Shown here: positions 1-60,569 of the stretch, piece after piece
Numbering within the stretch: position 1 is the stretch's first letter
How the letters are laid out: every line of letters starts with the position of its first letter
Assembly: GCF_001194135.2 (NCBI RefSeq)
Contig: NC_069002.1
Span: forward strand, 14,363,991-14,424,559
Origin: Octopus bimaculoides
Taxonomy: Eukaryota
Direction of reading: 5' to 3'
DNA length: 60,569 nucleotides
Notes under the pieces: model-generated
Told to the model about the DNA's origin: nothing
Databases searched by the model: none
The model's input: the letters and a program-made list of their open reading frames with translations, nothing else
Position numbers and translations under genes: made by a program

Positions 1-624
1 TATATATATATATATATTCATGACAGAAGTATCTCCCTTCAGTCATATGTAATGCAGAAGCATACCTTCATGAAGCCCATGATATAAAAAACATATGTCC
101 TTCACAGCGAAGGTCTACGTTACCTGGTCATATATAATCATCCAAAACAAAACAATCCTAGATTTTAAATGCTTCTTCTACAATATTTGTAATCGCGATG
201 ACCTTTAACTCGACAAGCTCTTTTCAACATGGCTTAAGTGCATCAGCCAAATGGACTTAGTGAAGCACTCGTTCACCATTTTGAATGTTTCTAAGCCTTA
301 AGCAATAATTCGGTTTAGCAGTTGATGTTACGTGATAGATTTATCCTTCTTTTGACACAAATAGTTTTCCCCGCAGAGTTTCTTGTAACCCTGTTTAAGA
401 AGTTAACCTGTTGCTGTGTTTACACACATACATACACACAAACTGACATAGATAATACACATACACTCAGACATATATAAATATATGCCTATGCATATAT
501 ATATAGACACACAAAAGTATGTATGGATATAGAATTGTACATACTTGTATATATAAACAGAGATATGCATATCTATCTTTCTATCTATCTAACTCTGTGT
601 GTAGGAAGATAGATAGATAGATAG

Positions 625-715
<91 letters not shown>

Positions 716-810
716 AACGTTTTCTTAAATTTGAAATTGATCTTAAAATTAATTATATTAGAAAATCCCTCCCATTTGGAAATGCTGAACACTGGAAGCG
801 TTCAGTTGAA

Positions 811-1090
811 GTACCAGTTACGCACTGGGGTCGATGTAATCGACTTAATCCCTTTGTCTGTCCTTATTTATCCCCTCTATGTTTAGCCCCTTGTGGGCAA
901 TAAAGAAATAAGAAACGTTNNNNNNNNNNNNNNNNNNNNNNNNNNNNNNNNNNNNNNNNNNNNNNNNNNNNNNNNNNNNNNNNNNNNNNNNACCAGTTAC
1001 ACACTGGGGTCGATGTAATCGACTTAATCCCGTTGTCTGTGCTTGTTTTTACCCTCTATGTTTAGCTCCCTGTGGGCAATAAAGAAATAA
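811..1090 (+). mobile_element. Two tandem 3' halves of SINE family A, separated by an N gap
   Basis: accagttac-cactggggtcgatgtaatcgacttaatccc...gtgggcaataaagaaataa occurs at 813 and 992, with several substitutions between copies. The same sequence is in the fuller copy at 20836-21070. Confidence 0.85.
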
Positions 1091-1136
1091 ATATCTTCAA
1101 TCAACAACCTCACAATATTGTATACTGTGCAACGTC

Positions 1137-1174
<38 letters not shown>

Positions 1175-2309
1175 TAACAAGAACAATAAATTAGTTAGGG
1201 AACGTTTTGAAAAAGATGAACAAACTGTACCTAATTGCCTATTTATCTCTGGGAAAGTCCTGTAGATAAAGACTAAAATTAGGGCAGAGGTTGGAGATCG
1301 GAAATAAAAATGGCCATTTAAGATAAGAAAAAGAAAAAACAAACATGTGCACTTCTGGGAGATAATAGTATGTTGCCATAGTAACAGAAAGGGCTTTGGT
1401 GCAGGATATATTTATATGATGAATATCTATTTATAAACGGAATACTTTTTGAAGTAAACAATCAGAAAAACAAACACAAGCAATTAATCATGGCAGGGTT
1501 TGATTAATGAGAGCTTTTGATAATGCAGCATAATTAATAATATCGTTGAGATTGGACAGACACGAACGAACGGGGAAGTATATTATATGTAACCGCTGAA
1601 TCTCCTTCAGATCAGATTCAGTTCTAGAATATAGTGTGGACACGTTAAATAAATCCTAAATAAACCCTGATTACACCAATATAATCCTAGGGTTTTGAAG
1701 GAATATATTAGATAACGTATTATTTCAAGCAATCGAGATAACCATGGCTGGAATGTCTTTGACTTTGTACGGAATCTTCGAGTTAGGTCTGGGACCAACT
1801 GCGACGAAACAACTACGATAATCAAGAAATTGAGAAAATATATAAAAATATATTGTGAAAGACAATAAACATCAATCCCACTATGAGTTACAAAAAATAT
1901 TGATGAAAAATGCTCTCAGCTCTCGTACTCTTAAAGTCGGTATTTTATGCTCTTAGCTGTAATAGTTAAACTACTGTAAACAACTTCAAAAGCTATATCA
2001 ATAACGAATAATATTTACTGTTGCTGCTTATCTGTTAAACTCTTGTCCGGGTCTGATTATTGTAATAAATGTCAAGAACCAACCGAAGAAAAAATTCATG
2101 TGATATGTGGTCGTTTATTATTGTCCACAAATAATATTTTTAGAGCATACATATCTTCAAGTTAATTGCGAACCTAATGTGTGGTTAAGAGAGCTCGTTC
2201 TCATTCACGCAGTTGTTGTTTCAGTCCCACTGACCACTGTCATGATTCTACTCATAAACACTAATGAGTAGAATTTGGTAACCAGAAAATGTAGAGGACC
2301 GTTTTGCAC

Positions 2310-2372
<63 letters not shown>

Positions 2373-2639
2373 CACACATGCACACACACGCGGTGTGTGT
2401 GTGTGCATGTGTGCGTGCGTGTATGTATGTGTGTGCACAGACACATATAACTATGTATATTGCACTCCAATACAACTAACTATAAACACCGTGTCTATAC
2501 TATTTTTTCGGACATTCTTACTATTTTATATACTTTTCACGAAGTTTTGTTGCCTTTATTTAGTTGTTAGCATCTGAGGACATGTTATCCACTAACATTG
2601 TACCATTGCAACGTGCGTAAAGGATCAAAAGATGAAACG

Positions 2640-2874
2640 ACCTTCCCGATCCACAAGTTCATAAAGCCGGTTTGCCTGATTCTTTGGAGTATGTATTACT
2701 TCTTTCTGTCCTGGACTGAACACGTGTCCGTTGAGGATTATTCATTTCTGGCTGCTGAGTGAACTGGAGCAACGTGTAGCGAAATGTTTTACTCAGTAAC
2801 TCAACGCTTCAACCGGTTCAGGAATCAAACCATCAAACTTACCATCGTGAGTGCAACATCTTAACCACTAAATC
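2640..2874 (-). mobile_element. tRNA-derived SINE (family E), degenerate
   Basis: The reverse complement gives a tRNA-like head (tagtggttaagatgttgcactcacgatgg...gtttgattcctgaaccgg), then aaaacatttcgctacacgttgctccagttcactcagc, matching the + copy at 48563-48840. Confidence 0.7.
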
Positions 2875-2919
2875 ATTATTGTGTGCTAAATGCTTTTACG
2901 ATATTTCGTCTGATACGTT

Positions 2920-3119
2920 GATGGCAGGGTCTTGATGGGAGGGTCTCGATGGGAGGGGCTCGATGGAAGGGGCTCGATGGGAGGGGCTCGATGGGAGGGT
3001 CTTGATGGGAGGGTCTTGATGGGAGGGTCTCGAAGGGAGTGTCTCGATGGGAGTGTCTCGATGGAAGGGTCTCGATGGGACAGTCTCGATGGGAAGATCT
3101 TGATTGAAAGATCTCGATG
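2920..3119 (+). repeat. G-rich 14-bp minisatellite, about 14 units, consensus GATGGGAGGGTCTC
   Basis: Units read directly: gatggcagggtctt, gatgggagggtctc, gatgggaggggctc and so on, decaying towards the 3' end. Confidence 0.95.
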
Positions 3120-3240
3120 TTATATTTTAGTCGATCACGTTGACCATTAATCAGCGTTGAATGCCATTTTTGAGGTACCACAGCCATGTCTACCGTAGAA
3201 TACGTACTCCTACAAGTGTATTAGTTAATACCTTAACGGG

Positions 3241-3448
3241 ACAAGCTGGCAGAATCGTTACCACACCGGACAAAATGCTTAGTGGCACTTCTTGCGATTT
3301 TACGTTCTTAGTTCAAATGCCGCTGAGGTCGTTTCTGCCTTTCAGCTTTTCGGGGTGAATAAAATAAATACCAGTTGAATATTTGGGTCACTGGAATGAC
3401 TTATCCCATCCCACGAAATTGTGGGCCCCATGTCAAAATTTGAAACCA
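3241..3448 (+). mobile_element. SINE family A, diverged copy
   Basis: agctggcagaatcgttaccacaccggacaaaatgcttag...agttcaaatgccgctgaggtcg...cctttcagcttttcggggtgaataaaataaataccag aligns by eye with 20844-21000. Confidence 0.8.
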
Positions 3449-3689
3449 ATATTACTGAATTCTTTCATTTGTTAAAGAAAATGCTCAGTGTGATTTGAGG
3501 GAGATTTGTCTTCTATTTCAATCAAGGCATTTGCCCTAGTAATTCTCTACCGTCAGCGTTGTTCTTCTTCCCTTCTCCCCGAACCAGAAAAAAAAAAGAC
3601 AAAAGAAAAGAATAAAAAAAGATTTTTTTTGCGTAATTGCATTTTAGGATAGGCATTGATCTTGTGCAGCTAAATTTAGTTGAAAACTT

Positions 3690-4370
3690 TTAGGCCACTA
3701 TTGGTTTCCATATTATTCACTTCTTCTCAATCCATGCTTGCAGGACACTCAGTGACCACATACAGCTACGATCTCTCTCTCCATCATTAATTCTGATTTT
3801 GTTTTCTTTTTCATTAGTTATCTTGTTACACATTGTTATTATATTTTCTTCTTTTTTCCTCTTAGTATATTATGGTGTCCTTAACTAATGCCATTCTTCA
3901 ATTTATGTAGCTTCAAGTTAAAAAAACTTCTCTTTTTGTTGTTTAGTTTCCTCTTATATCGAGAGAAACGTCATCCTAGATTCCTCTTCCATTTTCTCTT
4001 ATTAAACTAATCAGGTTCCCATTCCTTCTTTATTCTCTGTATTTTCCTCAGATCAACTGTGGATACTTTATAATAGTTCTCTATTTATACCAACCCACTA
4101 TCTACTCCGCCGCCTGTTTGCGAGATAGATATAGCCCAACAACATCATTTTTAGAACAGGTCTTGTTAGTACACTGAGTAGTTTTTCTGGCTTTTATTCT
4201 TCAGTCTCTCTCTCTCGGATCTCCAGTTCATTTAACTTCAAATTCATTATATCGAAGTTGCAGATGAAGACTGGGATACCGAGTGTATTTATCTCTATTA
4301 TCTTATTTCGATGTTTAGATAGGGTTCTTATTTTTGCCAAGACCAAGTATTTTGTGACTAATAATGATGA
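3690..4370 (-). mobile_element. R4/Dong-clade non-LTR retrotransposon fragment (RT thumb to zinc knuckle), heavily decayed
   Basis: Minus-strand translation with frameshifts gives KYL, LSKHRNKIIEINTLGIPVF, KNDVVGLYLSRKQ and YVVTECP. These resemble the R4/Dong motifs NKIKAINTWAVP, DVDRLYLPRKxGGRG and HIVSECP. Confidence 0.65.
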
Positions 4371-5355
4371 AAATAATAATAATAATAATAATAATAATCA
4401 TGCTTGTGAATTCTATTCCTAGCCACTGATTCGTTCAGTGCATTTCCCATGGCGAGTGAAACGAGACAGCGTTACTGCAGCCTGGTTGGAATGAGTAGTG
4501 CAGGTTATCAATGTATGGGCTTATCGGCAATGTTTTCACTTATATATATATANNNNNNNNNNNNNNNNNNNNNNNNNNNNNNNNNNNNNNNNNNNNNNNN
4601 NNNNNNNNNNNNNNNNNNNNNNNNNNNNNNNNNNNNNNNNNNNNNNNNNNNNNNNNNNNNNNNNNNNNNNNNNNNNNNNNNNNNNNNNNNNNNNNNNNNN
4701 NNNNNNNNNNNNNNNNNNNNNNNNNNNNNNNNNNNNNNNNNNNNNNNNNNNNNNNNNNNNNNNNNNNNNNNNNNNNNNNNNNNNNNNNNNNNNNNNNNNN
4801 NNNNNNNNNNNNNNNNNNNNNNNNNNNNNNNNNNNNNNNNNNNNNNNNNNNNNNNNNNNNNNNNNNNNNNNNNNNNNNNNNNNNNNNNNNNNNNNNNNNN
4901 NNNNNNNNNNNNNNNNNNNNNNNNNNNNNNNNNNNNNNNNNNNNNNNNNNNNNNNNNNNNNNNNNNNNNNNNNNNNNNNNNNNNNNNNNNNNNNNNNNNN
5001 NNNNNNNNNNNNNNNNNNNNNNNNNNNNNNNNNNNNNNNNNNNNNNNNNNNNNNNNNNNNNNNNNNNNATATATATATATATATAGATAGATAGATAGAT
5101 AGATAGATCGATGTATATACGCATACGTATGCATGTATGTATACATATAAATACACGCATACATGCAGAAAGAAGAAAGAGGAAAATATTCAGAGAGAAA
5201 CAAAAGAATAGTTCAAGAAAACCGCGTATCGTTACATATAGCTGAAAAATAACAGATGCATATAAATAAGTCAAATTCATACATACATACATACATGCAT
5301 ACATACATGGCCACAATCAAATTAGTAAAACAATTAAAAAGAATTATATGTATAG

Positions 5356-5491
5356 ACAGAGGAGTGGCTGTGTGGTAAGAACATGGTTCCTGTTTCAGTC
5401 CCACTACGTAGCGCCTTGGGTAAGTGTCTTTTACTATAGCCCCGGGCCTTGTAAGTGAATTCGGTAGACGGAAAGTAAAAGAAGCCAGTCG

Positions 5492-5548
<57 letters not shown>

Positions 5549-5756
5549 TTGTGTATGTGTCTGTGTTCGTCTCTTCACTATCGTTTGACAACCGATGTTG
5601 GTGTGTTTATGTCCCCGCAAATTAGTTGTTCAGAAAAAGAGAAACCGTTAGAATAAGTACTGAGATTACTGAGAATACGTTCTGGTGTTGATTTGTTTGA
5701 CGAAAAGTGGCGCTCCAGCATGGCCACAGTCAAATGACTCAAACAGGTAAAAGAAT
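5356..5756 (+). mobile_element. tRNA-derived SINE family C with internal (TA)n/(TG)n tract
   Basis: Head ggagtggctgtgtggtaag...ggttcctgtttcagtcccact, CORE-like ccttgggtaagtgtctt, internal microsatellite at about 5492-5545, and 3' part ctccagcatggccacagtcaaatgact. It matches 60067-60385. Confidence 0.85.
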
Positions 5757-5831
5757 AATAGAATAAAAGTATAGATACATACATACTTACACACACACAC
5801 ACGCACACTTAGACGTATATATGTGTATAGA

Positions 5832-5864
<33 letters not shown>

Positions 5865-6393
5865 TACGAGTGTGTTTGTGCATGTGCGCATTCTAACGAT
5901 GTTGTTAAATTCAAATCCTATATATATGCAAGATTTTTGATTTGAAATCGTGTGTTGAAACAGATGTTGTTATACTTGAGGATGTAATATAAAGCTGAAG
6001 CAAATTAACACCAAATATACAGTGCGTGTGTTTTTATTGGCTAAACTGAAAATATGACCATCCCCAAGTACAACAACATATATATATATAGATATGTATA
6101 TATATATANNNNNNNNNNNNNNNNNNNNNNNNNNNNNNNNNNNNNNNNNNNNNATATATGTATGTATGTATAATGTATGCGTTTCTGTTGATATATTGTA
6201 TATTTAGTACAAACATAAATTTTAATCCTCTCTCTCTCTCTGTTTTATTATAGAGCCCTCTGGTGAAAAGTGCAGAAAACAAGACTGTTGCGTTGGTGCC
6301 GAGTAAACCTGGTCAGAGTAAAAAGTAGTGGATTTTGTTGATCGTCTTCAGAAAAACTTCAATCATAAGGGACCAATGCAAATCACTTGCTCG

Positions 6394-6456
<63 letters not shown>

Positions 6457-7039
6457 GCTGCTGCTGCTATAGCTCCTGCGGCTTCTGCTGCTGTTGCTGG
6501 TGCTGCCATATCTTTTGAAATGTCTACCACTACAATTACTACAAGAATTACACCTTCTCTTGTTCATGACTACAAAAAGTCGTTATGAAACCTGGCTGCA
6601 TTAATTACAATTATAATTATCTTTTCAAGATTGAAGTCGCGGCGAGGTGTATAAATTGATTATATACCAGTTATGTAATGGGGTTATTTACATCAATTAA
6701 TTCTGTCTTCTCAAAAGCAAAAGAAGGACTTATAGACGACGAGTTTGAATTTCTGCCTAAACAAGAAATAATAAGAATAATAATCGTCATTATTATTACA
6801 GTCAAAGTGCTTAGCTGGCATGATATTTAGAATGTCGTATTAATTTCCTTGCGCTCTTTGTTCAGGGTGTTAACGCTTTGAGTTCAGTTCTCAATCACGA
6901 AATGTCTCTCTTAGCTTCCTATGCTTTGAGAGCCGATGAAATAAAGCAACTGCAAAGTAATGATGTAAAAGATATTGACTAATCGCCTCCGCAGAAAACT
7001 ACTGGTTTTGTGCCAAAATGTGAAAATGTTAGTAAGGAA

Positions 7040-7232
7040 GCGAACAGAAGAAACGTTACCGCTGTGGACAAAATGCATAGTGACATTTTAAGTTATTGCT
7101 TTAAAAATACCTCGAGGTTAACTTTGCCTTTCAACATTTCGGTGTCGACAAAATAAGTACCAGTCGAGCACTGGGATCAATGAAATTACTAGTACCTGAA
7201 ATTTCAGACCTTGTGCTTAGAGTACAAATTAT
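7040..7232 (+). mobile_element. SINE family A, diverged, ending at an (ATT)n/(AAT)n tract
   Basis: Contains actttgcctttcaacatttcggtgtcgacaaaataagtaccagtcgagcactggg, the family A core. Confidence 0.7.
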
Positions 7233-7251
7233 TGTTATTATTATTATTATA

Positions 7252-7352
<101 letters not shown>

Positions 7353-8244
7353 TATTATTATTATTATTGCTACTACAAATGCAATAACGAATCTGAAAGG
7401 ACAGAATTACACCTGAGCTAATTTAATGAGCCGTATACTGGCCAATAGGTATATGTACTACAGGTTCTACATTTATGCACGTTAATATGACGTTAATATT
7501 CATACGATTAATATTCATACGACATAAATTCCAAACACACCTATGAAACTATATATCTCCTCTACTCTACAAAATGTGCTTTTCTGAGACAAAGTTAGAC
7601 ATCATTAACTCTAGTTCAAAATGTGACGGTGTCTCTTCGACTTGTTCTTATATCATTTATCGTTATCCGGATCTCATATTAGCTCTAAGGGTTTCAATCT
7701 CCGCCGAACGCTTATTTCTCTGCAAATTATATTGCATTCACTGTAAAAACAACAAACGGGGGTATCTGGTAGTTGATATACTCTAACGACTCTCTTTTGC
7801 ACTCTCTGTCTCTCTCTCTCTTTCTCATAAACACACACACGCACACATATGTATGTATATATATATATATATATATATATANNNNNNNNNNNNNNNNNNN
7901 NNNNNNNNNNNNNNNNNNNNNNNNNNNNNNNNNNNNNNNNNNNNNNNNNNNNNNNNNNNNNNNNNNNNNNNNNNNNNNNNNNNNNNNNNNNNNNNNNNNN
8001 NNNNNNNNNNNNNNNNNNNNNNNNNNNNNNNNNNNNNNNNNNNNNNNNNNNNNNNNNNNNNNNNNNNNNNNNNNNNNNNNNNNNNNNNNNNNNNNNNNNN
8101 NNNNNNNNNNNNNNNNNNNNNNNNNNNNNNNNNNNNNNNNNNNNNNNNNNNNNNNNNNNNNNNNNNNNNNNNNNNNNNNNNNNNNNNNNNNNNNNNNNNN
8201 NNNNNNNNNNNNNNNNNNNNNNNNNNNNNNNNNNNNNNNNNNNN

Positions 8245-8280
<36 letters not shown>

Positions 8281-8483
8281 TATATGAAGGTTATGACTTG
8301 TTGATTATTTTGAAAGTAAACAATTTTCCCTACTAAAAGTCGATGAACAATTTTATATAAATAGGAAAAATAACGCTTGTTTTAGATCTTTTTAATAAAA
8401 AAACGTCACCCCTAACAGAAGAAATCTAACACCACTTTTGACCCAAATCATGCAAAATTCTAGGAGGATTCATACTGACTAGT

Positions 8484-10057
8484 CACGTTTTCCCAGACTT
8501 TGTGTGCTGACTTAATGTAATGCAGAAACAGTATATCTCAAACTTCAGCTTTCAAGTTTATGTAGTTTAAGAGTTATAGAGTTTTTAATGTTACCACTTA
8601 GGCCCTACTTTAGGAAATATCTTCTTTCCCTCCTTTTTATTTCTATGATGCTAAAAACTGCGACTCTATTCACTGTTTTTCACAATAGCAGGGTTATGCA
8701 TCTAGAGTATCTAAAAAAATTATTTTCATAAGAGAAGTGCTTGTGTCACTCAAAGAAACAAAAGAATCTAGACGACGAATCTCGTGCAATTTCAAAACTC
8801 ACATAGGGAAAGAAAACTTGTTCCTCTAGAAGAGCATTCTTTGGAAAACAAATGCAGGATACCAATGAAACTTCAAATTGTCGGTCGCTACCTGTTCCTT
8901 GGAGGTACAATCAAAGGAAGGAAAGAAAGAACAAAGGAAATTTCGAAAGAAAATTTAAATAACTGTATAAGAAAAAAGGCAAAAGAAATTAAATTTCCCA
9001 TATTTATCAATACAAAATGTACAAACAAAAGTAGAACAAGTGCTGAATACCTGCGATAAATGTGTAAAACGAGAAAAATATTGGGAGTCATCTCCCAATA
9101 TTGAATTTACATTCATCCCAGAGCTTCTGAGTAATTACAAGAAACTCCAGGCTAATTTTAACAATGGTTAAGATAAGATTACTGAAATGAGATGACATAA
9201 AATTTCTATTTCATTTGGCCAGAGTCTTTCGTTTCTGAAGAAGCCGACAAATTTCCCCTGTATTTCAAGAAATACCCAAATTAAGTAATGCAAGATGGAA
9301 TTTTCGAGCAATAGCAGCTCTTTTGGTATTTATTCTTCCATCAGAAGAAAGAGTTTTGCTTCTCAATGTTTGTCGATTCATCTCTTACAGCTGGGCGGAT
9401 TTTTGGTTTACTGACCAAATGTTTGATGCACATGATTATCAGAAGTTATGTGGTAGCCTGCAAGTTCAAAAAAAATAGCATTGAACTCTGTAAAAAACTT
9501 TTGGAGTCGAGAACCATCAAAACTGGAAATTGCCAGAACAAATCAGAGTGCAGAACTGGCAATTAAGTGCCTTCAAGATCTTTATGATGTTTGTAAAAAG
9601 AAGGAGAAACTTCAGCTTCGATTTATTTTACCTAACAAAACATATTAATTATTTGTTATGCTTAAAAATTTGCTAACATTCAGCACCCTTTTTTCTCATA
9701 CAGTTATTTAAAATTGGAATTAAACCTATAAAGTTAAGAATATGTATTGCTTTTAATTTTGTATGTTATCGAATGCTTGTAGTGGCTTCTGTCTTGAAAT
9801 AACCCAGTTCTGACCTTTGCATAGAGCAATTTCAATTCAGTAATCTTTAAAATGTATAAAGAGACTTTTATTCCACATCTCCCTTGCGTTTACAAGGATT
9901 TAAGCAGCGGAAATACTGAAGTGTGAATCTGGTATCACCAAGTGATTATAGTTTAAAAAGCCCATAACTCCGAAACTACTTCAATTAGAAAGCTGAAATT
10001 TCAGTTATATTATTTCTGCATTGCATTGAATCAGCACACCAGGTTGGTAAAAACTTG
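8484..10057 (+). mobile_element. DNA transposon fossil with about 100-bp imperfect inverted repeats, hAT-like (possibly hATm); right end may continue into the N gap
   Basis: 8484-8586 (gtgtgctgacttaatgtaatgcagaaacagtatatctcaaacttcagctttc...tagtttaagagttata) is the reverse-complement match of 9955-10057 (tataactccgaaacta...gaaagctgaaatttcagttatattatttctgcattgcattgaatcagcacac). The two arms enclose a transposase remnant. Confidence 0.75.
8830..9648 (+). pseudogene. Internally deleted, frameshifted hAT-like transposase
   Basis: N-terminal-like KCRIPMKLQIVGRYLFL...LNFPYLSIQNVQTKVEQVLNTCDKCVKR is joined to C-terminal DDIKFLFHLARVFRF...FQEIPKLSNARWNFRAIAALLVFILP...WSREPSKLEIARTNQSAELAIKCLQDL...LRFILPNKTY*. 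The ARW and NxxAExxIK motifs parallel the hAT RW and dimerisation-domain ER motifs. The family assignment is from memory. Confidence 0.6.
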
Positions 10058-10394
10058 AGCAGGCGTTATGAACNNNNNNNNNNNNNNNNNNNNNNNNNNN
10101 NNNNNNNNNNNNNNNNNNNNNNNNNNNNNNNNNNNNNNNNNNNNNNNNNNNNNNNNNNNNNNNNNNNNNNNNNNNNNNNNNNNNNNNNNNNNNNNNNNNN
10201 NNNNNNNNNNNNNNNNNNNNNNNNNNNNNNNNNNNNNNNNNNNNNNNNNNNNNNNNNNNNNNNNNNNNNNNNNNNNNNNNNNTATATATATATATATATA
10301 TATGGGCTGAGGCCATGCGGAGTTACGTGCGTATGTTTATGGTGAGGTAGATGGACATAACATAAGAACCTGAGTATTTTGTAGTATGAGAAAA

Positions 10395-11246
10395 TCAAGT
10401 AGAGTGAGATGAAGGAAAACTTTTGGCGAGAATACCCCCCATGAAAACCAAATTAACCATGGTGAGTAGATTCAGTGGAAATAACAAGTTTAGAGAAATG
10501 GATACATGGGGTGTCTTTTGAATGCGATGTGTCGCACATGTTGTTAGATAGACAAAGAACGAGCTTGAAGGAACGAGTAGAATAACCAGAAAAGCGATGA
10601 CAATGAACAAGAAACTGCTTATAATGTAAGTGAGTGCAGCAGATTGGCTCAAAAAGAATACAAAGAGGACATGATAACATAGGTAAGTATGTTCAATAGA
10701 GATTATGTGAGAAGGTTGCACTTGAAAGGACGTTGAAATGATATGAACGGAAAACAAGGCGTCACCGAGAATAATGACTATAAGTTCTTTATGGAATTTT
10801 ACAATCCACTGTGATTCAATGATTGATGCTCGGACACCAGACGTTGTTGTTGATAAAATGATGAAGGAAACCAAGATCATACATATTGCTGTATCTGGGG
10901 ATATCCGAGCAGATAAAGAATTGGAAAAGACTGAGCAGTCTAAGCCACTAAAAGATGATATTGCACATATGTAGGCAGTGAAGAGAGTAACTGTTATCCC
11001 TGTTGTTGTAGAGGCATTGGGAGTATTAACAACCAAGATGGAGAAATTTGTTAGAGAAACTGGGATTGACATAAAGGTAGGATATGGTCAGAAAACTGCT
11101 CAACAGGGGAGAGGAAGGATTTTGAGAATGGGAGTTGGACGTTAAGTATCATTGAAAGAGAACTTTTGAGACCCTTGAGAACAAGTTATCCTCTCTTACG
11201 GAACTAACCCTAGTCATGAAATCAAGAGCTCTGAGATGTGAAATGA
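10395..11246 (+). mobile_element. R4/Dong-clade LINE 3' fragment with restriction-like endonuclease domain, internally deleted
   Basis: SGNNKFREMDTWGV...TKNELEGTSRITRKAMTMNK is fused to ETAYNVSECSRLAQKEYKRGHDNIG, then LWNFTIHCDSMIDARTPDVVVDK...IIHIAV...ELEK...VIPVVVEALG (PD-D/ExK RLE). It ends at an (ATT)n/(AAT)n tract. Confidence 0.85.
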
Positions 11247-11259
11247 TATTATTATTATT

Positions 11260-11309
<50 letters not shown>

Positions 11310-11564
11310 CAACAACAACAACAATAACGATCTATGGCATAAATATCCAATGAAATATACAACACCCACAGCATATATTCTAAAGGCCGGATACCCAACA
11401 GAAGACCACAACTTGCATTCCACATAGGACACAGAATATAAACACTAATACAACAAAAGGTTCAAGTCAAACCACATAACAATACAATACGTCAGCAACA
11501 CGGATGTGTAGCAGGTGATACGACAGAAATCTTTCAGAAACTACCAAATGTCGAATAGGGTGTT

Positions 11565-11824
11565 TTGCTCAACATCCTTAAGCAACCCTTATTCAGGGAC
11601 CTTTTGAGCGGAATGGGCTACTCGACCTGAAGAAAATTCTGACTGAGTCCCACCTGCGTGGTCATGCGTTGTTTATCTTGATATGAGATCACCATGTCGC
11701 ACACATATGGTTGTGATGCATATGCCTGGTGTACCCTTATCAGACGGGTAGTCATGATGGGTATACTGGACTTCGTACATCTTACCCCAGTGTCACCTTG
11801 ATAGCATGCACTGCTCTCTCACTC

Positions 11825-11858
<34 letters not shown>
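11565..11858 (+). mobile_element. Non-coding interspersed repeat (family D) ending in an (AAT)n tail
   Basis: GC-richer block gctcaacatccttaagcaacccttattcagggacc...gcatgcactgctctctcactc followed directly by (AAT)n. I recognise it as a common octopus repeat but cannot verify this here. Confidence 0.5.
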
Positions 11859-11914
11859 GGGACTTCAACATTCCGACCGACAAAGTTATAGGAGCTAGAA
11901 GGCCGGACTTGGTT

Positions 11915-11971
<57 letters not shown>

Positions 11972-11972
11972 C

Positions 11973-12004
<32 letters not shown>

Positions 12005-12420
12005 ATGAGAATAGAAAGTGCCAGATAATTGACTTATAGTCCCAAATGATGGCAAAATCAATATGAGAGGTATAGAATAAATAGCAAAGTACCAGGACCT
12101 AGCTATCGAATTACGGAGACTATGAAAAGTGCAGGTAAAATGTATCGCAGTAGTTATACGTGCATTTGGAAGTAACCGTAAAAACTTGGATAGATGAATA
12201 GTGGAAATGGGCATAGAACCCAGTTTAGTATAGCTTCAGGTAACAGTGTATTTAGGGACAGCTAGGATGCTTAGGAGGGTTCTTGGAAACTAAGGTTAAT
12301 TGTTGCCCGATAGGGGGGTTCTTGGCATCTAAGGTTACTTGTAGCTTGATGTTAGGAATTGTTTCTTTTCCAACAGTCTAATCTGTTGAATGTATATGAA
12401 AATAATAATGATAATAATAA
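11859..12420 (+). mobile_element. Second, distinct R4/Dong-clade LINE 3' fragment, 5'-truncated, between two (AAT)n tracts
   Basis: DFNIPTDKVIGARRPDLV-(TAG)n-VDENRKCQIID...AKYQDLAIELRRL*KVQVKCIAVVI...LGTARMLRRVLGN*. Flanked by (AAT)n at 11825-11858 and 12401-12421. Confidence 0.85.
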
Positions 12421-14312
12421 TAGAGATGAAGCAGACGAAGGAAAGAAGTAGTCGTTAGATGAAGAGAAAAGGGAAAATGTCCTTAAATTTTAGAAAATAC
12501 CGTTAGAGACAGGCAATAAATCTTAATCAAAACTGTGTGTAATGAAAGTATTTAAACATGTCTCCGTCTTTGTTATGAATGTCATTAAGCGAAACTATGA
12601 GTGATGCCTCACGCAGAGAAGTATATCGTCGCTATTGTACGACAGATGGTGGATTTAGATTTACCAGGCAGGACATCGCTATTGTGAAAGACAATCTACA
12701 GAGCGTCTACGTGATCGCTCGATTTACTAATAATAATAGTCAAAATATATCTCAAATCACACAGTGTGGTCTTTTAAACTAAGAGGAGGGCGTAATGACA
12801 TACAGGAAATTAGAGTCTGAGAGGAATTCGGTGTTAAAAGATGAGGTTTTTAAACGACATAATATTTTGGGCCATAGGTCAGCTGCATCGGTGTCGATAA
12901 GTGGATGTCGTCGTCGTCGTCATCATCATCCTCATCATCATCGTCGCCGTCTTCGTTGCCGTCGGCATCATCATCATCATCATCATCATCATCGTCATCA
13001 TCAACAAGAACAACAATAACAACAAGCAACAGCAACACTATAAAGAAAAAGATGAAGAAGGAAAAGTAGGAGAAGAAGAAGCAGAAGAAGAAGAAAAAGA
13101 AGAAGAGCAGCAGAAACAACAACAGCAACAACAACAACAACAACAACAATTTCAACAGCATCTACAACATCAACAACAACGACAACAGTTCCTCTGGTGA
13201 AGAAAAGCATTTCACTGAAATCTTCTCACTTCATGAAAATCCTGATCCTCGTTATGAAACAGAATGTGTCCTAATAATTACAAATAATGAAAAAGCAACA
13301 TCGAAAAGAACTATAAATATCACTTTGTAACATCAAAAGACTATTTTTTATATGGTAATTATTAGGGAATGGCTGTTTGGTAGTTAAAAGTAAGAGTAAT
13401 TACAGAGAGGAAATAGACCAACGTCTACAACATTGGAAACAAAACGTTCAGAGATGTTTGTCTTTGACTTGAAATTCTGAACAACTTTAAGAGAAATTTT
13501 GCATCGATTAGAATCACGTGAGATGTAGGTTTGATCTTTTGTCATTAAACGTTTGCCTCACTGAAACGCTGTTGATTGAGCCATTACTTAGTTCACGATC
13601 TTGCTAGATACAATAGCCGAATCTCTCTGAAATCAAATCGTGTCATCGTCCGTGGAAAATACGTAGTGAAGGACGTATTGGCGATAGTGTAGTCTGAAAT
13701 TAAATATGAGGAAAAGATAAAATGGACACAGTTTGAATGTTTGATTATAAGACTACTGGATCGGGGCTGTTCTAGAACTAAACAACGACAACAACAACAA
13801 TAGCAAAAATGGTAACAGCAATCATAATAGAAATTTCTCTGTTGAAATAAGAATTTCCGAGAATGTCTCTGACTCAATAAAACCAAGAATGTTATAATTT
13901 CATCTTCTAAATATCTTCTAAAGCCTATAGTAACAGTTCTATGATATCGGATGGTACTGTTCCGTTTTTAGTAAAATGAAAATAATGACATCGTGGCTTG
14001 CGTACTTAAACGGAAAGCCAATTTGCAGACAAAAGGCAAACACCAGTGAAATACAAACCGTCTTATGGAAATTTTTTCAAACAATAAAGAAAGAATGAGA
14101 AGAATTTCGAAGTAATGGATTGTGGAGCAGAAAGTGCTTTCAATATAAGATTTTTGTCCAAGGACTTAATTTTAATAATGGAGGAAATTCCGTCAGCCGA
14201 AATGATGCAAACATTACTAATATCAAAATATCAAACGTCTCCATACACTCGCATACGTATGTATGCGCATACATACATACATACATACATACATACATAC
14301 ATACATACATAC

Positions 14313-14343
<31 letters not shown>

Positions 14344-14658
14344 CATACATACTTACATACATACATACATACATACATAATACGTACTTGCACACACAGA
14401 CACACACACACATATATACGCATACATAGATATGTTCATATGTGATTATACACTCGAGTCAGGAGAAAGAGATTCAGAATACATAACGCATAAATTTTAT
14501 AACATACTCTGGGCTCTCCTACTCATACATTCACCATGTAGACGTTTCAATACGCCATGTATATGTATGAAAAACGAGAGGCGGAGATCGTATTACACAT
14601 AAATTGCCATAATTACATTCACATACACCCATGTGTATGTATGTATGTATGTATGTAC

Positions 14659-14726
<68 letters not shown>

Positions 14727-17626
14727 GTGTGGGAGAAGGGGATAGGCATCATATTACTCCTAAACTGTCACAATTCTTTACTTATATCCTCTTCATTAAT
14801 GTTTAACGATGACACTGAGATGTTTGCGCTGCGAAAAAATAATCTAATATTCAACATTTTAAACTCATAAACTATAACGAGAACAACAACCACAACAACC
14901 ACAACAACAACAACAACATTTGGTAAGTCTGGTCACTGTCAACTGTAACAGTAAAAACAGCAACTAAAGAATTAAAGAATTGTTATCTCTTACCAGGCTC
15001 CATGGTGTCCATTTCAAATACAGACACGTGCCATAACTTTGTAGATATATTTTCTTGTTTGAAATTCCCTTATGGAATGGTAACTGTGTTTCTTAAAGAT
15101 CGATAATGGACCAGAGTTCTACTGTTTCCATTTTAAACCCAGAGACCGGAAGTCTTATTCACCTTTGCTTTCATGGCTTACATAGTACTGTATACTATAA
15201 ACACCAAAAAACGCTTCGTCGGATATGATCTGATCATTGACAAATTTCTAGAGCTATTTACCATTAGGATTTCCCGACCAAGTCAAGATACCAGCCGATC
15301 CATTCCGACAAAAACGTTACAGACAGCAAACATGATGAATACCATGAGGAATCAAGGAGGTTCATTCTAAAAAATAGCAGCCAAATCCCAACTAGATCGA
15401 ATCCTGTTGAATCCTTCTTAAACGAAGAATTCGCAAGAGAATGTAGTCACTTATATACAAAAAAAAAGATTAATTAACCATAGCTTGAAAGCCTTTGATC
15501 AAAGCTCCCCTCAACCAGGAATGAATTGAGGTTTAAAAGAAGAAAACTAATGAATACCATTGAATCTATTGAGAGAGTTTCTGTCCTGTTTGATGTGGAG
15601 GAGAAACGTTTTAAAATTCATCCAATCTAAGGGATGGTCATGCTTGGAATACATTTGATCAAATGCCTGAAAGAGCTTGGATGATCTGAGTCTATGCAAA
15701 AATAATAAATACAAACAATGCACAACATTAAAAGAGGAACATCAGAAGAGTTTTTGAGTTGTTGTTTGCCATCCCCTCCCACTTGGCAATGAAATATTTT
15801 ATTGTCTATCTCACAGTTTTTTTTTTTTTTTAATGGCCATCAAATGAGCCAAGAAGAGGGTTTATATACAATTACTAGACCTAAGTTTGTTGCTCTTAAA
15901 TCTCTCACAACAAACTTTCGAAATATAAAGTGAAAATAACTTAGCATTAGTCACTCAAGAAATTTGAGGACTAGTTTTTAATGGAACGTTCATGGACTAC
16001 AAGTTGCTACTCAAAATATCTCGATACAAACAAGTGGCCGTTTTTGAAACAATACTGGCGAGAATCAGTGGAGAAAAGCATTTGAATACTTGTTGTATTT
16101 GAGGAAGGTGAGATTGAGGGGAAATCTTAAAACAACAGTTACAACAACAACAAAAGGTAAAACTTAACAAATACCAACCATCCTTCACAAACATTGAATT
16201 AACATAAAAATTTATTTTTCAAACTGTCTTATATTTTGAAAATATAGAAATTTCATAGAAATTTCACAGACGTTGCTTAGTTAAGAATCTTGTAAATGTC
16301 TTCAGAAACATTGAAAGTATTTTAAACTACAAAATGCTCTTCCTTGCCAAGTGTTTCAAAATATTAATCCGTTTTTAACCTTTAATCTGTAGTGAAGTTT
16401 AATCTGCTCCACGCCTCTTATAAGATGCTCTCATAATTTAGTGAAATCCAGTTTTCTCTCTTGGCAAATAGTGCAAAGCTTCTTTCAAATGTTGTCTTTT
16501 TAATGGTATTTTATCTCGAAAGAGACCAATTTCAAGGCTACTTAACTTCGATTATTTAACAAGAACATGTCTCTAGCTGTATTTTTAAAGATATTCCCAT
16601 AAATTATTTTAAGAAAAATAATTAAAAAAACAATCAAAACATTATATGAAAATTTTATTAGGAATTAAAACGATTTCTTTTCATTTCATGGGAAAAATGA
16701 ATGCAAAAACAACAACAATAACAATACTAGATAATGAATTAAAAAATTGGTAATTTCTATCTGATGAAATTTAAAATTGTTCAAATTGTTTGTGTATAAA
16801 GATATTAATACAAAGTATAAACTGTAAGAGAAAACGGAAACAAGGGAATGGAAATTCAGAATCCCAAAACGGTAAAGTCTGCTCCATTGGGACATAATGT
16901 TATTTCTTGTCTATTTGTTGTAACGCATCTTTGTCCACATTCAAGAATTACTTTTCCTTATTTCTGTCAAGTCTTTCCATTATTTGTAAAATTATCCAAA
17001 CTCTTTTGGAAATCTGGAATTGTTGTTTTGTGAATCTAGAACATAATTTGAAAGAATGAAAAAAAAAAAGAAAAGTGTGATTACACAATTAGCAGAAAAT
17101 TTGTGACATGAGTCGTGGTGAAAAAGCATTGCTTGTTTCTCACCACATTCAACAGAAAACTGCTCGTTACGATACAATCAACACAACGTCCATGTTTACA
17201 TTAAATATATAAAATCGTCTAATTAAACAATTCTACCTTAATTAATAATGAACAATGAGAAAAGAATGGTTTGAATAAAACTAATTAAAACATATTTGAC
17301 TCAATATTGTTATCATTTATACATCTAAGAAAATCAAAAGTATTCTTATTATTTTCAGTATATATTTTTTTACCAGTTTCGATAATAATAATAATAAATT
17401 TCATAATAATAGTGATGCCAATAATAATTACTAGCAATTTTGAGAATAAGAGTTAATCGATAACATTGAGCCCAGTACTTAGGGGGTACATCATTTTATT
17501 GACGCCGAAGGGATGAAAGAAAAACTATTCTCATTGAGAGATTTGAGTGGGCAGCAAACATAACGGGATGAAATACCACAAGGCATTTCGTTCGACACTT
17601 ACTATTCAGCCAATCTAGGTACACAT

Positions 17627-17672
17627 GGTACTTTATTTTATCGATATTTCTTAGCAGATAAAATAAAGTACC
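17627..17672. repeat. Perfect 16-bp inverted repeat with 14-nt loop
   Basis: ggtactttattttatc (17627-17642) and gataaaataaagtacc (17657-17672) are exact reverse complements. The arms resemble the SINE family A core. Confidence 0.9.
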
Positions 17673-18873
17673 AACGAAGAGCTTCTATGATTTGTATCGA
17701 TTAACGTTTCCCCCTCAAAGTTACGGGATAGTGTCTAGCTAAGCGGAATCGTTAGTGTCGGAAGACATGTCTAACAATATTTGTTTCGTCTCTTGAAGTA
17801 GTGAGTTCAAATCCTGCCAAGGTCGACCTTCAAGTTCGGTAAAATGAAGCATCAATCATGTACTGCGGGCAATGCTATTGATGTACCACTTCACCTCAAA
17901 ATTGCTAGCTGAAACCTATATCAAGGCTGCTGGGTTGGAAAATTGTCGGAACGTTGAAATAATTGGTTTGCGGTATTTGTTCTGGTCCTTTAGATTCTTA
18001 GTCCAAATCGCGCTGAGGTTAACTTTAGATCTGGAGACAAGCATGACTTCCTGAACCCGGTTGGTAAGTCGGTCATCGTGAACATATGTAGCAGTGAGGA
18101 CAATGCCTTCAAGCTAGGGTCACCTGTGCTTCGGCAAGATCAAGCTAACTGGATATCTACAGGGGCATCGTATTAGTTGTACATTTCGAATATCTCACAG
18201 TTTTAGTTCAGTGAAATGCTACTATTGAACTTAGTCATATGAAAATTAGTGATACTCATAGTTTGCTTGATAACCTGTAAGTTTAATGTGTGTGGGTGTA
18301 TGTGTGTGTGTATGTGTGTGTGTGTATGTGTGTGTGTGCGTATGTGTGTGTGTGTGCGTGTATGTGTGTGTCTGTGTAGGAGTGTAGAAGACTTGACAAT
18401 GTTGACACGTCGGCAAATAAAGTCGAGATGCATACCCGTTTATTCTGGGTAGAGATGAAAACGAAGAGAGGGTGAGAGAGATAGATGGAGAGAGAGAGAG
18501 GAGGGAGAGTGAAAGAGAGTAAGTGTGTGAATCTTATATTTAACCGTATGGTTTACGTAGGGAACCGGATAAATATATGTTTATCGTATGCGTGTAACTA
18601 TTCATAATTTATAAGTTTACACGCTATTTCTATTTAAATTTACATACATACGTATATGCACAACCTACATACACTCATACATGCATAAATACATATATAT
18701 ATATACATAGATACATACATATATATATGTGTGTGTGTGTGTGTTCATGTGTACGCGTGTACGTGTGCTCTTGTATATACTAGTACAATATACACTCTGT
18801 CTGGAATTATAACCTAATGTTTAATAAATGAAAGTACATTTCAGAGACAGAAAGACATTACAACATCAAAAGG

Positions 18874-18914
<41 letters not shown>

Positions 18915-19531
18915 GTGTGTGTGTGTGAAGTCATGCAAGAACAAAGATTATGAATTAGAATATTGCCACACACACACACATACATACACGCACACAAACA
19001 CACATGTATATATATGGTCTATAATATATCAACTAAAGACAAAATGTTAACTACTTCGCCATCCTCTTCGGTTGACAAGGACATTTGAACATCTTACTAC
19101 AAAGATTTCAAATATCGTTGTCGAAGAATTACTTATTCATCGAACAATTCTCTTTATCCATGTCAACAAATGTATCGGGTTTTTATTTTCTTTCTTGATG
19201 TTTATTTCGTGATTTTATGGCAAAGTTTATATTTCCCTCAAAAAGGTCAGAATAAGGTCAAAACAAGTATGACATTGTCTGCTGTTCTTCGCGCAAGAGT
19301 TGAAACAATATAAGTCATTATTCTTTAATACTCTATTTTCTCCGCCCGCTATTTTCTTCCTCCTTTGTTATGTAATGATCTCCGCTATAAAATATATTAC
19401 CAGCATTTAGTTATTGCTGTTATTGTTAAGCGGTTGTTTAGCACATGGTTAGCTTGGATTTAACCAGCATATGTTCAAATTCATGTTTACAAGGGTACCA
19501 GCGGGTACCCCTGCATACATACATACATACA

Positions 19532-19894
19532 TTCAGAGATTTAACGTTGCTTGTTTTCACTTTTTTGAGATCAGTGAATAATTTCACTGGAAAAAGTTAT
19601 ATATATATGCAAAGGGAAATCTTTCGCATCGAAGGTCGGCGATTCTCGTACGCTGAGGACGGGAAAATACCCAGAGACTCGAGTCCGTACGTATCGCAGA
19701 TCAAGATGAGAAGGATGGCTTCCCTTTGCAAATAGACAGGACACAGATGTGTGTCGATAGCCAGCTGGAGGAGATGTTCTCCTGGGGCTAAAAGCAACAG
19801 TAACATCCACCCTTAGGGGTCAGCCACATTTAAGTGGCAAATATACTTCACCTTGTCATGCAGTTACTGTTAATACCTCGTTCAGAGATTTAAC
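19532..19894 (+). mobile_element. Candidate retrozyme: 349-nt highly structured monomer bounded by the 14-nt direct repeat TTCAGAGATTTAAC
   Basis: The direct repeat is at 19532-19545 and 19881-19894. The unit has at least six pairing elements and contains a hammerhead motif. It lies between (ATAC)n and (TA)n microsatellites. Confidence 0.7.
19647..19691 (+). ncRNA. Type I hammerhead ribozyme motif, A14G variant, probably inactive
   Basis: cgtacg-CTGAGGA-c-ggg-AAAATA-ccc-a-GAGA-ctcgag-TC-cgtacg. Stem I is 19647-52/19686-91, the CUGANGA core 19653-59, stem II ggg/ccc with loop AAAAUA, then GAGA in place of GAAA, a short palindromic stem III, and a GUC cleavage triplet ending at 19685. Confidence 0.8.
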
Positions 19895-19928
<34 letters not shown>

Positions 19929-20307
19929 ATATATATATNNNNNNNNNNNNNNNNNNNNNNNNNNNNNNNNNNNNNNNNNNNNNNNNNNNNNNNNNNNNNN
20001 NNNNNNNNNNNNNNNNNNNNNNNNNNNNNNNNNNNNNNNNNNNNNNNNNNNNNNNNNNNNNNNNNNNNNNNNNNNNNNNNNNNNNNNNNNNNNNNNNNNN
20101 NNNNNNNNNNNNNNNNNNNNNNNNNNNNNNNNNNNNNNNNNNNNNNNNNNNNNNNNNNNNNNNNNNNNNNNNNNNNNNNNNNNNNNNNNNNNNNNNNNNN
20201 NNNNNNNNNNNNNNNNNNNNNNNNNNNNNNNNNNNNNNNNNNNNNNNNNNNNNNNNNNNNNNNNNNNNNNNNNNNNNNNTATATATATATATACATACAT
20301 ATATACA

Positions 20308-20342
<35 letters not shown>

Positions 20343-20835
20343 GTATATGTGTGTGTGTGTGTGTGTATGTGTTTATACATACATATATACGCGCCTATAC
20401 CGGATTAGCCGCTTAGCTGCACTAACTGGTGACCAATAAATTAGGATAGTTCCGCGAAGACTAAGCCATGATGTTAATGTGTTTTTCGCTATAAAAACCT
20501 TCATACAACTCTAGAAACATTCTTGTTTAGCCTCCTGTCAATTTTTAACTCGCAGGTATTTCCTACGCTCTCCATCCATGGCGATTTTATCTTGTTATTT
20601 GTATGTAATATATTGCAATTGATAATCTTCTCTTTCTGGACACTCGAACGAGGTTTACAAGCGATTCGGATTATGTACCTTACAGGTTGATCAATAACAT
20701 TCAGGCTATTTCACAGAAGCGATTTACGTTCTGATGTATTTAGATATGGCATTTAGTTTTTCTTACTTATTCCTTTTCTGTCTGCTTTTCTATATTATGT
20801 ATACATTTGTTATTGTCGCAATATTAGATCGGGAC

Positions 20836-21219
20836 GAGGTGGCGAGCTGGTAGAAACGTTAGCACGCCGGGCCAAATGCTTAGCGGTATTTCGTCTGCCG
20901 CTACGTTCTGAGTTCAAATTCCGCCGAGGTCGACTTTGCTTTTCATCCTTTTGGGGTCGATTAAATAAATACCAGTTACGTACTGGAGTCGATATAATCG
21001 ACTTAATTCGGTTGTCTGTCCTTGTGTGTCTCCTCTGTGCGTAGCCCCTCGTGGGCAGTAAAGAAATAAGAAAGTTAGCATGTTGCGGTATTTCGTCGAC
21101 TTTCTCTTTCATCCTTTCAGTATCGATAAATTAAGTACCAGTTGCTTACTGGGTCGATCAAATCGACTGGCCCCCTCTCCCGAAATTTCGAGCCTTGTGC
21201 GTAAAGTAGAAAAGAAACG
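20836..21219 (+). mobile_element. Head-to-tail dimer of family A SINEs with a 16-bp target-site duplication
   Basis: aatattagatcgggac occurs at 20820-20835 and 21220-21235. Inside are a full unit ending taaagaaataagaaa and a second, internally deleted unit with a different 3' end. Confidence 0.9.
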
Positions 21220-21997
21220 AATATTAGATCGGGACAAACACAACATCGCAATGAATTGAACTCGTTCCTGCAATCAAAGGACAAATGTTGTAAACAAACT
21301 AAAAATTAAGATTATAAACCAAACAAAGAAATGAAGTTTTAAGAAGATTTATACATGTATCAAGTGATCAGAATTTAATGAAATTTTTAACAAACTAAAG
21401 CGAATCGATACGCCAGGAAATTATAATACTTGGAGGATATGAAAAAAAACATAACACAAGTAGTTTTAATTAAAGTTGACATAGTTTCACTTTCTTGTAA
21501 ATGGCGTAGTACACTTATTTTTAATTAACAGAGCGACATTTAATATTTTACAACTAAAGGCTAAAGGCACCTCAAACAAATACATAGACATACATGCACA
21601 TGCATACACACAAAAAACACACATACCCACGCGCACGCATACACACACATGTATAACCAAAGAGAGTAAGGACGTATGTCTGTGTGTGTCTGTGTGTGTG
21701 AATATTTGCATAGGTGTGGAAATGCTTTAGTAATTTGTGTGTAGATAATGGATTTATTAAGTTAACATGATATAATAGAAGATAATTAAGGTAAACCTCA
21801 AAAAATGTTTATTTATCAAGTTAAATTTAAATAAATGAACTCAAAACATAAAAAAAAATATCATATATCTCGCATCTCTGGTTCGTATGATTTAAAATTA
21901 TATAAATAGAATTTGAGAGATGAAGGAAGATAGATAAATAGGGAGAGAGACAGAGAGAGGGAGAGAGGAGGAGAGAGAAATAAAAAGAAGGAAATAG

Positions 21998-22054
<57 letters not shown>

Positions 22055-22410
22055 AGGTGCGATAAAAAGAAAGATGAATAGAAGATAAGAAAAAGATGCA
22101 GAGGTAGAGATTAGAATGTGTGTTTGTATGAGCGAGGGAGGTAAGGAAGAACGAAAAAGAGAAAAAGAGAGAAAAAGAGAGAAGGGGAGACAGAAAGTGA
22201 GAATAATTGATTGTGATTGGAAGAGCGACAGAGAACATCGAAACAGAGAAATATATACACGCAAATATCTTACACATATAGAGGTACGTTATTAAGGTCG
22301 AACGAATGAGAAAGGAGTGCTCAATACATGTTACAGAGGAGATGGTTTTTTTCATCAGAAGTGAAGAGGTATTTTGCTTATTGCACAGATTACTTTATCG
22401 GTGTATGTAA

Positions 22411-22631
22411 TATAGGGGGTGTTCAAAAGTTCCTGGCTTTAAAGGTATAGCGGAATGCCTGCTGGAGGGCCCAAACTTCCGAATTCCTTTACAAGGTTTA
22501 GAAAAACTGAAGAACTGCTGAAATAAGTGAGTGAATCTGAGAGAAGAATATATTGAGCAAAACAATAATTAACTGATCGTTCTGGATTTTCTTTTACTCA
22601 AAGCCAGGAATATTTCTGCACCCCCATCGTA
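22411..22631 (+). mobile_element. Mariner-derived MITE
   Basis: Imperfect TIRs gggggtgttcaaaagttcctggcttt / aaagccaggaatatttctgcaccccc with TA at the ends. The internal QGLEKLKNC*NK*VNLREEYIEQ resembles the mariner transposase C-terminus. Confidence 0.75.
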
Positions 22632-22863
22632 CGTTTTTGTGAGTGCGCGTGTTTGGTGATTTGTAGTGAAGTGTATATATAATTGTGCGTATATATGTGT
22701 GAATGAATATGTACGTGTAGTTGCTTGATGCGCGTGGTCAGTAAGTTTGCATTTGAGAAGATTTGGATACCAGTTACAGGTTAAAGGGCAAAGTAAAATG
22801 CTTGAGTGTTGATGCCGTTGCCGGTGCCTATGTCTGCGAACTGTATATACGTATGTATGTCTA

Positions 22864-22917
<54 letters not shown>

Positions 22918-22979
22918 GCTAGCTAGCTAGCTAGCTAGCAACTATTATTGTTATTAATATCTTCAGAGCGGGAGTGAGT

Positions 22980-23070
<91 letters not shown>

Positions 23071-24453
23071 AGAGAAAGTGACAAACACTACCAGCAACGT
23101 CTCTGACTGAAGAGCCTCTACATAAAATTATTCTCTTCTCGAAAACCGCTCTATTACAGCGAGAGGTGACAGTTCTCCATCTTAAAGTTCTTCTCTCAAC
23201 AACTATAAGGTCTCTAGAAACATTCCGTGCCTTGCACCCTCCAATCTTATTGCAGTTATGGTCGGGAACGGGATCCTATATGCCTTAAATATCTTGGCTT
23301 GCAAGGAGGACATGTGTTGCTCTATTTGACCGCAACCAATTTATTCTCGAACGAATGAGAAAGAAAGATAGAAGAGAGAGAGGATGAGAGAGAGAGAAAG
23401 AGTGTGAGAAAGAAAAAAATGAGAGAGAGATAGTACACTTGGCTCCGTTACTTCTCAAGCCCAAGGGGATAAAAGGCAAAGTTGACTTGGACTGAGATTG
23501 AACTTCCTATAGTAGACACCAGAAAGAATCACCAGAAGGCATCCTAGTTGACTCTATCAATTTGTAGTTGGAGTTATACAAAGCAGTGGAATGTCCATGG
23601 GCGAAGTGAGTTTGGAAATAAACCTCACTTGGACACAAACAACAACAACAGCAACAACGATCTGTGACAGTTGTAGAGTTTGGTGAAATTACTGCTAAAT
23701 CTTGTTAAATGTCTCATCACATTACATTTGGCGAGACTTTGACAATCCATTAAGAGAGCTTCGACAATGGTCGATTGAGATACTGAAAGTAGATGTCAGA
23801 TTTTCATGAATCCCCACCTTCTCGACTTACTTACCTATAGGTGATGAGATGGAAGTTTAACTACATGATCGATCTGTTTGGGAATAATCAATGTTTGAAA
23901 ACGCGTAAATGGTTACTATTTTGAATACCTTTGAACACAGGGCTGTTTCTGACCAGATGCTCAAAAACAACTTCATTGTTATCGTCGTCATCATCATCAT
24001 CATCATCATTAGCAGCAGCAGCAAGAACAACAACTGTAACGGCACCACCACCACCACCACCGCCACCATCAACAATAACAACAACAACAACTGATTGTGG
24101 ATATTATGATTAAAAATCAATAGTAGAAACACGCTCGAGGTTTTATAACAATGCAAAATAAACTAACAAATAAAGAAATAATGATACATATAAAAATATA
24201 AAAATTGTTCAAAATAAACAACAACAACAACAACAACAATAACCGTCGACTATGAGAAAACACAATTTGAAGATTTTTTTTAGGATTTGATTATTATTGT
24301 TCTATATATAGATTACCAAATGAAACGTGAAACACTTAACGACAGATATTTTTACTAAAATATGTCAGTCATGAATTTAATACAACTTTTTTCAGATATA
24401 GACGAGATACGTATATGGCTAAACATACCTAAAGGCATCGAGATCGATGTACA

Positions 24454-24487
<34 letters not shown>

Positions 24488-25044
24488 CATACATACATAC
24501 ACATACATGCATATAGACATACTTGCATGTATGCTTACTTATATACATACATACAATTATATATATGTTTGTGTGTGTGTGTGTGTGTGTGTGTGCGTAA
24601 GGTGCGTATATGCAAATACAGATATATATATGTATATATTTGTATATACNNNNNNNNNNNNNNNNNNNNNNNNNNNNNNNNNNNNNNNNNNNNNNNNNNN
24701 NNNNNNNNNNNNNNNNNNNNNNNNNNNNNNNNNNNNNNNNNNNNNNNNNNNNNNNNNNNNNNNNNNNNNNNNNNNNNNNNNNNNNNNNNNNNNNNNNNNN
24801 NNNNNNNNNNNNNNNNNNNNNNNNNNNNNNNNNNNNNNNNNNNNNNNNNNNNNNNNNNNNNNNNNNNNNNNNNNNATATATATATATATATATATATACA
24901 TATATACGGATATAGAAACACATGCATATATCTATGTACAAAAACACAGTCAACAACCTGTATATGTATATGAGTGTATGTGCGTGCATGTGCATATCTA
25001 CCTATCTTTCTATCTGTCTATCTCTCTGTCTGTCAGTCTGTCTG

Positions 25045-25099
<55 letters not shown>

Positions 25100-27059
25100 G
25101 ACTATCTATAATTAAAATGGACACATATACACAAAGGGAGATATTATGAGACAGGGGTGAGAGAGATACTGAAAAATTGATAAACGATTGTGTGTGAGTA
25201 CACACTTATATATACATAATGCCCGGAGGCCTGCATTTTTAAAAAAACATGACTTTCTTTATAGAAATATGGCATAAAGAAATTAAATGAGGAAAGAAGG
25301 AAAATTAGTTGTGCCGAGGAAAACATAAAAATACATATCGTGATTCCAATTATATATATAAACATAGTTGTACATATTACGTATTTGTCATTAAGCATAT
25401 ATATGTACATGAATATATATATATATATATATANNNNNNNNNNNNNNNNNNNNNNNNNNNNNNNNNNNNNNNNNNNNNNNNNNNNNNNNNNNNNNNNNNN
25501 NNNNNNNNNNNNNNNNNNNNNNNNNNNNNNNNNNNNNNNNNNNNNNNNNNNNNNNNNNNNNNNNNNNNNNNNNNNNNNNNNNNNNNNNNNNNNNNNNNNN
25601 NNNNNNNNNNNNNNNNNNNNNNNNNNNNNNNNNNNNNNNNNNNNNNNNNNNNNNNNNNNNNNNNNNNNNNNNNNNNNNNNNNNNNNNNNNNNNNNNNNNN
25701 NNNNNNNNNNNNNNNNNNNNNNNNNNNNNNNNNNNNNNNNNNNNNNNNNNNNNNNNNNNNNNNNNNNNNNNNNNNNNNNNNNNNNNNNNNNNNNNNNNNN
25801 NNNTATATATATATATATATGCGCATACGTATTTTCCCGTTATTATTCGGGAGACAAATGAAGTAAGCAAAAATCACTTCATCCTCACACATATACATAT
25901 ATACGTATATATACATATGCATATGAGTATGTGTGTGTGTATGTGTGTGTGTGTGTGAGTGAGAGTGTGTGTGTATATATGTTTGTAAACATGTGTATGT
26001 GTCTATGACTGTATGCATCTTTGTAGGTATTCTTTATGATATTTTCCCTTTATGGTAGCTCATTGCAGAAAATTGTTTATATTAATTTATAAATGCATAT
26101 ATACCTATATATATGTATATANNNNNNNNNNNNNNNNNNNNNNNNNNNNNNNNNNNNNNNNNNNNNNNNNNNNNNNNNNNNNNNNNNNNNNNNNNNNNNN
26201 NNNNNNNNNNNNNNNNNNNNNNNNNNNNNNNNNNNNNNNNNNNNNNNNNNNNNNNNNNNNNNNNNNNNNNNNNNNNNNNNNNNNNNNNNNNNNNNNNNNN
26301 NNNNNNNNNNNNNNNNNNNNNNNNNNNNNNNNNNNNNNNNNNNNNNNNNNNNNNNNNNNNNNNNNNNNNNNNNNNNNNNNNNNNNNNNNNNNNNNNNNNN
26401 NNNNNNNNNNNNNNNNNNNNNNNNNNNNNNNNNNNNNNNNNNNNNNNNNNNNNNNNNNNNNNNNNNNNNNNNNNNNNNNNNNNNNNNNNNNNNNNNNNNN
26501 NNNNNNNNNNNNNNNNATATATACATACAAACGCACACAAATACACAAACACACACACACACACACACATACGCACATATCTAATTTACTCTTGCATTGT
26601 ATTCATACATGTACATACATATGTACATCTGAAAGCTGTTTAACTTTATCTTACTTCTTCTGTCTTTGAAACGTAACGCATCTTCTGGAACCAATATTTG
26701 GTGATAAAATATTAACTACAGTCATTGTGTGTGTTCGTGTGTGTGTGTGTGTGTATGTTTGTGAGTGAGTGTATACATACACACGTACACACGCACATGC
26801 ACATAGAAACACACACACACACACACACAAACACGTATGTAAGAAACTTCGGGCTCAACCAACGTATGATGGAAATGAAGACTTTGTGTGGGGCCTGTCA
26901 TCCAACCAAAAAAAAAAAAAAACAAAAAAAAAGCCAAGTAACGTTTACAAGACTTACGATAGAACGTAGTTTAAAAAGAAATGTTATGCGTATAATCCAG
27001 ATCACATTTGATAATTTTGTCCTTGAAGTTAATTAATTAGCTAAACATAAACAAAGTAG

Positions 27060-27096
<37 letters not shown>

Positions 27097-27333
27097 TATA
27101 TAAGGTTAAAAAAAACACGATAAACGGAAATCCTCAACACATAGCAAGCACGAAAAGGACGATAGCACAACAACAGCAAAGAAGACAAAACAAGATACAC
27201 GAATCGTTCGAAGTCAATTGCCTCTTCAGACGGAGTCTGCAACGCCCTCGTAGTTTCGCCCTCTCCTCTCCGATACTACTTGAAACCAGTTGGACCAAGC
27301 AGAATGCATTAAGCCCTTGAGCAAGACAAACGA

Positions 27334-27625
27334 ATTGATTATTATGTGAGGAGCGCTGTTGAGCGACAGACCATCAAAAGTCCTTGTAACACCAAAGATG
27401 AACTGAAGGCAAGGATTATGACAGCATTCACCAAGATAAAGAAGAAGACTGTCCAGAAGAGTTGCAGGAGATTCCGAAGTCGTCTGGAGGTCATAGTTGA
27501 AGCCAATTCCGATTTAATTGAATGAATTTACTCTTTAGTATTTCAAGATATTTTTATGCAAATTTGTTAAATATTTGTGTTAAAATGAGATGTCAAGTGT
27601 TATTTTCATTTTTGTGTAATTCAGA
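27334..27625 (+). mobile_element. Tc1/mariner transposase C-terminal remnant plus 3' flank
   Basis: 27334-27525 translates as IDYYVRSAVERQTIKSPCNTKDELKARIMTAFTKIKKKTVQKSCRRFRSRLEVIVEANSDLIE*, typical of the Tc1-like end (DYxVWxxxE...ELKxxI...RLxAVIxAxGxxxE). Confidence 0.85.
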
Positions 27626-27972
27626 CGACAGAGAGACCGAAGGGTAATGTTTATCCCCACTTAAACGTGGATGCTCTCTAAGAACAAACTTTACTGCTGT
27701 AGGTATCATGACAGAAGCTCTCATATTCTCATATTGGCTTTTTTTGGTGCAAAATGCACTCTTGAGCATCAAGATAACCCCTGCTACCTCTTGTGCCGAG
27801 ATCACCAGATCACCTGCTTTCAGTCTTTTCTGGTCTTGTCAATGAGAGATACTGACCGCTAGAGGTAGCAGTGATTCACCTCCCTTCCACCTATGTATAG
27901 ATTGTTGTGTCAGGAGAAGCACTGGCGTTGCGATTAGCCTGTTACCTCCATTTATCTGCACTGCCTCTGTCA

Positions 27973-28042
<70 letters not shown>

Positions 28043-28166
28043 TACATATACATGTATTCACTAAATATATGTGCATCTGTTCGTGGAATGCTCATCCACT
28101 TACATGTGCAAATAACTGCATATACCACGGTCAGTTGTAATAGTAGTAGTAGTAGTAGTAGTAGTT

Positions 28167-28217
<51 letters not shown>

Positions 28218-28288
28218 TGTTTCGGACATCCAGAAATTGCTATGAAAAAGAACCTAAACATAAAGTCGAGATAGAGTGGGAAAAGACG

Positions 28289-28360
<72 letters not shown>

Positions 28361-31300
28361 ACTGCTACATCTGCTGCTGCTGTTGCTGGTGTTGCTCTTA
28401 CTGCTGCTGCTGCTGATATTGCCGGCTGCTGTAGCTACTACTGCTGCCGCTGCCACCACCACCACCACCACCACCACCACTGCTACTGCCTCTGGTGCTG
28501 CTGTTGCAGCTAAAGCAACGCGTGAGAGACATAATTTATATGACAGGACAAAACCGAATGCAAGTGCTTCTTTATTGAAATTCAACTTCGGTTTCCATTA
28601 TATATATGCACGTGTATATCTCCGTATATATATATATATATATNNNNNNNNNNNNNNNNNNNNNNNNNNNNNNNNNNNNNNNNNNNNNNNNNNNNNNNNN
28701 NNNNNNNNNNNNNNNNNNNNNNNNNNNNNNNNNNNNNNNNNNNNNNNNNNNNNNNNNNNNNNNNNNNNNNNNNNNNNNNNNNNNNNNNNNNNNNNNNNNN
28801 NNNNNNNNNNNNNNNNNNNNNNNNNNNNNNNNNNNNNNNNNNNNNNNNNNNNNNNNNNNNNNNNNNNNNNNNNNNNNNNNNNNNNNNNNNNNNNNNNNNN
28901 NNNNNNNNNNNNNNNNNNNNNNNNNNNNNNNNNNNNNNNNNNNNNNNNNNNNNNNNNNNNNNNNNNNNNNNNNNNNNNNNNNNNNNNNNNNNNNNNNNNN
29001 NNNNNNNNNNNNNNNNNNNNNNNNNNNNNNNNNNNNNNNNNNNNNNNNNNNNNNNNNNTATATATATAATATATATATATATACAAATATATGCATATAT
29101 CTATACACTTACATACATACGTGCATATGTACAAGGAGGCATATATGTATGTACGCACGTACGCATGAATGTATGTATGTATGTATGTATGTATGTATGT
29201 ATGTGCGTATGTGTAGGATATAGACACAAGTAAATGATATTAGAGAAAATGTAATTGCTTGCTGGATGTAGTTATATATAAAATGAGTTTTCCTAAAGAA
29301 TGAAGTTGCATAGAAACAAGTTCTGTTTTAAAACGGACCAAGAAAAACTTAAGAAATTGATGAATAAGCCAACCACATTAAACACACATACACACGCACA
29401 CGTCTTATAATTCTTTATAATCTAAAACCAGATTTTCATTCAACATCGGTTGATAGTTTTTTGTTGTTTTTATTTTTTGGTCATTCACCATGCGAGACGT
29501 TCACGTTTGAAGAATTACTCAGAAAAATTATTTTATCGATTCGATATTAAGATTGTACATGTGTCTGTGTTGGTTTTGAACGTATGTGTTTGTTTGTTCT
29601 GTAAATATATTTTCTTGCTCAAATCTAACAGACATCTAGTTTCAGAAATAAAATGAAAATATGTACAAACATATTTTGTGGGGCGAATTAAATTGTGAGA
29701 TTTTTTTTTTAATGTTGAAATCAGTGAAGAAAATATGCGACTAGAAATGAATCGGCGAAGTTAGAGGAATAACAGACGTTTTTATTTCTGCTGCTATTGT
29801 TTTTGTTGTTGGTGTTCTTGTTGTTGGTGTTGTTGTTGTTGGTGTTGTTGTTGTTGGTGTTGTTTACTGTCATCGTAATTGAGGAATCACGTGATGAGAC
29901 GTAGTACAACATGATCATGCAATTATTTGATTTCGGACAAATATCTAGTATTTATTGTATTGTTTTGTTAAAGCGTCTGACTGTGACTTGGTGGAGATTA
30001 TTTGCCGGCAAAATTTACGAAATGAAACGACCAAACGCCCTCCACTGTTGGCTTATATTTCCTTGTTTATACATACAGGAATATATTGAGAACATTGCAG
30101 ATGATTGGTAAAGTGCCATGGTAGTATATCGTATGTGATTTCAGGTTCCTTTTCCTTCTCAGCAAATAGTGTAAGGTCGCAGAATGTTAGGTCCTAGAAG
30201 GAAGGCATTTAAAACAGAAACTTACGTTCTATGCTCTGCTTTCAAATTCCTCTGTATTTGGCCTTGCCATTTATTCGTATGATGGTGGTAAAATACTTGA
30301 CGATTATATCTGGTTAGCCGTGCTACCAAAGTATTGAATATATTTGAACGTAGTTTCAAATTTTGCAAAGAGAATATATAAAACGGATCTCTGCTTAAAT
30401 GTGAACATAAAACCCTTAGAGAAAACTTTTGACAGTAAAATAAAAGAGCATTTGAGTGCGTTTATACCTTATTAAAAGAGAGTTTATTTTTCAAAAGCAT
30501 CAATGCTATATTAGTTTTTTTCCCCCTGCATTCTATCATAAACATTTTCGGTTGATTCCAAATTCTGCATTTCGTGTCGTGAGGTAAAAATTTAGATTTT
30601 TTTGAAGTGAATAAACTTGGTGCCTACCAGTAATGTTGTTGAGAAGGGAGAAGACTCTTTCAGAAAAGAAAGTTTATGAAAGATTTTGACAACGATGGAA
30701 ACAATATTCGACGATACTTTTTAATTTGAGGGTTGATGCAACAATTTTTTTAGGAATTTTACTTCATTCTGAAGCAGAATTTGTAATGTCTGATCCTTTC
30801 CATTCGTTATAGGCATCCATTAATGTCCATTATTTATTTATTTTGACAAATTTCAGAACAAATAGTAGACTTGATTTCAGTTTCCTTCAGGAACATTTGT
30901 TAGGACCAGTACCTCAAGTAATTCGTGTGAACGGTTAATAAGATACGCTGAATTTTTTCCCGTTTTAAGCAAAGACAAGAATTTGAAATATTTAAACGAA
31001 ATGAAATCTTGCAGTTCTTTCTGGAAGATTTTGGCAAATCATCCAAATAAATGTTATGTACGGTGGCATCACAATAATTGCCTCCTACTCGGAGATATGT
31101 TGAAAGATCATTAATTCTACTTCTGTTCTAACTGTATCGTTGCATTTCAAAGTATTGTATTCCAAACAATTTTTGATAACAATTTTAATCTAGAATTAGT
31201 AGAATTCCTAAACTTAAGATTCTAAAGGATTCTGCTTGAAATCCCAAATTAAAGTTAAGCAATATCTAAGCTAAGAAAGCTCAATATAGTGTTGTTAAGG

Positions 31301-31544
31301 GCTTTTGAATGTACTTGAAAATTGTTGAAACTATCGAAATATCCTCTTCAAAAGTCGTAGAAGTTAAGAACAACAGCCATATTGCAGACAATTGTCTTGA
31401 AATTCTTTTTACCATTTTTCCAAAGAAAATCATTTTGTGCCGAACAACTAAGCTATGGGGAGGTTAGCACACCAACTCTGGTTGTCAAGAAGTAATAGGA
31501 AAAAGACACTCACGCACTTACACGCCCACAAACACACATGCACG

Positions 31545-31604
<60 letters not shown>

Positions 31605-31674
31605 CGCACACGTATATATTTATATATGTATTTATATATGTATTGTATATATAGATAAATAAAGAAATACACAC

Positions 31675-31988
31675 CTTATATTCTGCATTACCTTCCCATA
31701 CTGCAAAGAAAACTACGTAGGCGAAACAAGTAATTACCTCTGCCAACATGCAAGAATCTACAGGTAACATATCCGACAAGAGGAATTACGCAAGATTCCA
31801 TTAATAAACATCTGGAAAAATATACAGCGGCGGAAAATTCAAAATTTTTCCGTTTTACAAATGTGCACGGGACGATCCGCAATATTGAAGAGCAATGGAA
31901 CTACATTTCATCAAAAAATTCTATCTAAATTTGAATGTTTGAAAGAAAAGTGGTTACAGTACATTTTGTATTCTAAATATAACTCAAA
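31675..31988 (+). mobile_element. Penelope-like element 3' remnant: GIY-YIG endonuclease pseudogene
   Basis: LIFCITFPYCKENYVGETSNYLCQHARIYR*HIRQEELRKIPL / KHLEK / SGGKFKIFPFYKCARDDPQY*RAMELHFIKKFYLNLNV*. It has the IxCxxCxxxYVGET bipartite motif, downstream H and E residues and a terminal LN, with stops and frameshifts. Confidence 0.8.
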
Positions 31989-32185
31989 TATCTGAAACAT
32001 AATGCTCATCTCTGTAAATATTCAAGCTTATATGTGTGGCATTGAGATGTTCTGAGCTTTGCGTGCTTTTCTAGTTTGTAAGTGTTATACTGTTCTCCAA
32101 AGCAAAAACATGAAATTGAAAGAGGTATAATATTGTTTTTCAATGCAAAATATCGACTTTACACAATATAACATGGATATGTTCC

Positions 32186-32283
<98 letters not shown>

Positions 32284-32386
32284 GATGTTTAATGGTAAAG
32301 CGGAGAATTTGCATTTCTTATTCCAAGTGTGGCTCATCTCTACAAATGTTTAGGTATTTATGTGTGTAGCATTATGATGTTCTATG

Positions 32387-32466
<80 letters not shown>

Positions 32467-32571
32467 AATATCTCTCTATCTATCTATCAATCTATCTATC
32501 TATTATTCTATTTTATTTGTGTATTTTTAAATTTTTAATTTGTAAATATTATATTAATGTCTTTTCATGCT

Positions 32572-32665
32572 GAACTACATTTCATCCAAAAAATTCTCGC
32601 CAAAATTGAATTTTTGAAAGAAAAGGGGCGGGGCAGTACATTTTGTATTCTAAGTATAACTCAAA
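32572..32665 (+). repeat. Second copy of the Penelope-like 3' tail
   Basis: gaactacatttcatccaaaaaattc...gaaagaaaag...cagtacattttgtattctaagtataactcaaa repeats 31898-31988 in direct orientation. Confidence 0.85.
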
Positions 32666-32869
32666 GAGGAGGAAAAGAAAGGGGAAAAAAAGAAGGATAT
32701 CGGAGAAAAGAAAGAAAGAGAAAAATGAAATGAAAAACAAATGAGTGGAAGAGAGAAAGAGAGCAAAATGACTTTCAGTGATGATAACACCACACCTACT
32801 TATTTTTGTTTCTTTGTTTCTTTTTGAAGAGGTCAACATACTCAAACCCATTCCAATACAATGGTAAAT

Positions 32870-33258
32870 GTTGTTGTTGTTGGCACTCCGTCGCTTACGA
32901 CGTCGAGGGTTCCAGTTGATCCGATCAATGGAACAGCCTGCTCGTGAAATTAACGTGCAAGTGGCTGAGCACTCCACAGACACGTGTACCCTTAACGTAG
33001 TTCTCGGGGATATTCAGCGTGACACAGTGTGACAAGGCTGACCCTTTGAATTACAGGCACAACAGAAACAAGAAGTAATAGTGAGAGAAAGTTGTGGTGA
33101 AAGAGTACAGCAGGGTTCGCCACCATCCCCTGCCGGAGCCTCGTGTTACTTAAGTGTTTTCGTTCAATAAACACTCACAATGCCCGGTCTGGGAATCGAA
33201 ACCCCTATCCTATGACCGCGAGTCCGCTGCCCTAACCACTGGGCCATTGCGCCTCCAC
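32870..33258 (-). mobile_element. Full-length tRNA-derived SINE (family B) with 13-bp TSD
   Basis: TSD tacaatggtaaat is at 32857-32869 and 33259-33271. The minus-strand head has an A box (tggcccagtgg) and a B box-like gtttcgattcc, and the tail is (AAC)n. Confidence 0.95.
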
Positions 33259-33373
33259 TACAATGGTAAATAACTAACTAAATAAATGAATGGTGAATAG
33301 GAAGGTAGATCCATCTTCTCTCTTCCCTCTCTCTCTCTATGTATGTATGTATGTATGTATGTATGTATGTATG

Positions 33374-33430
<57 letters not shown>

Positions 33431-33594
33431 ATCTATCTATTTATCTATCTATGATACTATCTACCTACCTATAATTCTATCTATGTATTTATCTCCATTG
33501 TCATGGAACTTCATCCAAACCACAAAAGCAATGTTCTCTTCTTCTAAACAAAACCCCATAGAACATCTCTTTTATATAAATGAACAAGCTGTTT

Positions 33595-33674
<80 letters not shown>

Positions 33675-33677
<3 letters not shown>

Positions 33678-33805
33678 AAATCCACTCACAAGGCTTTCGT
33701 CGGCCTGAAGCTACAGTAGAAGCCCATGGTACCACGCAGTCGATTGAAACCCGGAACCAATGTGGTTGAGAAGCATACTTCTCACTACACAGCCGCGCCT
33801 GCGTT
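33675..33805 (-). mobile_element. SINE family C 5' part
   Basis: The reverse complement gives gcaggcgcggctgtgtagtgagaagtatgcttctcaaccacattggttccgggtttc...ccgacgaaagccttgtgagtggatttggta, running into (TA)n/(TG)n. Confidence 0.75.
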
Positions 33806-36197
33806 TATTTGTAGAATCTCAAAATTCTTTGTTTTTTATTTAACGCTGAAACATGAAAGTGCTATTTGAAGCTGGCAGCTGGCAGCTCAATGGAAACTTT
33901 AGACTGGCTCAAGAGTAGCGTAATGTTTGAAGATTTAAAAATTGCTCCGCTTGAAGGAATGTTGAACTCTTCAGAACCCCATCAAGATCATATTAACATT
34001 AGATTTACACACGTGATTCTAATATTGTTTTTGAAAATAAACTATATAAAATTCTAAATACCAGGAGGAATTGTTTTTAATTTTTAAAAGTATTGGGAAT
34101 TCGCTCACTTTTATTTTTAAACTGACAACGTTATAGTATTCAGTTACCTTCAATTTGACTGTACTTTCATTTGACTGGAGCAAACTCGACGATTATTTTA
34201 CAATTTTTGCTAAAACTCTGGGTAAATCATCTAAAAAGGCAACTGATAAATCTGTGTTCTGAGATATATCAGGGGAGGTTGAACTTGGCTGTTGTCTGTG
34301 CTGGGCAGAGGAAGAGTGAAAATAAATTTTATGTAATCTTTTCTGTTATTCCTACTTGTTTCATTTTTTGTATTCAGATTTGAATTAAAATATTGACGAT
34401 TTACTGAGATTTTTCTGTGGAACTTAATGGCAAAAATTAAAAAGAAAATAGAAAGAATGTTACGTATTTGTAAATTTGAAGGAACTTTTTCAGACAGACG
34501 CATACGCACACGCGCACGCGCGAGCGCACACACATGCACATACGATACACGCAGGCACAAGTGTGAGTGTGTAGCAATAAGCTTGCTTTCTAGCCACGTA
34601 GTTCCGCGTTCAGTCTGTTCTCATTGGCTATTGCTTTTTACGCAAATATATCTTTGTGTGGTTATTGTTTTGTGGGTTTCTATGACCTGCGTTTGTTTAA
34701 AATTTAAATGGTATTATGTGTTACATATATCTGTTTCGGATCAGTGTTACCTGAAATTTATCGCTATCAGCTGATATTGTTTTGTGATAGAAACTTCAGT
34801 GAAATATTTTTACGCCTCAAAGGACAAGAGCTGATATCAGCGTAGGATCAAAGAACTAGCTGAAAGTTCGCTTCAGACGATGCAACAATACAGCTTCTAC
34901 TTTTAAATGCAAGACTGCTTTTGTTATAGCATGAAAAATAAACAAATATGGTACCAAAGTATTGCAAAACCTCTGATTCAACACAATATTAAAAGAAAGG
35001 TTATTCGTCCCTGTATGGAATCAGTGTTAATAAACATCAAACACATTAATGGACATCAAACAAGTAGATACAATGCTTAGTGTTGTTTACGCTTGCACAT
35101 CACAGAGCCGTTATGAATATCTCGTAGGAAAAGTATCAGAACAAACAATACATGACAACTTCCTTGTAATTAGTTGTTCCACAGAGAAGTATCTAAAAGG
35201 GTGCACGTGAATTGAAGCAGAACTTCATGAATGATATACATTTTTGAACACCGGTTGGTCGTCCATCAAAATCCTTCAGTGACCAGTTCTGTACCGACAC
35301 CGTTTTCTTTTGGTGGACATGGAGGGGAATATTTCATGGTAATATTCTGTGGGTTATTTTNNNNNNNNNNNNNNNNNNNNNNNNNNNNNNNNNNNNNNNN
35401 NNNNNNNNNNNNNNNNNNNNNNNNNNNNNNNNNNNNNNNNNNNNNNNNNNNNNNNNNNNNNNNNNNNNNNNNNNNNNNNNNNNNNNNNNNNNNNNNNNNN
35501 NNNNNNNNNNNNNNNNNNNNNNNNNNNNNNNNNNNNNNNNNNNNNNNNNNNNNNNNNNNNNNNNNNNNNNNNNNNNNNNNNNNNNNNNNNNNNNNNNNNN
35601 NNNNNNNNNNNNNNNNNNNNNNNNNNNNNNNNNNNNNNNNNNNNNNNNNNNNNNNNNNNNNNNNNNNNNNNNNNNNNNNNNNNNNNNNNNNNNNNNNNNN
35701 NNNNNNNNNNNNNNNNNNNNNNNNNNNNNNNNNNNNNNNNNNNNNNNNNNNNNNNNNNNNNNNNNNNNNNNNNNNNNNNNNNNNNNNNNNNNNNNNNNNN
35801 NNNNNNNNNNNNNNNNNNNNNNNNNNNNNNNNNNNNNNNNNNNNNNNNNNNNNNNNNNNNNNNNNNNNNNNNNNNNNNNNNNNNNNNNNNNNNNNNNNNN
35901 NNNNNNNNNNNNNNNNNNNNNNNNNNNNNNNNNNNNNNNNNNNNNNNNNNNNNNNNNNNNNNNNNNNNNNNNNNNNNNNNNNNNNNNNNNNNNNNNNNNN
36001 NNNNNNNNNNNNNNNNNNNNNNNNNNNNNNNNNNNNNNNNNNNNNNNNNNNNNNNNNNNNNNNNNNNNNNNNNNNNNNNNNNNNNNNNNNNNNNNNNNNN
36101 NNNNNNNNNNNNNNNNNNNNNNNNNNNNNNNNNNNNNNNNNNNNNNNNNNNNNNNNNNNNNNNNNNNNNNNNNNNNNNNNNNNNNNNNNNNNNNNNN

Positions 36198-36586
36198 GTT
36201 TCACTGGTACTTAATTTATCGCTCCCGAAAACATGAAAGGCAAGACAGTGGACCTCAGTAGAATTTGAACTCAGAACGTAGGGATGGGCGAAATGCCGCT
36301 AAGCAGTTTTCTCGGCCTACCAACCATTCTGCCAGTTCGCCAATAAAAATAATAATAAAACTAATAATCATATCTACTCTAGACACAATGCCCGAAATTT
36401 TGAGAGAAGGGGGCCAGTCGATTACATCGACTCCAGTGTTTCACTGGTACTTAATTTATCGCTCCCGAAAACATGAAAGGCAAGACAGTGGACCTCAGTA
36501 GAATTTGAACTCAGAACGTAGGGATGGGCGAAATGCCGCTAAGCAGTTTTCTCGGCCTACCAACCATTCTGCCAGTTCGCCAATAA
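36198..36586 (-). repeat. Tandem duplication of a family A SINE, period 240 bp
   Basis: 36198-36346 is identical over 149 bp to 36438-36586. The first copy abuts an 837-N gap. Confidence 0.9.
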
Positions 36587-37096
36587 CAAAAAATAAATAA
36601 TAATGTATTCTTATTTAGATGTATGCTTAAATAAATGTGTGTGCTTGCATGTCCATATGTTTGCGCGTATCATTTTACAATTCTTGTTTAACTCTATGCA
36701 TTATTATCTCTTTAGAACAGTTGCTAATAATCCAGTTAGTTTTGAAGTCGTACGTTCAGTGAAAAGATTAGATAAAATATGATTTATTGGTTCTTCTTTT
36801 GAGCACAAAATTCAAATTATAAACTCTACAAGAAATTATTTTTATTCTTCGACTACATACAAAAGACGTCAATGATTGCTATAAGCGAGCATTATAGATT
36901 GAATTTGCAACATACTGTGGCTGGTTTGTCTTTTATAATTAGAAGAATAAATAGTTAAACTCCGTTATGAAGATGTGGGGTGCACAAAAATAGAATGAAT
37001 TATCTATATTTGCCTTCGGTAGATAGTAACAAATCATCGCCTTCCAGCACGCTTTACCTGACATAATAATTAATAGATTTAACTTATGGAATGTTG

Positions 37097-37141
<45 letters not shown>

Positions 37142-37748
37142 TTATAATAAGGGCGCTTTTTAGGCACCAGCTTTGCTAAAAATAGGAGTCAAAATCCTCC
37201 GAAGCCACAAGAATTAACACTAGATTTTCACAGGCATGGTTGAAAAAAGACTAAGTTAGATAAGGATTGCGTCTTACCTCTGCAAAATTGCAAGAAGGAA
37301 TGTCAGTTAACTTGATATGATTTCGAATTTAGCACCTAAAGACTATTGGTTCTCTTTATCTAAGTCTACTAGTAAGAAACTCATATATCACTTCAACGTA
37401 ATTTTGCCTATACGGTTTTAGCTTTCCGCCACTTACAACATTAATATCTCTCATGATTATCAATGTTCTTTATATATTTAAAAAAAAATTGTATCTCTCT
37501 CTCTCATACATACACACATATACACACGCACACACACACATACACAGATACATACATAAATGTATGTGTGAGTGTACGTATGTGTGTGTGTGTGCTCACA
37601 CATGGGAAAAGAGGGTATAAAATGGCTACATCTGTTTAGCTTCATCTTGCTGTGTTCTGAATTCAAGTTAGTCCTTTAGTCCTGATAGAACCGAACAAGC
37701 GGGATAACCTCTACCTGGTCCCACTTTACTAGCTACGAAAACACCAGT

Positions 37749-37804
<56 letters not shown>

Positions 37805-39073
37805 GTGTCTGCCTATCTCTCTGTCTCTCTGTCTAGCTATGTATGTGTGTGCGTATATGTCTGCGTGTGTGTGCACTAATGCTTGTTTTCGTGTCACCGC
37901 GTGCTTCTTGTGTGTGGGTTAAGATTTACATAAGCGAAATGGCAAGAAAACAAAACGAGAAAAAGCGAGAAAACCGGTCAAACAAAACGCATGATATTAA
38001 AATAAATTTTAAAAAGGAAAATATATTTTGCAATTGGCTATGTTGCTCAAATATGTCTGCCTCTATGGTAAACAAGTAACTATTAACCAGTTCTTCACAG
38101 TTCGGCCAAGTACTCGAAATGTTACATTCTTTAAGCGCTCCCTACCCAGCCATACACAGGAGAGCCTACTTACCAAACTTTTCTACGAAATCACCCATGA
38201 TTACCAATATTATTCACTAGTAAATATTATAAAATGGTTTTATATCAAGAATTCGTCTCTCTCTCCTCTTCTCTGCTTCCTCGATAGACAAGGAATTCTA
38301 TAAAAAGTACAATAGAACTCAACAAATCTAATTTAATGCAGAACACACACACTTCGACACACACACACACACGCACACACGCACACACATACACACATAC
38401 ATACACACACACGCATACACACTCATTCACACATATGCACATACACACCCACACATTCCACATGCAAAAAAAACACATATACACACATATACAAAAACTG
38501 AAATTCAAGTACATTTACCCACACACAGACACACACATAAAACATTCGCACGCAAACACATACATGCAAATTCACATTCAAATACTCGCACATATATACG
38601 CTCAGACACACACACACACACACACACACATACAAACGCACAAACACGTGTATACACACATACACTCACACAAGCATACAAAATAATCACAACAACAAAA
38701 AAGTACACATGTAAGACTTTTGCCAAACACGTCTTGTCATTGGAACATTCAAAACCAAACAACAACATTGTTTATGATAAATAGCAACAAAAACGGCATC
38801 ATTATTAATATTGATTTCTAAAACAATAACAATAATAACAACAATAATAATTGTTTCTAATAATAATATTAATAAGAAGAATAATTAAGATGATAATGAG
38901 GATAGGAATAATAACTGATTATGCTAACAATGATAATAACAGTAATGGTAATAATATGAATTATAAAAATAGTAACTAATAACATTAGAAATAATAAAAA
39001 TAATCATAATTATAGTAATGATACAGTTAATAATACGAATAATAATTAATAACAATGACAATAATAATATTAT

Positions 39074-39138
<65 letters not shown>

Positions 39139-39210
39139 TCATAATAACAAAAATAATGATATTAATAGTAATAATAATTCTGGCTGTTGTTGTTATTATT
39201 GTTATTACTA

Positions 39211-39296
<86 letters not shown>

Positions 39297-40414
39297 GTAG
39301 TAAACCTATAGAATTCTTCTTGAATAATTAGAAAACGTTTGTGGAGATTATATTTCAATGAAGCTTAATGTTTCTATAGAATTCTAGAAACACTTCGTGA
39401 CAGTCGTTTTAGAAACTTAGTGAAGAATTTAACTTTTCCAGTGAGAGATATTTGTTTTTCAACACAAGCAACAACAACAAGAACAAGAACAACAACAACA
39501 ACATCAACAAGAACAAGAACAACAACAGCAACAAACAAGAAGAAGAAGAAAAACCAGAGACATGTCTTGATATTTAGTAAACATCATCGATATATTCTTT
39601 TCTGATAATTAATTTCTATTTATTCCTAAGATTCTGGGTATTTTTATATTTAAATCTTGAATTTGCTTTTTGTTTATGAAAAAAATTCTATTTAAGTTTA
39701 TTTTCCAATCAAACTGTAGCAAAATCAGTTTTAATTAGAAACACGAGAAAAAAAGAATCAACACCAACAGATATTATGATGTAAAATAGAAAACATGACG
39801 GATAAATTGCTAGACAAAATTATTTAGGTTCTAACATGAAAAGAGCTAATATAGCTTATGTATTATTATTATTATTATGATTATTATTAACTTTCACTAT
39901 ATAAATAATATATGATTTAATTATAAAAACGGAAATGTTGCCGTTCTATTCCTAAATCCCACACGGAGATTAACTATCATCGTATTATCTTTTGCTGTTA
40001 TGTTTGATCGTTTTATTTTTTATTTTTTTGAAAAGGCGTTGAATTTTGAATTTACGAAATATGTAAATTTGTTCACACCAGTAGGCTCCTAGGACGATGA
40101 GAGTTGAAGATCTCGGGCCAAGAAAACAATCACACATAGTGTTATTCAAATAGTTAAGCCTCCCCGTGTTCGTCTGGTCTGCAAGAAATAAGAGCTTAGG
40201 TTACACACAGCCAGAGTCAAGAGGAGGGCACTGTGTGGTGAAGCTCGACTTTTAATATACTTCAGTAAAAGATGCTTATCGCTCACGTAGGGATAAACCT
40301 AGTTGATTATTACAATTAGATTGTCTTATTCTAATTAATTAGTAATGACATGGCAAGCAATGGTACAGGATGACCAAAGAGGATTAGAAAGCAATAATAA
40401 TAATAATAATGATA

Positions 40415-40538
<124 letters not shown>

Positions 40539-40627
40539 TGTGTGTGTGATTTAAAGTGCAAAGAAAAGAGAAGAAAAATTTGAGTTATATCTCCGACTGT
40601 AAAGATATAATCAAGGTCATTGTAGAA

Positions 40628-40913
40628 CACCGATTCCCAAAGTGCGCGTTACTTTGGAGGGAGTGCAAACATCCGGTGGCAGGGTGAACGTTGAGAAAAA
40701 GTGGGGCGATAGTAGAGTAGCCAAAGTGGGTGATGGATGTAAAAAAAACCCAAATAGTGCGTAAATTAGATCAAGTTTCATTTGTGAAATACAGTTGTTT
40801 TGGATTTGTTGCACAGAGTGGCCTTTGTTAGTAGTGATGTGTGGGGGTGGGAGCTATGATTGTGGCATGGATTCCTAGGGAATGTGGGAGTCTGAAAAGT
40901 TTGGGAAACACTG
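40628..40913. mobile_element. hAT (Charlie-like) MITE, 286 bp
   Basis: Termini caccgattcccaaag / gtttgggaaacactg, with flanking 8-mers ttgtagaa and tcgtagaa (7/8). An 8-bp TSD with central TA is typical of Charlie-type hATs. Confidence 0.8.
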
Positions 40914-42096
40914 TCGTAGAATAATTTGCCCATTTTCTTCCTTTTCCCGTTTATATTCAACCTTCCAATTTTTGCATCTGTCTTCTCATTTTTTCTCGTG
41001 TTATTTCTTATACTAGCGTCCTACCAACATGATCGTAGCTAAAAGATTGAAATTAGTAACAGAATAATAGAGTAGAATGGAACGATTTTGCTTGGCCATT
41101 AATCAGCTGTGTTCTCATGGTAAAGTATGAAATTATGGTATATCTTTTGCTTAATGAAAGTCTATCTAGTGCAGAAGAGAAAAGAATAGAAGTACTGCTG
41201 TAATTCAAGATTTCGACAGATATATATAGGTAGTTAGGGAATATTTTTGAGTATCAGGATAATAGAAGCATCAATGCTGATATACGACGCTGGGTTGGCC
41301 TTGAAGAAATATTTAATAGAGGATATGAATGTAACCATCGATATTTGCGTGGGATGGTTTGTAGTAAATGATTTTTAGAATGAAATAAAGATAACCCATG
41401 GGATATTCAGGATTGTGGTAGTTTATAGCTGGAAGTCTCGGAGTTATAGCATGAATGTGAAAATACAGATAGAGATAAGATTAAATGGATATTGCATGTG
41501 AGTTGATAATTAAAAGGAAATTTAAATTCCGCTAAATGCAGTCAAACAAACAACAAACCATTACCATAAACAGACACAACAAACGAAAAGCAAAAATATG
41601 AGGTGGGAAGGGTGTCATCAAGATTAGTAAATCCAATGAAAAATTTAGATAGAAGTTACACCAATATTCAATTTTATACTGGTTAATAGAAGACCCAGAG
41701 GGTAGAGAAAACTGGTGAAAAAATATTCGGCGACTCCAACAACAACACAGCTTTAGTAAAGACTTGACTTGAAAGAATATCAAAACTAGATAGGACAAAC
41801 GACGTCAGGTGAGATTATGTAATACTTCCTAAAGCTATCTTTTTATACTGTGTATAAATAACTGTGTTTGTTGACAGAGCTAAGTAGGGAAGGCGAAATT
41901 TATTTGAAACTTTGTGGTTTATCTATTGGTGCTGAATGGACGAAAGAAGTCACATCATCTCCCAGTGGGTTTCGAACTCAAAAGCTATTTGGATGGAAGT
42001 TAATTTGAATTATTTATAGATCTTGGCACCATTACCATTGCTACAATGTACAAAAATATACATACACACATGAAAACATATATGTATATATATATG

Positions 42097-42137
<41 letters not shown>

Positions 42138-42175
42138 GTATATATATANNNNNNNNNNAAACATATATGTATATA

Positions 42176-42206
<31 letters not shown>

Positions 42207-43919
42207 CTGTGTGTGTGTGTGTGTGTGTACGTGTGTGTGTATGGGTATGTATATGTGTGTGAGTGTATATATATATCTGGGAGTCCTTCTACTAATGTAT
42301 GGCGATACATCAAATGATGTGTGGCTTTCATTGAAAACCACTCAGATGATATATCTAGTATTTAAAAACCACTCTACATCAGACAAGTGCCATTAAATAT
42401 ATTAATAAGCACTAAAAATGTGTGAAATTCAGATTATTCTATAGTTCTAAATCCCTGTGGTGTCATTTTCGCTTCAAGTACGAGAAATATTAAACTGCAT
42501 TAAACAACACGCTTCAACAGATATTAGCAATGTGCTGAAATAAAATAGAATTGAAATAAAAACAAGTAATAGATTTTTCAGTTCTATAAATCACAACACT
42601 TATCAATATTGTTATCAATAGGAATCGGCCGACTACACCAATCCACAGAGTTTGATCAACCCAAAGTAGAAAGGAGAATATGATATATAGTTTTAATATT
42701 CTCAGTCGATGAAGGCTGTTATATAGAACAACACACCATTTTCATAAATGTGTGATTCAAGACGGCTTGTTTGAAATATATGCCGTCTATAAAACGATGT
42801 GTGAATTGAGCAGAAATTTATTATCAGCATAGAAAGAAAATATGTCTGACAGACATATCGTCTTAGCAACTGATTGATATGAGACGTTGACTCCTGACAT
42901 CCAAAATAATTTATCATTTAGCTAGAGTATAAAATAGAAAATAAGATTATCAGATTTTTTGACTTAAAGTGATATTTCAAACTGTGTTGGCATTTAAAAA
43001 GGCTGTTGCAGCAACACATTCATAAACACGATCAGTACATTGTGGTCAGAAACACAACCTAATTAATTAATAGACTTTTTTTTTATATAAGTCCTCAGGT
43101 CGTAGTTTTCGTGTCATTTCCTGTAGAAGGCTTCAAAGCTATTTCTTTCTTTCTCATAAATTATTTAACCCTTTGTTCCATCAACAGAAGTACAAGAGTC
43201 ATCTATTGCTTCATGTCTTTTCTCAGTATTGATATTACACACACACACTCACACACTCACACATGCATATATGCATATATGCATATATGTATATCTGTCT
43301 CTGTCTCTGTCTGTCTGTCTGTCTGTCTGTAGATATATATATATATATACATNNNNNNNNNNNNNNNNNNNNNNNNNNNNNNNNNNNNNNNNNNNNNNNN
43401 NNNNNNNNNNNNNNNNNNNNNNNNNNNNNNNNNNNNNNNNNNNNNNNNNNNNNNNNNNNNNNNNNNNNNNNNNNNNNNNNNNNNNNNNNNNNNNNNNNNN
43501 NNNNNNNNNNNNNNNNNNNNNNNNNNNNNNNNNNNNNNNNNNNNNNNNNNNNNNNNNNNNNNNNNNNNNNNNNNNNNNNNNNNNNNNNNNNNNNNNNNNN
43601 NNNNNNNNNNNNNNNNNNNNNNNNNNNNNNNNNNNNNNNNNNNNNNNNNNNNNNNNNNNNNNNNNNNNNNNNNNNNNNNNNNNNNNNNNNNNNNNNNNNN
43701 NNNNNNNNNNNNNNNNNNNNNNNNNNNNNNNNNNNNNNNNNNNNNNNNNNNNNNNNNNNNNNNNNNNNTATATATATATATTTATATATATGACGTTGAC
43801 CACTAACGTGGACATTCAATGTGCTAGAAATAGATCACATCTATATATATATATATATATCCAGGAAAGATCATCGTGACGCTAAACAGAAATATAGACA
43901 GCATAGAACAGATGAGAAT

Positions 43920-44029
43920 AGAAGAAGAAGAAGAAGAAGAAGAAGAAGAAGAAGAAGAAGAAGAAGAAGAAGAAGAAGAAGAAGAAGAAGAAGAAGAAGA
44001 AGAAGAAGAAGAAGAAGAAGAAGAAGAAG
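43920..44029 (+). repeat. (GAA)n microsatellite, one of many tracts ((TA)n, (CA)n, (AAT)n, (ATAC)n, (ATCT)n, (AG)n, (ACT)n) across the window
   Basis: Directly visible. Confidence 0.99.
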
Positions 44030-44079
44030 AAATAGACGCAATAGATCATCTAACCATCTAAAGCAAGTGACAAAATAGG

Positions 44080-45268
44080 CAGTACTTGATGCCACCTCAA
44101 GAATAAGCGCAACTATGCCTCTTCTGGTTTTGATGATGTTACTTACTTGCTTCTGAAACGTAGCAGTTTCTTTTGCACCAGCTTTCATTCTTCTTTCAAT
44201 TTTACCTTAACAACTGCCTTACTTCAGAGTAGTGGAAAATTGTCAAAGTCATTCTCCTGTTCAAAAAATGTGATCACACATCAACTGTCAAGTAACGTCC
44301 AGCCAACCTTACTAGCTGCATCTAAAACGGATGGAGTCCTGAGTCAGAGAAACACTCTGGAACTGTTGGCGCTCTCACAGCCTTATTCGACTCTAACAAT
44401 TTGGATTTATCCATAACTCCAGCTGCGGCAGCCAACTCATCGAGTTTCTTGAGAACATCATCACCCGAGTTACTGATGGTGGCTCATAGGTGGATGTTAT
44501 CTGCCTTGACTTTGCTTCCCCAGGCATGGACATATTGAAGCTCAGATTCTGGCAGCTGACTCGATAGATATCCACAAAATTATCTGCTATCTTTCCAACA
44601 AAAACCTTCGGCATCTTTTTGAATTCTATGTGACAAATACTCACGGACATGCTTACAAAATCAAAAGACTACACAGCACCCATGACTTTCGGAAACATTT
44701 TTTCAAGCTCAGAGCTGTAAAGCGTGGAATAAACCACCCGCATCAGTCAATTCTGTGCCACACAAAAGACTCATTGCAAAACTCACAGCAATGGCTGTGA
44801 AAGATGATCTCTATAACTCGCTGAACTTCTTCATTCTCTGTTGGGAAGAGGTAGTTACGGTTCTAGGACTTCATTCTTCTCCCTATGACATCTGGTGTAC
44901 CACATGAATCCATTCTTGGACATTAGTGTTTGTTGCATATATCAAGGACATATATACCAACTTGATGAATGTTACAGAGTTGAAATATGCAGATGACATC
45001 AAGTTGTACCTCGAGATAAAAAGAACAGATCCTATTCGCTATAGATCTTACCTGCAATCAGACCTGGACACAATGCGGCAATGGATGTCTGACTGGCAAC
45101 TCATCTAGCTGTGGGAAAGTGCGTCACAATGCACTTTGAGAGGAAAAACCCAGCCTTTACCTACTTCCTCAGCAACACCAATCTCAAGAAATCTGGTGAA
45201 CGTGATTTGAGTATCATTGCAAACAACGATCTGCGTTGGACAAGCCACATCTCTAAGATTATCAAGAA
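44080..45268 (+). mobile_element. CR1-clade LINE reverse transcriptase fragment, rearranged
   Basis: EWKIVKVILLFKK, FGFIHNSSCGSQLIEFLEN, VDVICLDFA, SVPHKRLIAKL, LKYADDIKLY, WMSDWQL, KCVTMHF and ERDLSII...LRWTSHISKI, with stops and frameshifts. A 3'-end segment is inserted at 44517-44748. Confidence 0.9.
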
Positions 45269-46206
45269 TATTGAAGTGATTTAGCATTTTGTACTAGGAA
45301 TAATGTTTATATAAATGCGAATAAATAAATTAGAACAATTATAATATATAATAATGTTTTTTGATAATCATACATATGGGTATTCATTGTGGTACCTATT
45401 TCGTTTAATAAATTTTATAATACGGTGTATTTTCGAGCTTGTATACATATAATTATTTATAGCATAATATAACTATTGCCTTACTCTAATTTCGTTCCTT
45501 CTGAAAAACTGAGCAAAATTATGATATATTTTTTATTCATAGTTTATTTTCTCTTTATCTAAGAAATAATACAGTCTATAATTATCGTAGTAAATTGGGA
45601 CTTTTTACTTATTAGTTACTTGGAGTAACGTTTATATCAGTAACAATGAATAAATGAGAGTAGTTATTATATATAATTATATATTTTTTGAGTAATCATC
45701 CATATTTGAATATTATTGTTGCACATATAAATATTTAATAGATATACTAACATTATGTTCTCTCGAACGTGTATACGCATAAAAAATTATAGAATAAAAA
45801 TATTAGATTAACATAATTTATTTCCGTCTGTAAGACTAAGTAAATCTCTGATACTTCCTGGCGATCCATGGAGCAAAATGCCAGTTATTCCCCATCTATG
45901 TTAGGATCCCCAGAGAAAAGAACACAGCAAGAAGGGACTAACTCGAAAAATCGAGCAGCATGGATGGCCAAGCAGTCAGAGCTGGTGCTCCCGAATCGTG
46001 ATTCGGATATTTACAATGGTGTGAATACTGTAACTGTATATAGATATAGATCGATGTGTGTTTGACTGTATATGTCTCTATATACATTTCTGTGTGTCGA
46101 CATCAAAGGAATGCATAGACCACATGATGGCAAGTTATCCTCTCCTCTATTTGTAACAAGTTTTGGAATATTCTGAAATACACAGCAATAGTAACTGTTG
46201 TGTCCT

Positions 46207-46239
<33 letters not shown>

Positions 46240-47617
46240 TGTATTAGTGTTTCTCCATTCAGAAATATTATTGTGTGTGTGTTTGGTGCGTATGCGTGTG
46301 TATATGTGTGTCCATTGCTTTACAAGCAGGTTATGTACACCTATGAGTATTATCTTTGTGTTGTGTGTGTGTGTATTTTTAGACGTTTATTCTTTTATTC
46401 GTTTCAGTCATGCAGCTGCGGTCATGATGGAGCACCACCGTAGGATGTATANNNNNNNNNNNNNNNNNNNNNNNNNNNNNNNNNNNNNNNNNNNNNNNNN
46501 NNNNNNNNNNNNNNNNNNNNNNNNNNNNNNNNNNNNNNNNNNNNNNNNNNNNNNNNNNNNNNNNNNNNNNNNNNNNNNNNNNNNNNNNNNNNNNNNNNNN
46601 NNNNNNNNNNNNNNNNNNNNNNNNNNNNNNNNNNNNNNNNNNNNNNNNNNNNNNNNNNNNNNNNNNNNNNNNNNNNNNNNNNNNNNNNNNNNNNNNNNNN
46701 NNNNNNNNNNNNNNNNNNNNNNNNNNNNNNNNTATATATATATATATATATGCATATAAAACGATGACTACAGCATTAGTAATGCGTTCTTCAATAAACA
46801 AACGTTGAACAGCGCCTATGTTTCAAGTGCATCCCCAATACCATTTATACACAGATATCTACAGGCCTCTCTGTACATTTTTTATTAGCTGCAGAGATAA
46901 TGTGATTATTTAGAGGATATGATTAGTTTAGTTGAAGTGATAAAGATGCTTAATCGGCAGTGTTGTGTTGAAAGTGTCTCCCTCACCTTAATGACACCGG
47001 TGATATAGCTCAAGGGTTGCTCCTCTAATTTAATCCATTCAGAAACGACCTTCAATTATATTAGTTTGCTCCTTCCATTTACCGTAACCCATCGACCCAA
47101 AATGCAAATAAAAAAACAAAACAAAATACACTCTATCACTTTACACAATAAGTATAACCAATCAACAACGGAGATACTGTAGGGTCACTCGTCTTGGTAG
47201 AAATAGGGGCCGAATCCTTCCTCAAATCAAGTGCTACATGGGATACTCGACCCTGTAGTTCCAGATATGAAAAGAACTTCAGGTGGAGAGGCCTTTGATT
47301 ATAAGTCTTTTGAATCATACAAATCAGCGTTCAAACCACGTTACCTTGGTTCGTATTTCATTCAAATCGAATCAATAAAATTACAGCGTGGAGACAGCAA
47401 TTCGAAAACTCACAAAGACTTAACTTCACTAAAAACATTTATTTGGTAATGTTTATTAAAGTTTTTTGTTACACCGATTTTCATCTGGTCACTGACACGT
47501 TTCCATTGTTAATAGAATCACAGGTAATTCGACGAGAATTTTGACACCAAATAATGAATGGTAAAGTGAAAGTTAACATTTGTGTGTGTCTTTTTGAATG
47601 GCTAATATTGTTCTTCC

Positions 47618-47985
47618 GTGGAGGCGCAATGGCCCAGTGGTTAGGGCAGCGCACTCGCGGTCATAGGATCGCGGTTTCGATTCCCAGACCGGGTGTTGTG
47701 AGTGTTTATTGAGCGAAAACACCTAAAGCTCCACGAGGCTCCGGCAGGGGATGGTGGCGAACCCTGCTGTACTCTTCCACCACAACTTTCTCTCACTCTT
47801 ACTTTCTGTTGTGCCTATAATTCAAAGGGTCAGCGCTAGGCAAAACACCGAGTAGCATTTCGGCCACGTTTGAGTTCAAATTCCTTGCATTTTATCCTTT
47901 CGGGCTCGATGGATGGAATGAGTACCAGTTGAACACCGGGGTCGATGTAACCGACTTAGCCCCTCCCTCAAAATTCCTGGCCACT
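47618..47985 (+). mobile_element. Family B SINE 5' half joined to a headless family A SINE body
   Basis: 47618-47834 closely matches the reverse complement of about 33040-33258. From 47835 the sequence follows family A (tttgagttcaaattcc...cctttcggg...gagtaccagttgaacaccggggtcgatgtaaccgact). Confidence 0.85.
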
Positions 47986-48562
47986 GGCAAATTTTGTAAT
48001 CAACATTTCTATTCCATGTTGTATTTGTTTTAGATTCAAAACACGGTTTCAGATCAAGCCATTTGAGACAAGTACATCTGTGAAACCAATGAATAATGTC
48101 AATCGAATAAATACGAAATTTCTTTTGATCTGAATGTTATTGCGTCGGTGTATTTAATAGACTGCTTCGCTTGTACAGTATGGTCGAATGTTTTAGAAGT
48201 TCGCATTCCAACAATGAGGCCCTGGGTTCAATTTTACTACCTGACATCGTGGTCATATGATATTTTCAGTAGCCTCGGGCTGCCCCATATCTTCAGTGAA
48301 AATGAACTGACGGAAACTGTAGAGAAGCACACAGCAAGATTTTATTTATAATTCAGAATATAAAGTTTCGTCGCACATTGTATTTCGTTGATTCTACCCG
48401 AGAATTACATTAAGGATACATGTACCTGTAAAATATTCAGCCAGTTAACACATTACCTCAAGAGTAGATAATTCAGTTGATCGACGAGTGAATACTTGCC
48501 GTCGGGCGACGGTGATCCACCATCCCAGAGCAGTATATCTATGACGATATATTTGTCAGTTT

Positions 48563-48840
48563 GTGGAGTTCAGTGGCCTAGTGGTTAGGTATGTTACTCT
48601 CAGAATCGCAAGGTCGTGGTTTCGACACTCTAAACGGTTGCGGGTTGTGTTCTTGGGTAAAACACTTCATTTCACATCGCTTTAGTCCACTCACCTGTAA
48701 GTGGGTAACCTTGTCTCGGAATAACCTTCCAATGAGGGGGAATGTTGTCCTGCTCTCCTAACCAGCAGGGTGATATCATTCGAAACCTAAAGTGATACAA
48801 AGCGCACTGTGACCGGCGATGTAAAACAATATCCATTAAT
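48563..48840 (+). mobile_element. tRNA-derived SINE family E, diverged
   Basis: gtggcctagtggttagg (A box), gtggtttcgacac (B box-like), then a CORE-like ttgtgttcttgggtaaaacacttcatttcac. Confidence 0.75.
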
Positions 48841-50354
48841 CGGATCGATATCGCGATATAGTGAAATTAGTCTATATACATTTGATATATTATTTACGTA
48901 TTTTGCTGAGTCCAAATACGTAAACTAAAATCAAAATTAACGCAAAGCCATTACAATTCAAAACAAATCTCACAGCCTGATTACAGTTAATCTCCCTTCT
49001 TAATAACAGAGAATCGAATATTCTGAAAAACACATTAATAACTGCCATGTAGTGTGATTCTTTGGAGTAAAAGAGCGGACAGAACAAATACCTGAATGAA
49101 TTACTTTGCCGATTTGCTTTAAGTGACTTAATCCTAATTTTAAACTTTGTCCAGAGAAGAATATTTTAGTGGTACTAAACTTGTGCTAAAACCAAAGAAT
49201 AAGAATGGACCTTCTGCACAGAATATTGTTTGAGAATAAATTCTGTATAATAGAATTATGAAGCGTTCGTATCATACACATTTTTGATATAATATTTTAC
49301 AATATTATATAGTAGATTCTAATAAATGTGGCTATTATATACAGCAGACAGGCACACATATGTGTGTGCGTGTATATATATATATATATATATNNNNNNN
49401 NNNNNNNNNNNNNNNNNNNNNNNNNNNNNNNNNNNNNNNNNNNNNNNNNNNNNNNNNNNNNNNNNNNNNNNNNNNNNNNNNNNNNNNNNNNNNNNNNNNN
49501 NNNNNNNNNNNNNNNNNNNNNNNNNNNNNNNNNNNNNNNNNNNNNNNNNNNNNNNNNNNNNNNNNNNNNNNNNNNNNNNNNNNNNNNNNNNNNNNNNNNN
49601 NNNNNNNNNNNNNNNNNNNNNNNNNNNNNNNNNNNNNNNNNNNNNNNNNNNNNNNNNNNNNNNNNNNNNNNNNNNNNNNNNNNNNNNNNNNNNNNNNNNN
49701 NNNNNNNNNNNNNNNNNNNNNNNNNNNNNNNNNNNNNNNNNNNNNNNNNNNNNNNNNNNNNNNNNNNNNNNNNNNNNNNNNNNNNNNNNNNNNNNNNNNN
49801 NNNNNNNNNNNNNNNNNNNNNNNNNNNNNNNNNNNNNNNNNNNNNNNNNNNNNNNNNNNNNNNNNNNNNNNNNNNNNNNNNNNNNNNNNNNNNNNNNNNN
49901 NNNNNNNNNNNNNNNNNNNNNNNNNNNNNNNNTATATATATACATATATGCATATATATATATATGCATATATATGTAGATATACACACATATACCTATA
50001 TGTACATATATATATAAGAAGATAAAGAAGTAATTAACGAATTATTAATTATTAATTAAAAATTCACAATTATAATTTATTAGTTACCTCTCTATGTTCT
50101 TATAACATGTAAATAAATATAACCCACGGTTTATATAGCTACCTTGCAGTTGTGTATTAACTGTAAAGTTCAACATTCTTTGTATAGGTAACTAACCAGT
50201 ACTTTCATAGGATTTTGCTATCCCTGAACGAAGTTTATATATAAAAGTACGAAGTATATATAAAAGTAAATATGAGTGATAGTACTATCAAAATACCATC
50301 ACTAATGGCAGCGAATACCAGCCGTACAGGCAAAATTAAGAAAATATATATAAG

Positions 50355-50405
<51 letters not shown>

Positions 50406-50905
50406 CAAGGGTACTACGTGAGCACCTGCATCGTTAATAGAAGTAAAGAATACTTCTGTGCCACGGAATAGTCACAAAATTAATACAAGCATGGTTGGAA
50501 AAAATTCTAGTGAAGAATAAAATCGTCTTACCGCAGCAAAAGTAATGCTGGTTAGTTTGGTATAATGATTACGAATTTAACGCTAAACGGTACCTCATTC
50601 TCGTCAGTGGTGTCTGGCCACTACAAAAAAAAAAAAAAAAANNNNNNNNNNAAAAAAAAAAAAAAAAACAATTTGCAAGCATAGTGGAGGTAAATTTTAG
50701 TAGTTGTTGGGTGGCAAGTTTGGCTGAAGATAATCAGGCACCGCAAGGCGCTAAATTCGAAATCATGATATCAAACTAACCAGCATTTATTGTTCCCAGG
50801 AATTTTTCCCTATGATGGTTGTATTAATTATGTAACTATTCCGTGGATGAGAAGAATTTTTTTATTTCCATCTTTAGCGATGCATGTGCTCACGTAGTAC
50901 CCTTG
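50406..50905. mobile_element. TA-flanked foldback MITE with long terminal inverted repeats, about 500 bp
   Basis: The first 20 bp, CAAGGGTACTACGTGAGCAC, match the other end perfectly (27/28 when extended). Further internal matches are ccacggaatagt...aattaatacaa and atgctggttagtttg...atgatt-cgaattta. Both ends sit in (TA)n. Confidence 0.9.
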
Positions 50906-51949
50906 TATATATATATATATATATATATNNNNNNNNNNNNNNNNNNNNNNNNNNNNNNNNNNNNNNNNNNNCATATACATATATATGTTTGAATGATTAG
51001 ATGTGCTTGACCCACGATGATTAAATCACGAAGGTTGGTTTCGGCTCCAAAGTTAATGGCGTTAAACTCCTTCCGTTCCATATGCACCGAGGTCCTTCAT
51101 ATTATTATTTCCCTTATATATATATATATAGTGTTCAGACAGAGAACTCACACACACACACTCACACTCGCGCGCAAGCATATATATTCCTTCTCTAATG
51201 ATACCAGGTGAGCGAAAATTATGCTACAATTAAGTACACAAATGCAAAGTACAGTGCAGTGAAATTGAACCGAAAATGTCTCAGTCACATATTTTTAAGA
51301 CGGCAGTGTATGATGTGAATGAGACTTGGCTCCTAATTCAAGTCGATCGAGCTACTATGGAGAGACGTCATCAGCAAAATCCCATCCCCACCAGGTACTG
51401 TCAGGTGCTTTATTCGTTAATGTTATTATGTCGAAGTTATTGTTCTAGTTTGATGTTATTTTAATGCCAGTGGTCTTATTCTCTTTAAGATAATTCATTT
51501 CAGTGGAAGCCATATTTAATATCTCTCTCGGCTTTCAAAGCCATTTTTAGAATTACCTGCAACAATTCAGGTATTATGAAAGCATTCTACAATAAATACA
51601 TTAACTGGACGAATGTTTGTCTAATGAGTATATATCTAACTTGGTTTAGAAATAAAATATCCTACTGGCCATATACCAAGAATCGCCACAAGTCAAAGAG
51701 TTATATGTTTGTAGTACACATTTAGTTGGTTCATATGTAAGATTGAATGAAATAGAAAGGCGAGCAGCTGACCAATAGCAATCCTGCAGCTGTAGGATTG
51801 TTGAGAATTACCCACAAGCTAGTAACAGTTTTCACAGTCAATACTACACAGCATTAATGTAGTAACAAGCAACGGCTATTAAACTGTAGTTTAGACTAGG
51901 GCAACGAAGCTAAAATTCTAAGATCGATTATATAAACATTAGCACTAAT

Positions 51950-52350
51950 AAGTCAACTCTGAATAAAAATGTAATACGATTTTCTGAAAATTTATTTGAT
52001 TAGATACATAATTATTACAAGGGATTCGCAAAACGCCACGCCACGCGCTGAAAATAGACATTAAAACAACCTTAAAATCTCCAAAAATACAGGTTGTAGT
52101 CGAGCAAGATAATAAAATAGATTTTTGGTTAATCACGCATAAGATCTCATTTTAAGCTAAAGGTACAAAATACCTACTGCTATCATCAACGTCTATATTC
52201 CGTCGTATAAATGTTTAAGTATTTACCGTCTATTTTCAGTACGTGGTGAGGCATTTTGCAAATCCCTTGTTATAATTATGTATATAATTATTAACATAAT
52301 ATTTGGAAAATTTACCTATAAGATTTTTATTTTCGTGCTGACCTCCTGAT
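51950..52350. mobile_element. Degenerate foldback/MITE
   Basis: aattattacaagggattcgcaaaacgccacgccacgcgctgaaaatagac (52010-52059) versus the reverse complement of 52228-52277, aattataacaagggatttgcaaaatgcctcaccacgtactgaaaatagac. Weaker similarity continues outward. Confidence 0.7.
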
Positions 52351-52629
52351 AAAATCATAAATGATTTTATCCTTATTTTATAATTAATATCAGAAAATTT
52401 TCATTCCGAATCAAAGTTGCATTCACTGAAGCATTATTTTGATATACAAACACGTGGTTGAAAAGAACGAAGTAAATTCTCTTGTTACTATATATTTTTG
52501 CAAATGTGTATACATATTGCTGTGCGACGGATCAGCTCGTATGGATAAGTGTGGATATTTGTACGTTTATACAGCGGAATATCGACGCTGATCATAGCAG
52601 TAGATATTTTTTTCACCTTTAGCTTGAAA

Positions 52630-60569: not shown

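What the first reader, a model, noticed from the sequence alone, without database searches (positions are those of the whole stretch)
19532..19894. 349-nt, almost fully base-paired unit with terminal 14-nt repeat: candidate cephalopod retrozyme / circRNA element
Stem I extends into a long rod: 19639-43/19693-97, 19634-37/19699-702, 19619-30/19705-16 (11 of 12 pairs) and 19608-18/19720-30 (11 bp perfect). Flanking hairpins are cagtgaa/ttcactg (19572-89), gacaca/tgtgtc (19740-55), aggaga/tctcct within agcc/ggct (19759-89), and a 9-bp stem aacagtaac/gttactgtt (19796-804/19863-71) enclosing accc/gggt and gccac/gtggc. TTCAGAGATTTAAC recurs at a 349-nt period. Non-LTR retrozymes of other animals (schistosomes, cnidarians, mussels, salamanders) are known to be a few hundred nt, to carry type I hammerheads and to yield abundant circular RNAs. 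That this is such a family in an octopod is inference, and I cannot confirm whether it is already described. The repeat could be a TSD or terminal redundancy of a monomer. More hairpins lie just upstream (19446-65, 19493-510), and a 321-N gap follows, so the boundaries are uncertain.
Basis: partly seen in the sequence, partly recalled or inferred. Interest (0 to 1): 0.85.

Follow-up and report, generated by a model that had tools for sequence, protein, structure and literature searches.

The report
Degenerate hammerhead-bearing retroelement copy, octopus
This is a real, unusually well-folded 349-base repeat element carrying a slightly broken hammerhead-ribozyme-like motif. It is most likely a dead single copy of a "retrozyme"/Penelope-related mobile element in an octopus genome, an expected extension of a known class rather than a new kind of thing.

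Summary
The 349-nt unit folds far better than shuffles (z -6.0 linear, -6.3 circular). Only 65% of bases are paired, so the structure is branched, not "almost fully paired".

At the tip of the longest arm (19647-19691, + strand) is a type I hammerhead layout with typical metazoan dimensions. It has a 6-bp helix I, a 3-bp GC helix II, and a 2-bp helix III with a palindromic tetraloop, followed by GUC. The core reads GAGA instead of GAAA (G at A14, position 19676), the base of helix II is mismatched, and Rfam gives no hit.

The only database relative is a 54-aa Octopus bimaculoides "protein" (A0A0L8IHK6), which is a frame-shifted translation of a paralogous copy. Back-translation of that protein implies a canonical GAAA and a compensated helix I change.

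The locus holds 1.04 units inserted in a (TACA)n/(TA)n microsatellite. The cleavage site is internal, and there is no tandem array and no neighbouring PLE ORF.

Best reading (about 0.55): a solo, inactivated copy of a hammerhead-bearing, Penelope-dependent non-autonomous retroelement (non-LTR retrozyme-like). Copy number, tandem arrays and circular RNA could not be tested here. It is a new member of a known kind, of moderate to low interest.

The parts
19532..19545 (+). First copy of the 14-nt repeat TTCAGAGATTTAAC, at the left boundary directly after (TACA)n
19546..19880 (+). 335-nt body of the element. With one 14-mer it makes the 349-nt unit, 43.6% G+C
19881..19894 (+). Second copy of the 14-nt repeat, at the right boundary directly before (TA)22 and the N gap
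19604..19734 (+). Long imperfect hairpin arm (-54.7 kcal/mol) with the hammerhead-like motif at its tip
19647..19691 (+). Type I hammerhead-like motif: CGUACG | CUGAGGA | C-GGG-AAAAUA-CCC-A | GAG | ACUCGAGU | C^ | CGUACG. The predicted cleavage site lies between 19685 and 19686. An internal loop (UCU/U) and the closing stem 19639-43/19693-97 continue helix I into the arm
19676..19676 (+). G at core position A14 (GAGA instead of GAAA), expected to inactivate this copy. The paralogue's Phe codon requires A here
19676..19685 (+). 10-nt palindrome GACUCGAGUC covering helix III. It allows a two-molecule (double-hammerhead) helix III
19572..19589 (+). Hairpin cagtgaa/ttcactg
19740..19755 (+). Hairpin gacaca/tgtgtc. 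The paralogue differs only in the loop
19759..19789 (+). Hairpin agcc...aggaga/tctcct...ggct, the part best conserved in the paralogue
19796..19871 (+). 9-bp stem aacagtaac/gttactgtt enclosing two small hairpins
19642..19806 (-). Stretch matched, with two frameshifts, by the O. bimaculoides protein A0A0L8IHK6 (P0001). This is a non-coding paralogue read as an ORF
19514..19531 (.). (TACA)n microsatellite, left flank (insertion target)
19895..19938 (.). (TA)22 microsatellite, right flank, followed by N gap 19939-20279 and then (TA)n(TACA)n

Best explanation
The locus is a single, slightly longer-than-unit (1.04x) DNA copy of a small non-coding, hammerhead-bearing, non-autonomous retroelement of an octopus. 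It belongs with the metazoan non-LTR retrozymes and the Penelope-like-element (PLE) pLTR derivatives.

Inferred life cycle of the family:
1. Tandem or multimeric + strand transcripts fold a type I hammerhead. Its weak, palindromic helix III probably works through a two-copy (dimeric) hammerhead.
2. Cleavage after GUC (the equivalent of 19685) releases ~349-nt monomers, which a host tRNA-type ligase circularises.
3. A PLE reverse transcriptase/GIY-YIG endonuclease copies the highly paired circle at a nick in a microsatellite.
4. Running slightly more than once round the circle gives the 14-nt terminal redundancy.

This particular copy is a dead end. It has one cleavage site only, and its core carries G instead of A14.

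Shown here: the structure, the motif, the repeat, the microsatellite setting, and the existence of a diverged paralogue.
Inferred: ribozyme activity of the family, circular RNA, PLE dependence, and the origin of the 14-mer.
For: Structure:
- z -6.0 linear and -6.3 circular. It is the most structured non-microsatellite segment of the window.

Motif at 19647-19691:
- It has every element of the canonical metazoan type I hammerhead as described in PMC4209133: a 6-bp helix I followed by an internal loop and a closing stem; a short helix II; a 2-bp helix III capped by a 4-nt palindromic loop; a G-C pair at 10.1/11.1 with an extra nucleotide after A9; and a GUC cleavage triplet.
- With a compact descriptor allowing one core mismatch it is the only hit in the window, and 0 of 150 dinucleotide shuffles give any hit.
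- In silico the two-copy form is 10 kcal/mol better than two monomers, through the GACUCGAGUC palindrome.

Paralogue:
- O. bimaculoides A0A0L8IHK6 (P0001) matches 19642-19806 on the - strand: tblastn E 2e-10, 55% identity, with two frameshifts, so the relationship is at DNA level.
- In the gapless hammerhead part its codons require CNGANGA, A at 19676 and 19677 after G19674 (GAAA under the minimal-change back-translation, where Phe is TTT), H17 = A, and U49-A89 changed to G.U in helix I. The core is kept and helix I is compensated. At least 18 of 84 positions differ.

Locus layout:
- The cleavage site lies in the middle of the copy (unit position 154/155), so the template was circular or multimeric, not a cleaved linear monomer.
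- The element is inserted in a compound (TACA)n/(TA)n microsatellite. PLEs show microsatellite insertion bias and short terminal 'tails' (PMC8557442).

Literature context:
- Retrozyme cDNAs are expected to exceed unit length (PMC7761336).
- Monomeric derivatives are common.
- Octopus genomes hold active Penelope families (PMC13282606).
- Retrozymes are known in another mollusc, Mytilus (PMC7229834).
Against: - No Rfam hammerhead model matches at gathering score, at E<=10 on 541 nt, or at E<=10 on 65 nt.
- The core of this copy is non-canonical (G at A14) and the pair next to the core in helix II is C.A.
- A looser descriptor gives about four loci per window, so the motif's significance depends on thresholds chosen after seeing it.
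- There is only 1.04 units here, no second copy in the 60-kb window, and only one relative in 5.8 billion proteins. A six-frame query found nothing more.
- The paralogue's nucleotides are inferred from a protein: third codon positions and two Ser codons are ambiguous. An alternative alignment with three indels would keep GAGA; by hand scoring it is less parsimonious, and the frameshift-aware alignment kept this stretch gapless.
- The hammerhead segment is the more diverged part of the paralogue, not the most conserved.
- No PLE ORF lies nearby.
- The 14-mer could equally be a target-site duplication.
Confidence: 0.55

Rival explanations
1. A 5'-truncated copy, or solo pseudo-LTR, of an autonomous Penelope-like element. 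Only the last ~335 nt (19546-19880, containing the pLTR hammerhead) were reverse-transcribed at a microsatellite target. TTCAGAGATTTAAC is a 14-bp target-site duplication, not part of the element.
For: - PLE pLTRs carry type I or minimal hammerheads with palindromic helix III, an extra nucleotide after A9 and G10.1-C11.1 (PMC4209133). All three are seen here.
- PLEs prefer microsatellite targets and are often truncated (PMC8557442).
- Octopus genomes have dozens of Penelope families.
- The copy is single, and the 14-mer is unlike the microsatellite flanks.
Against: - No RT or GIY-YIG ORF is found anywhere near.
- The pre-insertion site would need a 14-nt unique island exactly between two microsatellites.
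- The strong overall self-pairing (z -6) is the hallmark described for retrozyme circles rather than for PLE UTRs.
- The distinction is partly semantic, since retrozymes are reported to derive from pLTRs.
Confidence: 0.2
2. An unrelated interspersed repeat, for example a LINE-mobilised SINE-like retroposon with a 14-bp TSD or a (TGTA)n tail on the - strand. Its internal inverted repeats give the stable fold, and the hammerhead resemblance is fortuitous.
For: - A 14-bp direct repeat is a typical LINE-type TSD length.
- SINEs and LINEs are the most abundant octopus repeats, and a LINE-type RT fragment lies in the same window at 55944-56458.
- Rfam finds no hammerhead and the core is imperfect.
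- Both strands fold well, as expected for DNA-level inverted repeats.
Against: - No tRNA-like head is found by ARAGORN and there is no ordered A/B box pair.
- There is no poly(A) or simple-repeat tail inside the direct repeats.
- The compact hammerhead layout was never produced by 150 shuffles.
- The paralogue keeps the core and compensates helix I.
Confidence: 0.15
3. A host structured non-coding RNA gene or long hairpin (for example a small-RNA precursor), or a foldback/MITE-type DNA element.
For: There is a very stable ~130-nt hairpin arm and several local hairpins. A foldback unit flanked by (TA)n exists elsewhere in the window at 50406-50906.
Against: - No Rfam family matches.
- There are no terminal inverted repeats at 19546/19880, and 14 bp is longer than the TSDs of DNA transposons as I know them (own knowledge).
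- The paralogue is at least 20% diverged with indels, like a decaying repeat rather than a conserved gene.
Confidence: 0.05

Closest known systems
Metazoan non-LTR retrozymes (Cervera and de la Pena 2020, PMC7229834), e.g. Mytilus galloprovincialis, Acropora millepora, Ambystoma mexicanum
   Same: - Unit of 170-400 nt, G+C below 50%, non-coding, highly self-paired.
- A type I hammerhead with a 6-bp helix I and a weak 2-bp helix III with a tetraloop.
- Direct repeats at the ends longer than 4 bp.
- Monomeric genomic derivatives exist.
   Different: - A single 1.04-unit copy instead of a tandem array.
- The hammerhead core is mutated at A14 and the helix II base is mismatched.
- No evidence here for expression or circles.
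- I found no report of cephalopods as hosts in the searched literature.
Hammerheads in the pseudo-LTRs of Penelope-like elements (Cervera and de la Pena 2014, PMC4209133; Craig et al. 2021, PMC8557442)
   Same: - Extra nucleotide between A9 and 10.1, and a G10.1-C11.1 pair.
- Palindromic helix III/loop 3, suggesting action as dimers.
- Insertion into microsatellites and short terminal redundancy ('tail').
- Octopus genomes carry Penelope families.
   Different: - No RT/GIY-YIG ORF adjacent.
- Helix I is long (6 bp) and helix II short, like 'canonical' retrozyme hammerheads rather than PLE minimal hammerheads (helix I 4-5 bp, helix II 7-8 bp).
- The whole unit is strongly structured.
Newt/salamander satellite 2 and Schistosoma Sm-alpha hammerhead repeats
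   Same: A repeat of roughly 330-350 nt with a type I hammerhead whose weak helix III with a palindromic loop favours cleavage as a double hammerhead.
   Different: Those are large tandem arrays or SINE-like families with intact cores and proven cleavage. Here there is one degenerate copy and an unknown copy number.

Membership tests
Hammerhead ribozyme, type I | Conserved core C3-U4-G5-A6-N7-G8-A9 ... G12-A13-A14 ... 15.1-16.1 pair, H17 | tested here: not met
   The window copy reads CUGAGGA ... G-A-G ... A/U, C17, with G at A14 (19676), so 12 of 13 core positions are met. The paralogue's codons require A at 19676, so the family ancestor probably met this feature. That is an inference.
Hammerhead ribozyme, type I | Three helices around the core, with helix I open and continued into the rest of the RNA | tested here: met
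   - Helix I: 19647-52/19686-91, 6 bp.
- Helix II: 19661-63/19670-72, 3 G-C pairs plus C.A.
- Helix III: 19677-78/19683-84 with loop UCGA.
- This is the only hit in the window and none appears in 150 shuffles.
Hammerhead ribozyme, type I | Match to the curated covariance models (Rfam Hammerhead_1 and relatives) | tested here: not met
   No hit at gathering score on the whole window. No hit at E<=10 on 541 nt or on 65 nt.
Hammerhead ribozyme, type I | Site-specific self-cleavage | not testable with these tools
   This needs in vitro transcription of monomeric and dimeric constructs. In silico the active fold costs +6 kcal/mol relative to the MFE in a monomer, and the dimer is favoured by 10 kcal/mol.
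Metazoan non-LTR retrozyme | Monomers of about 170-400 nt, G+C below 50%, non-coding, highly self-paired | tested here: met
   349 nt, 43.6% G+C, z -6.0/-6.3. The ORFs are broken by frameshifts between copies.
Metazoan non-LTR retrozyme | Head-to-tail tandem repeats (dimers to multimers), each with a hammerhead | tested here: not met
   Only 1.04 units are present. After the second 14-mer the sequence is (TA)22, not the unit. There is no other copy in the window. The 341-N gap starts 45 nt later, beyond the microsatellite.
Metazoan non-LTR retrozyme | Multicopy family in the genome | tested here: inconclusive
   There is one diverged paralogue, seen through O. bimaculoides protein A0A0L8IHK6. 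No octopus genome was searchable, and the pattern scans of metagenome, viral and prokaryote collections were empty.
Metazoan non-LTR retrozyme | Abundant linear and circular monomer RNAs | not testable with these tools
   No transcriptome was accessible.
Penelope-like element (pLTR or truncated copy) | Continuity with, or proximity to, an RT plus GIY-YIG ORF | tested here: not met
   No gap-free ORF of at least 110 aa lies between 12214 and 21827, and the ORFs screened gave no PLE domain. Of the stop-to-stop segments of at least 75 aa, the only one I recognised by eye as RT-like is LINE-like, at 55944-56458. Short degenerate fragments were not excluded.
Penelope-like element (pLTR or truncated copy) | PLE-type hammerhead traits and microsatellite target | tested here: met
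   There is an extra C after A9, G61-C72 as 10.1/11.1, and a palindromic ACUCGAGU. The flanks are (TACA)n and (TA)n. The criteria come from PMC4209133 and PMC8557442.
tRNA-derived SINE | tRNA-like head with A and B boxes, plus a LINE-type 3' tail | tested here: not met
   ARAGORN finds nothing in the window. The A/B box matches are only 2-mismatch and in the wrong order. There is no tail inside the direct repeats.
MITE / foldback DNA transposon | Terminal inverted repeats and a short fixed-length TSD | tested here: not met
   The ends gttgcttg... and ...aatacctcg are not inverted repeats. The direct repeat is 14 nt, longer than DNA-transposon TSDs as I know them (own knowledge).

The most novel reading that the evidence does not exclude
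Octopods harbour a still-active retrozyme family, mobilised by their Penelope elements, that produces abundant ~350-nt highly structured circular RNAs. This copy would be a fossil of that family. It would be the first ribozyme-processed circRNA system described in cephalopods, a group already noted for unusual RNA biology.
Probability: 0.3. Interest if true: 0.55.

Novelty: new member of a known kind. Interest (0 to 1): 0.3.

Why it matters
If the family consensus has an active hammerhead and occurs in tandem arrays, cephalopods join cnidarians, bivalves, rotifers and amphibians as hosts of retrozymes. Octopus would then offer a system in which ribozyme-derived circRNAs and their Penelope partners can be studied, since recently active Penelope families are reported there. 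For genome annotation, it shows that at least one O. bimaculoides 'uncharacterized protein' (A0A0L8IHK6) is a translated repeat, not a gene. As a single locus it has no evident function: it is a decayed insertion.

Tried and rejected
- Rfam, at gathering score on the whole window and at E<=10 on 541 nt and on 65 nt: no hammerhead or other credible family.
- BLASTN with word size 7 of 19401-19900 against the window: only microsatellite hits and no second copy.
- Exact-pattern scans for the hammerhead segment and for the segment best conserved with the paralogue, in metagenome, viral and prokaryote genome collections: nothing, as expected for animal DNA.
- Protein-space trick. The 79-aa - strand ORF found nothing. 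The 69-aa ORF found P0001. A 1757-aa concatenated six-frame query of this element and of the 50406-50906 unit found nothing at E<=10 and did not even recover P0001, so that negative result is weak.
- Exact-product look-ups for P0001 and two window ORFs: not on record, so no DNA of the paralogue and no better assembly of the gap.
- Full-text search for the motif strings: only shRNA-loop matches.
- The supplement list of the O. vulgaris repeat paper holds a single 6.4-kb docx, too short for a repeat library; I did not open it.
- tRNA/SINE test and A/B boxes: negative.
- I considered a link to the foldback unit at 50406-50906. Only its terminal ~30 nt resemble 19487-19516, upstream of and outside the element, and there is no similarity to the element itself. 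I rejected it as part of the finding.
- I considered an alternative three-indel alignment of P0001 over the hammerhead, which would keep GAGA. By my hand scoring it is less parsimonious, and the frameshift-aware alignment kept this stretch gapless at every penalty tried.

Full report
**Observation.**
- the rod segments 19639-43/19693-97, 19634-37/19699-702, 19619-30/19705-16 (11 of 12) and 19608-18/19720-30 (11 bp perfect);
- the hairpins at 19572-89, 19740-55 and 19759-89;
- the 9-bp stem 19796-804/19863-71 with two enclosed hairpins.

TTCAGAGATTTAAC is exact at 19532-45 and 19881-94.

The 349-nt unit folds to -120.7 kcal/mol, against -87.0 +/- 5.6 for dinucleotide shuffles (z -6.0). The complement gives z -5.1. 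As a circle the unit gives -115.9 kcal/mol, z -6.3. Among 312 sampled 349-nt windows of the 60-kb sequence it is second only to a pair of complementary trinucleotide microsatellites.

- Only 65% of bases are paired, so this is a branched structure with one ~130-nt arm, not an almost fully paired rod.
- The N gap is 19939-20279 (341 N).
- A 14-mer repeat at 100-500 nt spacing occurs somewhere in 25% of shuffled windows. Its weight comes from its position, exactly at both junctions between unique sequence and microsatellite.

**The hammerhead-like motif.**
The tip of the long arm reads, on the + strand, CGUACG | CUGAGGA | C GGG AAAAUA CCC A | GAG | ACUCGAGU | C | CGUACG (19647-19691). This is the order and size of the 'canonical' metazoan type I hammerhead as described in PMC4209133:
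- a 6-bp helix I followed by an internal loop (UCU/U) and a closing stem (19639-43/19693-97);
- a short helix II with a G-C pair at 10.1/11.1 and an extra nucleotide after A9;
- a 2-bp helix III capped by a palindromic tetraloop;
- a GUC triplet.

Two things are wrong for an active ribozyme. Position A14 is G (19676, GAGA instead of GAAA), and the nucleotides flanking helix II next to the core form C.A.

No Rfam hammerhead model matches, whether at gathering score, at E<=10 on 541 nt or at E<=10 on 65 nt.

A loose home-made descriptor (one core mismatch, any helix sizes) finds about four loci in the window, so at that level the motif means little. With the compact dimensions typical of metazoan hammerheads, the candidate is the only hit and none occurs in 150 dinucleotide shuffles of the window. 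The thresholds were chosen after seeing the motif, so this is supportive, not decisive.

The monomeric active fold is 6 kcal/mol worse than an alternative helix. Two copies pair through the 10-nt palindrome GACUCGAGUC with a 10 kcal/mol gain. This is the behaviour reported for newt, axolotl and PLE hammerheads that act as dimers (PMC7229834; PMC4209133).

**Relatives.**
There is no second copy in the window. No animal genome can be searched with these tools, so I searched protein space with the accidental ORFs of the element.
- The 69-aa - strand ORF (19600-19806) has one relative among 1.8 and 5.8 billion proteins: P0001, UniRef A0A0L8IHK6_OCTBM, a 54-aa 'uncharacterized protein' of Octopus bimaculoides. 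tblastn back to the window gives E 2e-10.
- A frameshift-aware alignment shows that P0001 follows the window's frame, jumps to another frame for YRHTTVSC, and returns. The relationship is therefore between two non-coding DNA copies, not proteins.
- Over the hammerhead the alignment is gapless at every frameshift penalty tried.

Back-translation then constrains the paralogue as follows:
- The first core strand is compatible with CUGAGGA.
- The Phe codon opposite 19675-77 forces A at 19676 and 19677. After G19674 the core reads G-R-A-A, which is GAAA under the minimal-change back-translation (Phe = TTT).
- H17 is A.
- The helix I pair U19649-A19689 becomes G.U (both sides changed, pair kept).
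- Helix III stays palindromic if the Ser codon is TCN.
- At least 18 of 84 positions differ.

These are inferences from a protein. Third codon positions and the two Ser codons are open. Even so, they point to a family whose ancestor had a canonical core, with this copy being a mutated fossil.

Other searches found nothing: the other ORF, a six-frame concatenate, exact-product look-ups and pattern scans of the metagenome, viral and prokaryote collections. Copy number therefore remains unknown.

**Context.**
The element lies inside a compound microsatellite: (TACA)n on the left, and (TA)22, the gap, then (TA)n(TACA)n on the right. The predicted cleavage site (19685/19686) is in the middle of the copy. 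The template was therefore not a cleaved linear monomer but a circle or an uncleaved multimer.

The locus contains 1.04 units. After the second 14-mer comes (TA)n, not the unit. It has a single cleavage site and cannot release a monomer itself.

Negative context findings:
- No tRNA-like head or ordered A/B boxes.
- No terminal inverted repeats.
- No PLE ORF nearby.

**Comparison with the known.**
Non-LTR retrozymes are 170-400-nt, low-GC, highly paired tandem repeats with type I hammerheads. They are expressed as circles in cnidarians, a mussel and salamanders (PMC7229834; PMC7761336). Their cDNAs are expected to exceed unit length, and monomeric derivatives are frequent (bioRxiv 10.64898/2026.07.22.740005).

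The same preprint argues that animal retrozymes derive from PLE pseudo-LTRs. PLEs insert preferentially in microsatellites and leave short terminal extensions (PMC8557442). Octopus vulgaris has 30 recently active Penelope families (PMC13282606). I found no paper in the library describing hammerheads or retrozymes in cephalopods.

**Verdict.**
The retrozyme reading is partly supported:
- The best explanation (about 0.55) is a solo, inactivated, slightly over-length copy of a hammerhead-bearing, PLE-dependent non-autonomous retroelement.
- A truncated PLE/pLTR copy with a 14-bp target-site duplication (about 0.2) cannot be separated from it without octopus genome data.
- A SINE-like repeat with a fortuitous motif (about 0.15) also remains possible.

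This is a new member of a known kind. It is worth a genome-wide follow-up, but not surprising to a specialist.

Noticed in passing
window 50406-50906: A ~500-nt foldback unit flanked on both sides by (TA)n. It has two ~230-nt arms that are about 80% complementary, separated by poly(A) and a 10-N gap. The right arm holds a hammerhead-like string with an intact core (CUGAAGA ... GAAA, palindromic AUCAUGAU, 7-bp helix I, 50717-50780), but its helix II is long and irregular and Rfam gives no hit. It could be a MITE or a PLE-type inverted insertion.
   Followed up: partly
window 19487-19516: Just upstream of the element, TACAAGGGTACCAGCGGGTACCCCTGCAT resembles the terminal ~30 nt of both ends of the 50406-50906 unit (TACAAGGGTACTACGTGAGCACCTGCAT).
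   Followed up: partly
window 28130-28480: (GTA)n followed by (CTA)n/(CTG)n/(CCA)n. These are complementary trinucleotide microsatellites that give the most stable fold in the window (-172.8 kcal/mol for 349 nt). The overlapping ORF gave a spurious SR-25 Pfam hit.
   Followed up: yes
window 55944-56458: Two overlapping + strand reading frames with LINE-type reverse-transcriptase motifs (…GKAPGPDSIPAEVFK…, …HRGISLL…). The Pfam RVT_1 hit is weak (E 0.005). This is a decayed non-LTR retrotransposon fragment, not a Penelope-like element.
   Followed up: partly
window 823-1077 and 36198-36445: Unique-sequence direct repeats lie next to N gaps. One pair (179 nt apart) spans gap 920-991. The other (240 nt apart) starts right after gap 35361-36197. 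They look like assembly duplications at gap edges. Overall, 20 gaps make up 11% of the window.
   Followed up: no
UniProt A0A0L8IHK6 (P0001), O. bimaculoides: This annotated 54-aa 'uncharacterized protein' is a frame-shifted translation of a copy of the repeat studied here. It is almost certainly not a gene.
   Followed up: yes
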